Source: Sulfurimonadaceae bacterium
GTDB taxonomy: Bacteria > Campylobacterota > Campylobacteria > Campylobacterales > Sulfurimonadaceae
DNA: 64,000 nt
Assembly: GCA_041571435.1 (NCBI GenBank)
Contig: JBFFUI010000002.1
Location: forward strand, 64,001-128,000
Direction: 5' to 3'
Shown piece after piece: positions 1 through 64,000 of this stretch (within the stretch, counting starts at the first letter, position 1; each line of letters opens with the position of its first letter). A model generated the notes under the pieces. That model had not been told where the DNA came from, did not search any database, and saw nothing but the letters and a program-made list of their open reading frames with translations. The translations under genes and the position numbers were made by a program.

Positions 1-1120
1 CCAGCATCCACTGTGCAATATCCATCTCAGGACTAGCTTTTAAGATTGCACTCATCACCGGAACGTTGTCAACGATCGCCGAGAGGAAACCGACACCAAT
101 ATTGGATGCGGTTGCACCGATCATGCCATAGAGGTCGTGTATATACGAAAGGAATCCCAAAAAGTGAAGCGCGCCCACCATCGTCAAGATACCGAAAAAG
201 AAAAGAAGGGTATCGTTTTCAATTTTCTGCATATTCAGATAGATATCGAAGCTCTCTTTGCCTGCAGATTGCCGAAGTGTGTAGGAATAAAGTTTAAGCA
301 CACCAAGACCGAACATCATTCCCCACATCGCCGGAAAATGAAAGAACTGGTGTCCCAATACAGCAGAAACGATGGTAAAAATGCCTAGAAATATGACCAC
401 TTTACCACCATCTTTCATCACCGGAACATCATCACTCTCAGCATCAAAATGAGGTGCTCCGTCCGGTACAAACTTGCTTAACAAGAATGCCGTGATTACC
501 CAGCCGAGCACAGAAGCAGGGAAGAGGAACAGGAAGTCGATAAACTCGCCTTTTTGCGCTGTCCATGCCATAAGGGTCGTAATATCACCGAACGGTGACC
601 AGGCGCCGCCAGCATTGGCTGCAACGACGATATTAATCGCACCAGGGACCAGGAAAGCGATGTTCTTTTTATCAATTGTAAATAATACTGTTGAAAGGAT
701 CAGGGCTGTTGTAAGGTTGTCCGCAACAGGAGAGATAAAAAAAGCAAGAAGCCCTGTCAACCAGAAAATTTTTCTATAGCTGTATCCTCTGGAGGTCAAG
801 TTATACTTCATTACATCAAAAACACGACGTTCCAGCAGTGTCTCGATATACGTCATCGCGACGAGCAAGAAGAAGTAGATCTCAGCGATCTCAAGAATCA
901 ACGTCGACATCTCATGATGCAGTGGCTCCGGATCCATACCGTTGATTGTAAAATAGATACCGATGAGCATAAACAGAAAAGCACCTGTGAAGAGTGCCGG
1001 TTTAGCCTTGTTGATCTCATATTTTTCTTCGGCTGCAATAAAATAATAGCCGATGATAAAGATAGCAAATGAGACAATACCAATCCAAGATGTGGTAAGG
1101 TCTAATGTTGGTTCGTGCAT
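1..1120 (-). CDS. nhaD: NhaD-type Na+/H+ antiporter (runs off the window edge; not in ORF track)
   Basis: Manual translation from ATG at 1120 (RBS AAGGA): MHEPTLDLTTSWIG..., with ISPVADNLTTALI and NIVVAANAGGAWSPFGDITTLMAW motifs; highly hydrophobic. Confidence 0.9.
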   Translation of the reverse strand, partial: MHEPTLDLTTSWIGIVSFAIFIIGYYFIAAEEKYEINKAKPALFTGAFLFMLIGIYFTINGMDPEPLHHEMSTLILEIAEIYFFLLVAMTYIETLLERRVFDVMKYNLTSRGYSYRKIFWLTGLLAFFISPVADNLTTALILSTVLFTIDKKNIAFLVPGAINIVVAANAGGAWSPFGDITTLMAWTAQKGEFIDFLFLFPASVLGWVITAFLLSKFVPDGAPHFDAESDDVPVMKDGGKVVIFLGIFTIVSAVLGHQFFHFPAMWGMMFGLGVLKLYSYTLRQSAGKESFDIYLNMQKIENDTLLFFFGILTMVGALHFLGFLSYIHDLYGMIGATASNIGVGFLSAIVDNVPVMSAILKASPEMDIAQWML

Positions 1121-1129
1121 GAATATTCC

Positions 1130-2572
1130 TTAATTTTTACGATAATGTACGCCCACCGACTCAACTCTGTTAAGCGCCGATGTAACGATCTCTTTAGCAG
1201 TCAATAATCTGAGATATAGCATCCGACCGACTGTTTGTGAAAGCATACCATTAATCTCTTGTAAGACCTCATTAAGCCCCGCCTCTGTTCTGACAATAGA
1301 GACCTTGTCCCACATCAACCGGCGAAGACGATCTTTTTTTTCCTTGTCTTGCGGCAAATTCCATAAATACTCTATCGGCTCAAAATCCTTCGTACAAATG
1401 GCTACCTTGTCAACGGCAATGCTGTGTGCTGCACGCGCCGCAAAGACCAAACCTTCCAAGAGAGAGTTCGATGCCAAACGGTTCGCACCGTGCACACCCG
1501 TTGATGCCGCTTCGCCGACAGCATAAAGTCCTCTGATCTTCGGCACATGACCATTCAGATCCGTCTTGATGCCACCAATAGCGTAGTGGAATGCGGGCGA
1601 GATCGGGACCATGTCATGCGGCAGACTATATCCAAGAGATGAAAATTTGCTTTCTATATTCGGAAAGCGGTGTTTAAAGTAGCTGTATTCAAACGTTTTG
1701 AATGAAAGATAGACCTGTTTGCCTGTCTTTTGAGCATAATCGAAAATAGCCCGGCTGACAATATCGCGTGGTGCCATCTCGCCACGTTCATCATAATCAA
1801 ATAGAAAACGATAGCCAAGATCATCCACGATCTGGGCTCCTTCACCGCGAAGTGCTTCGGTCAGAAGTTGCTTTTGGGCTGTCACATCATCGACATAGAC
1901 GGTTGGATGGAACTGCAACATCTCCATATTTTCAAGTTCAATGCCTTTTTCGAGACAGATACCGTGAAGTTCACCGCTGATGCTTGAAGCATTGGTATGA
2001 TATTCAAAGAGCGCTCCGACACCACCACTGGCGATCACGACAGCATCGGCCGTGATCTTCTTGCGCTCGCCTCCGTGCATAACGACTATCCCGCAGACCT
2101 GGTCCGCTTCTAGCAAAAGATCGATGACGATCGCATTTTCCATCATAGGATGCGGGTTTTTTTCAAGCAAGAAGTGGTGAAGGTAACGCCCTGTCGCATC
2201 CCCACCGGCATGCAAAATGCGCTTTTGCGAATGCGCTGCCTCCTGGGTGTAGAGCAGTTCACCGTTCTCATCAGCATCAAACTTAAACCCGCGTCGTATC
2301 AGGTCATGGATCACATCTTGGGAGTTTTTGCTTAAGACTTCAACGGCCTCTTTGTTACAGAGTCCTGCACCGGCGTCAAGGGTGTCTTTGATGTGTACAG
2401 CAATATCAGCATCGTCTTTTGCTGTCGTCACACCGCCCTGCGCATAGAAGGTATTGCACTCCCAGGGGTGCGCTTTATTGACAATGAGGACTTTTTTATC
2501 TTTTGGTATGTTCATCGCCGTATACAAACCGGCGATACCGGCTCCGACGATCACAACGTCATAATGTATCAT
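1130..2572 (-). CDS. nadB: L-aspartate oxidase
   Basis: GAGIAG FAD motif, YAQGG, QFHPT, EALRGEGA, HYAIGG, HGANRLASNSLLEGLVF. Confidence 0.95.
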   Translation of the reverse strand: MIHYDVVIVGAGIAGLYTAMNIPKDKKVLIVNKAHPWECNTFYAQGGVTTAKDDADIAVHIKDTLDAGAGLCNKEAVEVLSKNSQDVIHDLIRRGFKFDADENGELLYTQEAAHSQKRILHAGGDATGRYLHHFLLEKNPHPMMENAIVIDLLLEADQVCGIVVMHGGERKKITADAVVIASGGVGALFEYHTNASSISGELHGICLEKGIELENMEMLQFHPTVYVDDVTAQKQLLTEALRGEGAQIVDDLGYRFLFDYDERGEMAPRDIVSRAIFDYAQKTGKQVYLSFKTFEYSYFKHRFPNIESKFSSLGYSLPHDMVPISPAFHYAIGGIKTDLNGHVPKIRGLYAVGEAASTGVHGANRLASNSLLEGLVFAARAAHSIAVDKVAICTKDFEPIEYLWNLPQDKEKKDRLRRLMWDKVSIVRTEAGLNEVLQEINGMLSQTVGRMLYLRLLTAKEIVTSALNRVESVGVHYRKN

Positions 2573-2577
2573 ATCGT

Positions 2578-2697
2578 CTACTTCGCTTGTTCAGACGGCG
2601 CGTAGAAGGGGTCGTCTTTATAGCCGCAGCCTGCTAAAGTTAATAAGCTAACTGTTATAATCACTGCATGAAAAACTCGGCTCAGGTTCTCTCTCAT
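2578..2697 (-). CDS. 39-aa small lipoprotein, LptM/YifL (LppL)-like; below the ORF track cutoff
   Basis: [39 protein letters not shown]; lipobox LAG-C, then GYKxxPFY resembling the GxKGPLY motif; stop is 5 nt before the nadB start. Confidence 0.7.
   Translation of the reverse strand: MRENLSRVFHAVIITVSLLTLAGCGYKDDPFYAPSEQAK
2653..2661 (+). promoter_or_regulatory. Extended -10 promoter, probably for a leaderless transcript of the 2668 ORF and uvrC
   Basis: TGtTATAAT, then 6 nt, then ATG at 2668; no RBS. Confidence 0.65.
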
Positions 2698-3117
2698 ATC
2701 GTTAATCAACCCCAATATAAAAAATTGGCGCAACACCAGTGTATCGCTGCCATCAAATCGTTACTGCCACCGCACTTACAGACGATGATCTCATTTGCTT
2801 ACGTCAAGCATAAAGTGCTCTATTTTGTTCTTAGCCATCCCGGCGCTAAACAAGAGTTCGATATTATCATCGCTTCAATTAAAACGCCTTTAAAACTTCA
2901 TCCGCCTCAAAAGTGCCAGGAACTGGATTTCGACGATATCCGCGCCTATGTTTCACACAAGCCGCTGCAAAAAGAGGCCGTGTTTGAGAGAGAGACAGTG
3001 CCCCTTTATCAAGAACAGTCCGACGGAAGTTTTGAAAACAGTGTAAAAGACAAGAAGCTTCATGACATCATCGAAAAGATACGAAAGGTAATTGAGAACG
3101 CTTCTGATGATAGATAA
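2668..3117 (+). CDS. DciA/DUF721-like protein
   Basis: 149 aa; [28 protein letters not shown] resembles DUF721; directly upstream of uvrC as recalled for other Campylobacterota. Confidence 0.6.
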
Positions 3118-4903
3118 AATCAAAAACCTCCCCAAGTCACCCGGTATCTACCAATACTTCGACAAAAACGGCAGACTGCTCTATATCGGCAAGGCAAAGA
3201 ATCTCTACAATCGCGTCAAGAGCTATTTTCTTTTTACCCCGACACTGCGTCCGAACAACCGCCTTTCTCCCCGTATTGTCAAGATGCTGAGCGAAACGGA
3301 AACATTGCACTACATTGTTGTCCAAAGTGAACATGATGCACTTATCCTTGAAAACTCACTCATCAAGCAGCTCAAACCCAAATACAACATCCTTCTTCGT
3401 GATGATAAAACCTACCCCTATATCTATATCAACAGGGATGAGCCCTACCCGCGATTTGAGATCACGCGAAAGGTATTAAAAGGCAAAAATATCCAATATT
3501 TCGGTCCCTATTCGGTTGGCGCACGCGACATCCTGGACTCCGTCTATGAACTGTGCAAACTGGTCCAGAAAAAAAGCTGTTTGAACGGTAAAAAAGCCTG
3601 CCTCTATTACCAGATGGAGATGTGTCTTGCCCCCTGCGAAAAAGAGGTTTCCAAAGCGCAGTACCAAGCGGTCGTGGACGAAGCGGTCAACTACATCGAG
3701 AACAAAAAAGTGCTAATTGAAAAGCTGGCAGAAAAAATGGCCTTTTATGCCGAAAACCTTCGTTTTGAAGAAGCGGGAGCACTTCGTGACCGCATAGAAC
3801 GCATTGCAAAAAGTGAACTTGTCTCACAGATCGACCTTGCTTCGACGGAAGCTTATGATGTCTTTGCCATCAGCTATAATGAGCAGCGCGCTGCCATCGT
3901 TCGTCTATTTATGCGCTCGGGCAAAGTCATCTCCTCTTCGCACGACTTCATCAACCTCAATAGCGGTTTCGACATCGATGAAGCCTACGAACGTGCCATC
4001 GTTGAGTTTTATGGGCATGACAAACCGCCAGTCGTCGCACCGATCCTGATTGCCCACGACTTTTCCGAAAAAATGCTTGTGCAGGAGCACCTCTCGCTTC
4101 TTTTCGGAAAAAAAGCACAGATTACCTCTCCGCAACGCGGCAGTAAAAAGCGTTTGACAGAGCTGGCGCTGGCCAATGCATCTGAACTGCTGCGACAGAA
4201 GAGGGAGAGCTCTACAGAACAGGTCGCAAAACAGCTCAAAGAGCTCTTGTCGCTTGAGTCCGTACCCCGTAGAATCGAAGCCTTTGACAACTCGCATATG
4301 GCTGGCGAGGCAACTGTCGGCGGTATGATTACCTTTGACGGTGACGACTTCGACAAGTCAGGATATCGTCACTACCATCTGGAAGCGCGTGACGAATACG
4401 GGCAGATGAAGGAGACACTGTCACGTCGTATCAACAGTTTTGAGGAAAACCCTCCACCCGATCTTTGGCTTATTGATGGCGGTACGACCCTGCTCTCACT
4501 GGCTAAAGACCTTCTTGACTCAGCCGGTGTCAATCTTGATGTTATCGCCATCTCAAAAGAGAAGATCGATGCTAAATCACACCGGGCGAAAGGGCGTGCG
4601 CACGACCAGCTCCATAGCGTTCACGAAAGCTTTAAACTCTCTCCTACCGACAAACGCCTGCAGTGGATGCAGCGCCTTCGTGATGAAGCACACCGCTATG
4701 CCATCACCTTTCATAAAAAGACCAAATTAAAACGCGATCAGGAGTCAAAACTTCTGAACACACACGGTATTTCTCAGGCAAAAGTGAAGAAACTTCTGCA
4801 GCACTTTGGTACATTTGAAGCCATAAAAAGTGCTACTGAAAGTGAAATTGCAGCCATCCTGAACCAAAGTGATGCAAAAAAAATCAAGTTGATATCCAAA
4901 TAA
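3107..4903 (+). CDS. uvrC: Excinuclease ABC subunit C
   Basis: GIY-YIG start ([16 protein letters not shown]), [38 protein letters not shown]-terminal HhH. Confidence 0.97.
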
Positions 4904-5042
4904 GTTATATTTGCTTTTAATTATGATATATTTACCCACAACTCCCGAAAACTTGGGAATCTTTAAAAATTTTAACTATTTAAGTTTTTGAAGGTTTCCA
5001 ATTAATCAATGAGTATCAAATGAAATATAGAGGTTCTAAAAC

Positions 5043-5456
5043 ATGGAAAGACCTGAAGCAATTGATGAAGAACATATCTTTGAAGGCCGTGCGATCATCA
5101 GTCAAACTGACACGAAAGGTGTCATAACGTTCGCAAATCGTAAGTTCTGTGAAATTTCTGGCTATACGGCGAATGAACTTAAAGGACAACCTCACAATAT
5201 CATTCGACATCCCGATATGCCTAAAGCCGCATTTGCGCAGATGTGGGAGACGATCCAAGGCGGCCAATCATGGCACGGTATCGTTAAAAACCTGCGAAAA
5301 GACGGTCTCTATTACTGGGTTGAGACAGAGATCACACCTATTCGTGACAGCGATGACAACATCACAGGTTATATTGCTGCCCGTAAACCGGCCAGCCGTA
5401 AAAACATTGATGAAGTCTCACAGACCTACAAATTAATGTTAGACAAAGAGAAATAA
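5043..5456 (+). CDS. Stand-alone Aer/CetB-type PAS domain protein
   Basis: IISQTDTKGVITFAN..FCEISGY...GQPHNIIRHPDMP..F..MW..I..G..W.G.VKN..KDG.YYWV. Confidence 0.9.
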   Translation: MERPEAIDEEHIFEGRAIISQTDTKGVITFANRKFCEISGYTANELKGQPHNIIRHPDMPKAAFAQMWETIQGGQSWHGIVKNLRKDGLYYWVETEITPIRDSDDNITGYIAARKPASRKNIDEVSQTYKLMLDKEK

Positions 5457-5466
5457 AGGATACTAT

Positions 5467-7170
5467 GTGCTAATTTACGACCATAATAAAGAATTTATCG
5501 GTATTGATCAAGAGGGGCTTAAGCTTCTCGGTTATGAACGTTTTGAGGACCTTATCCACGAGCACAAAGATGTTGCCGAACTCTTTGTTAAAAAACCGGG
5601 TTATATCCACAACTTCACCAACTTTCCATGGATTGATTTTGTACTTCATGCCGAAACGGATGACAACAAAGTCATCATTGCAGGCAGAAACAAAGCTTTT
5701 TCTGCAACAATCGAAATTGTGCCTCTCTACCTCAAAAAGGTACCCGATGAAGCAGCCTTTTTAATCAAGCTGAAAAACGTTCAAAACTATCACCTCGATG
5801 ATTCGGAACGCCCTGCACCTTCAGCAACACCGATGGACCTGGAGACCAAAGCGTTTAACAGACCTCCGGAAGCACCGCCGAAAGCGGCTGAACCAGCACC
5901 GTTCGTTGCGCCTGAACCGGAACCGTTCGTTGCGCCTGAACCGGAACCGTTCGTTGCACCTGAACCGGAGCGGGCACCACTTACCTTTGACGATGATATC
6001 TTCATCCAGGACGAAGAGCCTGCACCAACAGCCGAGGCACCGAAATCTGAAGCACCGGCTGAAGAGGAACTTGATATCTTCTTCCATGAAGAAGAAGTCG
6101 AGGAAGTTCCACAGGTAGAAGTTGCCCCGCAGATTCCTGTTCAAGAACAGTCTGTTTTTGACACCATCAAAGAAGAGCCGAAAGGCAAGCCGATGCTCGG
6201 TGCCTACCTGAGCGAAGAGGATAAAGAGTATCTTGCCAACCTGGAGATAGGTGATGACTACCACTATGATCCGCAGATCGCAGCAGATGAACTTGGACTT
6301 CCGGTTGACCTTATTGAAGAGTTTATCGGTGACTTTATCAAACAGGCACATGAGTTTAAAGACCAACTTTTTACAGCCATCGGCAATGAAGACTTTGACA
6401 ACATCAAAGTCCTTTCGCACAAGCTCAAAGGTGTTGCCGCCAATCTTCGTATAGAGGATTCATTTGAGGTGCTTCGCAACGTCAATGAGACGGCTGACAT
6501 CAAAGAGTGTGAAGCAAATCTTAAAAAGTTCTATATGATTATCGCCAAGCTCGAAGGCAAAGACCTTGTAGAGGCACAAATGGAGCTCGAGCAGCCTAAA
6601 CAAGCAGCAGAAGAGCTCTACGATATGACACCTAAGCATCTGGATCTGCCTGAACTCGAAGAGACTGAAGCTTCAGCACAACCCGTCACACTTGAAACAC
6701 CATATCAAGATACAAGACCGACAGCAGCTGCTGAGGACAGTTCCGATATCTATGATTTTGGTCTGATCGCCGAAGAGGGTAGTGCACCGCTTGTCGTGCA
6801 GGATAATGAAGAAGAGATCATTGCTGACCTGCAAAACTTTGAAGCTGATGAAAAAGCTGTAGAGGTACCGGTGCTTACCTATGATATCAACATCGCAGCA
6901 GGCGAGATCGGGCTAAGCGCCGATCTTGTCAGTGCACTTATAGATGATTATATTGTCGAAGCCAATGAGATGAAAAACACATTAAACGAAGTGATCGCAT
7001 CAGCGGATGTTATGCGCTGGAAAGGATACGCTACACAACTCAAAGGGGTAAGTGACAATTTACGTATCAAAGAGATATCCGACGTACTTCAAAAATTGAT
7101 TACAGCTACCGACCAGAACCAAGCCAAAACAGCCATGCAAGAGTTTTACGGCTTTATTAACCAACTTTAA
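5467..7170 (+). CDS. Acidic protein with an N-terminal PAS-like region and two Hpt-like domains
   Basis: Hpt1 [14 protein letters not shown] (His present); Hpt2 [14 protein letters not shown] (His replaced by T); both preceded by YD..IAA.E.GL..DL; Pro/Glu-rich linkers. Confidence 0.8.
5899..5970 (+). repeat. 3 x 24-bp in-frame tandem repeat (PFVAPEPE)
   Basis: ccgttcgttgcgcctgaaccggaa twice plus one near-identical copy. Confidence 0.95.
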
Positions 7171-7184
7171 CAGGAGTTACGACA

Positions 7185-10100
7185 ATGATAGCACTTAAAA
7201 ATAGATTGCGACTGATCAGTCTCTTTCCGATTCTGATCCTCTTCTCTCTAGCAAGTTATTACGTATATACAGCATATACAAGTTACCAGGCCGCAAAAGT
7301 ATTGCAGGCAAAACTGGACGAAAACGTCTATTTGAATGATCTGATTCGTAACCTTTCTCGTGAACGCGGTATGACGGTCATGTATCTGGGTAACCAATCA
7401 GACACAACTAAAAAATCACTGATCGCGCAGCGTGATATCGTTGATGAGAAGCTAGCCGCATTTGACCAGCACCTTTCAAATAACGCTCTTTTGCATGACC
7501 ACACTGCAAATGTTGAGTGTATGGCATGTAAAAGTCAAAAAACCATTGATGACCTCTTTAAGATCATTAAAGAGAATCGTCCAAATGTAGATGCCGGAGA
7601 ACTCGACTTTGAAGACATCTATTCATCGGTCTATGGTGTCGCAGAAACCGAGGTATTGAATGAACTTCGTACCATTGGAGCCTTTAAAGTCGACCCTGAA
7701 ATTGCATCACTTGCAACAGCCTACATCAACATCCTTGATGCAAATCACTTTACCGGTGACGAGCGGGACTTTATCAGTTACGCCCTCGCCCGTGCCACCA
7801 AGTTCGATGCAGAAGAGTTGAATGTCTGGATTACCCTGATTGGTAAAGCTGACTCGATCGACTATGGCGGTATCCAAAACCCTGAAGTCAAAACAGCGCT
7901 TGAGGCACTCTTTGAAGATGAAGACAATGCGGAGCTTTTTGAAGATATTACTACGGAACGTGCAGAGATCATGCAGGCCGTCAATGATGGTCTATACTCG
8001 ACAGAGTCAGGTATCTGGTTTACAATGCTTTCTGAAAAGACCAATCTTCTTTCAGATGCCGAAGCACTGATCATTGATGCAATGGCTGACCGTTCATTCA
8101 CTGTTCAGCAAAACGCTATTCAGGTCCTTGCTATCTCTATTGCTATCTGGGTAGCATCCCTTCTTCTTGCATTCCTTGCGATCGTACTGTCAAACGATAT
8201 TGCACGTAATATCAAAAACCTTGAATCTGTCCTTAACCGTGTTGCAGAAGATACGTCTGAGGAAGAGGGTCTTGCACACAAAATCAACCTTGACACATCA
8301 GACGGTACTGCGCAGGCCTACGCCCTTCTTGAAAGCGTCATCGATCAGACCAAACTGGAGTCTGCAAAAGCTATGGAGGCCTCTGAGGCCAAATCGATGT
8401 TCCTTGCCAACATGTCACATGAGATCCGTACGCCGCTTAACGGTATTGTTGGGTTTACCGAACTTCTTAAAGATACCGATCTGCAAGAAGAGCAGCGTGA
8501 GTTTATTGACATTATTGAGAAAAGTTCCGAAAATCTTCTTGAGATCATCAATAACATTCTTGACCTCTCTAAAATTGAGAGCAATAAACTTGAGATCGAA
8601 GAGATCGTCTTCAACCCGATTGAAGAGTTTGAATCTGCTGTTGATGTCTACGCCGTACGTGCTTCTGAAAAACATATCGACCTTGGTTGTTATATCGATC
8701 CTCAACTTGAACGCCCTATTAAAGGTGACCCTACAAAAATTAAAGAGATCGTCATCAACCTTCTCTCTAATGCAGTCAAATTTACAAGTACTGGCGGTAG
8801 TATCAATGTTGATATCCGTAGAATCGAAACTGATGTACCTGGCCGTGCGCGTATCCGATTCTCGGTAGAAGACAGTGGTATCGGTGTAACCGCAGAACAA
8901 AAAGCAAACATCTTCGAAGCCTTTGGCCAAGCCGATGTATCCACATCACGTAAATATGGCGGTACAGGTCTTGGTCTTACGATTTCCAGCCGCTTTGTTG
9001 AACTGATGGGTGGAAAGCTTGATCTTGAAAGTGAACCGGGACACGGTACAACCTTCTTCTTCGAACTGGAATTTGAAGAGATCGAAACACTCAATGAATC
9101 CATCAGTGGTACGTTCAGTTACATCAATGCATTGATTCTGGTTTCAGATACCAAGACAAAACGTCAAGAGATCTACCTTAAAGAGTACCTTGACTTCTAC
9201 GGGGTAAGCTATACAACGTTCAAAGACATCTCTGAACTTCAGAAACATGAACGTCAGATCAATTACGATATGTTGTTTGTTGATTATGACTACACCACGC
9301 CAGCTGCTATTGAAGAATTTGCTAAAACACAAGAAGAACTTGTCCTGGTGACCAAATCATACTACATGAAGAAAATCGACTCGATGGGTCTTGATATCTT
9401 TAAAGTCATGTATGAGCCTTTACATGGATCGAAAATCAAAACGGCACTTGAGTCATTTGACCTCGAATCATTTAACAACAAAAAAGCGCAGAAGATCCGC
9501 CATAAGAAATTTGATGCAGCCACATCTAAATTTAATGCAAAAGCCCTTGTTGCAGAAGACAATATTATTAACCAGAAACTGATCCGCCGTACCCTTGAGG
9601 ATATGGGACTTGATATCACTGTTGCGAACAATGGTCTTGAAGCCTTTGAAAAACGCAAAAACGGTGATTATGATGTCATCTTCATGGATATTCAGATGCC
9701 GGTACTTGACGGTATGGAAGCGACACAAGAGATCCTTGATTATGAAGAGGACTTTGAAATTCCGCATATCCCGATCATCGCGCTGACAGCAAATGCCCTT
9801 AAAGGTGACCGTGAACGTTTCATGGGTGCAGGTATGGATGAGTATACCACTAAACCTCTTGTCCGTACAGAACTTACGTCACTCCTTAGCCACTTCCTTG
9901 CACACAAGATTGTGGACATCGCTGACCTTGAGAAGAAGACAGAGGAACCGGCTGCTGCAGCACCGGCAAAACCGGCACCAGCTAAACCGGCACCAGCTCA
10001 GCCGGCACCAGTTCAACCAGCAGCAGTTCAACCAGCAGCACCGGTTGTTGAAGCGCCGACTGCAGCACCGACAGCGCTCGCAACACCGGCTGCACCACAA

Positions 10101-10469
10101 CCGGCTGCAGAAGCGAAGCGACTTGACATCATACTGGCTAAGAAAAGTCCTATTGAGACAAAACTCTTTTCAATGCTGCTAGATGAATTGAAACTTGATT
10201 TCAACACTTCAGCCTCATTTAACACATTGATCGAAGATCTCAAAACGAAAAACCCTAGTGTGATTCTGATCGACAAAGAGATGCCTGGCATCGATTACAC
10301 GCTCTTGAAAAATACTGTTAACAGTCTTCCAAAGAAAACATCTATCGTTATGATGGTTGATCCGGCAGCGCGCGAGAACACTGAGCACAATGAAATTGCC
10401 GATGAGATTATTAACAACCTTGTCAACAAAGACCTATTACGTTTGATCGTAGAGAAATATACAAAATAA
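7185..10469 (+). CDS. Membrane hybrid histidine kinase: NIT-like sensor, HisKA, HATPase, one canonical and two degenerate receivers
   Basis: Two TMs flank LSRERGMT (NIT-like); H-box [16 protein letters not shown]-box [22 protein letters not shown]; canonical [19 protein letters not shown]. Confidence 0.92.
9960..10040 (+). repeat. Degenerate 15-bp in-frame repeats encoding a [15 protein letters not shown] linker
   Basis: ccggcaccagctaaa / ccggcaccagctcag / ccggcaccagttcaa / ccagcagcagttcaa. Confidence 0.85.
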
Positions 10470-10482
10470 AGGGATATAAAAA

Positions 10483-10857
10483 ATGTCAAAAAATTTAATA
10501 ATATTGGCTGTCGATGATGATATGATCAACTTGAAACTTCTCAAGTCGATGCTGATGAAAATAGATGACATCGCTGAAGTCATCGAAGCCAAAAACGGTG
10601 CAGATGCTATTGATGTTCTAAAACAACGACATGATATAGACATGATTTTACTCGATATCATCATGCCGGTCATGGGCGGTCTGGAGATGCTACAAATCGT
10701 GCGGGCGGATGAAAACCTCAAGCAGCTTCCGATCATCGTCTTGACGACAGATGAGACTAAAAAGACTGAAGCACTTGAAAAAGGTGCAAACGGCTTCCTC
10801 ATGAAACCGGTTCGCGCAGCTGACGTGGCAGAAAAGATCGCAACGCTCGCTCTATAA
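10483..10857 (+). CDS. Single-domain CheY-like response regulator
   Basis: LAVDDD, ILLDIIMP, LTT and MKP all intact. Confidence 0.93.
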   Translation: MSKNLIILAVDDDMINLKLLKSMLMKIDDIAEVIEAKNGADAIDVLKQRHDIDMILLDIIMPVMGGLEMLQIVRADENLKQLPIIVLTTDETKKTEALEKGANGFLMKPVRAADVAEKIATLAL

Positions 10858-10863
10858 TCCGCT

Positions 10864-10885
10864 TCTTGCAGCATATGCTGCAAGA
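10864..10885. terminator. Perfect 22-bp palindrome after the response regulator, probable terminator hairpin
   Basis: TCTTGCAGCATATGCTGCAAGA, 6 nt after the stop, between convergent genes. Confidence 0.6.
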
Positions 10886-11106
10886 CCCCCTTCTATCTAC
10901 ATTCTTAAATTCGAAATTTTATTTCTATTATCGTTAAGATATCCCATTCGATGGGTAAATAGAGCTGCCAGCTTGTTAAACCTTGACATATCATATGAAC
11001 TGAATATCATTAACTGTTGACTGTATAAAGAAGAGCTATTTGATGAACGCCACTCTCATGACTGGAGCGGCTTGAAGAGAAGGGACATATACTGAAAGAG
11101 CGATCA

Positions 11107-13527
11107 CTAGACCAGCATTTTTGACATTACTTCCTCGATTCTTGAGACAGGTGTAATGACAAGTGCCTCTTTGACTTCATCCGGAATCTCATCAAGATCG
11201 CGTTCGTAGTTTTTCTGAGGAATAATAACCTCCTTCATACCAGCCTTGTGCGCTGCGATCAGTTTCTCTTTCAGACCGCCGATCGGCATGACGACACCCG
11301 TTAATGAGACCTCACCGGTCATTGCGATATCAGAACGAATCTTTTTGCCGCTAAGGATCGAAGCGATCGTTGTACACATCGCAATTCCTGCGCTAGGACC
11401 GTCTTTAGGCGTTGCACCGTCCGGAACATGGATGTGGAGGTCATAACGCTTATAGACCTCGCTGCTGTCCACTGACAGCTTCTCTTCGATCTCTTTGGCA
11501 CTTAAAGGAAGTTGGTTTTTATCGATGACAAGTTTCTTCGTATCGATCAGTGTTTTAACCACACTCATCGCGATACGCGCCGACTCTTTCATCACATCGC
11601 CGAGACTACCCGTCAGCTGGAACGTCCCTTTTCCTTTAATACGGATGCTCTCTATTTTAAGCACATCTCCGCCGACAGCCGTCCAGGCAAGACCATTGAC
11701 AACTCCTACCCTGTCAATGTTGTCCGTTTTGTCGATCTCGAACACCGTTTTGTCTAAAAACTGTTTAAGGTTTTTCAGTGATATAGTGACTTTGCTTTTG
11801 TTCGGATTTTCCAAAATGATCTTGGCCGCTTTGCGTGTCACATCAGCAATACGCCGACGTAGATTACGGACACCCGCTTCTCGGGTATAGCTCGCGATTA
11901 TCTCTTTGAGCGCCGGTTTGGAGATAGAGAGTTCCGATGATTTCAACGCGTGTTTTTTCAGCTCTTGCGGCAGAAGATAGCGTTTGGCAATCTCATATTT
12001 CTCTTGAGGCGTATAGGAACTGACACCGATAAACTCCATACGATCGCGCAGTGGTGCAGGAATACGACCGACATCATTGGCTGTCGCAATGAAAATAACA
12101 TTACTGAGATCGATGTTGAAGTTGGTGTAGTAGTCTCTGAACGCACTGTTCTGTTCAGGGTCAAGAATCTCCAGCAGTACCGCTGTCGGATCCCCACGTC
12201 CTGAACGTCCTACCTTGTCGATCTCATCGAGGACGATAATAGGATTCATCTTCTTGGCATCAATTAGCCCCTGCACAATACGGCCCGGCATCGCACCGAT
12301 ATAGGTACGACGATGACCGCGAAGTTCATTGACATCTTCGAGACCGCCCAAAGCAATACGGATAAGCGGACGCTTCAGAGCCGTAGCGATAGAGTTGGCT
12401 AATGAAGTCTTACCCACGCCTGGAGGGCCTGCGAAGCAGAGAATCGCCCCGGCCTGTTTGCCCTCTTTTTTACCGCGAAGTTCCAACAGCTCTTTTACAG
12501 AAAAATACTCAGCGATCCGTTCTTTCGGCTTCTTGAGCGAGAAGTGGTCTTTGTCCAACTGCTTTTCCACCTCTAGTATATCCGTCTTCTTCTTTGCAAG
12601 GTCGCCAAACGGTATTTCAAGGACCCATTCAAGATAGCTTTGAATCATACCTGCGTCTGCAGAATCGGGATGCATTCTCGAAAAGCGCTCTAACTGTTTA
12701 TTGATCTCTTTGTAGACATCTTCGCCCATCTTGGACTTTTTGGCTTCGAGCTTTTTACGGTACTCCTCAATCTCTTCGTCACGTTGATTGTCCGTCCCAA
12801 GCTCTTTTTGGATCTGCTTCAGCTGCTCTTTTAAAAAGTACTCTTTATTGACCTTCTCGATACGGTCCTGTACTTTGGAACGGATCTCTTTTTGAAGTTT
12901 ATTTGCCTCAATCTCACTGACAAGGATGTCGATCAGCATCAGAAAACGCTTCTCTATGTCCGCTTCGATAAAAAGCTTATAGGCCTCATCTTTTTTCATC
13001 TTTATAGTGCTGCAGATAAGATCGGCAATACGGTTATGCTCATGGTTCTCTTCGATCGTACGCAAAAGGTCCGGCGGGAAATAGCCGCTGACCTGTGACA
13101 GTGTACGCACTTTTTCACGTACCACTTCAATGATGGCATCCATCTTCAATTCGTTTGCCTCAAGCGGCTCTATATTATCTACCGTCGCATGAAGAATCGG
13201 TTCTGTCGTCAACGGCGTCACTATACGGCCGCGTGCCAGACCCTGAAAAAGAACTTTGACACGCCCATCTGGAAGTGCCACCTTACGCATGATCGAGCCT
13301 ATCACACCTGCATCGTAGATTGCATCAAAGTCACGTTCGCCTTCATGCTCATCTTTCGTGGGACAGACAATCACCAGTGAATCGTTCTCAATGGCTTCGG
13401 TTGCCGCTGCAATATTTTTCTCATCGCTCAAAAACAGCGGTGAGATCATAAAAGGGTATAAAAAGATATCATCTTCGGCAATAACGGGTAAATCTGTTGG
13501 AAAATTATCATAGCTGTCTAGTTGCAT
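11107..13527 (-). CDS. lon: ATP-dependent Lon protease
   Basis: GPPGVGKT, VLDEIDK, PKDGPSAG, IGGLKEK. Confidence 0.98.
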   Translation of the reverse strand: MQLDSYDNFPTDLPVIAEDDIFLYPFMISPLFLSDEKNIAAATEAIENDSLVIVCPTKDEHEGERDFDAIYDAGVIGSIMRKVALPDGRVKVLFQGLARGRIVTPLTTEPILHATVDNIEPLEANELKMDAIIEVVREKVRTLSQVSGYFPPDLLRTIEENHEHNRIADLICSTIKMKKDEAYKLFIEADIEKRFLMLIDILVSEIEANKLQKEIRSKVQDRIEKVNKEYFLKEQLKQIQKELGTDNQRDEEIEEYRKKLEAKKSKMGEDVYKEINKQLERFSRMHPDSADAGMIQSYLEWVLEIPFGDLAKKKTDILEVEKQLDKDHFSLKKPKERIAEYFSVKELLELRGKKEGKQAGAILCFAGPPGVGKTSLANSIATALKRPLIRIALGGLEDVNELRGHRRTYIGAMPGRIVQGLIDAKKMNPIIVLDEIDKVGRSGRGDPTAVLLEILDPEQNSAFRDYYTNFNIDLSNVIFIATANDVGRIPAPLRDRMEFIGVSSYTPQEKYEIAKRYLLPQELKKHALKSSELSISKPALKEIIASYTREAGVRNLRRRIADVTRKAAKIILENPNKSKVTISLKNLKQFLDKTVFEIDKTDNIDRVGVVNGLAWTAVGGDVLKIESIRIKGKGTFQLTGSLGDVMKESARIAMSVVKTLIDTKKLVIDKNQLPLSAKEIEEKLSVDSSEVYKRYDLHIHVPDGATPKDGPSAGIAMCTTIASILSGKKIRSDIAMTGEVSLTGVVMPIGGLKEKLIAAHKAGMKEVIIPQKNYERDLDEIPDEVKEALVITPVSRIEEVMSKMLV

Positions 13528-13788
13528 TAAAACTCCTGATTTATATAGTATTCGGTATCTCTATCTCCCTTTTTGATCAATAAGGATATGAGAGATGTTT
13601 TTGTATTTTGTACGAAAGGTGTATTGATACGTTAATAATAGCAAAACACCCTGTAAAACAGTTTGCATTTTGTATTCTATAGGTTATGACTGAAGTTTAC
13701 CCGGCTAATAAAAAAGCACAGATAATTTATAATCTAAAATTTAACATCCGTTGGTACCCGGGTTAAACGCACACTGTGACTCTACTTC

Positions 13789-14529
13789 TTACTCTCTGCT
13801 TTCTCTCTCTATGACTTTGACCTGTCCTTGACTGTTACGCGAAACAACACTTTGTGTATCCGGTATCATAAACGCGTACCAGCTTTCTGTACCGTCACCT
13901 TCAAAGATCTCTTTGTACCAGGCGATATCGGCTTTTTCGACATCATCCCAGTTAACCCAGTCCTCTCTGCGCACATTACGGTAGTGCTCGGCACCCATAG
14001 GTTTGTCAAGGCGTTCATACAAAAGTGCTATGCTCTCATTTAGACTGGCACGAGCCAAGACCAGCCGCGTCACCATCGTATCTACGATAGGATAATAGAT
14101 AGAGTGCGGGTACTTTGTCTTAAAATTGTTACCGGCCATAATAGCCTCGTTGATCAGCCCCTGATCGCGACGCGGGTTTGGCAGGGCCATATATTTTGCT
14201 TTTATTTTGAGATACTCGCTGTACTCCAGTTCACCCGGTGTTGCATAACGCTTGATGTACTCGTTTAAAAAGTGTTCAGCGAGCAGATACTCTTCATACT
14301 GCAGATGTGACTGGGCCATGATCATTGTCGCCTCAGGCAACAGCGGTGAACCGATATGCTCACTCTGGAGAGAGCTGTAGTAATTGTCTGCTTTGTCAAG
14401 ATTGCCCTCGGAGACCGACTCGATCATCCGTTTGTACCAATACGCCGCAGGTTTGTTGTACTCTTCAACATCTTTGCTGCAACCCGTCAGGAAAAGAAGA
14501 AATGCTGCCAATAGAAAAATCTGTCTCAT
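13789..14529 (-). CDS. bamD: Outer membrane protein assembly factor BamD (lipoprotein)
   Basis: Lipobox LTG-C, YNKPA.YWY, TPR-like helices, RDQ motif; upstream of lon. Confidence 0.88.
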   Translation of the reverse strand: MRQIFLLAAFLLFLTGCSKDVEEYNKPAAYWYKRMIESVSEGNLDKADNYYSSLQSEHIGSPLLPEATMIMAQSHLQYEEYLLAEHFLNEYIKRYATPGELEYSEYLKIKAKYMALPNPRRDQGLINEAIMAGNNFKTKYPHSIYYPIVDTMVTRLVLARASLNESIALLYERLDKPMGAEHYRNVRREDWVNWDDVEKADIAWYKEIFEGDGTESWYAFMIPDTQSVVSRNSQGQVKVIERESRE

Positions 14530-14698
14530 ATACTCTCAATACTCAATGATAAAGTCCCTGATCCACGTCAGTATCAGGGGCTCTTTTTATTAAAAAACTT
14601 ATTTTATCGAAGATGTGGTTAATCGAGCGTACTATTGTCATATTATCGCGCTTTTCAATCATTTGGCGATATACTTAAACAAAAAAAAGGTGACCAGC

Positions 14699-16498
14699 TT
14701 GATAGAGCCAAAAGATCTTGAGAAGTTCAAACGTCTTGGTGTTCAAAGCATAACTGCGCTTGCGACTATCGCACCGACTGCTTATGAAGACAAACGCATC
14801 CACTCCAAGATGCTCATGGACAAGATGCAGGTTGTCGATGCCACGGTTGAACAGATATCACGCTCACCTAAACGTACAGTTGTCACACTTTTTGCCCATA
14901 ATTTCAACCACCGTATCGAAGCGGTACTTTTCAATCCCAAACCCTATCTTCTCAGGCATTTTGTCATTGGCGAACAGAGCTTTTTTTATGGCAAGATCAA
15001 CTGCAGCAGCGGGCACTGCCAGATGACCCATCCACTCAAGATCGACCAAATAGGCACCATCATCCCTAAATACAAAACAGCGCTTAGAGCCGATGTTATG
15101 CGCCGCCTCATCGAACGCTACATTAACAGTGACAACCTGAGAGCAGAAGGGCTCCCCGATGCTGTCATCAATATCCTTCTGAGCATTCATTTTCCGTCAT
15201 CGGAACAGGGGTCGAGACTCTCACCACATCAGGTTCAGGCACTGAAGTTTGCCGAACTCTACGACTATATGAAAGTGCTTGGCAACAAAAGGCGCTACTT
15301 CCCAGCCCTGCATCAGCTTACCGGGAACTGGCAGGAGTGGGCAGAGCGGCTCCCTTTCACTCTGACTAACGAGCAGGTCGATGCTATTGAAGCGATCCAA
15401 CATGACCTGAGAAAAGAGGTATCGGCCAAGCGTATGGTGGTCGGCGATGTCGGTTCCGGAAAGACTATGGTCATCCTGGCTTCGGCACTAATGGCACAGC
15501 CTCACCGTGCTATCTTGATGGCACCGACAACCATCCTGGCAAACCAGCTGTTTGAAGAGGCGCAGAAACATCTGCCTCACCTTAATAGCGTTCTTGTGCA
15601 AAACAGTACCAACAATACTCTTGACCTCGCCCAATATGACTTTATCATCGGTACCCATGCCCTGCTCTATCGCGAACTGCCGCCCAGCGGGCTCATCATG
15701 ATCGACGAACAACACCGTTTTGGCACCGCACAGCGAAAACTTTTGGAACAACTCCTTACCAAAGGTGACAAACGGCCCCATTTTATACAGTTCTCGGCGA
15801 CACCAATACCGCGTACCCAAGCGATGATCGACTCTGCCCATATTGATGTCAGTCTCATAACGCAGACCCCATTTGAAAAAGATATCGATACCTCTGTTAT
15901 CCACAAGAGTGATTTTCCTGAGCTGTTGAAAAAGATAGAAGAGGAGCTCGCATTAAAGCACCAGGTCCTCATCATCTATCCCCTTGTTGAACAGAGCGAT
16001 GCTTTGGCCTATCAGAGTATCGATGAGGCACGTACATATTGGGAAAAACGGTTCAGTAATGTCTATGTGACCCATGGCAAGGATAAGAACAAAGAAGCAG
16101 TGTTGGCTGAATATAGAGAAAGAGGCAATATACTGCTGGCTACGACAGTCGTCGAAGTCGGCATCTCCCTCCCACAACTTACCACGATCGTCATTGTAGG
16201 TGCTGAGCGTCTAGGCCTCTCCACTCTTCATCAACTGCGCGGACGCGTCAGCCGTAATGGTCTCAAGGGCTACTGCTATCTCTATACCAATATGCCCAAA
16301 AGCGAACGTCTTGATGCCTTTGTCAAAACAGACAACGGCTTCGATATCGCGGCACTTGATCTGAAGTTTAGAAAAAGCGGTGACCTGCTTGTCGGTAAAA
16401 TACAGAGCGGCGACAAGTTCAGATGGGTAGACATGGGTGAAGATGAAGCTATTGTTCAAAAGGTGATGATGACTTTACATACAAGCGAAAGTGCATAA
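14699..16498 (+). CDS. recG: ATP-dependent DNA helicase RecG
   Basis: GDVGSGKT, DEQHRFG, SATPIPRT, HQLRGRV; start moved to TTG 14699 (TATACT -10 at 14670, AAGG RBS). Confidence 0.95.
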   Translation: MIEPKDLEKFKRLGVQSITALATIAPTAYEDKRIHSKMLMDKMQVVDATVEQISRSPKRTVVTLFAHNFNHRIEAVLFNPKPYLLRHFVIGEQSFFYGKINCSSGHCQMTHPLKIDQIGTIIPKYKTALRADVMRRLIERYINSDNLRAEGLPDAVINILLSIHFPSSEQGSRLSPHQVQALKFAELYDYMKVLGNKRRYFPALHQLTGNWQEWAERLPFTLTNEQVDAIEAIQHDLRKEVSAKRMVVGDVGSGKTMVILASALMAQPHRAILMAPTTILANQLFEEAQKHLPHLNSVLVQNSTNNTLDLAQYDFIIGTHALLYRELPPSGLIMIDEQHRFGTAQRKLLEQLLTKGDKRPHFIQFSATPIPRTQAMIDSAHIDVSLITQTPFEKDIDTSVIHKSDFPELLKKIEEELALKHQVLIIYPLVEQSDALAYQSIDEARTYWEKRFSNVYVTHGKDKNKEAVLAEYRERGNILLATTVVEVGISLPQLTTIVIVGAERLGLSTLHQLRGRVSRNGLKGYCYLYTNMPKSERLDAFVKTDNGFDIAALDLKFRKSGDLLVGKIQSGDKFRWVDMGEDEAIVQKVMMTLHTSESA

Positions 16499-16548
16499 CC
16501 TGTTTATCCTGTGCTATAATAATTGTAATCACGCAAAAAGGAAAGTCC

Positions 16549-17082
16549 ATGAATGTCTCAATAACCGGTCGCCAGATCGAACTTACCGAATCTATCAAAG
16601 AGTATGTCAATGCTTCATTAACTTCGATGGAAAAATACAACCTAGACATTATTTCCGCCAATGTCGTCATCGCTAAACAAGAGCGTCATCGCGGTATTTC
16701 ACTTGAATACACCATTAACATTGCAGGAAAGAATACGGTCATCATCAAGCAAAAAGATGACGACCTCTACGCCGCAGCCGATCTTGCCACGGACCGTGCA
16801 CAAAAAGCCCTGCGCCGTCTCAGCAGTAAGATCAACGACCACCGCAATGAAACTCTTAACGAAGCTAAAAACGGTGCCATCAACGTTGACATGCAGAGTG
16901 CCAAAGAGGGGGTCGAGGATGAGATCATACCCCACGAGCTGGACCTTTATAAGCCCCGTGAAGTTGCCGATGTACTCGACGATCTTAAAGAAAGCAACAA
17001 ACAGTTTGAGATCTTTCTAGATATCGAGGGGAAGACACGCGTACTTTACAAACGTAATGACGGGAAGTTTGGGCTCTACTAA
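16549..17082 (+). CDS. hpf: Ribosome hibernation promoting factor (long HPF/RaiA)
   Basis: ITGRQIELTESIKEY, DDLYAA.D, VLYKRNDGKFGL; TGcTATAAT promoter upstream. Confidence 0.92.
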   Translation: MNVSITGRQIELTESIKEYVNASLTSMEKYNLDIISANVVIAKQERHRGISLEYTINIAGKNTVIIKQKDDDLYAAADLATDRAQKALRRLSSKINDHRNETLNEAKNGAINVDMQSAKEGVEDEIIPHELDLYKPREVADVLDDLKESNKQFEIFLDIEGKTRVLYKRNDGKFGLY

Positions 17083-17151
17083 GCGTTAATGAGGACGGAT
17101 TACACGATTAGTCGTGCATCCTGATATATCTTTACAGAGGGTTGAATCGTT

Positions 17152-17622
17152 TTACAGTTTTTGCAGTGTTCTACGGTGATAACGGATCGGTTCACTTAAG
17201 TTCAGACTTGCATTATCGGAAACGTACACATCGATCAGCATTGAACCGTTGGATTCAGGCGTTAGGATATTTGGTATATAGACAGCGCAATCTCCTCCTG
17301 CAGTGGCCAGTGGCCCAAAACCTATATACTGAACGGTAACATTGATATCAAATATCGGGTTTACGGCATCAGGGTAAACAGCCGTAAAACCGTTCATACA
17401 GTCTCCTCCAGAACGGTCAAACCCTGAAACCCGTAATAATGCATATTCTACAGCACTTTTGGCAAGCAGTTGTGCCTGCTCATTCACATAGACATTGGTT
17501 GTACGTTTTGCGGTCTCGGTTGTCGATGACAACATATATGATAGCAGTGTAGCGATCAGAATCATGAAGAAGATCGCCATGATCATGGCAAAGCCATTAC
17601 GTTTAGGTTGATAAGTTCGCAT
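17152..17622 (-). CDS. MshP/PilX-like minor pilin
   Basis: Class III signal KRNG|FAMIMAIFF lacking Glu5; QAQLLAKSAVEYA. Confidence 0.75.
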   Translation of the reverse strand: MRTYQPKRNGFAMIMAIFFMILIATLLSYMLSSTTETAKRTTNVYVNEQAQLLAKSAVEYALLRVSGFDRSGGDCMNGFTAVYPDAVNPIFDINVTVQYIGFGPLATAGGDCAVYIPNILTPESNGSMLIDVYVSDNASLNLSEPIRYHRRTLQKL

Positions 17623-18467
17623 TAGAACACCACCTTTTCTTTACAGATAGAGTATTCACCGACACCGGTCACGTTGTTGTCACCTACACAGACCTGAATA
17701 ATCATTATATCACCCATAGGCGTAAATTTAAAGCTGGTAACATCGTCTGAGATGAGCGATTGGGTTCTCTCGCTCGGGACACTGATCTGATCTCCAGACC
17801 AAGGTTGATAGTCATGATAAAGAAAGAGATTTCGCCCTTCCAGGCTCACAGCATATGCTGTTTTGGCAAGTTGATAATATTCATAAACATCGACGTTCGT
17901 AAAGTTACCATCAGTCGTAGTTAAAATATTAGCTGTCGTAATAGTAATCGGATGCATCGCGACACCGACTTGTGTTCCAATATCAGTACCGTCCCAACCA
18001 AAGGCGCTACTGTTAAGGTCGACATTACTACCAATAAAGAAAATTGCCATGTCATCTGCTGATGTACTTGTACCTTGACTGACCAATGCCGTTGGAGTAG
18101 ATGCTGTCAAATCTATAAAACCACTCCATTCAGGTAATGTGGAGCCAGCGGTAGAACCACGCCATCCATCAACATCCATGCTGATCCACTCTAAAACATT
18201 TCTGGTCGCACTAGTTGCATCAGCGATTGGTATAATAATGTTACTGCCGACATTCGTTCGCGAAATAGTTGAATCTTTGATGCGATACTGCAAACGGTTG
18301 GCAATCAGTTTTACTGCTGATTCACTCTGGTTTTCCAGACGATTAAAGGTGTTGGAGTAGACATAATTCTCATATATCTTATATAAAAGATCCGCTCCGA
18401 ATTTGGACAATATTCCAAAGATAACAATAACAAAGACGAGTTCGAGTAGTGTAAATCCCTTACGCAT
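17622..18467 (-). CDS. MshO/PilW-like prepilin-type protein
   Basis: MRKG|FTLLELVFVIVIFGIL N-methylation motif. Confidence 0.85.
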   Translation of the reverse strand: MRKGFTLLELVFVIVIFGILSKFGADLLYKIYENYVYSNTFNRLENQSESAVKLIANRLQYRIKDSTISRTNVGSNIIIPIADATSATRNVLEWISMDVDGWRGSTAGSTLPEWSGFIDLTASTPTALVSQGTSTSADDMAIFFIGSNVDLNSSAFGWDGTDIGTQVGVAMHPITITTANILTTTDGNFTNVDVYEYYQLAKTAYAVSLEGRNLFLYHDYQPWSGDQISVPSERTQSLISDDVTSFKFTPMGDIMIIQVCVGDNNVTGVGEYSICKEKVVF

Positions 18468-19159
18468 TAAAATCTCCTCTTGGCAAAGTCAATCTCACCG
18501 ATGTTACAGGTATAAGCCCGTAATCTTGCGATGACCTCATTGACACCATCTACCGTTGCGTTGATTTCAACCTGTGTCATCTTCATATTGCTTTGCACTC
18601 CCGGTGCCCCTGCCGTAAAGACGAATGGGGTCGCAAAAGTGTCCGGTACATACTGTCTTTTTGCTGTAATAGTAAAACTTCTTTTATATCCAGCACTGTC
18701 AGCAATAGAATTACTGATATCATGAGCCAAGGTTGTCACCGCATTGTCAGGTAATGCCGGATAGTGCGAAGGATCTGTGGCATTATATTCAAAAAAGCTT
18801 CGGTGCAGATCCTCATTGAGGCCTCCAACGCGAATCGAACTGTTGACATCGGTTCGTCCATAGGTAGATCCTACTGCCCCGACATCAAGTATTTTACTTA
18901 ATGACACTGCCGTAGCTGTCCCTTCCAAGGAGTTATCATCCCAAATGAGTGTCGTTGTCTCTGACAAAACAGCCGACACCAGGAAGATCGCTTCTTGCGC
19001 GGCACTAACTTCTAGTGCTTTGTTGTTGACCTGTATCATCATCGGTATTGTCAGCATGACAACAGCAATAACGACAATGGCGAAAATAAGTTCAATCATT
19101 GTAAACGCACGTCGCATCAAACGTCGGGCGTTATTTGCTAGAGTTCGACCTCTTACCAT
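18467..19159 (-). CDS. MshD/PilV-like prepilin-type protein
   Basis: RRA|FTMIELIFAIVVIAVVMLTIP; translationally coupled to both neighbours. Confidence 0.85.
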   Translation of the reverse strand: MVRGRTLANNARRLMRRAFTMIELIFAIVVIAVVMLTIPMMIQVNNKALEVSAAQEAIFLVSAVLSETTTLIWDDNSLEGTATAVSLSKILDVGAVGSTYGRTDVNSSIRVGGLNEDLHRSFFEYNATDPSHYPALPDNAVTTLAHDISNSIADSAGYKRSFTITAKRQYVPDTFATPFVFTAGAPGVQSNMKMTQVEINATVDGVNEVIARLRAYTCNIGEIDFAKRRF

Positions 19160-22100
19160 CGAATTCTCCTGTTAGTGTTTCTGTTTTTCTTACCGGAGCT
19201 ATCTTTCACAGACTCCGCCGCACCCGTATCGCTCGACCAGGATCCCGGTCCATAATATTCAAGTTCACCACGTATCTCAGTCGCAGGGTCCGGTTTATAT
19301 TTATCATATATCAACCATGATTGTGTCCCTGCAGTTAAACTGCTTGGCACTGTTACGGTACCTTTATACGGGAACCCTTTTGAACCATCATAGCTATAAG
19401 AAGCCGACGTCGTCTGTGTGCTATGTGTAAAGACTGGGGTAATACCACCATCCGGAATATTTTGTGTAGAAAAGGTCACATTACCGTCAGTAGCCGTATT
19501 GTGCAAGGTATTGCGATACCAGTTTACGCTGTCAACACTTCGTTTAGGCGATGTTCCCAACAGATCAGTGATCAATGTCTGATTATAATCTGCAGCACCC
19601 TTGTCGCCATAGAACTCATAGAAGAACGTTACGTTGCCGGCACATGGTGCACCGGTACACATGGCACGCGTACGCGGCATATGGCTACGCCCGTACACGA
19701 AAGTAAGGTTCTCATCATCACTGTCTGTACCGGCAATGTTTGCCGTACCTTCAGGTGCAGTTCCCGTATAATTGGAATTAACATCTACGATGACGTCACT
19801 GCCAAAAACTCTGAACGGGTTTACCGGCTTATTGGTTTGACGAATATAATTGAACCAGAATGCCAATGTTTCGTTGCTCTCGTTCCAATTCAAATCTCTA
19901 TAACCATCAGTAAAACCGATAAGTTTTGCAGTACTGATCTCATGTTCGATCGTAGGCAATCCTGCCGGAGTCGGCACTGTCATCAATACGGTCACATTAT
20001 GTTCATATCCAAATAGAGGGACATCTGTGAAGTTGACTGTCGTTGCATTATTTTCATTTTCTGCCCATATCTGTACATGCATATGTGGCGTCATATTCGC
20101 ATCATTAGAGAGGTAGGTAAATCCGTTGCTGCTATTATTAAGATCCACTATCACCTTGAAATGGTCCGGTATAAACATTACATCAACATTTCCACACACA
20201 TAAGCACCATCAGGATTACATGTCATCGGTGTATCGTCAAAATCCACCTCTGACCAGTTTGCATCGACCAGATCGATCGTAATATGTCCCACTTCATTAT
20301 AATTGTAGACTGCAGGTGTCACAGTCACTCCATTTACGAAGTTTCCACCACCACTTAAATTTCCAGTCGTCGAACCAGCCAAAGTGTTGTGGATTACGCC
20401 GTCTGAACCATACTTGGTAACATTGTCATCAAGGTTGGCAATAGACTGATCATAACTCGATGTATTTTCATCAATGTAGTCATACGCAACAATCGTGATG
20501 TTATAATCCTTACCTGCTCGCAACAGATCGGGGTAGCTTATTTCTGACGAACTGATATCATAGCGGTCAGGTCGAACGGCGAAATTGTCTTTTGACAGTG
20601 CTTGTATCTCAGGACCAACTAGACACGAGAGACATGCGGGTTCACTATCAAAAGGCGCAATATACGGGAAGCCGGAGTTACCGGCATTTGAGCTACATGG
20701 GCCATATGGTTGGCCGTTGCTGGCAGTCCATATATTCAGACAAGTGTCTGCAGTATTGATAAAGACCTCTTCGAGCCTTGACTCACTGTTGAAACATGCT
20801 GATATTTCTGCCAGGTTACCGTTTTTACTCGCGCGCAAGATACACTGCTCTTCCTGTGCTGACAATGTAGAGCTTAAGATGTTATACCGGGCTGCGATCT
20901 TGGCATCGCGTGACGCTTTTGGTATTGTAAACGACCCTGTCGATGATGTCGCAACGACATTTTTTGATGTCTTGTCTATCTGTGCAGTGACCAGTGTACC
21001 GTCAGGATATTTCAGAGGCGACAGCTTAGAATATAACCCTGTAGCAGGATCGATTTCCGCCAGTTCCAAGATCATTGCAAACGGCGTTCCGTCAAAATCT
21101 TCCGGTGCGCCGTCCGGGTTCTCTCCCAAATAGACGATATCAACTGCCAATGGTTTTTCCGTCACCTTAGTTGTGATAACAGAAGCCGCCCCATTATCAT
21201 AAGTTGCCTCATCAAAGTTATCAAGCACGTCTACTTTTCCAAATGTCACAGCTCCAGAATCTGAAGGGTAGCTGGCACTACAAGGCGGAATCTCACCGTT
21301 AAAAACCAGACCGTCTCGCATATAACTTCCGTATAAGCTCACGCTGCTCACTCCGCTAGCATCCGTATCTATATCTGTGGCCAGTATGCTTCTAAAAGGG
21401 TTCAAAATCGTCGCGTTATATTCATAACCGTTGGATGTTCCATCTGAGAATGGGCCACAGTCTGCGTTTGAATCACAAGTCCCTAATGTCGTAGGAGGTG
21501 TATACACTTTTTTGACATTAACATAATAGACCACTTTAAGTGGGTTTTGATTACCGACACTCACGAATGAAGTACAATTGGAACCAAGATAGAAGCTGTC
21601 TATAGCCGTACAGTTTTGGCTCCCCTGATCATCAAAACCTGAGTCATAATAACAGAGGTCGTCTGCCGTTGCGGTATCGACAAACTCGGTCGCTATACTG
21701 GAGATGTTGTTAAGGATATCACCATCGTTGCTGCTTTCAACATAAGCACTGTTGGTCACATAAGTATGCGTGGACGGTCCGGTCACTTCTATTGTGATCG
21801 TGTCGGTGGCACCGCTTGCAAAATCACCAGTGTAGGCACAACTTAGATTTCGATCGGCAGTGACATAACTACAATTCCACCCTGCGGGTGCGGTGTAGCC
21901 TATATATGTCACACTCGACGAAACGATATCCCAGACGACGACATCGGTAGCAGCCTCCGCACCTTGGTTTGTTACATCGATAGTATAATTGATGTCAGTA
22001 CTGACCTGTTTGATCTTCGGTGCATCTTTTACCACCGTCATATCTGAAATCGTACTGAGCAGTGTTAACGTTGCTACAGAAGGGTCGATGTAACACTCAC

Positions 22101-22824
22101 TGTTGTCACACTGGACTGATGAGAGGTTGACATCGAATGTGTCCCCCGGAGTTGTCAGGTTTGTAGGGACGTTGACCGTGATCGTCTCAGTCGTATTACA
22201 TTCCGTATTAAACTGTACTGTACCCGTATCACTGAAATTAGCATCGTTGATGAACGTCACCGTAATGTCGTTCTCATATGGACAACGTGTGATATTGACA
22301 TTCAAATCGACTGTCGGCGTACCCAGTTTAATGTTTTTTGTTTCTGGGGAGATAGAGATTCTTGGAATAGTCTCCGGGACCAGTGTGACGTTCAAGTCAA
22401 AAGGCACTGCTGTCGCACTAGTGTCCGCGCCGACGAGCACATAAAGCGTATCGCCATTGATATAGACTTCGAAGCCATAGGTCGTTGACGTGGGCAGTGT
22501 CGGTAGTGTGGTCCTGTCTGCTGCAAGTACCACATCTGCATCTGTCCCGGCATTAAAGCTTACGTAGACCAGACCTGTCTCTGTCAGGTTAAACGTATAT
22601 GCTTCGTACTTGCTTTTTGTCACTGACCCGGTCAATGACGTCTGCTGTGTAGCCCCAACAAATACCCCTGTGCTGTTAAGATCGAAAGGGCCGTTCAGGT
22701 TGACTAGGGCGGCAGCCATAAGGGCTGCAGGTGTTATCAGCGATACTGTAAAGAACAATACCATGCTTTTAAATCTGTTTATCATCTGTATCAATAAAAT
22801 GAAAAATCTACTAAAAACTTCCAT
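19153..22824 (-). CDS. Large secreted MshQ-like adhesin with a DUF11 Ig-like domain
   Basis: Signal-like N-terminus, RBS GGGGAG; DUF11-like DMTVVK...INYTIDVTNQG...ATDVVVWD; T/S/D/N-rich, paired Cys; DNFAVRPD, FIPDHF, YGR and terminal RRIRW; first gene of the pilin operon. Confidence 0.75.
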   Translation of the reverse strand: MEVFSRFFILLIQMINRFKSMVLFFTVSLITPAALMAAALVNLNGPFDLNSTGVFVGATQQTSLTGSVTKSKYEAYTFNLTETGLVYVSFNAGTDADVVLAADRTTLPTLPTSTTYGFEVYINGDTLYVLVGADTSATAVPFDLNVTLVPETIPRISISPETKNIKLGTPTVDLNVNITRCPYENDITVTFINDANFSDTGTVQFNTECNTTETITVNVPTNLTTPGDTFDVNLSSVQCDNSECYIDPSVATLTLLSTISDMTVVKDAPKIKQVSTDINYTIDVTNQGAEAATDVVVWDIVSSSVTYIGYTAPAGWNCSYVTADRNLSCAYTGDFASGATDTITIEVTGPSTHTYVTNSAYVESSNDGDILNNISSIATEFVDTATADDLCYYDSGFDDQGSQNCTAIDSFYLGSNCTSFVSVGNQNPLKVVYYVNVKKVYTPPTTLGTCDSNADCGPFSDGTSNGYEYNATILNPFRSILATDIDTDASGVSSVSLYGSYMRDGLVFNGEIPPCSASYPSDSGAVTFGKVDVLDNFDEATYDNGAASVITTKVTEKPLAVDIVYLGENPDGAPEDFDGTPFAMILELAEIDPATGLYSKLSPLKYPDGTLVTAQIDKTSKNVVATSSTGSFTIPKASRDAKIAARYNILSSTLSAQEEQCILRASKNGNLAEISACFNSESRLEEVFINTADTCLNIWTASNGQPYGPCSSNAGNSGFPYIAPFDSEPACLSCLVGPEIQALSKDNFAVRPDRYDISSSEISYPDLLRAGKDYNITIVAYDYIDENTSSYDQSIANLDDNVTKYGSDGVIHNTLAGSTTGNLSGGGNFVNGVTVTPAVYNYNEVGHITIDLVDANWSEVDFDDTPMTCNPDGAYVCGNVDVMFIPDHFKVIVDLNNSSNGFTYLSNDANMTPHMHVQIWAENENNATTVNFTDVPLFGYEHNVTVLMTVPTPAGLPTIEHEISTAKLIGFTDGYRDLNWNESNETLAFWFNYIRQTNKPVNPFRVFGSDVIVDVNSNYTGTAPEGTANIAGTDSDDENLTFVYGRSHMPRTRAMCTGAPCAGNVTFFYEFYGDKGAADYNQTLITDLLGTSPKRSVDSVNWYRNTLHNTATDGNVTFSTQNIPDGGITPVFTHSTQTTSASYSYDGSKGFPYKGTVTVPSSLTAGTQSWLIYDKYKPDPATEIRGELEYYGPGSWSSDTGAAESVKDSSGKKNRNTNRRIRW

Positions 22825-23022
22825 TTTTTCTCCCCTTATTTAAGGTATATTGCATTTTTTCTATTGACAACTCTGCCAATTTTTCAGTATATGATATTTT
22901 ATATTGGTTTACACTTAAATTTTATATATAAAAGCCTTATCATACGGAGATATTAAAAAAATATTTGCACATGTAGATAAAAATAAATATTGCTATATTT
23001 AGCTGGGGATTTAGTAGTATTT

Positions 23023-23048
23023 TACACAGTAGAGACTTCTACTGTGTA
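23023..23048. terminator. 11-bp stem hairpin downstream of the beta-barrel gene
   Basis: tacacagtaga-gact-tctactgtgta; no clear U tract. Confidence 0.5.
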
Positions 23049-23059
23049 GGAAGAGACGA

Positions 23060-23674
23060 TTAATATTCGCCTGTAAATTTGAAGACGATCGAACCGTATG
23101 CTTCGTACATATTGTCAATAGTGTAGGTGTCATTATCTGAGAAGACATGTTTTGCGCGCACACCAAGTTCAATACCCAGGTTGTCGATGAGATCGATGTT
23201 TGCACCCACTTGGGCACCACCATAACCGTTTTGGTTTGTTTCACTATACGTTGTTCCTGTTGAGTCATCCTCGAATGTTGAAACGATACCACCACCGTTA
23301 AGACCCATGAAAATATTGAAATGCTCACCGGCACGGATCAGGTAGTCGACCTGCAGACCCAGTGACATCGCTGTTGATGCAGTTGTATTTGGCGCATCAA
23401 GCTGGTAGTATGTACCGGCCAGAAACAGTCTGTAGTGTTTTGACTCGCCCCCCAGTTTCACTGACGCTGAAGCAGCAGCTGATGTCTCATCTACAGCGAG
23501 AATCGTCGTACCCGGAGTCGTCGTCGTGTCTCTATAGGAAAGGTCTGCAGAACCTGCAGCACCCTCAATCGCGATCAAACCTTTTGCATCCCACTCGTTA
23601 GCAAAATAATTTTCACCAGCACTTGCATTAACAGCCGCAAGCAAAATCGCTGAACTTAAGACTTTTTTCAACAT
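23060..23674 (-). CDS. Small outer-membrane beta-barrel protein
   Basis: Signal peptide, alternating hydrophobic strands (IELGVRAKHVF, YGSIVFKF), C-terminal aromatic residue. Confidence 0.75.
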   Translation of the reverse strand: MLKKVLSSAILLAAVNASAGENYFANEWDAKGLIAIEGAAGSADLSYRDTTTTPGTTILAVDETSAAASASVKLGGESKHYRLFLAGTYYQLDAPNTTASTAMSLGLQVDYLIRAGEHFNIFMGLNGGGIVSTFEDDSTGTTYSETNQNGYGGAQVGANIDLIDNLGIELGVRAKHVFSDNDTYTIDNMYEAYGSIVFKFTGEY

Positions 23675-23824
23675 TTATTACCCTTTGTATTTAGATATTT
23701 GTGACAATATCACTTCATTATGTTACTGATTATAGCGCCTTCGGATTTAACTATTCTTAAAAGTTATACAAATTTTATCGATATACACGATATTGTTGAT
23801 TTTTACGTTAAAAAGTGAACCCAA

Positions 23825-24988
23825 TTACCCCTGCTCGACAATGTTTTTCGCAACAGCTACGGCCGAACTAAAGGCCCACTGGAAGTTGTACCCACCCAGT
23901 TCACCGGTGACATCAAGTACTTCACCGGCGAAATAGAGCCCTTCTGTCAGGTTGCTCTCCAGACTCCAGCTGTTGATGTCTTCTGTTCTGACACCGCCTT
24001 TGCAGACCTCTGCTTTGCTGAAACCGTAGCTGCCTGCCGGCGCGAAGGTGTAGTGGTGCAGCGCCTTTGCCAGCATCTCCAACTCTTCATCTTTATAGGT
24101 GATGCAGGGTCTGTCCTTGACCCCAAGTTCACCTAAAAGTCCCTGCATAAACCGCTTGGGCAGCGGCAGTGCCGTAGAGAGCAGTTTGCGGTTATTGTGC
24201 ATGAGCGCAGGCAACTCTTCCCCCGGCAGAAAATTGATCGTGATTTCGCCACGTTCCCAATAGAGCGATGCACTGAGTATGACCGGGCCGCTCAGACCGC
24301 GATGTGTCATCAGCATATCTTCACTCAATACCTTCTCTGCTACATGGACTTCAGCCGGGAAACTGATGCCGCTGAGCTCTTTCATCCAGAACTCTTTTGC
24401 CTGCAGGGTCAGACCCGCCAACGCAGGTGCATAAGGTTTGACACTATGTCCAAAACTGCGGGCAAGCTCAAGACCGATCGCACTCGCACCCAGCGATGCA
24501 AAACTTTTTGCACCTGTTGCGATGACCGCCTTTTTTGCCTTGTAGTGTCCCCGGTCCGTTGTAAGTTCAAAGCAGTCTGACTTTGTCAATGCGATGATCT
24601 TTGTGTTGAGCAGATACTTTGTCTTCCGGCTTGCCGTGGCTAAAATGTCGATAATCTCATCGGAACTTTCGGCGCAGAAATAGTACTGCTCTTTTCTTAT
24701 GACCGGTTGCAGGCCTCTCTGCTGCAGCCACAAAAGCAGATCCTCTTTGGAAAACTGTGAAAAAACAGATTCGATCAGCTGTTCGTCCCCAAGATAGTTG
24801 TTGGCACTGACATTGACGTTCGTGATATTGCACTTGCCGCCGCCGGAGATCTTCAGTTTTTTAGCTGCTTTTTCATTGCCTTCTACAACCAGTACCGAGA
24901 ATTCGCTCGATTCATTAAGCTGTGCGGCACACATCATCCCGCTAGCACCAGCACCCAGAATCATCACATCATATATTTTTTCTGACAC
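23825..24988 (-). CDS. HI0933/YhiN-family flavoprotein
   Basis: GAGASG, KLKISGGGKCNITN, THRGLSGP, GEVLDVTGELGGYNFQWA. Confidence 0.95.
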   Translation of the reverse strand: MSEKIYDVMILGAGASGMMCAAQLNESSEFSVLVVEGNEKAAKKLKISGGGKCNITNVNVSANNYLGDEQLIESVFSQFSKEDLLLWLQQRGLQPVIRKEQYYFCAESSDEIIDILATASRKTKYLLNTKIIALTKSDCFELTTDRGHYKAKKAVIATGAKSFASLGASAIGLELARSFGHSVKPYAPALAGLTLQAKEFWMKELSGISFPAEVHVAEKVLSEDMLMTHRGLSGPVILSASLYWERGEITINFLPGEELPALMHNNRKLLSTALPLPKRFMQGLLGELGVKDRPCITYKDEELEMLAKALHHYTFAPAGSYGFSKAEVCKGGVRTEDINSWSLESNLTEGLYFAGEVLDVTGELGGYNFQWAFSSAVAVAKNIVEQG

Positions 24989-25170
24989 ACATACCCCATC
25001 GCTTTAGTGCTGCTATTTTAACTAAAAGTGCGGAAGATTGTAAGTGAATGGATCCGGCATCCATAAGAGCACACCCCTTTTTTAAAATCCGTATGGCACG
25101 TCAGCGACCCATAATCTATGTTATAATTCGCGTATTAAAAAGGGGCAAAAAAATGCCCTCAAGGACATAA

Positions 25171-26490
25171 ATGAGTAACAAACTACACATCGTCTCGCTT
25201 GGATGTAACAAAAACCTTGTTGACACAGAGGTGATGCTCGGACGGTTAAAAGCGTATGAGATGACGGATAATGCTACTGAAGCTGACGTTATCATCGTCA
25301 ACACCTGCGGCTTTATCGATGCGGCCAAAGAGGAGTCTATCAACACCATGTTAACCCTCGATGCGGGTCGCAAAGAGGACTCTGTTCTGGTGATGGCAGG
25401 CTGTATGAGCGAACGTTACAGTGAAGAGCTCTCCAAAGAGCTGACAGAGGTCGATATCTTTACCGGTGTCGGCGACTATGCCAACATCGACAAACTACTG
25501 GCTGAACGCGAAAGCCGATTCAGCGATGCCGTTTACCTCATCGACGGTGAAGAGCGTGTAGTCACGGGCTCAACCTATCATGCCTACATCAAAATCTCGG
25601 AAGGGTGCAACCAGAGCTGTTCGTTTTGTGCAATTCCCTCATTTAAAGGCAAGCTGAATTCGCGCAACCTTGACAGTATTGCCAATGAGGTCGAACGTCT
25701 GGTCGCGCAGGGTTATTACGACTTCAGCTTTATCTCTCAGGACTCAAGCTCGTTTCTGCGTGATCAAAATATAAAAGACGGTCTTATCCATCTGATAAAA
25801 CGTATTGAACTGATCGATGGGGTCAAGAGTGCCCGTATTTTGTACCTCTACCCCAGCACGACCAGCATGAAACTGCTCCAGGAGATCGCAAAATCAAAAC
25901 TATTCCATAACTATTTCGACATGCCGATTCAGCACATCAACGACGATATGCTTCGCATGATGAAGCGCGGTTTTGGCAAAGAGAAGACGCTTGAACAGCT
26001 CAACTACATGCGTTCTTTGCCAGACTCCTTTGTCCGGACCACCTTTATCGTCGGTCATCCCGGGGAAACAGAGGCGATGTTCGACGAGCTCTGCGACTTC
26101 GTCAAAGCGTTCGGCTTTGACCGTGCAAACGTCTTTGGCTACTCTGATGAAGAGGGGACATCTGCCTACGAGGCAGATGAGAAACTGCCTCAGGAAATTA
26201 TCGACGAACGGGCAGATATCCTGGGGGCGATCTGCGCTGAAGCCGAGATGGCATCCTTGCAAGCCGAGATCGGAAAAGAGATCGAGCTGATCATCGACGG
26301 CGAAAGTGACGAACACGAGTTCCTTCTCTCTGCCCGCAAGACCATCTGGGCACCGGAGATCGACGGCGAGATCTATATCAATGACAAGAGCATTGATGAA
26401 GAGCTGGAGTTTGGCCACATCTACAGAGCGAAAGTGACAGGCATCGTCGGTACGACATTGACAGCCACTGTCATCGGGCATGCTGAATAA
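25171..26490 (+). CDS. rimO: Ribosomal protein S12 methylthiotransferase
   Basis: SLGCNKNLVD, NTCGFI..AK.ES, radical SAM CNQSCSFC, APEIDG. Confidence 0.95.
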   Translation: MSNKLHIVSLGCNKNLVDTEVMLGRLKAYEMTDNATEADVIIVNTCGFIDAAKEESINTMLTLDAGRKEDSVLVMAGCMSERYSEELSKELTEVDIFTGVGDYANIDKLLAERESRFSDAVYLIDGEERVVTGSTYHAYIKISEGCNQSCSFCAIPSFKGKLNSRNLDSIANEVERLVAQGYYDFSFISQDSSSFLRDQNIKDGLIHLIKRIELIDGVKSARILYLYPSTTSMKLLQEIAKSKLFHNYFDMPIQHINDDMLRMMKRGFGKEKTLEQLNYMRSLPDSFVRTTFIVGHPGETEAMFDELCDFVKAFGFDRANVFGYSDEEGTSAYEADEKLPQEIIDERADILGAICAEAEMASLQAEIGKEIELIIDGESDEHEFLLSARKTIWAPEIDGEIYINDKSIDEELEFGHIYRAKVTGIVGTTLTATVIGHAE

Positions 26491-27493
26491 CAACACCCTC
26501 CCCATTCTACAAGAAGGTAAAAACCTTCTTGCCTTCTCAGGCGGTGTAGACTCCTCTGCCCTCTTTTTTCTACTGCAGCAGGCCGGAATTGATTTTGATC
26601 TTGCGATTGTGGATTATCAGATGCGCGACCAGTCTGTTCAGGAGGTGGCCTATGCACACGCTCTCGCTACAGAGTTTCATAAAGAGTGCTACACCTTAGA
26701 GACCCTGCTCTCTGAGCAGAACTTCGAAGCGACTGCCCGCAATGTTCGCTATGATTTTTTTGAATCGCTCATTGGTGAGCATGGTTATACCAACCTTATC
26801 ACCGCCCACCAGCTCGATGATCGTCTGGAGTGGCTGCTGATGCAGTTGGGCAAAGGGGCAGGTCTTTATGAGCTGCTGGGTATGTCTGTCATCGAGAAGC
26901 GCAAAAACTACCGTTTAGTACGCCCTCTGCTTGAAACGACCAGAGAGCAGATCAATAACTACCTCAAAGACAACTGCATCCGATATTTTGAGGATGAGAG
27001 CAACAGCGATGAAAAGTACAAACGCAATTTTTTCCGTCACAACCTTGCCACACCGCTGCTTGAGAAATACGCCAAAGGGATCAAAAAAAGTTTCAGATAC
27101 CTCGATGAAGACCTGACCGAACGCATAGAACAGGAGATCGATGTACAACGTGTTCAACAGCTTTACTATTTTGAACGTCCCGTTTCACGACGCAGCTCTG
27201 TCATTGCTGTTGACCGCCTTTTAAAAGCACTGGGATTCCTGATGCGTCAAGGGGACAAAGAGATGCTGAAAACAGCTGACGAGCATGTCGTCGGACGCCA
27301 ATATGTTGTCAGTTTCCATCCGAACTACTGTTTTGTAGCACCCTACCTGGCAGACGAAATGCCAAAAGCATTCAGAGAGAAGTGTCGTCTTCTAAATGTA
27401 CCCAAAAAACTTAGGCCCTATCTCTATACCAATACAGAGGCCTTTGAATGCGTCGAGTCACTGCTAAACGACTCTAAACCTTGTAAATGCTGA
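26480..27493 (+). CDS. tilS: tRNA(Ile)-lysidine synthetase
   Basis: PP-loop SGGVDS, E..AR..RY, TAHQLDD, RPLL, DESN...RN. Confidence 0.93.
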   Translation: MLNNNTLPILQEGKNLLAFSGGVDSSALFFLLQQAGIDFDLAIVDYQMRDQSVQEVAYAHALATEFHKECYTLETLLSEQNFEATARNVRYDFFESLIGEHGYTNLITAHQLDDRLEWLLMQLGKGAGLYELLGMSVIEKRKNYRLVRPLLETTREQINNYLKDNCIRYFEDESNSDEKYKRNFFRHNLATPLLEKYAKGIKKSFRYLDEDLTERIEQEIDVQRVQQLYYFERPVSRRSSVIAVDRLLKALGFLMRQGDKEMLKTADEHVVGRQYVVSFHPNYCFVAPYLADEMPKAFREKCRLLNVPKKLRPYLYTNTEAFECVESLLNDSKPCKC

Positions 27494-27528
27494 TGAGTCT
27501 TTTCAGTCGATTTCATCCATAGTCGTTT

Positions 27529-28035
27529 TTACTTAACGGTTCGCACCTTCAACTTAAAATGGGTATCGATCCCATTTTCTACCCCTTTAAATAGGAGGGT
27601 ACCGTCAACCTCCGCCACCCATTCAAACAGATTTAATGCATCGATAAAACGATAATAGTCTGTCGGTGTTGCAATCGTTGCACGGACTGCTATCATCTCC
27701 ATCTGGTAAGGCCCGCTCTTTTCACTGATAACGCTGCGAAGGGAAAACGATGCAAAGTACTGCTTTAAGTAGCTTTCGAATTGATCCACGTCAAAATGTC
27801 TATGGAGCGCCATATCGATGTTTTTTTCTCGCTCCTGCAGGTTTTGCAGTTGTGCATAATACTTCTCAAACTCTTTTTCGGCACTCTCAAGGTCGGCACT
27901 GTCTTGCATCAGATCTATGTTGAGTGCACGGTAAGCTTTGATCTTGGGCGTAAAGACATAAAATCCGAAGACGACAATTACACTCGAAAGTACAAAAAGC
28001 AGAATTATGGAGCCGAATGAAGCGAATTTACTCAT
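27529..28035 (-). CDS. PilO-like bitopic membrane protein
   Basis: From ATG 28035: one N-terminal TM, coiled coil, alpha/beta domain; third gene of a PilM/N/O-like trio. Confidence 0.6.
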   Translation of the reverse strand: MSKFASFGSIILLFVLSSVIVVFGFYVFTPKIKAYRALNIDLMQDSADLESAEKEFEKYYAQLQNLQEREKNIDMALHRHFDVDQFESYLKQYFASFSLRSVISEKSGPYQMEMIAVRATIATPTDYYRFIDALNLFEWVAEVDGTLLFKGVENGIDTHFKLKVRTVK

Positions 28036-28540
28036 TTTCTGCCTCCATAACCGAGATGTTGTTAAAGCCGTAGCGACCATCTTCCAATACTGTAAACTGT
28101 GTTGAACTTCGGGCGAAGAGAGATGCCAGGGAGCGTTGCAAGGTGTTGTTGAAATGTTCTTCACTGACAGTCGTCCCTTTCAGGCGTAGCGTGTTCTCCC
28201 GGAATTCGGCAAGTTCCAGCACCACGCCATCAGGAACAAGGTCAAAGAAGTTCTTGACATTCTCTTTGTTGAGTCTGTTTTTAGTACTGATCTCCTCACG
28301 GAGTTTTTCAAGTTTCTGCAGTCGTTGTATTTCGGAAAGAACACGCTGCTGCTCGTTTTTGACCGTCTGCGTCTTGTTTGTCACCTCTGCCAGCGCTTGT
28401 TCATAGGATGCAATAGCACTGTTTAAAAAGAGTGCGCTTGCAGACATAATAATAACAAGAACAGCAAATGTGGACAGTAGCCATGTCAGCTCTGCTCCAA
28501 GGACTTTTTTCTGTCGTGGCGGTATGAAGCTATGTCTCAT
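28028..28540 (-). CDS. PilN-like protein
   Basis: HSFIPPRQK, TM, coiled coil, then FFDLVPDGVVL...LRLKG. Confidence 0.75.
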   Translation of the reverse strand: MRHSFIPPRQKKVLGAELTWLLSTFAVLVIIMSASALFLNSAIASYEQALAEVTNKTQTVKNEQQRVLSEIQRLQKLEKLREEISTKNRLNKENVKNFFDLVPDGVVLELAEFRENTLRLKGTTVSEEHFNNTLQRSLASLFARSSTQFTVLEDGRYGFNNISVMEAENE

Positions 28541-29316
28541 GCAAGCTCCTTTTCGCTTAACAGAACAAGTTGGTGCGCAAGATCGATATGCTGTCTTTCG
28601 ACCTCGACAAACAGTGCCTCTTCAAGACGGTTCTCCAGCTCGGTATCGAAGTTTGCTCCATCAGCCATAAAGACCTTCTCAATAAACATCGTCTCGTCCA
28701 CTTTGGCATCGTAAAAGGCTTTGACTGCCGCTTGTATCTTCTCGACGTAGACATCCACCACCTTTGTTTCATCGACCAGTGAGAGCGCCTCATGCATCTG
28801 TATCTGTTCACCATAGATCATAACACTCTCTTTAAAAACAGCACTGACGATAAGATCACCGGTAATCAGCAGGAAAAGGCCGTCACGCTCTTTCAGTACC
28901 TGTTCGAAAAAGTCATACAACAGTGAGAAGGGAGAGAAGATAAAGTCCAGACCGATTGTCTTGAACTGTTTTTGTCGTTCAAAGAGGTCATCTTTGTCCA
29001 TATAGAGACCCCAACGCTCGTCCATGCAGATTTGGTCGACACTGCTCAGCTCTACTCCCTGCGCATCTCTGCAGTTCGACAAAAGGCCCTGGGCCGCTTC
29101 TGTCTCCAACAGCGCAACATAGTTCAGGCCACACTCTTTTTCAAACGTTCTGATTCTCTTTTCCAACGCCGAGAGCTCTGCAATATTCTCTTCATCAAAC
29201 CGTTTTTTCAGTTTCCCTTTTTTACGCAGCTCGGCATATAGACGGACACCTTCAGACGACGGGAGCAGCGTGATAAACAGTGTTGGCAAAAAAGCTTCAA
29301 GAAATTTCATCATCAT
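28537..29316 (-). CDS. PilM-like (degenerate actin-fold) protein
   Basis: Soluble, [12 protein letters not shown], upstream of the PilN-like gene; position matches the cluster recalled downstream of miaB-lpxJ in Campylobacter/Helicobacter. Confidence 0.55.
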
Positions 29317-30142
29317 CCTGACATAAAGGGTGTGCTTTTAGATAGTTTTGCAGCTTAACACTGCTGCCCAACTTCGTGTAGATCTGTGTTGTAGACATCG
29401 AAGCGTGCCCTAAAAGTTCACTGACGTCTGCAATCCGTGCGCTGTTGTTTAAAAGTGCCGTTGCATACGAGTGGCGCAATTGATGCGGCGTCACTTTCAG
29501 ACCGACGCGCTTGAAACACTTAGTCACCAGATATCTTAGACTATTTTCACTTAAGCGTTCCCCCTCTAATTCAAAGAGAAATGTCTGCGGTCTTGTCTCT
29601 TTCAGGTGCTTTTTGACAAGGGTGTACGTCGATGCCAGCATCGGTACATCCCGACTTTTCTGTCCCTTACCCATCACACGGACCCATTCGCCGGAGATGT
29701 CGTTCAATGATAAAGATGAGAGCTCTGAGATACGAAGGCCAAGCGTATAGAGCAGCGTGACGACGACCTGTTCTTTCAACGGCGCATGGGCAAGCGCCTC
29801 TTTAATATGCGCATCGCTGATCGGTTTGGGAAGTGATGCAGGCACCTTGATGCTCTCGTCCGCCTTGAGTGAGACTTTTTCGCCCTGTTCGTCCAGGTAG
29901 GCACAGAAACTGCGCATGGCTGAGATCTTTTTAGCGATGGTCGTCGGTTTCAGATGGGCGATGTGCAGACGGTAGGGCATGAGGTTGAGCGTCGTATGCC
30001 CATTCTCTTCTTCAAGCTCCAAAAAAGAGAAGGCCTCTTTCAGTGCTTCGTCATAACTTTTAAGTGTTAGATCGGAGTAGCCTCTGAACTTTTCCAGATA
30101 GCGTAAAAACGCCTTTCGGTAATCGTCCAGACTCTTTTTCAT
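29297..30142 (-). CDS. XerC/D-like tyrosine recombinase
   Basis: GLRISEL, GKGQKSR, HQLRH, LLGH, TTQIYT; SAM-like N-terminus (RGYSDLT..SY). Confidence 0.92.
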
Positions 30143-30144
30143 GA

Positions 30145-30768
30145 TCAATAATCGTGAAGCAGCATCTGCTCTTTGATCAACGCTCTTGCTTCGTCTCGCT
30201 CCATTCCTGTTATGTCAATGGGCTCCGAAGCGTAAAGGTCGACCTGTGTAAACGGTTTTGGAATCGTAAACCTGTCCCAGCTGTTAAGCTGCCAGTACTC
30301 TTTCGGGACACAAGAGAGCACCACGATCTTGCTGTTGGTCTTTTGTGCCATGACGATGATGCCGTCTGCGACTTCATGTCGGGGTCCTTTCGGGCCGTCA
30401 GGCGTAATCCCGACGTCACCGCCGCTTTTAAGTACCTTCATCGCAGCTATCAGTACCTTTGCACCGCTTCGGGTACTGGAACCATGGATACTTTTGAGCT
30501 TCAGGAAACTGTTGGTCTTTGCAATGATCTTGCCGTCAAAATGCTCGCTGATCACAACACTGACGTCAGGCTTTTCACGCAGTTTGAAATAGATAAAGGG
30601 AATGAAGAAAAGGTCACCGTGCCAAAATGCCGCTATGATAGGCTCTTCAGGAACACTCTTGGGAAGATGAAAGACCTTTTTACTGCTGATGTAAAAAAGA
30701 CGGATCAGGAGTGCGGCAACAGGCGGTATCGCAAAGAGAGCCAGTGCACGCAGCAGACGTTTACGCAA
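30145..30768 (-). CDS. lpxJ: DUF374 lipid A acyltransferase (LpxJ-like)
   Basis: [36 protein letters not shown]. Confidence 0.8.
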
Positions 30769-32062
30769 GAAGCTCTCCGGTGAGGCTCATCCTTGCAGAA
30801 GAAGTTATCCTGACATTTCGTGTCTGGCCCAGAAGCTCTTCGGAGCCTTTTACCTTGACCAGAAAGTTATTGCTGCTTCTACCGGCGACATACCCTTCGG
30901 AGCGGAGCTCTTCAAAATAGACCTCATGTACTTTACCTACCTGATCGAGCATCACTTTGTCGACAACCGTGTCCTGCAATGCCTGCAGTCTGTGCAGACG
31001 CTCTGAAGCCACTTCACTGTCAACAGCGTTTGTATATTCCGCCGCTTCGGTCAAAGGACGTGGCGAATACTTAAAGCTAAACATCTGCTCAAACTGCACC
31101 GCTTCAGCCACATTCATCGTATCTTCGAAGTCCGCATCAGTCTCGCCCGGAAAACCGACGATGATGTCTGTGCTGATACTGACATCCGGGGCCATCTCAC
31201 GGAGTTTGGCCACACGATTTAGAAACCACTCCTGGCTATAACCGCGCTTCATCGCTTTCAATATCTCTGTCGAGCCGCTCTGCAGCGGTACATGCATCGA
31301 CTTGCAGATCTTAGGATTGCGTGCGAACTCTTCGATAAACTCGTCATCCATATGCAACGGGTGAGGTGAGGTAAATCGGATACGCTCCAGTCCCTCTACG
31401 GCACTGACAAGACGCAGCAGTTCGGTAAAGTTGATCTTCGCGTGTTCACCCGAAAAACGGCGCCCGTAATTGTTGACGTTCTGCCCCAGCAAAAAGACCT
31501 CTTTAGCGCCTGTTTCCACGGCCTTTTGCACCTCTTTTACGATCAGGTCCGCCGGGATGGATATCTCGTCACCGCGTGTTTTCGGGACGATGCAGAAGGT
31601 ACAGCTCTTGTCACAACCGATCGAGATGTTGATAAAGGCTTTAAACGGAGACGAACGAAAATCTTTAAACGCAAAATCGGACTCATCATAGTTGATGTCA
31701 ATCTCAACCGATTTGTCTTTCTCGACGACCTGGCCGATCTTGGAGACATTACGTGCGCCAAGTACAAAGTTGACATACGGTGCGCGTTTGATGATATCTT
31801 TACCGAGATGTGATGCCGTACAACCGGCAACACCGATCTTGGCACCCTCTTTTTTGTTTTTGTTGAAAACACCGAGTTCTGAGAAGAGTTTGTGGACCGG
31901 GCGTTCACGTACCGAACAAGTGTTGATGATAATGAGATCTGCTTCTTCAGCGTTCTCGGTGAGCTCATAAGGCTCTTTCGCATTGAGCTCGGCGATCATG
32001 TGTTCGCTGTCTCGAACATTCATCTGACAGCCAAGGGTCTCGATAAACAGTTTTTTAGACAT
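30761..32062 (-). CDS. miaB: tRNA-i6A37 methylthiotransferase
   Basis: [37 protein letters not shown]. Confidence 0.97.
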
Positions 32063-32077
32063 TAATCCAATGACACC

Positions 32078-32320
32078 TTATAAGATGTGTACTTCGTACA
32101 TATATTCATTGTCTGCAAGACCGTAACGCACTTCACGCATGTAAAAGCTTTTACCCTCATTTTCAAAATGGTCTTGAAGTGAGAGAAGATCCTTGTGAGA
32201 GTTGTCACGATCAAAGTAGAGTATTACCGTCCCTTCTTTTTTGACCATATCTTCAATCTTATTAACATCTATCTTCTTTGGTTTTGACTTAGCGTCAGTA
32301 CGGGCGATTTTCAGCTCCAT
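32078..32320 (-). CDS. HP0268-family small nuclease-like protein
   Basis: MELKIAR, YFDRDNSHKDL, REVRYGL..NEY.YEVHIL; upstream of miaB. Confidence 0.85.
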   Translation of the reverse strand: MELKIARTDAKSKPKKIDVNKIEDMVKKEGTVILYFDRDNSHKDLLSLQDHFENEGKSFYMREVRYGLADNEYMYEVHIL

Positions 32321-32645
32321 TACAGTCCTTTATGCAGTTTGTATTATTATCTGCATTATAACGACCCGAGGGTTAATTTTCGCATAAAAAGAACAGCCAC
32401 GTTTTGATGATCGCCAAATATTTACATATTTTCCCTGTTTTAGGGCACTTCAACCGATAAACACTCTTGGCACATTTTTGAAAACCTGCAATATTTTTTG
32501 GCCTTCACAAACGCATATTGGTACCATTTTCATCTGCCGTTAATCAGAGTAAAATCAATTTATGCTATAATTCTGACCTTCCTGGAAATGAATCACCAAA
32601 CATCTTTTTTTGGAACGAACCAGACGAATACTAATGGAGACAATT

Positions 32646-33800
32646 ATGGAAAATGTATTAGATATTATTGATGCACTGGCACATGAAAAAGGGTTGAGTC
32701 CCGAAAGTGTCAAGACGGCACTTAAAAACGCTTTTATCAAGACAGCACAGCGTCTGATCAATGAAGATTTCACCTACGATGCAGAGATCGATGAAGAGAC
32801 AAAGACCATTCGTGTCTATCAGACCATTACGGTCGTTGCCGATGACGACGATGATCATCTCTATACCGAAGAGGGTGATGTCAATCAGGGCTATATCTCG
32901 CTGTCACGTGCCCGTGAAGAGGTCGATCCTGATGTCGATGTCGGTGATGAATTCCAGATTGAACACGACATCGAGAGTCATGGCCGTACCGCTGCAATGA
33001 CACTTTACCGTGAGATCGAATACCACGTTCAACGTCTGGTCGAAGATGAACTCTATAACAAGTATAAAGAGAAGATCGGCACCATAGTCAACGGTCGTGT
33101 GACCCGTGTTGATGATAATAACAACACCTACATCGAGATGGATGAAGTACGTGCTATTCTGCCGATGAAGAGTCGTATTAAAGGCGAAGTGTTCGCTGTT
33201 GGTGATGTTGTCAAAGCTGTTGTACGTCGTGTTAACATCGACAAAATTAATGGCATCCAGATCGAACTTTCACGTACCTCTCCTAAATTCCTTGAAGGTC
33301 TTTTGGCACTGGAGGTACCGGAGATCGCTGACGAAGTCGTATTGATCGAAAAAGCGGCCCGTATTCCGGGTGAACGTGCAAAGATCGCCCTCATTTCAAC
33401 ACATCCTCAAGTTGACCCGGTCGGTGCGACCGTCGGTGTCAAAGGGGTGCGCATCAACGCCGTCAGCGAAGAGCTGCTTGGCGAAAACATTGACTGTATC
33501 GAATACACGACCGTACCGGAACTGTTCATTGCCCGTGCGATGAGTCCGGCGATCATTAATTCGGTTATCATCGAAGGCGAAGCGGACAATGAAGAGAACC
33601 CGCTTAAAGCGGTCGTCACGCTGCCATCTGACCAGAAGTCAAAAGCTATCGGTAAAAGCGGTATCAATATCCGTCTGGCCTCGATGCTGACCGGCTACGC
33701 TATCGAACTTGTCGAACAAGACGGCGGCGAAAGTGCCGAAGGTGCGAAAGTCGAAGAGAAAAAAGATGACGTCTCTTCACTTGAAGCACTTTTCGGTTAG
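32646..33800 (+). CDS. nusA: Transcription factor NusA
   Basis: S1 and KH domains, LSRTSP.F, EVPEI, RIPGERAK, AIGKSG.NIRLAS; GGAG RBS before ATG 32646. Confidence 0.97.
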   Translation: MENVLDIIDALAHEKGLSPESVKTALKNAFIKTAQRLINEDFTYDAEIDEETKTIRVYQTITVVADDDDDHLYTEEGDVNQGYISLSRAREEVDPDVDVGDEFQIEHDIESHGRTAAMTLYREIEYHVQRLVEDELYNKYKEKIGTIVNGRVTRVDDNNNTYIEMDEVRAILPMKSRIKGEVFAVGDVVKAVVRRVNIDKINGIQIELSRTSPKFLEGLLALEVPEIADEVVLIEKAARIPGERAKIALISTHPQVDPVGATVGVKGVRINAVSEELLGENIDCIEYTTVPELFIARAMSPAIINSVIIEGEADNEENPLKAVVTLPSDQKSKAIGKSGINIRLASMLTGYAIELVEQDGGESAEGAKVEEKKDDVSSLEALFG

Positions 33801-33822
33801 ACCCAGGCTTCATAAACCTCTC

Positions 33823-33844
33823 CACTCCCCAGACAGGGGGAGTG
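33823..33844. terminator. Hairpin between convergent nusA and the ABC permease
   Basis: cactcccc-agacag-ggggagtg. Confidence 0.6.
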
Positions 33845-33884
33845 ACTTAAACACCCTCTCTCTACTCCCTCTCAACCCAAAAAG

Positions 33885-34847
33885 TTAAGACGCTCGCTTT
33901 GCATACGGATTCAGCTTTAACAGCAGCATATCTGCCATCATATTGCCCAGCAGTGTCAAGAATGCGGTAATGATCAAGATCCCCATAATGACCGGGTAAT
34001 CCCTGCTCAACGCACTCAGATAGAAGAGCTGTCCCATTCCCTCGATGCTGAAGATCGTCTCCAGAATAACACTGCCTCCGATAAGTCCCGGAAGAGAGAG
34101 ACCCAGAAGAGTCACAACCGGCGGTATAAGGTTCCGCAGGATATAACGGCGAAGAAGAATGGCCTCACTCAACCCTCGCGAACGGGCAAAATAGTAGTAA
34201 TCACTTTTTAATATCTCAAGTGTCAACGAGCGGATATAGACGATCATCGAACCGATACTGACAAAAACCATTACACCGATTGGCAGAACAAGGTGCCATG
34301 CCATATCCGCATAATAGGCAAAGCCCTCTTTAGCGTCGACTGAGTGCAGTCCCGCAATCGGCAGCACTTCCAGCTCCACACTTAAAAACAGCATCAAAAG
34401 CAGTGCCAGATAAAACGACGGCATCGCGAAAGATACCAGAGAGAGCTGACGGATTGCGTGATCCATCCACGAACCGTTTACGCGTGCTGCTTTTACCCCA
34501 AGATAGATAGAGATGACAAAGACAAAGAGCATAGAGAGGATATTGAGCAGCAGTGTTATCGGCAGCCGTTTTGCGATCTCGCTGCTCACATCGGCCCCGG
34601 TAACAAAAGAGATACCGAAATTGAGCTGGGCCAGGTTGACAACCCAGTCGATATACTGCCGGTAGAGCGGTTTGTCCAGTCCATAAACAGCCTTGAGCTG
34701 CGCAATTGCCTCTTCAGTCATATTGGGGTTGAGCTCCCCTGCCCCGAAGAAGCTGTTTGGTGCAGCATGAATAGCCAGAAAAGAGATTAGCGATATCAGT
34801 AGCAACATCAAGACGATGTATCGCAGTTTTTTTAAAACGGTCGGCAT
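33885..34847 (-). CDS. DppB/OppB-family ABC permease
   Basis: GLDKPL..QY..W, NFGIS, ARSRGLSE loop, ILETIFSIEGMG, RDYP. Confidence 0.93.
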   Translation of the reverse strand: MPTVLKKLRYIVLMLLLISLISFLAIHAAPNSFFGAGELNPNMTEEAIAQLKAVYGLDKPLYRQYIDWVVNLAQLNFGISFVTGADVSSEIAKRLPITLLLNILSMLFVFVISIYLGVKAARVNGSWMDHAIRQLSLVSFAMPSFYLALLLMLFLSVELEVLPIAGLHSVDAKEGFAYYADMAWHLVLPIGVMVFVSIGSMIVYIRSLTLEILKSDYYYFARSRGLSEAILLRRYILRNLIPPVVTLLGLSLPGLIGGSVILETIFSIEGMGQLFYLSALSRDYPVIMGILIITAFLTLLGNMMADMLLLKLNPYAKRAS

Positions 34848-34895
34848 AGAACTCTTTTATTTTTTAATAGCAGATTATATCAAGTTGTCCGCTGA

Positions 34896-35744
34896 TCACA
34901 GTTCAAGGACAAAATCCCGTCTCAAAAGATATCCCAGACCGTAAACAAACAGCCACAAAGCCACTAGAGGAATGATTATCGTGTTAATGATAAAAACGGT
35001 GATCAAACGGATAATACTATCCATCGCATCATTGAATTTTTCAATTAACTCTCCGACACTTCTTTTGAGCTCATCTTTATACGCTTCATAGGTTTTTGAG
35101 ACATTTAACGCATCCATAAATGAACGCTCTTCCTGCCTTTCGGTCTGTTTGATTTGCACCTCTTCTATGATGACCCCGACCTCATCGGAGGTCTTGGCAA
35201 CCTCACGGAATGCATGTTCATATTTGGGTTCCAGTATCTGGGTATAGACCGCTTCGTTCATCATCACCAGCAGCGGTACAGAAAACCGTAATACTGTCAG
35301 GACAACCAGCACTTTGAAACTCGACTCGATACGCCAAGGCAGTTTGAACTTCGGCAACCAAAGCTGCAGAATGAAAAGCAGTGCCACAGCACTGAACACT
35401 GCTTTAAAAAGTACCGTCTTTCCAAAATGGAGCATCACCTCCTGAACACCGATCGAGACGGAACTCATCAACATCACCCAGGAAAAACGTTCGACCATGT
35501 CATTGATGGGATCAAGAAGCTGACCGGGAGTGAAGGTCGCACCTAGACCGGCAGGCGTGACATTGACTTCCGTTCCCTGCGCGAAGGAGACCAGTCCGTT
35601 AAGCCCTCTGGCAACAGCGAAGGTCGTCAAAGAACGGACCAATGCGGTGTCAAGCTGCTCAGAACTTTTGACATCCAGTGTCTCTAAAAGAGAAAGTGCG
35701 ACAATACATACCGATACAACGGTGAAGGCTATTTTTTTAATCAT
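34896..35744 (-). CDS. Hypothetical multi-pass membrane protein
   Basis: 282 aa, several TMs, non-overlapping ORF. Confidence 0.75.
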   Translation of the reverse strand: MIKKIAFTVVSVCIVALSLLETLDVKSSEQLDTALVRSLTTFAVARGLNGLVSFAQGTEVNVTPAGLGATFTPGQLLDPINDMVERFSWVMLMSSVSIGVQEVMLHFGKTVLFKAVFSAVALLFILQLWLPKFKLPWRIESSFKVLVVLTVLRFSVPLLVMMNEAVYTQILEPKYEHAFREVAKTSDEVGVIIEEVQIKQTERQEERSFMDALNVSKTYEAYKDELKRSVGELIEKFNDAMDSIIRLITVFIINTIIIPLVALWLFVYGLGYLLRRDFVLEL

Positions 35745-35858
35745 AAACTATTGTAACAGAGTCGATCACTCTTTTACAAGTCACAAGAGCATTGGATAGG
35801 CTATTTTTGTCTCTGTATATCAGATTTGCGTAACTTTTAGCAGACCCTATGGTGTCGC

Positions 35859-36173
35859 TTAGGCTTCCGTGTCTGAACCGGTATCCGGCGTCTTTTCTTG
35901 TCGCATGCTCGCTTTTGCAATAATCTCGACATAACATGCATCCCACTCCGCTTCACGCGCACTGTCCAATGCAGCGATTATCTCGGATGCTGAAAGCACC
36001 TGTGCCTCCTCGCTGCTGCGCCCAAAACGGCAATTAAAATCCCAATATACGGCATCTTCGGGCAGTTTTTTCTTACGCTCGCGTTTAAGGTATTTTCGGA
36101 CTTCATATTTGACAGCCTCGAGCAGACGATCCGGGTTTCTGTTCTCTTGTTTCAGTTTAAATGTTTTTTTCAA
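35859..36173 (-). CDS. DUF6172-like small protein
   Basis: MKKTFKL...RKYLKRERKKKLPE..YWDFNC.FG...YVEIIAK. Confidence 0.7.
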   Translation of the reverse strand: MKKTFKLKQENRNPDRLLEAVKYEVRKYLKRERKKKLPEDAVYWDFNCRFGRSSEEAQVLSASEIIAALDSAREAEWDACYVEIIAKASMRQEKTPDTGSDTEA

Positions 36174-36429
36174 TGTATGCCTTTATTTTGCTAATTGTAC
36201 ATAAGTTTCTCTTTACTTGTTGTACCAAAGTGCCTATTTGCAGAGTCCATGCATAATCTGTTTTATAGTCGCCCGGATGATTCTTTATTTTGAACGACCT
36301 CTAGTGTGAAGTATGAAAATTTGTTACTAAATGCTACAACTTCATAGTTTATATTCGATCTTCCTGCCAGCAGTGTTCTACCTAACATATTTTCAACTAT
36401 TATAAATTCAAATAACCAAAGGAATTCAC

Positions 36430-36714
36430 ATGAAAAAAGTGATTATTACAACTCTTATTCTGGCTGCTACAGCTTCAGTCGCATCTGCCGATGCTTATGC
36501 TAAATGTGTCACTTGCCATGGTGCAGCAGGTGAAAAATCTGCTCTTAACAAAAGCAAGATCATCAAAGACATGTCAAAAGCAGAGATCGTTGCAGCCCTG
36601 AACGGGTACAAAGACGGTTCATACGGCGGCCCAATGAAAGGCGTTATGAAAGGTCAGGTTGCGGCGTTGAGCGATGCAGACATTCAAGCGATCGCAGAGA
36701 AGATCGGCAAATAA
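36430..36714 (+). CDS. Periplasmic monoheme cytochrome c553
   Basis: Signal peptide, CVTCH, YGGPMKGVMKGQ. Confidence 0.93.
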   Translation: MKKVIITTLILAATASVASADAYAKCVTCHGAAGEKSALNKSKIIKDMSKAEIVAALNGYKDGSYGGPMKGVMKGQVAALSDADIQAIAEKIGK

Positions 36715-36821
36715 TCACATCCATATGACAGCACTCCCGCTGTCATCTTACTCCCTCCCACATACAATCACAAAACATTTTTAATAGATATTTCGCTGCT
36801 GCAAACAATCAATATCATCCA

Positions 36822-37208
36822 TTACGACTCAAAACCATACTTTTCAAACAGCCCCAGCAGCTCCTCTGTCTCCAAAGGACCGATATGACGATAGACTTCG
36901 GTGCCGCTCTTATCATAGATGATCTGTGTCGGGATCATGCGCACCTGAAGCTGTTGCGCTACATGACGCTCTTTTTTAACGTTGATAAAGGCTATCTGAT
37001 ACCTGCTGTGTTTCTGTTTGACTTTGTAAAGTAGTTTTCCCATTATGATGCAGCTGCGGCAACTGTCAGAACCTATCTCCAGAAGATATGGCTTCCCCTT
37101 GCCGATACTTGACTTAACATAGATGTACGGTGTCTCTTTGAGCATCGGTTCGTCTGCCGATACATGCAATGCAAAGCCAACCCATAATAATAAAAGTACT
37201 CTCTTCAT
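36822..37208 (-). CDS. Exported thioredoxin-family protein
   Basis: Signal peptide, CRSC, cis-Pro IPTQI, YRHIG. Confidence 0.85.
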   Translation of the reverse strand: MKRVLLLLWVGFALHVSADEPMLKETPYIYVKSSIGKGKPYLLEIGSDSCRSCIIMGKLLYKVKQKHSRYQIAFINVKKERHVAQQLQVRMIPTQIIYDKSGTEVYRHIGPLETEELLGLFEKYGFES

Positions 37209-37236
37209 AACGTCTCCTTAAATAATAATTGCAATC

Positions 37237-37938
37237 TTACAACTGCAAATAGGCCTGATAGCCAAAATAGAACGCAAACCCTATCAACATCAGTGCAAAA
37301 CCCCGGTTAAGGTAGGTCGATAGTCTTGCAAGGGTAGTGTTCGAGGTAAGATTCTGTGCAAAACCGACTGATACCCCTGCGCCCAAGAGCAGAAGCGAAT
37401 GTCCGAATGCAAAGGTCAGGATAAGCCCGTACGCGTAGACATACCCGCTGTTTGCCGCGACGGTGACGATGGCCACAAGCGGCGCAGAAGCGCAAGGGGT
37501 ACTGACCAGACCAAAGATGATACCGATAAGGAACCCGCCGAAAAGACGGTATTTTATAAGATGCTGCATGATGGACGATTTGTCCACTTCGCCGAGCAGC
37601 CCCCAAGCATAGAGCCCGATCAAAAGGCTCATAAGTGCGGCGACTATGTAGGCCCACATCGGTGCGATGGAAAAGAAGCCGCCGAACTTAGCAACGATAT
37701 ACCCTAAAATAGAGAAACTCAGCATCACACCGAAGGCAAAAAGTGTGGCAAATGCATAGGTATATAGCACACGCTTTCGGCCTTCAAGGTCCTTGTTTAC
37801 TGCAACGGCACTTCCCACTAGAAGCGGCACCGAGATCAGTGAACACGGGGCCACTGCCGTAATGCTGCCGGCACCGAATGCGCCTATAAATGCCAAAACA
37901 GAGTGAGACTCAAGCAGTGCCAGTATAGTCTCTTGCAC
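37237..37938 (-). CDS. CcdA/DsbD-type membrane disulfide transporter (ArsG-like context)
   Basis: About 6 TMs with APC and TPC motifs. Confidence 0.88.
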   Translation of the reverse strand: MQETILALLESHSVLAFIGAFGAGSITAVAPCSLISVPLLVGSAVAVNKDLEGRKRVLYTYAFATLFAFGVMLSFSILGYIVAKFGGFFSIAPMWAYIVAALMSLLIGLYAWGLLGEVDKSSIMQHLIKYRLFGGFLIGIIFGLVSTPCASAPLVAIVTVAANSGYVYAYGLILTFAFGHSLLLLGAGVSVGFAQNLTSNTTLARLSTYLNRGFALMLIGFAFYFGYQAYLQL

Positions 37939-37940
37939 GT

Positions 37941-38174
37941 CTATCCGTTGATGTAGGCCAGGACTTCATCGACACTGAGCACCTTGCCGGTACTGACAAC
38001 CTTGCCGTCGATCACAAGACCCGGCGTGCTTACGACCTGATACTCCATGATCTTCATGATGTCATCCACTTTTTCAAGCTGAACAAACTTACCGCTTTTG
38101 GCGATCGCCTCTTTGACCACTTTTTCAAGTGTAATACACTTGGCACAGCCTGTACCCAATACCTCTATTTTCAT
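37941..38174 (-). CDS. MTH895/ArsE-family small thioredoxin-like protein
   Basis: IEVLGTGCAKC, STPGLVIDG. Confidence 0.9.
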   Translation of the reverse strand: MKIEVLGTGCAKCITLEKVVKEAIAKSGKFVQLEKVDDIMKIMEYQVVSTPGLVIDGKVVSTGKVLSVDEVLAYING

Positions 38175-38437
38175 CACTTATCCTCATCTGTTTTTAAAAG
38201 ACACTCTTGCATCATCGGTGCGATCGTATCGGCATCAATGTCCCCTGAAACGGTGATATTTGTCTCATTCGCACTGCCGCTGACCTCGATCTTATCGATC
38301 TTTTTCATCATCTCGGGATCACAGGCACATTCGCATGTTCCCTCTTGGCACGCTTCGATCTTGGCGCTGATATCCTCTTTCTTGAAGCCCGTCAGCGTCG
38401 CAGTGACACCTTTTTTTGTGTTGTTGATTGTAAACAT
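38174..38437 (-). CDS. Cys-rich hypothetical protein
   Basis: 87 aa, CQEGTCECAC plus a C-terminal Cys; coupled within the ars operon. Confidence 0.75.
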   Translation of the reverse strand: MFTINNTKKGVTATLTGFKKEDISAKIEACQEGTCECACDPEMMKKIDKIEVSGSANETNITVSGDIDADTIAPMMQECLLKTDEDK

Positions 38438-38447
38438 TGTTCTTCCT

Positions 38448-39392
38448 TTATAATATAAGATTAAAGAGATAGCCGATCGCTATGATCCCGCTACCGACGA
38501 TCGCGAAAAAGACCCCGATCAACTTGAGCGAGATCACCTTTTTCAGGATCAGCGCCTCGGGAAGGCTCAATGCCGTCACCGCCATCATAAAACTCAGGGC
38601 CGTCCCGAGCAGCATCCCTTTGGACGTCAACACCTCCACAAGGGGCATGACACCGGCTGCGTTTGAGTACATCGGAATACCCATGATCACCGCGATGATG
38701 ACGGCGAACGGGTTGCCCTCGCCTGTATACTGTGCGATAAAATTGGTCGGGATATAGCCATGTATCCACGCACCGACACCGACACCGAGCACTACGTAGA
38801 GGTAGATCTTTTTAAAGATGTCAAACGAGTAATCCCATGCCTCTTTGACACGTGCTTTGAAACTCAGTTTGACCAACCCTGCCTGCAGCTTCTCGTCGAT
38901 CGGTTTGACATCGAGTACTATCTCTTTTTCCATCTGCAATTTGCCGATAAGCATCCCGCCAAAGATAGCGACAGTGAGTCCAAAGCCGATATAGATGGCC
39001 GTCACTTTCCACCCGAACAGCCCGAACAGCATCGCGATCGCGATCTCATTGTTCATCGGCGCTGAGATAAGGTAACTGAAGGTAACGCCAAGCGGAATCC
39101 TTGCCTGTATAAACCCTAAAAAGAGCGGTATAGCACTGCAGGAACAAAACGGGGTGATGATCCCGAAAAGCGATGCACCGACATGGCCGTAAAACGCCGA
39201 CTTTCCCTGAAGGTGGGCGCGCACATACTCGGTGTTGAACCAGGTACGCAAAAAAGAGACGGCGAAGATAATGGTAATGAGCAGAAACCAGATCTTGACC
39301 GTGTCGTAGATAAAAAAGTGCAGGGCATCGCCAAGTTGACCTTCCAGCCCCAATACACCGTTGACAAATCGTCCGCTTAGCTCATGCCACAT
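38448..39392 (-). CDS. arsP: DUF318/ArsP-family permease
   Basis: TPFCSCSAIP, GVTFSYLISAP, GIPMYSNAAG, ALSLPE. Confidence 0.85.
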   Translation of the reverse strand: MWHELSGRFVNGVLGLEGQLGDALHFFIYDTVKIWFLLITIIFAVSFLRTWFNTEYVRAHLQGKSAFYGHVGASLFGIITPFCSCSAIPLFLGFIQARIPLGVTFSYLISAPMNNEIAIAMLFGLFGWKVTAIYIGFGLTVAIFGGMLIGKLQMEKEIVLDVKPIDEKLQAGLVKLSFKARVKEAWDYSFDIFKKIYLYVVLGVGVGAWIHGYIPTNFIAQYTGEGNPFAVIIAVIMGIPMYSNAAGVMPLVEVLTSKGMLLGTALSFMMAVTALSLPEALILKKVISLKLIGVFFAIVGSGIIAIGYLFNLIL

Positions 39393-39408
39393 CTTGACCC
39401 CGTTTCAA

Positions 39409-39822
39409 TTATTTTGAGCAGAGCTCTGCTTTGACGATCGGCAGAAGCTCCGCCTCGATAAGGTTCAAGGTCTTTTCATACTCCTCGACCGCTTTACCGC
39501 TCGGGTCATCAAACCCGACATGGATCGTCTTGACCGCTTTTGGAAAAACGGGACAGGTCTCTTTGGCATGGTCGCACACCGTGACAATAAGGTCGAACGG
39601 TGTATCCAGGACCGTCTCGATCACCTTGGAATGATAATCTTCCCGCCAATACCCTTTTGATTCCAATAGCGCCTGGGCATTGGGGTTCACCTTTCCGCTC
39701 GCTTTCACACCCGAGCTCTGTGCTTCGACGCAGTCACCCAGCTTCGCATTGATAAGGGCTTCTCCCATGATCGAGCGGCAACTGTTCCCTGTACACAGGA
39801 TTAAAACGTTTTTTTTCTTCAT
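39409..39822 (-). CDS. arsC: Thioredoxin-coupled arsenate reductase (LMW-PTP fold)
   Basis: CTGNSCRS, TVCDHAKETCP, FDDP; ATGA overlap with the arsR stop. Confidence 0.92.
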   Translation of the reverse strand: MKKKNVLILCTGNSCRSIMGEALINAKLGDCVEAQSSGVKASGKVNPNAQALLESKGYWREDYHSKVIETVLDTPFDLIVTVCDHAKETCPVFPKAVKTIHVGFDDPSGKAVEEYEKTLNLIEAELLPIVKAELCSK

Positions 39823-40142
39823 ACTTTGCACCCTTCTGTTTCTGACATTTTTTTCAGCGGCGGCAGATCGATACCGAGGTGTTTGATCTCTTCCAACGCT
39901 TCACGTCTGAAGCGATCAAGGGGAGTGCGTATCGAGTAATACGCCCATGTCCCTCTACGTTCGACACGCAGGAATCCCGCCTCTTTCAAGATCTTCAGAT
40001 GACGCGACAGACGCGACTGGATCATGCCCAGGGACGCCTGCATGTCGCAAACACACAAACTGCCGTGTTTGTCTATAAAACGCAAGAGTAACACACGGGT
40101 CTCGTCATTGAGCGCCGAAATACTTTTTAAAAAGATATCCAT
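39819..40142 (-). CDS. arsR: ArsR/SmtB transcriptional repressor
   Basis: From ATG 40142 (RBS AGGAG): ALNDETR, LCVCD, QSRLSRHLKILKEAG. Confidence 0.92.
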   Translation of the reverse strand: MDIFLKSISALNDETRVLLLRFIDKHGSLCVCDMQASLGMIQSRLSRHLKILKEAGFLRVERRGTWAYYSIRTPLDRFRREALEEIKHLGIDLPPLKKMSETEGCKV

Positions 40143-40179
40143 CTGCCTCTCCTTGTAAATAAAAGTATACCGGATTATA

Positions 40180-40211
40180 ATCATTATATCAAGATAGGTT
40201 GATATAATGAT
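40180..40211. promoter_or_regulatory. Perfect 13-6-13 inverted repeat, probable ArsR operator
   Basis: ATCATTATATCAA-GATAGG-TTGATATAATGAT; each arm contains TATAAT on one strand. Confidence 0.8.
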
Positions 40212-40290
40212 CTTATTTCTCAAAACCGTTAGGTAAAAGCCTCTTATTAAAATAAGATTATAATAGGCATCTATGCAAAAAGAGGCTGCT

Positions 40291-40740
40291 ATGTATAAAC
40301 ACTTATTACTACTTATATTTATCGCTACGGTTGGAAGCGCCGACACAAAACAGATCTCCTATGACAACTACCTCACTTCATTTACCTATGAAGAGCGCAA
40401 AGCGATGAAGATCAACAGTGTTGAACTGACGGTAATGCTGGAAGAAGGAGAAGCGCAACTGGTTGACATCCGTTTTAAAGAGGAGTTTGAGGCCTGGCAT
40501 ATGAAAGGGGCTCTCAACATCCCTCTGAACGAGCTTCCAAAGCGTCTCAACGAACTCGACAGAACGAAAGTGATCGTCACGGCGTGTCCACACAAAGACC
40601 GGGCCATCATGGCACGCACTTTCCTAAAGCTCAAAGGCTTTGAGACACGCTACCTCGTGGATGGGCTAATAGGGCTTGCCGACTATTGGCGCGGCGATAG
40701 TGCCAGAGAGTTTATCGATGAGCTGCACAAGGTAAAATAG
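40291..40740 (+). CDS. Exported rhodanese-like domain protein
   Basis: Signal peptide, LVDIR..EEF..WH, ALNIPL, active-site loop CPHKDR. Confidence 0.85.
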   Translation: MYKHLLLLIFIATVGSADTKQISYDNYLTSFTYEERKAMKINSVELTVMLEEGEAQLVDIRFKEEFEAWHMKGALNIPLNELPKRLNELDRTKVIVTACPHKDRAIMARTFLKLKGFETRYLVDGLIGLADYWRGDSAREFIDELHKVK

Positions 40741-40746
40741 CGTCGT

Positions 40747-41139
40747 TCAAATCGTAAAGTTCGAAAATGCGGCTTCGACACTCAAGGCACTTTTGTAACG
40801 TGTCGGCATCAATTTCACATGCTTCGTCTTCAAGTCACAAACAGCGATACGAAAATTTGACCCCATAAATGGCTCCACGATACAGATGATCTTATCACCG
40901 ATCTGCCGCGTTGTATGGATGTTGCCTTGGAGGTTGTGGAAAAAATATTTCGGATATGTCAGCGGTGTAATCTCGACGATCTCAACGCTCTTTCGTTGGT
41001 CAAGGCTCTCGGCAATAAGCGCAGCATCTTCGTAGTTGTCAAAGTGGACACACCAATCGTCAAAGGTTTTGTTAAAGTGGTCCAGGTCTTCATCCAAAAA
41101 GCCGCCCGCCGGCGATTGCAACGCGAAGATACTCATCAT
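40747..41139 (-). CDS. Hypothetical protein
   Basis: 130-aa non-overlapping ORF with AAGG RBS. Confidence 0.7.
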   Translation of the reverse strand: MMSIFALQSPAGGFLDEDLDHFNKTFDDWCVHFDNYEDAALIAESLDQRKSVEIVEITPLTYPKYFFHNLQGNIHTTRQIGDKIICIVEPFMGSNFRIAVCDLKTKHVKLMPTRYKSALSVEAAFSNFTI

Positions 41140-41469
41140 ATATGCCTTAAAAGGAGTTCCATAGCGACAGCAGCCTACTGTTCTCTATACTCATAATCTT
41201 TATCGAATTATAGTACATGAGTCTTTCAACTTTACACATTGAGCTGAAAACAAATTGGATATCAAAGGATTATATAAATAAGAGAAGATGGCCAAACAGC
41301 ACCCTGTACACTGGTGCCGTCTATAGTAGTTGATTTTCTGAAACATTATGAAATAACTTACAGTAGGTAGATCAAGGTTGGTATGACAAATTACATATTT
41401 GTTAAATACAAGAAAATCGTTTTAACATTGGTAAAATTAAATTGTGTGGGAAAATAATCTTGGAAGTAA

Positions 41470-41546
41470 TGGTGCGCCCGGAGCGATTCGAACGCCCGAC
41501 CGCTGGTACCGCAAACCAGTGCTCTATCCAGCTGAGCTACGAGCGC
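41470..41546 (-). tRNA. tRNA-Arg(GCG)
   Basis: GCGCTCGTAGCTCAGCTGGATAGAGCA CTGGT-TTGCGGT-ACCAG CGGTCGGGCGTTCGAATCGCTCCGGGCGCACCA; 77 nt, encoded CCA. Confidence 0.97.
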
Positions 41547-41629
41547 ACACCATCTCTGTTAAGAGGCCGAAATTATATGCAATTGTTCCTTAGACGAAGC
41601 TAAGGCTGAAGACATTTTACAAAATATGT

Positions 41630-42490
41630 CTAAAATGCCATATGGTCGACTATGATGAGCGCTAAAAAGATGATGCCTAGATAGCCGTTGATGGTGAAAA
41701 AAGCACGGTCTATCTTGGTAAAATCCTTACGTACCAGGTAATGTTCATACGAGAGCATCACGGCACTGAATACGACTGCCAGCCACGCAAAATTGCCCAG
41801 TTCAGCACTCCAGACAAACAGTGCCCAGAAAAGAAGGGCAAGCAGATGGAAGAGTGTTGAGATCAGCATCGTTACCTCTGCTCCATACTTGGAAGGAATA
41901 GAGTGCAGACCATGTCTTACATCAAAGTCGATATCCTGTAGTGAATACAAGAGATCAAATCCAGCAACCCAGAACATCACACCGATACTCAGCAGGACTG
42001 TCCAGAGGGGAATGGCCGCTTCTACTGCGATCGAACCCGCTATGGGTGCAAGACCAAGCGAGAGACCGAGTACGATATGGGCCCAGGAACTAAAACGTTT
42101 AAAGTAGGAGTATGAGCCCAGGACGAGAAGCATCGGAAAGCTCAGATAAAAAGCAAGGTCATTGATCATGTACGCCACTGCAACAAACACTATGGCGTTG
42201 ACAACAGTAAAGACGAAGATCGAACTGGCATCCAAGCGTCCGTCAACACTCGGACGATTTTGCGTCCGCGGGTTCTCCGCATCAAACGCTCTGTCAGCAT
42301 AGCGGTTCAGTCCCATCGCAAAATTACGGGCAGTGATCGCCGCTAGGACACCTAAAAAAAGAAGCCCGAAACCAAACCAACCTTTAGCTGAGACGATCAT
42401 GGCGATAAAAATAAAAGGGAGAGAGAAGATGGAGTGTTGGAACATCACCAGTTCATTAAAATACTTAAGTCGTTGAAACATTCTTTGCAA
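41630..42490 (-). CDS. mqnP: UbiA-family prenyltransferase MqnP (futalosine menaquinone pathway)
   Basis: FQHSIFSLPF, NRYADRAFDAENPRT..RP, YSYFKRF, WVAGFDLLYSLQD. Confidence 0.9.
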   Translation of the reverse strand: MQRMFQRLKYFNELVMFQHSIFSLPFIFIAMIVSAKGWFGFGLLFLGVLAAITARNFAMGLNRYADRAFDAENPRTQNRPSVDGRLDASSIFVFTVVNAIVFVAVAYMINDLAFYLSFPMLLVLGSYSYFKRFSSWAHIVLGLSLGLAPIAGSIAVEAAIPLWTVLLSIGVMFWVAGFDLLYSLQDIDFDVRHGLHSIPSKYGAEVTMLISTLFHLLALLFWALFVWSAELGNFAWLAVVFSAVMLSYEHYLVRKDFTKIDRAFFTINGYLGIIFLALIIVDHMAF

Positions 42491-42570
42491 CTATGATCTC
42501 CTTGGCAACACATCGTTTTTGTAGGCATATTTTAGCGTAATTCAATAGCGCATGCTCTGTTTTTGGCTTC

Positions 42571-43450
42571 TTATCTATCCATGCTGTTTTGTTCGTAAAA
42601 ATGCATTTCACTGTTAAACGGAATGCGTCCGTCCAACGCAGTGTCCATCGTGCTAAGAAGATCCGCTTTTACCTGTGGGAGATGGATGCACTCTACATGA
42701 CCAGCTCCCTCGACGATCCACAATGCTTTGGGCTCTTTTGCCTTTATATAGAGATCGACCGAGTTGCTCGGTTCTATGATCTCATCGTTAAGCCCCACCA
42801 TAAAGAGCATCGGTGTTGCCGGTTTATCGACAAAGTCTATGGAGTCAACGCCTTACGGCGTGAACACTTCCGGAACCCAGATCCACGGCCACTATAGAAT
42901 ATACTTTTTCATCAAATCCTTCCCTGTCGATGCAAAGCCTCTCATCGTCGAATCGATGACGAGCATTCTGACGTAGGGGTACCGCTTTTTTGCCGCAGCA
43001 TCGATGACGAACGATCCGCCCATCGACTGGCCGACAAGAACCATCGGGGAGATCCTTGTTCAATAGATGTGCGTATTCGATAGCCGAACTGACATCATCG
43101 ACAAAACCGAACATATCGACCTCACCCGAGGACTCACCGTAGCCGCGGTAGTCAAAAATGAACAGGTCATACCCTTGTTCAGGAAGCCATGTCCACGCTT
43201 TGAAACGTTCCGACATGTTAAAAATCATATCATTCGCTACAACGACAACACCCTTTGACGGCCCGTTTGAGTTGAACAGCCAGCCCCTCAGCAGCGCCCC
43301 ATGCGAGCTCTCAAAATAGAACTCTTGGTAACCATACGCATAGTTCACAGGTGAATCATACGCCTTGGTGTCTGCGGGGAAAATGGCATTTTTGCTGCAA
43401 CCGCTCATAAGCGTCACGATAATAAACGATGATAACAGATATTTTAACAT
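42571..43450 (-). pseudogene. Disrupted alpha/beta-hydrolase lipoprotein
   Basis: Lipobox MSG-C, FDYRGYGES; extra base in the G4 run at 43046-43049 just before GQSMGG; in-frame TAG at 42892-42894 and TAA at 42853-42855; then GLNDEII and GAGH. Confidence 0.85.
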
Positions 43451-43498
43451 GCAATATTCTATCGCAAAACCGTGCGGCTGTATCTTACCCCGTATATC

Positions 43499-43507
43499 TG
43501 TTATAAT
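43499..43507 (+). promoter_or_regulatory. Extended -10 promoter, probable leaderless miaA transcript
   Basis: TGtTATAAT, 6 nt, ATG at 43514; no RBS. Confidence 0.65.
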
Positions 43508-43513
43508 TTCGCC

Positions 43514-44404
43514 ATGAAACAGATCGCAATCATCGGTCCTACTGCCTCGGGTAAAAGTGACCTTGCCATAGAGATGGCACTCAGACACAATGCCTATATC
43601 CTCTCAATCGATTCACTCAGTATCTATAAAGAGATCGATATCGCCTCGGCCAAGCCGACAGTCGCTGAATTGGCAAAGGTAAAGCATTTCGGTATCGATG
43701 TGCTCTACCCTGACGAGCACTTCAGTGTCGCTATCTTCATTGAGCTGTATCAAAAAGTGGTCAATGAAGCCCGAAAAGATGGTAAAAACCTTATTATTGT
43801 GGGTGGTACAAGTTTCTATCTGAAGAGTCTGATCAGCGGCCTTTCCGAACTGCCGGATTACACGCAATCAACCATAACACAGGTAGAAAAGATGCTACTG
43901 GATCTGCCATCGGCCTATGCATATCTTGTCGATATCGACAGCGATTACATGCAGGCCATAGAGCCTACCGATGCCTACCGCATTGAGAAGATGCTGTTGC
44001 TGGTTATAGAGAGTAAGATGAGCCCGACCGCTTGGTTTGCAGCACACCCGCCGAAGCCGGTCGTCACGTCACTAGATATCTTCAATATTGATGTGGAACG
44101 CGACGTGCTTCGCCAACGCATTGTCAAACGTACCCACAATATGGCCGAATCCGGACTGATCGATGAAGTAACAATGCTGGAACATAAATACGGCAGGAAC
44201 CATAATGCGATGAAAGCGATCGGGATTATCGAGGTACTGGAGTATCTGGACGGAGAGTGTTCCAAAGAGGCGATGGTCGAAAATATCATCACCCATACGG
44301 CCCAGCTGGCAAAACGCCAGCAGACCTTTAACAGAACACAGTTTCCAGCGACCGTCTCGGCCGAACTTGATGCTCTGCCAAGACTGATTGACAACGCCTT
44401 TTAG
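43514..44404 (+). CDS. miaA: tRNA dimethylallyltransferase
   Basis: GPTASGKS, SIDS..IYK..DI.SAKP, VGGT.FY, AKRQ.TF. Confidence 0.96.
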   Translation: MKQIAIIGPTASGKSDLAIEMALRHNAYILSIDSLSIYKEIDIASAKPTVAELAKVKHFGIDVLYPDEHFSVAIFIELYQKVVNEARKDGKNLIIVGGTSFYLKSLISGLSELPDYTQSTITQVEKMLLDLPSAYAYLVDIDSDYMQAIEPTDAYRIEKMLLLVIESKMSPTAWFAAHPPKPVVTSLDIFNIDVERDVLRQRIVKRTHNMAESGLIDEVTMLEHKYGRNHNAMKAIGIIEVLEYLDGECSKEAMVENIITHTAQLAKRQQTFNRTQFPATVSAELDALPRLIDNAF

Positions 44405-44417
44405 CGTTTTGTCTGTT

Positions 44418-45014
44418 TTATTTCTCTAACGGGTTCCCGTTGAGCATATACGTTTTTTTGTCTTTAAAGCTGATCGTCTTGTAGACCCACTTGTTACGCC
44501 AGTATTTCCACGTGTCATACTCAAGTGACGCCGTTGCATGCTTAGGCGGGTAACCGCGCGCTACAATAAGTGCTTCCTTACTGATGCCTGCTTTGTAAAA
44601 ACCTGCAAAATCATTGATGAAAGTTTGCTCGTTTTTTGTAAACTTTGAAAGGTTGACTTTTTTCGCACCGAAATAGAGTGGCAACAGCTCTTCGGTTTTT
44701 CTCATCGTGTATTTGTTGACATTAATGTACGTCAACTGGATACCCGGATGGGCCACCTCTTCAAACGTGATCTCTTTTGACGACATCGAAATAATTTTGA
44801 CTGCCGTATTGACCGGAATCTTGCGTCCAACAGAGTAGTTGATCCCGTTGATCTTTCCTTTATCTTCCCACATCGCCGTCTGCGTATAGACGGTACCGCT
44901 CATCTGCTTCGGTACTTCGACCTTGACTCCAGCAGCACGGCCACACCCTGAAAAAGCTGTCGCAGCGGCTATCGCTATGATCAGTACGGTTAACGGTTTG
45001 AACCATTGTCTCAT
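44418..45014 (-). CDS. Hypothetical lipoprotein
   Basis: Lipobox FSG-C; C-terminal GISKE....RGYPP...W.YW segment reminiscent of SmpA/BamE-like folds. Confidence 0.75.
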   Translation of the reverse strand: MRQWFKPLTVLIIAIAAATAFSGCGRAAGVKVEVPKQMSGTVYTQTAMWEDKGKINGINYSVGRKIPVNTAVKIISMSSKEITFEEVAHPGIQLTYINVNKYTMRKTEELLPLYFGAKKVNLSKFTKNEQTFINDFAGFYKAGISKEALIVARGYPPKHATASLEYDTWKYWRNKWVYKTISFKDKKTYMLNGNPLEK

Positions 45015-45199
45015 TTCGTCTCCTTGATAGAATATGACAATTTATAACAGGAACAATCTTCAGATCATGTAAAAAAGTTGATTGCGGTAAAAGATTCTGG
45101 CAAATGGAACTTTTTCCTCTACGTATACACCGCTTGAATTGATGCATGTTTTACGATCTTTGCTGTATGATTACAGCAATATAAAAAGAAGGAAATTCT

Positions 45200-45652
45200 T
45201 TGGGTGAGACCATTGCGAAAAACAAAAAAGCCTATCACGATTACAGCATCGAAGAGAAGTTTGAAGCCGGTATTGTCTTAAAAGGGAGCGAGATCAAAGC
45301 GATCCGCGCCGGACGGGTCAACCTCAAAGACAGCTTTATTCGCATCGACGATGGCGAGGTCGTTCTCTTTAATGCCCACATCGGCCTTCTGGACACGACC
45401 CATCACTATTACCGCCATGAAGAACGCGGCGCGCGTAAACTGCTTCTGCATAAAAAAGAGATCGTCAAACTTGAGCGAGCGGTCCAACGTGACGGTATGA
45501 CCATCGTGCCGCTCATCATGTACTACAACCACAAGAACATCGTCAAACTACAGATCGCTATCGCCAAAGGTAAAAAACTGCACGACAAACGTCAGGACCT
45601 CAAAGAGAAAGATCAAAAGAGAGATATCGCCAGAGCGATGAAGGATTACTAG
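45200..45652 (+). CDS. smpB: SsrA-binding protein
   Basis: [40 protein letters not shown]. Confidence 0.98.
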
Positions 45653-45657
45653 CGTTT

Positions 45658-45987
45658 TTACGTCAGCCGTAATGCTTGAAACAGTGTAATCCCGACAGCT
45701 GCCGTCGCCAAGGCGATCGCCGCATAGTCCGCCATCTTGATCTTTTTATAGATGGCGGAGAGTTCCGGGTCGTTCAGCTCTTCGAATTTTTTGGAACGGA
45801 TATACTTAACGGCATTACGAAACGAGTCGTCTGCGAGCTGAATCCGCCATTTTGGTCTGCCCATCTGCTTATAAAGTTCGTTGTGGGCCTTCTCAAGCCG
45901 GTTAAAAAAAGCCTGCGTCACCAAGATCTGTACCAGCATGGCAACAATGAAAAACAGTGCTGAGAGCGTAAAAAGTGTATTAAACAT
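45658..45987 (-). CDS. Small two-TM membrane protein
   Basis: 109 aa, N- and C-terminal TMs, GAGG RBS. Confidence 0.7.
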   Translation of the reverse strand: MFNTLFTLSALFFIVAMLVQILVTQAFFNRLEKAHNELYKQMGRPKWRIQLADDSFRNAVKYIRSKKFEELNDPELSAIYKKIKMADYAAIALATAAVGITLFQALRLT

Positions 45988-46170
45988 TAATCCTCTATGT
46001 TATTGGGTAGTAAAGCCGGTTCCGAGAAATACGGCATCTTGTTATATGCAAAGGCTGCATAATATTTTGGTACATCATGATCACCAAAGTAGTCAACGGT
46101 TAAATGCCAATTATACTGGGATAGCATTAAAAAAAGATAGATGAATGTTTAAAAATTAGATGAAAGAGGC

Positions 46171-46188
46171 GACTGCCAAAAGGCAGTC
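46171..46188 (-). terminator. Terminator after rplS
   Basis: gactgcc-N4-ggcagtc followed by a pyrimidine-rich tail on the minus strand. Confidence 0.65.
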
Positions 46189-46197
46189 AGAAAGAAA

Positions 46198-46554
46198 CTA
46201 CTTACGTAGCTCTTTGATACGCGCTTTTTTACCTGCAAGTTCACGTAGGTAGAAAAGTTTAGCACGACGTACACGACCGCGACGAAGTACTTTGATCTCA
46301 TTGATAGAATCAGTGTAGATCGGGAAGATACGCTCAATACCAACGCCGTTAGCGCCAATTTTACGTACAGTAACAGTTTGACCTGTACCCTGACCACGTT
46401 TAGCGATACATACACCCTCGTAATTTTGAACACGAGTTTTCTCGCCTTCTTTAATTGTTACAGCAAGGCGTAGTGTATCACCGGCACGGAATTCAGGAAT
46501 AGTTTTCGATGCGATTTGTGCTGCTTCGAAATTTTCAATATACTTATTTCTCAT
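46198..46554 (-). CDS. rplS: 50S ribosomal protein L19
   Basis: [28 protein letters not shown]. Confidence 0.98.
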
Positions 46555-47245
46555 AAGATGTCCTTTTTTTGTGCTTTATCAGCTGCTCAGGTCTGAAAAA
46601 CGAGGTCTTCGCTTCAGACATGGCATATTTTAGTGCGGAAATTTTACTGTGATTTCCCTTTATATATTCTGATGGAACCGCACTTCCCTCATATAAAGAT
46701 GGTTTTGAGAACGATGGTGCTTCTAAAAGTGGCGTTTCAAAGCTCTCTATGTCGAGAGATTCGCTGTTGCCAAGGACACCGTCGATGTTTCGAGCGATCG
46801 CATCGCTCATCACCAACGACGGAAGCTCCCCACCTGTCAAAACATAATCACCAATGCTAAAGAGCTCATCCGCAAATGTCTCGATAACACGTTCGTCAAT
46901 ACCCTCATAACGACCACTTACAAAGGCAATATGACTTTTTGATGCCAAACGCTTGGCATCATTTTGCCGAAACGGCTTACCAACCGGAGTGGTAAAGATG
47001 ATATGGACATCGCCCTGCTCTCTGAGTGCACTCAGTGCATCAAAAAGCGGTTGCGGCGTCATCACCATACCTGCTCCCCCACCTGCAGCCGTGTCATCGA
47101 CTTTCTGGTGTTTGTTGGTCGTATAGTCACGCGGATTGACAAAGTCGACCGTAAAAAGCCCTTTTTCTTGAGCTCTCTTGAGGATCGAATCCTGAAAATA
47201 CCCCTCTATCAGATTTTGAAAGAGCGTGACGTAGGTAAAACGCAA
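46544..47245 (-). CDS. trmD: tRNA (guanine37-N1)-methyltransferase
   Basis: VDD...[29 protein letters not shown]. Confidence 0.97.
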
Positions 47246-47254
47246 ACTACTGAC

Positions 47255-47797
47255 CTATGAGGATTGCAAGAGATCGAGCGCGCCGGTAACGTCTATACGT
47301 CTGGCATCGACATCTGTGCTGAGAACAAAATGCGGCTGGTACGGGACCAGAAAGCTTTTACTCTCTCCTGCATTTACTAGCGCATCGTCGGTCGCGATAC
47401 TCAAGTAGTCGGTTATAGCAATGCGCTCAACCTCTTTCACAACACCAAGCCGCTGGTTGTTTTCATAGACCTCACAGCCTATGATATCAAACCAGAAGTG
47501 CTGGCCCTCTTCCAATTCACACTGTTCGCGTGTCGCTTCCATCGTTGTGAAAAGCTTGGTATTGGTCAGCTTCTTGGCACTCTCCATGCTCTCGTAGCCC
47601 TGGATCCTGATGGTCCCTCTGGCCTCGTTAACACTGTGGATAGTGAGTGTGTCTCCCTTTTGTGTATAGAAGGTTGCCCCCGCTACAAACTGTTCAGGAA
47701 AATCACTTTTGTCATGAAACTTCATGTCACCGTGCAAGCCGACAGTGCGGCCCAGCGTAGCGACATGAAGCATCTCTTTAATTGACGGCTTCGACAT
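47255..47797 (-). CDS. rimM: Ribosome maturation factor RimM
   Basis: GRTVGLHG, L.EG..FWFDIIG, FLVPY; start moved to ATG 47797. Confidence 0.93.
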   Translation of the reverse strand: MSKPSIKEMLHVATLGRTVGLHGDMKFHDKSDFPEQFVAGATFYTQKGDTLTIHSVNEARGTIRIQGYESMESAKKLTNTKLFTTMEATREQCELEEGQHFWFDIIGCEVYENNQRLGVVKEVERIAITDYLSIATDDALVNAGESKSFLVPYQPHFVLSTDVDARRIDVTGALDLLQSS

Positions 47798-48017
47798 TGA
47801 TCCGGTAACTCTTACCGTCTTTGGCTTTACAGCCGGAGATAAGTGTCTTAATCGCACCAATCATCTTGCCCTCTTTGCCGATGAGCTTGCCTACATCGGC
47901 CTGGTTAGCATGTAAAACGATCTCGATCATTTCATCACCTTCATGTGCTTCTACCTGGATATCTTCCGGATAGTTCGCGATCATTTTGGCAAATTGAGCG
48001 ACGAAATCAGTGACCAT
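47778..48017 (-). CDS. khpA: KH-domain RNA-binding protein
   Basis: DVGKLIGKEGKMI.AIKT; between rpsP and rimM. Confidence 0.9.
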   Translation of the reverse strand: MVTDFVAQFAKMIANYPEDIQVEAHEGDEMIEIVLHANQADVGKLIGKEGKMIGAIKTLISGCKAKDGKSYRINVEAVN

Positions 48018-48019
48018 GA

Positions 48020-48247
48020 CTATCTACCAGTGATTTTTTTAACGCGGTCACTCATTTGAGCACCAACGCTTAGCCAGTAGTCAAGACGTTCATTGTCTAC
48101 GACTAGTGTTTTCTCATCGTTCATCGGGTTGTAGTGACCGATAAGTTCGATCCAACCACCATCACGACGTTTACGAGAATCTGTTACCGCGATACGGTAG
48201 AAAGGCTGTTTTTTACGACCCATACGAGTTAGTCTGATAACTGTCAT
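48020..48247 (-). CDS. rpsP: 30S ribosomal protein S16
   Basis: [15 protein letters not shown]...[14 protein letters not shown]. Confidence 0.98.
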
Positions 48248-48517
48248 ATTTGTTCCTGTGTATTGTATTACCCATTGCTGGTTACATCTGTCGTCAGAAC
48301 ATCATAAAGAAGATAGGGGGAAAGCGGTTAAAGAGAGTGCAAAAACACTATAGATAATACTTTCCTCTTACCGTCTGTATGCGGACGTACACATGTAACC
48401 GGCAGAAAGGTTAAAGAAAACCCCTTGCAGGGACTCTCTTTAAACTTTATCCGGTCACTTTCATCTTCTTATCACAGAGGTATTGTTTAAGAAAATGTAA
48501 ATTGAAATGAAAGTATA
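48248..48517 (-). promoter_or_regulatory. Promoter plus about 260-nt structured leader of the rpsP operon
   Basis: TATACT -10 at 48512-48517 (minus strand); several long complementary arms (see findings). Confidence 0.5.
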
Positions 48518-48591
48518 GCGAAAAAAGCCAAAACTTCCAAGTTCAGTGATTACGCACCATTAAGACGTCTGTCTTAGATGCGACTACAGCG

Positions 48592-49935
48592 TTAACGAGG
48601 GAACCCGCCGCCCTTCATCTGACCCATCATCGCCTGAAGATCCTGCATCCCTTTTTTACCAGAGAACTTTTTCGCCATCTTCGCAGCATTTTTAAACTGC
48701 TTCAAAACGCGGTTGACCTCCACCTGGCTCATACCGCATCCGTTGGCAATACGCAGCTTGCGGCTGTTGTTGAGAAGGTCCGGATCCTCACGCTCTTTTT
48801 TGGTCATCGAACTGACCATCGCTTTGATCTGTTTGATCTCTTTCGAGTTCTCCATGTCAAAATCTTTGAGCGCTTTGGACATGTCGCCCATACCAGGTAT
48901 CATCCCCATAATGGACTTCATAGAGCCCATCTTTTTCATCGCCTCCATCTGCTCTAAAAAGTCATTAAAGTTGAACTTCCCTTTTTTGATCTTTTTGGTG
49001 AGCTCTTTGGCTTTTTTCTCATCGATGACGTTGGCTGTTCTTTCGGCAAGCCCTTCGATATCACCAAAGCCCATTAGACGGTTGACGATACGCTCCGGCA
49101 AAAAGACCTCAAGGTCTTCCATCTTCTCTCCGCTACCGATAAAACGAAGCGGCACTTCGACCTGAGAAGCGATACCAAGAGCAACCCCGCCTTTGGCATC
49201 ACCATCATACTTGCTCAGGATGACCCCGTCAATACCGATCTGCTCTTTAAAGCTTGTCGCGGTTCGAACGGCATCTTGACCCGTCATCGAATCAGCGACA
49301 TAGAAGATCTCTGAAGGGTTCGCAACATCTTTGACGGCTTTAAGCTCAGCCATCAGCTCTTCATCGATCGCAAGACGACCGGCTGTATCGATCAAAACGA
49401 CATCATAAAGGTTTGCACGCGCCTGCTCGAGCCCGGCCTTGACCACCTCGACCGGTTTGCCCGCTTCATCAGCAAAGAGATCGACTTCGATCTTCTCGGT
49501 GATCTGGCGCAGCTGCTCCACCGCAGCTAGACGCTGAAGGTCAGCGGCGATGATCAGTACTTTTTTCTTCTTCTGCTCTTTCAGAAACGTAGCAAGTTTA
49601 CCGGTTGTCGTTGTCTTACCGGAACCCTGCAGACCTGTCATCAAAATAACAGTAGGTGGGTTTGGTGCGAAGACGAACCCCTGGTTGCCCTTGACATCCA
49701 ATATGGCACTGAGACTCTCACGCATTGCCTCGAGGAACTGATCCTTACCGATCCCTGCCATTTTGGTCTTGTGCTCGACCTCAGCGATCAGAGAACGCAC
49801 AACACCGTGGTGTACGTCAGCTTTTAACAGTGACTTTTTAAGCTCGCCAAGGGCTTTTTTCAGGGCCTTTTCATCATCATGAAAACGGATCTTTTTTATG
49901 GCCGATGTAAACGAATCTGTCAATGTATCAAACAC
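48592..49935 (-). CDS. ffh: Signal recognition particle protein
   Basis: GLQGSGKTTT, DTAGR, Met-rich M domain, SRK.RIA.G.G. Confidence 0.98.
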   Translation of the reverse strand: MFDTLTDSFTSAIKKIRFHDDEKALKKALGELKKSLLKADVHHGVVRSLIAEVEHKTKMAGIGKDQFLEAMRESLSAILDVKGNQGFVFAPNPPTVILMTGLQGSGKTTTTGKLATFLKEQKKKKVLIIAADLQRLAAVEQLRQITEKIEVDLFADEAGKPVEVVKAGLEQARANLYDVVLIDTAGRLAIDEELMAELKAVKDVANPSEIFYVADSMTGQDAVRTATSFKEQIGIDGVILSKYDGDAKGGVALGIASQVEVPLRFIGSGEKMEDLEVFLPERIVNRLMGFGDIEGLAERTANVIDEKKAKELTKKIKKGKFNFNDFLEQMEAMKKMGSMKSIMGMIPGMGDMSKALKDFDMENSKEIKQIKAMVSSMTKKEREDPDLLNNSRKLRIANGCGMSQVEVNRVLKQFKNAAKMAKKFSGKKGMQDLQAMMGQMKGGGFPR

Positions 49936-50135
49936 ATTGTCTCCTCAATGAATTATATGGTTCCGCAGTCCTACTGCCGGAATGAAGTAGCGAATTATAA
50001 CTAAACATTACTTTGGAGAAACTCTGTCTGTTTTCCCCCAAATCAGTACTTTTTGACACTTATTTTGCAGAATCGTCTTTTCTTAAAAAAGATTTGTAAA
50101 TCGCGGCTGTGCTATCTTTCGATAGGGTTGATCTG

Positions 50136-52211
50136 CTATCTCAAATACGACTGAATCTCTTTTTTGACACGTTCAAGCTCCGGCTGGTATTGGTTCATCA
50201 ACGCCATAAGATCTTTTGCCTTGCCTTTCGATATGGTGGCATGGATTTTAGCTGTGATACTGGAGAGCTTGAGCGCGCCGATATTGGCAGCAACCCCTTT
50301 AACATCCAGACAGAGCTGTCGAAGCGCTTGCAGATCATCTTTGACCAACATACCGTTCATCTTTATAGACGATTCGCTGTAAAGAGTTGCAAACTCCCGT
50401 AAAATGTCAAGATAGAGCTCTTCATCAAAACTTGCCATCTCAAAACCATCGCGGGCAGCAAGGGAGACCGTATTGAAAAACGCTCTGCTCGGAAAGTACT
50501 GCTTCTTGTCGCCGAGCAGATCATCTTTGCTCAAGTAGTAATTAAAAAGTGTCAGCAGCGTGGAAGGCTGTATCGGATTGGAGGTGACCTGATCAGCAGC
50601 AGAGCTCTCATCAGCCACGCCCTCTTTTGACATAACGATTATCGGAACACCTTTATAACGGTTTAGATTACGGATTTTCTGCGAAAAACGCTGCGTATCC
50701 TTTCTGTCAATCTCATCGCTTAAGAGAATAATGTCAAACACCGGCATCTTCGAAAACATCCACATGCTCTCTTGCGCATTTTGGGCCAGCGTAAGATTGA
50801 CACCCGATCGCCGTAATTGAGAAAAGAGCACCTGCTGATTGGCACGATCGTTTTCGATAACCAGGATACGCCTGCCGCAGAACTCTTCAAACAGGTTCTT
50901 TTCCTCGCTCTTGACCGTTGGTTCACCACGCTGTTCAGATGCCTCGGCACTCTCTCCTGTCTCTTTCTTCTCTTCGAGTGTAATGATCGAGTTAAAGATA
51001 TTGTCTATGGTTACCGGTTTGATCAGAAGATGATCAACCGCGCCTACTGGAAGCTGGTAGCCGACGGCATCTTTGGCATGCAGGAGTGCCACGACATTGA
51101 CCTTTTCTGCTCTTTTAATGGCCCGTATCTTCTCGACAGCAGAAAGTCCTAATGCATTTTTATCGATGACAACCGTATGAAATTGCGTGATGACCTTAGG
51201 ATTTGTAGCAAATTCGGATGAGCGAAGCAGTGTTACATCGTTTTTGAAATATTCATACATGCTCTGAATAGACTGTGCCAACATCCTGTTCTCGCTGACA
51301 ATCAATATCTTATGGCCTGTCATATCGCGTGACGGGAGCCGGTACAGCCGTTTATTGTCAGGATCTGATTCTTTCAAAACGATCTCTATGCGGAATTCGT
51401 TTCTGCCAGCTTCATCTATATCCAAAGTGATATCACCATGCATCATTCGCGACAGCTCTCTGGCTATGTAAAACTCAATCTGTGTGCTTTCATCGTAGTC
51501 ACCGTCAGCAAAAGGGACAAAAAGAGTGTCTGGACCGCCTGAACTGCTGTTCATATTGCAACCCTGTACCCTGAACTGTACTTTTAAGCCCCGATCCACT
51601 TTTGTACTTTCAGCATGCAGCACGACCTGTGTCTCTGACTGATGATGAATGACATTGGACAGAACATTAAAAAGCAGCAAACGGATATGGCGTTTATCGC
51701 CGATCAGTTTTGGCGGAAGCCTCGGATCAATATCGAAGATTAGTTCAACTTTCGTACGGGCGGTCTGGGAACGAAGGCTTTTTGCCAGATCGCCCAGCAT
51801 GTCATTAAGGGTAAAAGGTATCTCGTTAAGTTTTATCTTCCCCGATTTCATCTTCAGAAAATCGACAAAATCCGCACTTAACTCAACAAAATTTTGCTCA
51901 GCCGCCTGTGCTTTATCGTCCTCTTTGAGAAGGTAATTTTCCAGTTCCTTTTGCAGTAGCGTACTATTGGAACCCGCTTTAACATCGGGTGCGTTATCTT
52001 CACTTTTAGAATCTTCCGGCACAATTGTACTGTTTGCCTGAAGACTGGCTCTATCAAGTTCTGTCTCTGCCAAAACAATATTCAGCCGTTTGATCTCACG
52101 ACTGTGTTCTTGGTTGATAATATAAAAGTACCCTGTCAAAAATATGAACAGTGTTAATATAAAAGCATAGATGAGTTCAAGTGTATCTAGCTGCAGATAC
52201 TCTTCTAACAT
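50136..52211 (-). CDS. Degenerate hybrid kinase-like protein (TM, HATPase-like, two REC-like, Hpt-like)
   Basis: LIFDIDPRLP..LIGD, NVLSN N-box; no H-box or G-boxes; REC2 Asp replaced by S; Hpt CLDVKGVAANIGA lacks His. Confidence 0.8.
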   Translation of the reverse strand: MLEEYLQLDTLELIYAFILTLFIFLTGYFYIINQEHSREIKRLNIVLAETELDRASLQANSTIVPEDSKSEDNAPDVKAGSNSTLLQKELENYLLKEDDKAQAAEQNFVELSADFVDFLKMKSGKIKLNEIPFTLNDMLGDLAKSLRSQTARTKVELIFDIDPRLPPKLIGDKRHIRLLLFNVLSNVIHHQSETQVVLHAESTKVDRGLKVQFRVQGCNMNSSSGGPDTLFVPFADGDYDESTQIEFYIARELSRMMHGDITLDIDEAGRNEFRIEIVLKESDPDNKRLYRLPSRDMTGHKILIVSENRMLAQSIQSMYEYFKNDVTLLRSSEFATNPKVITQFHTVVIDKNALGLSAVEKIRAIKRAEKVNVVALLHAKDAVGYQLPVGAVDHLLIKPVTIDNIFNSIITLEEKKETGESAEASEQRGEPTVKSEEKNLFEEFCGRRILVIENDRANQQVLFSQLRRSGVNLTLAQNAQESMWMFSKMPVFDIILLSDEIDRKDTQRFSQKIRNLNRYKGVPIIVMSKEGVADESSAADQVTSNPIQPSTLLTLFNYYLSKDDLLGDKKQYFPSRAFFNTVSLAARDGFEMASFDEELYLDILREFATLYSESSIKMNGMLVKDDLQALRQLCLDVKGVAANIGALKLSSITAKIHATISKGKAKDLMALMNQYQPELERVKKEIQSYLR

Positions 52212-52243
52212 CTTAAATACCGATGTGATTTCATTAAAACAGC

Positions 52244-53512
52244 CTATTTCTCTTGGTATAGTGACACTAGAAGGTCAAAGACTTTTTGGACCGTTACAGG
52301 TTTTGATATCTCGCCGTCGAGCAGCGCTATAGTCTTCTCGTCACTGTGTTCGAACATTTCGTTTTTGTTCAGAGAGACCGCTTTGATCACCCGTGTGGAT
52401 TTGATTGCTTCTATCTTGGCGATAAGGTGTTTTGAGAAGTAGCGTTCTTGAAGGACAACAATATCATAGTCGTCCAGCATCTCCAGTGCCGAAAAGAGCT
52501 CTTTTGATGACAGTATCTCCACCTCATTCTTGAAATATTCAAACATCTTTTGTATCGCCAAGGCTGAAGCATTGTGATCGTCTACGATCAGAACCGAGTG
52601 GCCTGTCATCGTTTTTGACGGGAGTCGATAGTGGCGCATTTCGCTTGGGTTGGGCATAAAGAGTTTGACCGTAAGCATTAAGGCACTGTCGTTTTCACCC
52701 ACAGGCTCAAATGTCAGATCACCGTTCATCAGAGTGGCATACTCTTTTGCCAGGTAGAGTTCAAGACCTGTCGGTGTCGTTCCTTCTACAAAAGGGGTAA
52801 AGATATCGAACTTGTCTTCTTGGTAGTTGTCTCTGGCATAGGGAATATCGAACTCAAGATGGAGTGCACCGTCACCCAGGTTCAACCGTTTTATCTTGAC
52901 CTCTACAAGGTAGGAGCTGCTCTTTAAAACGACATTTCGTACGATGTAAAAAAGCGCATCGCCCATACGTTCTGCATCACCGATAAGCTGTGAAGGGACA
53001 TTCGCGTTAATATCGAAGATGATCTCAAAATTACGGTCGTCGATCGCATGCACTTTTGTCATCACGGCATCCAAGACCGTGTTAAAATCAAAGGAACCTG
53101 TTTTGATCTCTACTTTTCCCATATTGAGTTCGACATAACGTCTGTAAAGAGAGGCGAAACCCTCCCTTTTTTCATGAGGGACTTTACGCTCGTTAAAAAG
53201 GCTTTCCAATGCAACATCCACCGGATCTCTCACCACCTCTTCCTTGTCTTCATCTTGAGGCAATGGTTTCTTTTTCTTTTTTTCCGGTTTCGTCTCTTCT
53301 TCAACAGGAATTGTTCGGCGTCTCTCGACTTTTGGGGCAAGGGTTCTCAATTGGCGCCGTATCAAAGGCATTATGATCAAAATCAAAATGACAACACCAA
53401 TGATCTTCAAAATAAAAAGGTTCTCTTCGACACGTTGGTCTTGCAATGTTTGCTGGGCTGCGAACAGTGCAGATGACAAAAATAAAGCGTAAAACAAAAG
53501 AAAAAACTTCAT
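52244..53512 (-). CDS. Degenerate hybrid kinase-like protein (signal/TM, HATPase-like, REC-like)
   Basis: IIFDINANVPSQLIGD, TGLELY in place of GLGL, no H-box; REC VDD..IVVLQE..KP (Asp replaced by Q). Confidence 0.8.
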   Translation of the reverse strand: MKFFLLFYALFLSSALFAAQQTLQDQRVEENLFILKIIGVVILILIIMPLIRRQLRTLAPKVERRRTIPVEEETKPEKKKKKPLPQDEDKEEVVRDPVDVALESLFNERKVPHEKREGFASLYRRYVELNMGKVEIKTGSFDFNTVLDAVMTKVHAIDDRNFEIIFDINANVPSQLIGDAERMGDALFYIVRNVVLKSSSYLVEVKIKRLNLGDGALHLEFDIPYARDNYQEDKFDIFTPFVEGTTPTGLELYLAKEYATLMNGDLTFEPVGENDSALMLTVKLFMPNPSEMRHYRLPSKTMTGHSVLIVDDHNASALAIQKMFEYFKNEVEILSSKELFSALEMLDDYDIVVLQERYFSKHLIAKIEAIKSTRVIKAVSLNKNEMFEHSDEKTIALLDGEISKPVTVQKVFDLLVSLYQEK

Positions 53513-53684
53513 GACTCACTTTCGTAACAGGAAGATCTCAAAAGAGCGTCTACAGCGCTCAAAGAGTGTCTTGAAATATTGGGATTTGCAAAAACCCATT
53601 TTTAATCATCAATCTTAACATACTCTTTTTTCATGTAACTTAAGAAGCGTCCGAAAATCCCGATACTGCTTTTATCTGTGTCGT

Positions 53685-54608
53685 TTATGAAGAGTAGTGT
53701 GCAAAGATCTTCGGTTCATCTGCTATAAAAGTCTTGCCGAGAAGTTCGACTTTACGGGCATGCAGCATGACCCGTTTTGCACGTCTGCCGCCGTACTGTT
53801 CATCACCGGAGATAGGGAACCCGATAGAACGCAGATGACAGCGGATCTGGTGTGTTCGTCCCTCACGAATGATGATTTTAACCTTTGAATATTTCCCCAC
53901 TACTTCCAGTGGAATAACCGTTGTATGCGCTGGTTTACCCTTGGGAGAGATCTTTGAAAAGGCTTTGTTGTGACGTTTTTCGGTCAAGATCGGCTTGTCG
54001 ATCTCGGTCTCGTCAATAAACATACCCTCGACCCATGCGGTGTACTCTTTGTAGACTCTATTACGTTTAAACTCGCCGATCGCTTTGAGACGGTACTCTT
54101 CGTTTTTGACCAGGATAAGCACGCCGCTCGTCTCACGATCCAAACGGTGAAGCAGCTGTGTGCCGGGATATTGACGTTCGACTTCGTCCGCATTTAAAAA
54201 AGCCGGTTTGTCAACGGCAAGAAGATCCTCATCTTCATAGATCACCTTGGCCGTTGCGACCTCCTGGATATTGAAGGTTGTCTTCACTGGAAGCTCACCG
54301 CGAGCAACCGTGACCTTACGGTTCGCAACGTAGACCAATCCCCGGTCGATCAGGGCTTTTGCCTGCGAGTTGGAGATCGACTCCTGAAGGGCTAAAAGTT
54401 TATAGGCCTTCTCCATATGCTCACTGCTTTTTGCAGCGCCTTCTGCCATATACTCGTCACCCGCTGAAGCACTGCTCTTCTTGTCTGTTCTTTTGGGGCG
54501 TTTTGCGTCAGCCTTGGCAAACGCCTTAGCTCTAACCTTCGCTTTTGACTCGTCTTTTCTGTTTTTTGCACGCTGGTCAGAAGCTCTCTTTTTCTTGCTG
54601 TAATCCAT
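53685..54608 (-). CDS. RluA/RluD-family pseudouridine synthase
   Basis: S4-like domain, VDKP, HRLDRETSG, GRTHQIR.H, GD..YG, LHA; basic N-terminal extension. Confidence 0.95.
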   Translation of the reverse strand: MDYSKKKRASDQRAKNRKDESKAKVRAKAFAKADAKRPKRTDKKSSASAGDEYMAEGAAKSSEHMEKAYKLLALQESISNSQAKALIDRGLVYVANRKVTVARGELPVKTTFNIQEVATAKVIYEDEDLLAVDKPAFLNADEVERQYPGTQLLHRLDRETSGVLILVKNEEYRLKAIGEFKRNRVYKEYTAWVEGMFIDETEIDKPILTEKRHNKAFSKISPKGKPAHTTVIPLEVVGKYSKVKIIIREGRTHQIRCHLRSIGFPISGDEQYGGRRAKRVMLHARKVELLGKTFIADEPKIFAHYSS

Positions 54609-54631
54609 AATCTACCTTTTTACACTCGTTA

Positions 54632-55795
54632 TTAATAATTGTTTAAATATCTAATTATACTCTCTAAATCGATCTTTTCATCGACATAGGATCGTTCCAT
54701 ACTCTCCGCCTTTTTCAGCGCATCCAGTATACCGCTCTTTTCAACCTCTTGTACATTATGGACATACTTGAACAGCTCCTGCTGCATATAAGCATGTCTG
54801 CCTGTAATGATCTTACAGCCAAAATGCGCCGGTTCCAGCGGGTTGTGCCCGCCTACATCCTCTTTAAAGGCACCGCCTATTATGGCGACATCACTGATGG
54901 CATAGATGTTATTAAGCTCGCCCATCGCATCGACCAGCGTAATATCTGCATCAAAGCTGCTCGCTTCACTCCATCTTGACAGTGTGAGATCCTTGCCTTT
55001 CATTTTCTCCAGAAGCGTGTAGACGCTCTCAAACCGCTCCGGGTGCCTTGGCACAACGACAAGCTTGGCATCATGCAGTTTCACATACTCCAGATAAGCC
55101 TTGAGAATAGGCTCTTCCTCCCCATCATGCGTACTTGCCGCCACGATCATCTCGCCCTGCGGCTTGAGGTACATTTTAGGCGCTACGATTTTTTGTGCCA
55201 GCTTGATATTGCCGACCACCTCGATATTCTCTGCACCCAGGGCTTCAAAACGCGCTTTGTCCGCTTCACTCTGGCAGAAGATCTTATCGACCCGTCTGAA
55301 CATCCGCGCATAGAGCCAACGCAGACGCATGTATTTTGGAAAACTGCGCTCGGTCATACGGGCATTGAGCAAGACGACTTTCGCTCCTTTGGCACGGGCT
55401 ACCGCAAAAAGCAGATACCAAAACTCCGCCTCGAGCACCACCAGAATGTTATGTTTTCCGATCCAAAAGGGCAACAGTGACTCAAAAGGAAGATAACGTA
55501 CCTCGGCCGAATACTTGGAGGCTTCAGCATGCCCGGTATGCGTGATCGTCGAGATCGATACCGCTCTCTTTTGTAACTTTTCCAACAGCGGTTTCAACGC
55601 TCTCGCCTCTCCCAAAGAACAGACATGGAACCAGATATCATCTTCTCTGAAACGCGGATTCTTTCTCAGGAAAAAACGTGCCGGAATAGACTCTCTGTAT
55701 TTTTTTTTGAACGATAAAAGAAGTAAAAATGGAGTGGCAACAAGATGAAGTGTTGCCGCCAAAAGAAAGTAAAGAAGGGTAAATGGTCTTATCAT
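54632..55795 (-). CDS. waaA: Kdo transferase
   Basis: WFHVCSLGE, E.EFW, NAR...RS, GNIK, ASTHDGEE, PRHPERF, GGHNPLEPA. Confidence 0.96.
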   Translation of the reverse strand: MIRPFTLLYFLLAATLHLVATPFLLLLSFKKKYRESIPARFFLRKNPRFREDDIWFHVCSLGEARALKPLLEKLQKRAVSISTITHTGHAEASKYSAEVRYLPFESLLPFWIGKHNILVVLEAEFWYLLFAVARAKGAKVVLLNARMTERSFPKYMRLRWLYARMFRRVDKIFCQSEADKARFEALGAENIEVVGNIKLAQKIVAPKMYLKPQGEMIVAASTHDGEEEPILKAYLEYVKLHDAKLVVVPRHPERFESVYTLLEKMKGKDLTLSRWSEASSFDADITLVDAMGELNNIYAISDVAIIGGAFKEDVGGHNPLEPAHFGCKIITGRHAYMQQELFKYVHNVQEVEKSGILDALKKAESMERSYVDEKIDLESIIRYLNNY

Positions 55796-55822
55796 ACGCA
55801 CACCTCCTTGACTGAAGTGTGC

Positions 55823-56548
55823 TTACGCTTCAGCTGCCTCTGTTGAAGGTTCGATGTAAAGGATACGGCCGCAGTGCGGGCAGTTAGTGATCTCTTCGCC
55901 TTTGATCACTTCTGCATAGACTTTATCATTGATGACCATGTAACATCCCATACATGCCTGGTTTTTAACCTCGACAGCGGTTGTGTTTTTAGCCCAACGA
56001 CGGATCTTCTGATAGAAAGAGAGACCTTTTTGGTTCATCTGAGATACCAGTTTCTCTTTTGCTTCGAACACTTTCTGGCGTTCAATGTTGATCTCTGCAA
56101 GTTTGGCATCAACCTCTTCTTTAACCGTGGTGAGGTTTGCATCGATCTCTTCCATCTGCCCTTGAAGTTCAGCGATCTTCTCTTGCTTGTTCTCGATCAC
56201 TTTTTCCAAACGCTCGATCTCTTCATTGGCAAAAGCGACCTGCTCTTTAGCGATCTCTTCTTCAAGTTGAAGTGACTTCATCTCACGTTCTGTCTTGACA
56301 TCACCGCTTTTTTTGCTGTTCTCTTCAAGTTTAGCAGAGAGTTCGGCGATATGAAGCTCATTTTTCTGTTTTTTGACCTGCTCAGCTTTTGACTCTTCCT
56401 CAAGCGTTGCGATCTCAGACGCTAAATTCTCTTTTTTAGCCAGTGCAGCTTCGTACTTGATATTGGCTTCTTCGATCTGTGGTTCAAAGGCATCGATCTC
56501 TTTGTCGACTTTTGATAGTTCGATGAGTTGTTCTAGGTGCTTGTTCAA
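55823..56548 (-). CDS. HP0958/CT398-family coiled-coil zinc-ribbon protein
   Basis: Long coiled coil then CMGC...CPHCGRILY. Confidence 0.9.
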   Translation of the reverse strand: MNKHLEQLIELSKVDKEIDAFEPQIEEANIKYEAALAKKENLASEIATLEEESKAEQVKKQKNELHIAELSAKLEENSKKSGDVKTEREMKSLQLEEEIAKEQVAFANEEIERLEKVIENKQEKIAELQGQMEEIDANLTTVKEEVDAKLAEINIERQKVFEAKEKLVSQMNQKGLSFYQKIRRWAKNTTAVEVKNQACMGCYMVINDKVYAEVIKGEEITNCPHCGRILYIEPSTEAAEA

Positions 56549-56633
56549 TCTTTTTCCTTAAAATAGCGCAGTTGGTGCGTACATCCCACTGCAAAAAAGT
56601 GGTAAGAAGCCCCGTTTGTCGGGAATTTCTTAT

Positions 56634-57359
56634 CTACAAATAAGTAAATGGGTTTTTTGATGATGAAATTATAACCGTTAATCCTAAATTTTTCAAATCT
56701 TCAGCCAATATCTCGCCAAAAAAGCGTTCACTCTCAAAGTGGCCGATATCGATCATGTTGAGTCCGAGTACCTTGGCTTCCATCGCATCATGGTACTTGA
56801 TATCCCCCGTCAGGAAAAGATCGGCCTCTACCTCACCGATCATCGAAGCACCCGAGCCGGTGCACAAGGCCACGCGCCTGATCATTCTGTCATGCGCGAC
56901 GACACTTTTGACATGTGTCAGACCAAAGGCTTCTGCCACCTCTGCACTAAAGGCTTCAAAGCTTTTTTCGACCTCAAAATAGAGCAGATACTCCTCCCTA
57001 CTCTGCACTGTTTTACCCAGAACCTTCTCAGCTACATAGGCATTAAGATGGGTCAAGTCGAAATTGGTATGCATGGCAATGTTGGCGATCTTCTTCTCGA
57101 CCATTCTGGCCAGCAGCTTACTGGGATAGGTTGCGAAGTCCATCGACTTGATCCCGCTGAAGATAAGGGGATGGTGTGTGATGATCAGCGTCCCCTCTTC
57201 AACACTCTCTATAAGCTCTTCATCAACATCGATGCTCAATACAACAGTGGAGATCTCCTGTTCATAAGAGCCGAGGATCAGACCGGAGTTGTCCCATGAC
57301 GCCTGCATCTCAAAAGGCGAAAGCGTGTTTAAGAGCCTGTAAATTTCTTCCAATCTCAT
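56634..57359 (-). CDS. Nif3/YbgI-family dinuclear metal protein
   Basis: WDNSGL, THHPLIF, HTNFD, GSGA, TGDIKYH, GHFESE. Confidence 0.95.
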   Translation of the reverse strand: MRLEEIYRLLNTLSPFEMQASWDNSGLILGSYEQEISTVVLSIDVDEELIESVEEGTLIITHHPLIFSGIKSMDFATYPSKLLARMVEKKIANIAMHTNFDLTHLNAYVAEKVLGKTVQSREEYLLYFEVEKSFEAFSAEVAEAFGLTHVKSVVAHDRMIRRVALCTGSGASMIGEVEADLFLTGDIKYHDAMEAKVLGLNMIDIGHFESERFFGEILAEDLKNLGLTVIISSSKNPFTYL

Positions 57360-58102
57360 TCATAACTCCTTTTTCGTTTCACCCGCACCTGTACCCCGCT
57401 GTTGGGCATCAGGGGATCGACATCCCTGAACTCGAACAGTTTGCTCTCTTCCAGAAGTTCGCGCAGTTTTTTGAAGCCGTAGTTTCTTGGATCGAACTCC
57501 GGGGACTTGTTAAGCACGTTCTGTCCGACCGAGCCGAGGTGCGACCAGCCTGCTTCATCCGCCGTGTCATCAACGGCGTGACGCAGCGTGTTCAAAATGC
57601 GGAGATCCGGTTTTTGTGTTTTTTGTACCGGTTTTTTCAATTTCGGCTCATTAGTGCCGACACTTTTACGCAGTATCTCTGTATAGATAAACTTGTCACA
57701 GGCACTCATGAAAGCTTTCGGTGTCTTTTTCTCTCCAAAACCGTAAACCTTCAAACCAGCCTCACGGATCCGGCTTGCAAGCCGTGTAAAGTCGCTGTCG
57801 CTCGAGACGATGCAAAAGCCGTCAAGTTTTTCGCTGTAGAGCAGGTCCATCGCATCGATGATCAGTGCCGAATCCGTCGCATTTTTACCGGTCGTATAGG
57901 CGAACTGCTGAACCGGGTTGATACCGTGTTCAAGCAGCGCACTTTTCCACCCCTTTAAGCGGCCGTCGGTCCAATCTCCGTAGATCCGTTTCACACTCGA
58001 AACACCATACTGGGCGATCTCGTCCAGCAGCCCTTCGATAATGGATGATTGGGCATTGTCCGCATCGATCAAAACGGCTAAACGTGCCTGATTATCTGGC
58101 AT
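57356..58102 (-). CDS. NYN (PIN-fold) nuclease with a C-terminal OST-HTH/LOTUS domain
   Basis: LIDADN, RIYGDW, GKNATD..L.IDAMD, VSSDSDF, ACDKF; LOTUS-like GW..LG.VG...PEFDPRNYGFKKL. Confidence 0.92.
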   Translation of the reverse strand: MPDNQARLAVLIDADNAQSSIIEGLLDEIAQYGVSSVKRIYGDWTDGRLKGWKSALLEHGINPVQQFAYTTGKNATDSALIIDAMDLLYSEKLDGFCIVSSDSDFTRLASRIREAGLKVYGFGEKKTPKAFMSACDKFIYTEILRKSVGTNEPKLKKPVQKTQKPDLRILNTLRHAVDDTADEAGWSHLGSVGQNVLNKSPEFDPRNYGFKKLRELLEESKLFEFRDVDPLMPNSGVQVRVKRKRSYE

Positions 58103-58670
58103 TAAGCTTCTCCAGCTCTTCTTTGGCTGCCTCAAGATCCGGCTCGATCTGCAACGCTTTTTCGTACATCATCTTCGCCTCTGCAATACGCTTCATCTCG
58201 ACCAGAAGGTTGGCGTAGTTGAAGTAGGTCACCTCATAATCGGGATCGAGCTCAATGGCACGCTTGTAATGTTCTTGCGCTTCATCAAAGCGTCCCATCG
58301 CTTTTAACTGGGAGGCGATCGCGAGGTGCGTCACATCTTCTTCTTTAAGTGAGAGCGAATGGTTGTAGAGTTTCAGTGCCTCTTCATTGTTGCCCATGGC
58401 ACTCAACACAAAGCCCAACCGGTTGGCAAGCTCCGGGATGTCGCTATTGTAATTGTGGGCTTTTTGAAGCAGCTCTCTGGCTTCCAACAGACGTCCTTCA
58501 TCATAAGCTCTGTCGGCCTCTTCGACCAACGTGTCGATATTGACACGCTCTTCTAACGCTTCGTGCGCATCCTCGCTGCCTTCAGGGTCCTGCAAGCCCT
58601 GCATGTGTTCATAGATCTTAAAGGCAAAAAATGCCGATGCTGCCAGTAAGATAATCTGCATTATAGTCAT
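58092..58670 (-). CDS. Membrane-anchored TPR protein
   Basis: From ATG 58670 (RBS AAGGA): N-terminal TM, about 4 TPRs (A..HYKRAIELDPD, YEKALQIEPD). Confidence 0.88.
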   Translation of the reverse strand: MTIMQIILLAASAFFAFKIYEHMQGLQDPEGSEDAHEALEERVNIDTLVEEADRAYDEGRLLEARELLQKAHNYNSDIPELANRLGFVLSAMGNNEEALKLYNHSLSLKEEDVTHLAIASQLKAMGRFDEAQEHYKRAIELDPDYEVTYFNYANLLVEMKRIAEAKMMYEKALQIEPDLEAAKEELEKLNAR

Positions 58671-58867
58671 TGATATTCCTTTTGATATAAAAGTATACAA
58701 AGCCGAGGCTAAATCGAAGGTCACCCCAAAACAACAAAACAAATATAACATTTTAAAAGATTAAAACATTAACAATTTATTCTAAATTCACCTATATGGG
58801 TGATGACTTTTCATGAAAATTGCTCTATAATGTTTTTCAAAAATGTAGAATACTTTTTTAAAAGGAA

Positions 58868-60688
58868 ATGTTGATGGCAATACGGAACAAACGTAAAGCA
58901 ATTGGTTTAAGTCTCATTGTAACACTGGGGCTTGCTTCTGCATTGAACGCAGGTATTATTACAACGCAGCAACAAGCTGCACCGAGTGTAGCACCTGGAT
59001 TTAATGGTTTGAATCTGGATAACGTCGATGTGTTGATGACGGATGACTTGTTTGATCCGGCAGGGTTTTCCGGAACAGGTGATTTCAATAAAACGGATGG
59101 CTCTTACCCGACAATGACCTATGGCGACTCTTTTGAGAGCCAGGTAAAAGATGACAGCGGTACAGTCATGGTAAAACTTCACGGCAAGACCTGGCCTGTA
59201 GGCGAACCGCTGGGTATAAAAGTCATTACCGATTCGCCGGGCGACCCTCAAAACGGAAAACCGGACAACTGTATTATGACGACCTCTTATCTGGATACAG
59301 GCTACCTGGATACAGACAGTCCTAATCCAACCAACTGTAACAGTCCATTCCAGACCCACAAACGTTTCAAAGCCAACCTGCAGCAAACGCTTGTTGACGG
59401 TGCGGGCGTTGAGAGCTTTGATCTTGTCTTCAATGTCGCACCCGAAGCGGATCCGGCAGTGCGCCGTTACCAGCTCTTTCAAAAGATCAACAACTACACG
59501 CAAGAGCGACTCTCGGGCTATAACGTTGAAGTCGGTTTCGGTGTCGGTGCAAACTTTACGCGTGCCGATTCAGCTGACATTACCCTTTCGATCGGTGAAG
59601 GCGAAAATGCAGGAGATGACATCTGGGCAGAAGCGGAACGCGCGACCTTTGCACACGGTCTTTGGGGACCGGTAGATAAGCACTTCCCGGTGCCTGGTTT
59701 CTTCAGCCAATACTCTGCAGGTTTTGAAGTCGCACTTGACGGTGACCAGAAAGGGGCGACTTCCGGACCTTCACTGGACGTAAACTATAATAGCAACTAT
59801 CTAACACTGTTCGGCGAATGGCTGCCGAGAAAATGGGCACCGACTGGTATTTTCCACGATTTTGACGATGATCCGACAACAGATGCGGATATCGTAGCAT
59901 TTTGGGCAGACGTTGATGGTGACGGCACCTACGCCTGGACCTATGGCGGACCAAATTTCAACCTGGTCGACAACGCCACCCTTGAGTCATGGGCGGCAGA
60001 CCGTCTGTACAGTGTCGGACTCATCGAAGATGTCCTTAACCTGGGTCTGAACTACATCATCAATATCGGTGATGTTACGACATTCGATGACTTCAACGCC
60101 ACCAGTGAGACAGCGACATTTACGATTCGTATCACACCGGTCAAAGGAACGACCGGAACGGAACCGGGCTGGATCACAAATCCGCCGATTCTCGGTACGG
60201 CGGGAAGCCTGGGTGCCGTTTCAATCGGGGCCGATCCGTTTGCACCGGGTGATGTATTGACCATTATTGTCACGGATGGCGATCTCAACGAAGACAACAC
60301 GACCATTGAAACTGTAGAGATCAATGTGACAAATACGCTCGGTGAGACAGAGCTCGTGACGTTGACAGAGATCGCGCAGACATCGGGGTACTTCAGAGGT
60401 ACACTCGCTACCAACGATTCAGACGTGGCAGGTACAGATAACGACGGTATTCTGAACGTAACGAATGGTTCACTGGTGACAGCGACCTATAACGATGCCG
60501 ATGACGGTACTGGAAGCCCTGCTGTTGTAACGGACACGGCACTGGCACAAACACCGGTTACGCCACCGCCAAGTAACAACGATACAGCTGATGGCTTTTC
60601 AACGATGGATAACGTCAGTCTTTTCGCAATGATCTTCGGATTCCTTGCCATAGGCGGTTTCATCGCACGTAAACGACTCGCCAAGTAA
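58868..60688 (+). CDS. Choice-of-anchor F-like secreted surface protein with a C-terminal TM/basic sorting tail
   Basis: Signal peptide; NCIMTT, C.SPFQTHKRFK, QKINNYT..RL.G...EVGFG recalled from this family; Ig-like segment; ends DNVSLFAMIFGFLAIGGFIARKRLAK. Confidence 0.7.
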   Translation: MLMAIRNKRKAIGLSLIVTLGLASALNAGIITTQQQAAPSVAPGFNGLNLDNVDVLMTDDLFDPAGFSGTGDFNKTDGSYPTMTYGDSFESQVKDDSGTVMVKLHGKTWPVGEPLGIKVITDSPGDPQNGKPDNCIMTTSYLDTGYLDTDSPNPTNCNSPFQTHKRFKANLQQTLVDGAGVESFDLVFNVAPEADPAVRRYQLFQKINNYTQERLSGYNVEVGFGVGANFTRADSADITLSIGEGENAGDDIWAEAERATFAHGLWGPVDKHFPVPGFFSQYSAGFEVALDGDQKGATSGPSLDVNYNSNYLTLFGEWLPRKWAPTGIFHDFDDDPTTDADIVAFWADVDGDGTYAWTYGGPNFNLVDNATLESWAADRLYSVGLIEDVLNLGLNYIINIGDVTTFDDFNATSETATFTIRITPVKGTTGTEPGWITNPPILGTAGSLGAVSIGADPFAPGDVLTIIVTDGDLNEDNTTIETVEINVTNTLGETELVTLTEIAQTSGYFRGTLATNDSDVAGTDNDGILNVTNGSLVTATYNDADDGTGSPAVVTDTALAQTPVTPPPSNNDTADGFSTMDNVSLFAMIFGFLAIGGFIARKRLAK

Positions 60689-60702
60689 ACCCGGTATTGG
60701 CA

Positions 60703-60731
60703 TCATGCCCAGGTAGTTCATCTGGGCATGA
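60703..60731 (+). terminator. Hairpin after the surface protein gene
   Basis: tcatgcccag-N9-ctgggcatga. Confidence 0.65.
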
Positions 60732-60838
60732 CTATACACCTCATCTCTTTCCAACCCCTCTTTTTCCCGCTTATACTTATACATCGCTAACGCTCTTCGC
60801 CTATAATTTTATTATCTGAATAATACAAAGGTTATAAG

Positions 60839-61411
60839 ATGAAAACAAATACAAATCAACGTAGAGATTTTTTGAGACTATTGGGTCTCGGTGCCATTGC
60901 AACGGCTTCGACAGCATTTGCAAGTGGTGGTGGCCGTAACAAACAAACGGTTGAATTGACTGAAGAACAGAAAGATACACTTTTCTTCATCTTCCAGGAA
61001 GAGAAAGTGGCAAGGGATGTTTATATCACCTTGGGCGAGCTCTATCCGGAGGAGTCAACATTTGCCAATATCCAGCTTTCAGAGCAGGAGCATATTTTGT
61101 CGGCACAGGTCCTGTGTGAACGTTACGGCATCGATACCTCAAGCGTCAACCTCTCGCTGGAGGAGGAGTATGTGGGGCAGTTTGAACTGCTGGCGATGCA
61201 AGAGCTTTATAACAACTGTATCGGCCTCGGTTCCGTCTCACTGCTCGAAGCACTTAAAGTCGGCGAGTTGATCGAGCTGACCGATATTGACGATCTTGAA
61301 GAGGCTGCCGAGGGGATGCCGTCGGATGTTGTCAAAGTCTACGACAACTTGAAAGCAGGAAGCCTGAACCATTTGGATGCATTTCAAACAGCGATCGCCA
61401 GAGAGTCATAA
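60839..61411 (+). CDS. Tat-exported DUF2202 ferritin-like protein
   Basis: QRRDFLR twin-arginine signal; EEKVARDVY, F.NI..SEQEH, E..DI.DL, NL..GS.NHL.AF. Confidence 0.85.
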   Translation: MKTNTNQRRDFLRLLGLGAIATASTAFASGGGRNKQTVELTEEQKDTLFFIFQEEKVARDVYITLGELYPEESTFANIQLSEQEHILSAQVLCERYGIDTSSVNLSLEEEYVGQFELLAMQELYNNCIGLGSVSLLEALKVGELIELTDIDDLEEAAEGMPSDVVKVYDNLKAGSLNHLDAFQTAIARES

Positions 61412-61440
61412 ACGGTACATAATAAAACGAGGAGAAGACC

Positions 61441-61863
61441 ATGAACATGCTAATGATCAACACCCCTGTGAAAAAGAAGCTGACACTCGCTCTCCTCGCC
61501 TACTACGAGACACTTAAACGAGGGGATCTGCAGGCACAGTCTACTCTGATGACAAAAGAGTCCTATCTCCTTACCTTGGAAGCTGTGGGGTTTAAACGCG
61601 CATTCAAAGATCCCGAATTCAAAGCCCTTCTAAAAAAAATCAGCGATGATGAAAAGGCACTGCACACAGTTGAGACAATACTCTCAAATGATTTGGCTGC
61701 CGAAGCAAGAGAACATGACATAGCACTTCTCTCATTTGATCCGAAAGGGTCAGACCGCATGACCGTCCGTTACACGGAAGACGGGCACCCTAAAAAACTC
61801 TACTTCTCATCGCTCTCCGGAGAGTGGAAGATCGACTATAAAGCCGGCCGGCGAAAAATATAA
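61441..61863 (+). CDS. Hypothetical protein (possibly NTF2-like)
   Basis: AGGAG RBS; YYE.L..GD...WKI pattern. Confidence 0.65.
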   Translation: MNMLMINTPVKKKLTLALLAYYETLKRGDLQAQSTLMTKESYLLTLEAVGFKRAFKDPEFKALLKKISDDEKALHTVETILSNDLAAEAREHDIALLSFDPKGSDRMTVRYTEDGHPKKLYFSSLSGEWKIDYKAGRRKI

Positions 61864-61868
61864 CGACC

Positions 61869-62168
61869 CTATTTAAGGGTTAAGATATGCTGCGCCAACG
61901 CCGCGGCATCATCCGCATCCACACCTTTTAATTTCGCCTGGTGCATACCTAGGTAGCGTGACGAGACTTTGCTCGTTCCATCCAGAAACGCCCGGATGCT
62001 TGTCGTCATCTGCTCTTCACTTAGCGTGTTAAGCTTGGGTGAGGTCTTCAAAGCGATCTTTTCCCCCTTCTTGCCGTGACACATCGCACACTTTTTATAG
62101 ATAGATGCGCCATCGAAAGCGGAGAGTGCCAATGCACCCAGGGTCAGCAACAAAACAATCTTTTTCAT
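61869..62168 (-). CDS. Periplasmic monoheme class I cytochrome c
   Basis: Signal peptide, DGASIYKKCAMCHG, distal Met (LGMH). Confidence 0.92.
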   Translation of the reverse strand: MKKIVLLLTLGALALSAFDGASIYKKCAMCHGKKGEKIALKTSPKLNTLSEEQMTTSIRAFLDGTSKVSSRYLGMHQAKLKGVDADDAAALAQHILTLK

Positions 62169-62331
62169 CTTTTCCTCTCTATTCTCTCTCTTTTACGCTA
62201 TTTTAAAACAGACTTGCTTAAAATGGATGTTAATCAAATCTCTTCAAAATCATTAAAAAATCACCCCTTGGTAGGATGCATTTTTTGTTTTTTTTGACTA
62301 CTCAAATGTATCTTAATAAAAAGGAGTCTTT

Positions 62332-63693
62332 GTGAAGCAGCTACATCGTTTTGCCTTGTTTTCATGCTGTCTGCTCTTATTTGGCTTTTTGGAAAACGCA
62401 CAGGCTGTTCCCGGTTTTGCACGACAGACCGGGTTAGAGTGTATGATGTGTCATACCCAAAACCAGACCAAACTGAACCGTTTTGGACGCGAGTTCGCCC
62501 GTTCAGCCTATACCATGAGCTCGGAGTCCGGTGCACAGTCGCTTATCGACGGCGAAGCACTTGGCCTCAGTATTCCCTCGGTGCTTAACATGTCCTTGAT
62601 GTTAAAAGGACGGATCGAAAAAAGTGACGGGGCCATCAACGGAAAAGGCAATGTCCTTGAATCAAAAGTTGACGGCGAGAAGATCGACAGCAACCGCGGA
62701 ATCTATGAGTTCTTCAAAACCTCGACCATCAATGTTGCCGGGCGCGTCGCCAACAATGTCGGTACGATCATCGAATTTAGAGAGAAAGAGGGCAAAGCGA
62801 TCTTCGGCGGAAAGATCGCAACCGCTTTTGAAACAGGCAGCGGCTATAGCGGTCTAGCCGTCTATTCCACAAACAACTATGGTCCGTTCAGCGGAATCGA
62901 AAGTTACAATACCGGTCTCTACAAGCCCTTGCGCCAGTTCGAAAATCACAAATTGACCAACGCTGCCCAGGCATCCGATCTTGGAAGCGGACCGGCCACC
63001 GGTCTGCAGCTTTACTATGGAGGCGAAAATCTCTTTGTGACACTCGGTGCCTATGTGCCGATACATAACAATGACGGCATCGACATTGGCGACAGCATGA
63101 TCCCTTTTGCCCGAATAGCGTATGAGCAGCCTCTCGGTGATTTGACGCTTACTGTAGGGGCTTTCGGTATCAGCGGTACTGCTACAGCCAGCAATACCAC
63201 ATTTTATCCTGCACTCTCGGGTCTGATCCCCGATGCGCTTGTCGGGGTAAAAAAAGAGGCCTACGGTTTTGACCTGCAGCTCGAAGGTGTCATCTTGGAT
63301 ATCGAGACATTGATGACCTTTGTTGCTGTACCGAAAAACAAAACAACGCTGAGTGATGCCTCCTTGATGGTCTATGAGACAAAACCACTCTCTGACTCAG
63401 TCTATGGTGAACCGGAAGACGCTGAGACGGCAGCCTACTCTGTCGATCTCTCCATCCACCCATGGCCGTCGCTTGGCTTTAAAGTGGCCTACTTGACCGC
63501 CGACGACAGCGGCCCACACACCTATGAACTCGACAAGATCGACGTCAAGGACAAGGACGCCGTCACACTCGGGTTTGACTATTCATTCCGTCAAAACGTA
63601 TTGCTGACCATGGAGTACTCGATGGTCAATGCAAAAAAAGAGGAGATCGAAAACTATAACGATCTCTTAACTGTTCTAACGATCTCATTTTAA
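62332..63693 (+). CDS. Cyc2-like fused monoheme cytochrome c / outer-membrane porin
   Basis: Signal peptide AQA|VPGFARQTGLECMMCH...KLNRFGREF...Y, then amphipathic beta strands ending in Phe (LTISF). Confidence 0.85.
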   Translation: MKQLHRFALFSCCLLLFGFLENAQAVPGFARQTGLECMMCHTQNQTKLNRFGREFARSAYTMSSESGAQSLIDGEALGLSIPSVLNMSLMLKGRIEKSDGAINGKGNVLESKVDGEKIDSNRGIYEFFKTSTINVAGRVANNVGTIIEFREKEGKAIFGGKIATAFETGSGYSGLAVYSTNNYGPFSGIESYNTGLYKPLRQFENHKLTNAAQASDLGSGPATGLQLYYGGENLFVTLGAYVPIHNNDGIDIGDSMIPFARIAYEQPLGDLTLTVGAFGISGTATASNTTFYPALSGLIPDALVGVKKEAYGFDLQLEGVILDIETLMTFVAVPKNKTTLSDASLMVYETKPLSDSVYGEPEDAETAAYSVDLSIHPWPSLGFKVAYLTADDSGPHTYELDKIDVKDKDAVTLGFDYSFRQNVLLTMEYSMVNAKKEEIENYNDLLTVLTISF

Positions 63694-63702
63694 ATGGAGT
63701 GT

Positions 63703-64000
63703 ATGATGAAAAAAATGACTAAAAACGTACTATTGTTCTCAACAGTCTTACTGCTGACCGTGGCAGAGTCCGCTTATGCTCAACCCGGATTTTCACGCCA
63801 GACGGGTAAAGAGTGCAGCGCATGTCACGTCCAGAACATGCCGAAACTCAACAGCTACGGTCGCCACTTTGCCCGTTCAGGCTATACGCTTTATGACACC
63901 GAAAATGAGCTGCAGTCTGCAATAGAGGGCTCAGACATGCCGTTGAGCCTGCCAGGCGTCTTGAATGCTTCGGCTGTCTTGAAAGCGCGCTACAGCAAAG
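63703..64000 (+). CDS. Second Cyc2-like cytochrome-porin (runs off the window edge; not in ORF track)
   Basis: Manual translation (GGAG RBS): MMKKMTKNVLLFSTVLLLTVAESAYA|QPGFSRQTGKECSACHVQNMPKLNSYGRHFARSGY...LSLPGVLNASAVLKARYSK. Confidence 0.85.
   Translation, partial: MMKKMTKNVLLFSTVLLLTVAESAYAQPGFSRQTGKECSACHVQNMPKLNSYGRHFARSGYTLYDTENELQSAIEGSDMPLSLPGVLNASAVLKARYSK

Follow-up and report, generated by a model that had tools for sequence, protein, structure and literature searches.

Tandem genes for homologs of Cyc2 cytochrome-porins in a Sulfurimonadaceae genome

The 64,000-nucleotide stretch of Sulfurimonadaceae DNA analysed here (the window) carries at its end two co-oriented neighbouring genes, cyc2A and cyc2B, whose products are, judging from their sequences, homologs of the Cyc2 fused cytochrome-porins. 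The favoured reading, held with moderate confidence, is that both genes form an operon of paralogous Cyc2-type cytochrome-porins that would serve Fe(II)-type electron uptake through a c553-like cytochrome to a cbb3 oxidase. The features of the locus are the following:

58868-60688, + strand: secreted protein of the choice-of-anchor F family, 606 aa (NCBIfam NF033657, 1.4e-63)
60839-61411, + strand: DUF2202 protein with a Tat-like signal, 190 aa (Pfam PF09968, 8e-30)
61441-61863, + strand: ORF of 140 aa, without family match in Pfam and NCBIfam
61869-62168, - strand: c553-like class I cytochrome c, periplasmic, monoheme, 99 aa, divergent from cyc2A
62169-62331, no strand: divergent intergenic region between the c553-like gene and cyc2A, 163 bp, presumed promoter region
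62332-63693, + strand: cyc2A (ORF1), putative fused monoheme cytochrome-porin, 453 aa
63694-64000, + strand: cyc2B (ORF2), N-terminal 99-102 codons within the window, continuing beyond its end
just beyond the window, convergent with cyc2A and cyc2B: LuxR-type regulator

Gene pair, motifs and barrel signals

The start codon of cyc2A is a GTG, with AGGAG 7 nt ahead. Reading past base 64000, as the sequence-only reading had proposed, completes cyc2B (G000:C2:127694-128977; L002:1471-2754) at 427 aa with a C-terminal Phe when translation is counted from the first ATG, which lies in frame at 63694, immediately after the cyc2A stop, and at 423 aa from the MKKMTKN start used by orthologs. The spacing of 9 nt given by that reading holds if cyc2B starts at 63703, whereas the orthologs favour 63706 as the likely start (12 nt). 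Cyc2A and Cyc2B are 43% identical across residues 6-452 (E 1.8e-86), a likeness that is not due to chance, and their earlier description as co-oriented neighbouring paralogs stands, both genes being complete in the genome. A third cyc2 copy was considered and rejected, as only two matches were obtained among the 5136 genome ORFs of at least 100 aa.

In Cyc2A, the signal peptide ends in AQA25 and is followed by VPGFARQTGLECMMCHTQNQTKLNRFGREF, LSIPSVLNMS and a terminal TISF; in Cyc2B, it ends in AYA and is followed by QPGFSRQTGKECSACHVQNMPKLNSYGRHF, LSLPGVLNAS and a terminal VIAF. The signal peptide claimed for each copy was recognised on visual inspection by its basic n-region, its hydrophobic core and its AxA site, and the AQA/AYA cleavage site sits directly ahead of the P-G-F motif. 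The N-terminal segment comprises AVPGFARQT, a single CXXCH (C37MMCH41) and TKL in Cyc2A, and AQPGFSRQT, a single CXXCH (CSACH) and PKL in Cyc2B. The N-terminal heme motifs, the LS(I/L)PxVLNxS motif and the terminal Phe of the complete copy all read as first described, and so does the difference between the copies in PxL, canonical in the second (PKL) and absent from the first (TKL). In the published criteria for Cyc2, the family-specific pattern PXFAR[Q/K][T/Y] ahead of CXXCH serves as the screen, while PXL four residues past CXXCH is a consensus feature that is common to other cytochromes and lies outside this screen (Keffer et al. 2021, PMC8406198). With 453 and 427 aa, both proteins lie within the Cyc2 length range of at least 365 aa. 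Cyc2A matches the strict pattern; Cyc2B has S for A and would therefore fail a strict published screen.

Residues C37, C40, H41, Q32, G52, R53 and F55 are invariant in 51 diverse relatives, and exactly one CXXCH occurs in every full-length row of both clades. Five rows have no CXXCH; they are the shortest (388-413 aa), three of them cover 87-92% of the query, and they consequently look N-terminally cut. The terminal Phe is kept in 51 of 52 rows of the Cyc2A clade and in all 11 rows of the Cyc2B clade, and the PXFAR pattern in 33/48 and 3/10 rows, respectively. At the position of the PXL Pro, the 48 rows of the Cyc2A clade have T (35), S (10), H (1), N (1) or P (1), so that Pro is gone from 47 of them; PXL is present in 8 of the 10 rows of the Cyc2B clade.

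Downstream of the heme segment, where the criteria of Keffer et al. call for an OprO/OprP-like porin of 16 strands, a beta-barrel is weakly indicated. Matches to the DcaP-like porin of the PDB (6eus) are weak (E 7.9e-4 and 1.2e-3). An hhalign comparison with seven Porin_O_P proteins, in which 164-258 columns align, is weak as well (probability 38%, E 3e-4); OmpU was matched at 0.1, and three of the 51 family members match Pfam Porin_4. A count of amphipathic strands yielded 28 segments with an arbitrarily set threshold, a figure too crude to be taken as a strand number. The OprO/OprP phosphate porins (Porin_O_P) and the DcaP-like porin thus show a marginal likeness to the C-terminal two thirds of the proteins, and a resemblance to OprO/OprP-like porins has been reported for Cyc2 by Keffer et al. 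(PMC8406198); these porins are devoid of a heme domain, whereas Cyc2A and Cyc2B each have one heme motif. As a separate observation, a neighbouring cluster in the ESM Atlas has Porin_O_P in 20% of its members, which is a lead only.

Since the bulk of each protein is porin-like, Cyc2A is without the PXL Pro and Cyc2B deviates in PXFAR, the pair could be regarded as plain diffusion porins with an N-terminal heme motif that would be vestigial or structural and would take no part in electron transfer. This explanation is hardly credible in view of the invariant residues listed above, of the single CXXCH in all full-length rows and of the c553-like gene that adjoins the pair in 5/5 loci.

Homology to Cyc2 and phylogenetic position

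The Cyc2 architecture proposed from the motifs is matched by a profile of the relatives, by BLASTP to a Gallionella protein and by stand-in HMMs, whereas Pfam and NCBIfam gave no family match for Cyc2A or Cyc2B. The profile, built from 51 relatives, retrieved 5222 cluster representatives with a cut-off of E<=1e-3, of which 610 also pass E<=1e-30. A scan of species genomes yielded 598 matches, 554 of which encode relatives, including MAGs with Gallionella, Nitrosomonadales and Ferrovum in their titles; the scan required the pattern AVPGFARQT or FGREF, so Zetaproteobacteria with other spellings may be missed. By BLASTP, Cyc2A shares 31% identity with the Gallionella protein over 285 aa (E 2e-29) and Cyc2B 32% over 306 aa (E 5e-27), and in each case the aligned part extends far into the putative barrel. 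The HMMs are self-built stand-ins (Gallionella-type, Ferrovum-side and other Cluster-1-side) and not the FeGenie cluster HMMs; each of them matches Cyc2A and Cyc2B alone among the 5136 ORFs. Scores for Cyc2A and Cyc2B, respectively, are (i) 296.9 and 270.9 bits with the HMM from the remaining Gallionella-side clade, the highest, (ii) 152.7 and 104.8 bits with the Gallionella-type HMM of 120 sequences, and (iii) 115.0 and 100.4 bits, lower, with the Ferrovum-side HMM.

A 309-row FastTree and a 69-row IQ-TREE both have a deep split with full support (100), and the two copies fall on its Gallionella side, within a Campylobacterota clade (99), where they form two separate old lineages; on this side they belong to a sister clade (97) of Campylobacterota and Thiohalomonadaceae. 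The tree against Clusters 1-3 suggested in the sequence-only reading is thereby obtained in part: the pair lies on the Gallionella (Cluster 1) side and not on the Ferrovum (Cluster 2) side, Cluster 3 being without an anchor, in trees whose cluster labels come from genus names in MAG titles and whose rows include none from Zetaproteobacteria, Chlorobi, Acidithiobacillus or Leptospirillum. Cluster 1 brings together the neutrophilic iron oxidisers of the Zetaproteobacteria, Gallionellaceae and Chlorobi. Published assignments place Gallionellaceae Cyc2 in Cluster 1 (PMC8406198, PMC7029218), Ferrovaceae Cyc2 in Cluster 2 (PMC13390463) and Epsilonproteobacteria Cyc2 within the diversity of Zetaproteobacteria (2025, PMC12442345). 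In vitro Fe(II) oxidation has been reported for Cluster 1 proteins of Mariprofundus and Ghiorsea (PMC8406198; PMC13692758).

The proteins have in common with Cluster 1 Cyc2 (Mariprofundus ferrooxydans PV-1, Ghiorsea bivora Cyc2TAG1_1, Gallionellaceae) the signal peptide, the single CXXCH, the AXPXFARQT-type motif, three residues (GLE/GKE) that separate the T of this motif from the first CXXCH Cys, the FGR-x-F and LS-x-P-x-x-LN-x-S motifs, a length of ~420-450 aa and the C-terminal Phe; the identity of 31-32% over ~290 aa is that to the Gallionella homolog and not to characterised proteins. They differ from Cluster 1 Cyc2 in the Sulfurimonadaceae host, in the presence of two tandem paralogs, in the dedicated c553 and LuxR-type regulator, in the T or S that replaces the PXL Pro in the Cyc2A clade and in the S for A in PXFAR of Cyc2B. 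With Cluster 2 (Acidithiobacillus ferrooxidans Cyc2 and Ferrovum Cyc2-like proteins), they have the fused architecture and the N-terminal motif in common, but the Ferrovum side has ~460 aa, a PEL one residue nearer the heme motif and a long C-terminal NYDG-FGR-NASDNN segment, and is parted from Cyc2A and Cyc2B by the deep split.

Conserved module and proposed electron path

The order c553, cyc2A, cyc2B, LuxR is kept in 5/5 related loci. The c553-like protein (Pfam Cytochrom_C 5e-08; nearest solved sequence cytochrome c553, 1.5e-05) has a CAMCH motif and a Met75 that is invariant in the alignment. The other neighbours are kept less regularly: the choice-of-anchor F protein, which has a C-terminal hydrophobic anchor, is found in 3/5 related loci, the DUF2202 protein, with a weak match to the NCBIfam TAT signal, in 2/5, and the 140-aa ORF is intact in 2/5, with broken pieces in a third. 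A consensus scan of the 163-bp intergenic region returned no sigma-70-like site, and a promoter and terminator scan returned nothing exceeding the shuffled background. The GC profile is flat and hence gives no sign of an island.

Elsewhere in the genome are encoded the cbb3 oxidase subunit FixO, a 12-heme ExtM-like protein and two NiFe hydrogenases, so that electron donors other than iron are on offer; furthermore, a multiheme island on another contig encodes 4-, 10-, 4-, 8- and 11-heme cytochromes.

In the proposed path, Cyc2A and Cyc2B would each form a beta-barrel in the outer membrane and hold, with the first ~35 residues of the mature protein, one c-type heme, probably located inside the barrel. 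Fe(II) in solution, or another soluble reductant of this kind, would enter the pore and pass an electron to the Cyc2 heme, from where it could reach the neighbouring c553, the presumed periplasmic electron acceptor, and then the cbb3 oxidase, possibly with a gain of energy. By homology, then, Cyc2A and Cyc2B may oxidise Fe(II). Mineral surfaces, which had also been put forward as an electron source, go too far, as Keffer et al. 2021 predict dissolved Fe2+ and not solid Fe(II) for monoheme Cyc2 (PMC8406198). MtoAB, PioAB and MtrCAB are likewise outer-membrane iron electron conduits, but they consist of separate porin and decaheme proteins and reach solids, whereas each of the present proteins is a single polypeptide with one heme.

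The caution that Cyc2 homologs also occur in organisms not proven to oxidise iron agrees with the literature, in which such homologs are common and other functions such as detoxification are raised by the Cyc2 authors (PMC8406198, PMC10734525). The proteins could accordingly have another job within the same family, namely Fe(II) detoxification at the cell surface, redox sensing or shuttle exchange within a wider extracellular electron transfer kit, without energy conservation. The patchy occurrence in Sulfurimonadaceae (63/201 sampled genomes, 10/23 genera), the multiheme island and ExtM-like protein elsewhere in the genome and the dedicated LuxR-type regulator, which suggests conditional use, are in line with such a role; the module's own c553, however, is more in keeping with a respiratory hand-over than with mere detoxification, and the genes lie on the Cluster 1 side, where the function is best supported. 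Another job is thus possible, although rather unlikely.

Electrons could also flow outwards, from sulfur or hydrogen via Cyc2A and Cyc2B to Mn(IV) or Fe(III) in soluble or colloidal form, or else to a partner organism. A Cyc2A-type ortholog (P0028, 64% identity) bears the name Candidatus Sulfurimonas marisnigri, an organism cited for sulfide oxidation with Mn(IV) oxide (PMC9122950; 10.1101/2024.02.22.581617), and a Sulfurimonas MAG near cable bacteria expressed extracellular electron transfer genes (10.1101/2024.02.22.581617). But one heme enclosed in a pore should, according to prediction, be accessible to dissolved species only (PMC8406198), the accessible parts of the Cyc2 literature mention no reductase role for any Cyc2, and the multiheme island is a better candidate for outward transfer, which makes this direction very unlikely for the pair.

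Distribution and significance in Sulfurimonadaceae

The assignment of the DNA to a Campylobacterota host agrees with the nearest loci (69-90% identity), which belong to MAGs titled Campylobacterota or Sulfurimonadaceae. Some homologs carry the names of organisms in culture or enrichment (Sulfurimonas crateris, 'Sulfurimonas microaerophilic' and Candidatus S. marisnigri). Cyc2 is not new to the phylum, and its novelty there had been put too high: a clade of Epsilonproteobacteria/Campylobacterota is already included in a 2025 Cyc2 tree (PMC12442345), and cyc2 has been reported in a Campylobacterota MAG (PMC12261689). Neither Campylobacterota nor Sulfurimonas is mentioned in PMC10654088, and the accessible portions of the Cyc2 literature on Sulfurimonas and Campylobacterota contain no iron-oxidation test of a Sulfurimonas Cyc2 and no description of a tandem module. 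At present, the locus is one further case of Cyc2 homologs in an organism without known iron oxidation. The new elements are the c553-cyc2A-cyc2B-LuxR module, the clade-wide loss of Pro in Cyc2A and the frequency of Cyc2-like genes among the sampled genomes.

At many redox interfaces Sulfurimonadaceae are the dominant organisms, and models treat them as oxidisers of sulfur and hydrogen. In a broader and speculative view, which is distinctly unlikely as a whole, this sediment lineage would oxidise iron cryptically or live as a lithotroph by electron uptake, and an old, conserved Cyc2 pair with different heme pockets, Cyc2A having lost the heme-stabilising Pro throughout its clade, would cover two redox windows, with a private c553 and under LuxR control. 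About one third of the family's species carry some Cyc2-like gene, so that iron may be an overlooked donor in a group regarded as sulfur and hydrogen specialists. As one natural copy has the PXL Pro and the other lacks it, the pair offers a ready-made test of heme tuning in Cyc2, and, if the Cyc2 of Sulfurimonadaceae works as it does in Zetaproteobacteria, the sulfur and iron cycles would be linked in this family.

The tandem cyc2 genes and their conserved neighbourhood

Two adjacent, co-oriented paralogs coding for Cyc2-type fused cytochrome-porins, cyc2A and cyc2B, are encoded in the host genome G000 (2.16 Mb in 66 contigs; the window is C2:64001-128000) and share 43% identity over almost their full length (E 1.8e-86). 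The locus comprises the following genes, with window coordinates unless the locus numbering L002 is indicated:

60839-61411, + strand: DUF2202 protein bearing a Tat-like signal, two genes upstream of cyc2A
Beside cyc2A, divergent from it: c553-type cytochrome c gene, 99 aa, class I monoheme
62332-63693, + strand: cyc2A (ORF1, copy A), GTG start behind AGGAG, 453 aa
Directly after the cyc2A stop and across the window end at 64000, + strand: cyc2B (ORF2, copy B), whole in the genome
L002:2843-3175, + strand: secreted 110-aa protein with a very high content of Gly, Gln and Lys, next after cyc2B and just beyond the window
After cyc2B, convergent: LuxR-type regulator (Pfam GerE, 1.3e-15)

Both copies, as read in the sequence, carry an AxA signal-peptide site followed immediately by PGF(A/S)RQTG, a single CXXCH, KLN-x-(F/Y)GR-x-F, LS(I/L)P-x-VLN-x-S and a C-terminal Phe; at the PXL position (Pro-x-Leu after CXXCH), copy A has TKL and copy B has PKL. 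The tandem pair is thereby confirmed as a real feature, and the sequence-only reading had described it correctly as regards the paralogy, the shared motifs and the TKL/PxL difference. That reading had also advised looking past base 64000 for more copies: cyc2B is complete there and encodes 423 aa if translation begins at MKKMTKN, the start shared by its orthologs, or 427 aa if the first ATG is used, and sequence and HMM searches of the genome found no third copy.

The same gene order (cytochrome c, cyc2A, cyc2B, LuxR-type regulator) is present in all five related loci. The small cytochrome matches Pfam Cytochrom_C (5e-08), its closest solved sequence being a cytochrome c553 (1.5e-05); CAMCH and Met75 are invariant across six orthologs, and five paralogs are encoded in the genome. 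The 110-aa glycine-rich protein, which belongs to no known family, has a tblastn match in three of the five related loci (four if a 22-residue match is included). Variable neighbours are a choice-of-anchor F protein (3/5 loci) and a 140-aa ORF (intact in 2/5). The DUF2202 protein is found in two of the five; its domain is presumably a member of the ferritin-like clan, a placement that would suit iron handling. GC content is uniform over the region.

Relationship to the Cyc2 family

No Pfam or NCBIfam model matching either product was found, and the Cyc2 criteria were taken from the literature. According to the accessible part of Keffer et al. 2021 (PMC8406198), a Cyc2 protein is at least 365 aa long, begins with a signal peptide, contains only one CXXCH and includes an OprO/OprP-like porin part of 16 strands. 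Its heme motif is preceded by AXPXFAR[Q/K][T/Y], a family-unique motif that serves as a screen, and followed four residues on by PXL, which other cytochromes have too. Copy A agrees in signal peptide, single CXXCH, AXPXFAR motif and length and lacks PXL; copy B agrees in signal peptide, single CXXCH, PXL and length and lacks the A of PXFAR. In copy A the deviation is a fixed trait and not an error: within its clade, nearly all of the 48 rows that carry the heme motif have a residue other than Pro at this position (T 35, S 10, H 1, N 1, P 1). As for the strict upstream pattern, A's clade keeps it in 33 of 48 rows and B's in 3 of 10.

With ORF1 as sole query, 90 proteins were matched among 8000 scored candidates, the named ones being nearly all from Sulfurimonas, including a Candidatus S. 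marisnigri protein (64% identity). A profile from 51 relatives matched 5222 cluster representatives at E<=1e-3, 610 of them still at E<=1e-30, and the family is therefore very large. A one-genome-per-species scan, a biased sample since it demanded an AVPGFARQT or FGREF motif, gave 598 pattern matches, 554 of them encoding relatives: the top five belong to Sulfurimonadaceae or Campylobacterota MAGs (69-90% identity), followed by Nitrospinota, Thiohalomonadaceae, a Gallionella MAG and Nitrosomonadales and, more distantly, a Ferrovum MAG. BLASTP alignments with the Gallionella protein (copy A, 31% over 285 aa, E 2e-29; copy B, 32% over 306 aa, E 5e-27) both extend well past the heme segment. The earlier proposal of Cyc2 membership was checked with three stand-in HMMs built in place of FeGenie's, from 120 Gallionella-type proteins (copy A 152.7 bits, copy B 104.8 bits), 143 Ferrovum-side rows (115.0 and 100.4 bits) and 78 other Gallionella-side rows (296.9 and 270.9 bits); each matched exactly cyc2A and cyc2B among the 5136 genome ORFs of at least 100 aa. 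Both products very probably belong to the Cyc2 family.

As for the porin part, the least secure element of the assignment, the family profile weakly matches a DcaP-like porin (E 7.9e-4 and 1.2e-3) and OmpU (about 0.1) in the PDB, and hhalign against seven Porin_O_P proteins of Sulfurimonadaceae genomes yields a weak match (probability 38%, E 3e-4, 164 to 258 columns) spanning most of the post-heme region. Porin_4 is matched in 3 of 51 family members, and the terminal Phe is present in 51 of 52 copy A-clade and 11 of 11 copy B-clade rows. These indirect signals for a putative barrel agree with the HHpred result in the accessible text of PMC8406198, short of proving the fold.

A FastTree tree (309 rows, those below 380 aa excluded) and a quick IQ-TREE tree (LG+C20, 69 rows chosen by hand) both contain a fully supported deep split between a type of about 460 aa, including the Ferrovum MAG, and a side with Gallionella, Nitrosomonadales, Nitrospinota and copies A and B. 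In the accessible text of the respective papers, Ferrovaceae are assigned to Cluster 2 (PMC13390463) and Gallionellaceae to Cluster 1 (PMC8406198, PMC7029218). Placed against clusters 1-3, as earlier proposed, both copies fall on the Gallionella (Cluster 1) side, with cluster labels based on genus names in MAG titles, and Cluster 3 has no anchor in these trees, which hold no rows of Zetaproteobacteria, Chlorobi, Acidithiobacillus or Leptospirillum. Copies A and B lie within an 18-row Campylobacterota clade (branch support 99) as two distinct lineages (100 each); the duplication therefore predates the divergence of these genomes. Next closest are a third Sulfurimonadaceae type, whose names include Sulfurimonas crateris, 'Sulfurimonas microaerophilic' and Sulfuricurvum sp. 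PC08-66, and a Thiohalomonadaceae group. A Nitrospinota MAG has two adjacent Cyc2-like genes (L009:4001 and L009:5585) that are each other's closest relatives, so tandem duplication arose more than once. One of the 12 rows of the third Campylobacterota clade (P0062, named as from a Sulfurospirillaceae MAG) has a post-heme insert bearing a second CXXCH, which makes this fused cytochrome-porin a diheme variant.

Distribution in Sulfurimonadaceae and other electron-transfer genes

The Cyc2 gene is accessory yet common in the family: a match at E<=1e-10 is present in 63 of 201 sampled genomes (G000 included), or 51 of 155 high-quality genomes, and in 10 of 23 genera. Adjacent A and B pairs occur in nine genomes of two genera (G000, G007, G045, G071, G056, G117, G153, G165, G193). 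In another genome of the family (G076:C11:20521-21782), a Cyc2-like gene appears broken into overlapping parts that cover profile positions 6-157 and 156-427, probably through a frameshift or assembly error.

Outside the window, a multiheme cytochrome cluster (G000:C1:11000-30900, L084) encodes proteins with 4, 10, 4, 8 and 11 CXXCH. Also encoded in it are a GGDEF protein, a peptidyl-prolyl isomerase, a pair of NHL/beta-propeller proteins, a cytochrome biogenesis fusion of the CcsB type (1057 aa) and an ORF of 595 aa that fits no family. Those with 8 and 11 hemes have sub-threshold matches to DmsE/MtrA-family decahemes, and the cluster looks like an extracellular electron transfer island. A 794-aa protein with 12 CXXCH (G000:C5:68338-70722; L085:1839-4223) resembles ExtM of a selenite/tellurite reduction operon (1.3e-61, under the family cut-off). 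No match to SoxY, SoxB or NapA was found in G000, rated 100% complete, where the sole Sox trace is a fragment of SoxZ lying at a contig edge (C5:1-123). Either assembly gaps account for the missing sox genes or the lineage is without the usual Sox system.

Proposed function

In the most likely mechanism, patterned on Cluster 1 Cyc2, dissolved Fe(II) would be oxidised at the single pore-held heme. The comparison draws on two studies, whose accessible text reports in vitro Fe(II) oxidation by Cyc2 of Mariprofundus PV-1 (+208 mV; PMC8406198) and by Ghiorsea Cyc2TAG1_1 (-130 mV; the heme is low-spin and has two axial ligands; PMC13692758). The electron would then pass, as synteny suggests, to the conserved c553 and from there to a cbb3 oxidase, of which subunit FixO is encoded. 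In Campylobacterota, c553-type cytochromes donate to cbb3 oxidase. Two NiFe hydrogenases are also encoded. The chances that Cyc2A/B perform Fe(II) oxidation of some kind are roughly even; alternatively, the pair could have a non-energetic role with iron or a shuttle, could transfer electrons outward, or could hold a vestigial heme.

In the accessible text of earlier studies, Cyc2 homologs recur in organisms not known as iron oxidisers (PMC8406198, PMC10734525), a 2025 Cyc2 tree nests an Epsilonproteobacteria clade, its hosts noted as sulfur oxidisers, among Zetaproteobacteria sequences (PMC12442345), cyc2 is reported in a Campylobacterota MAG (PMC12261689), and Cyc2 was not found in the plume species studied (PMC10066037). 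A full-text literature search, within the text it reached, found no description of the conserved c553-cyc2A-cyc2B-LuxR module or of the clade-wide PXL proline loss, and no iron oxidation test in any Sulfurimonas. The iron-oxidation hypothesis for Sulfurimonadaceae is already published in general form, but with the natural pair of paralogs and its module it lends itself well to testing.
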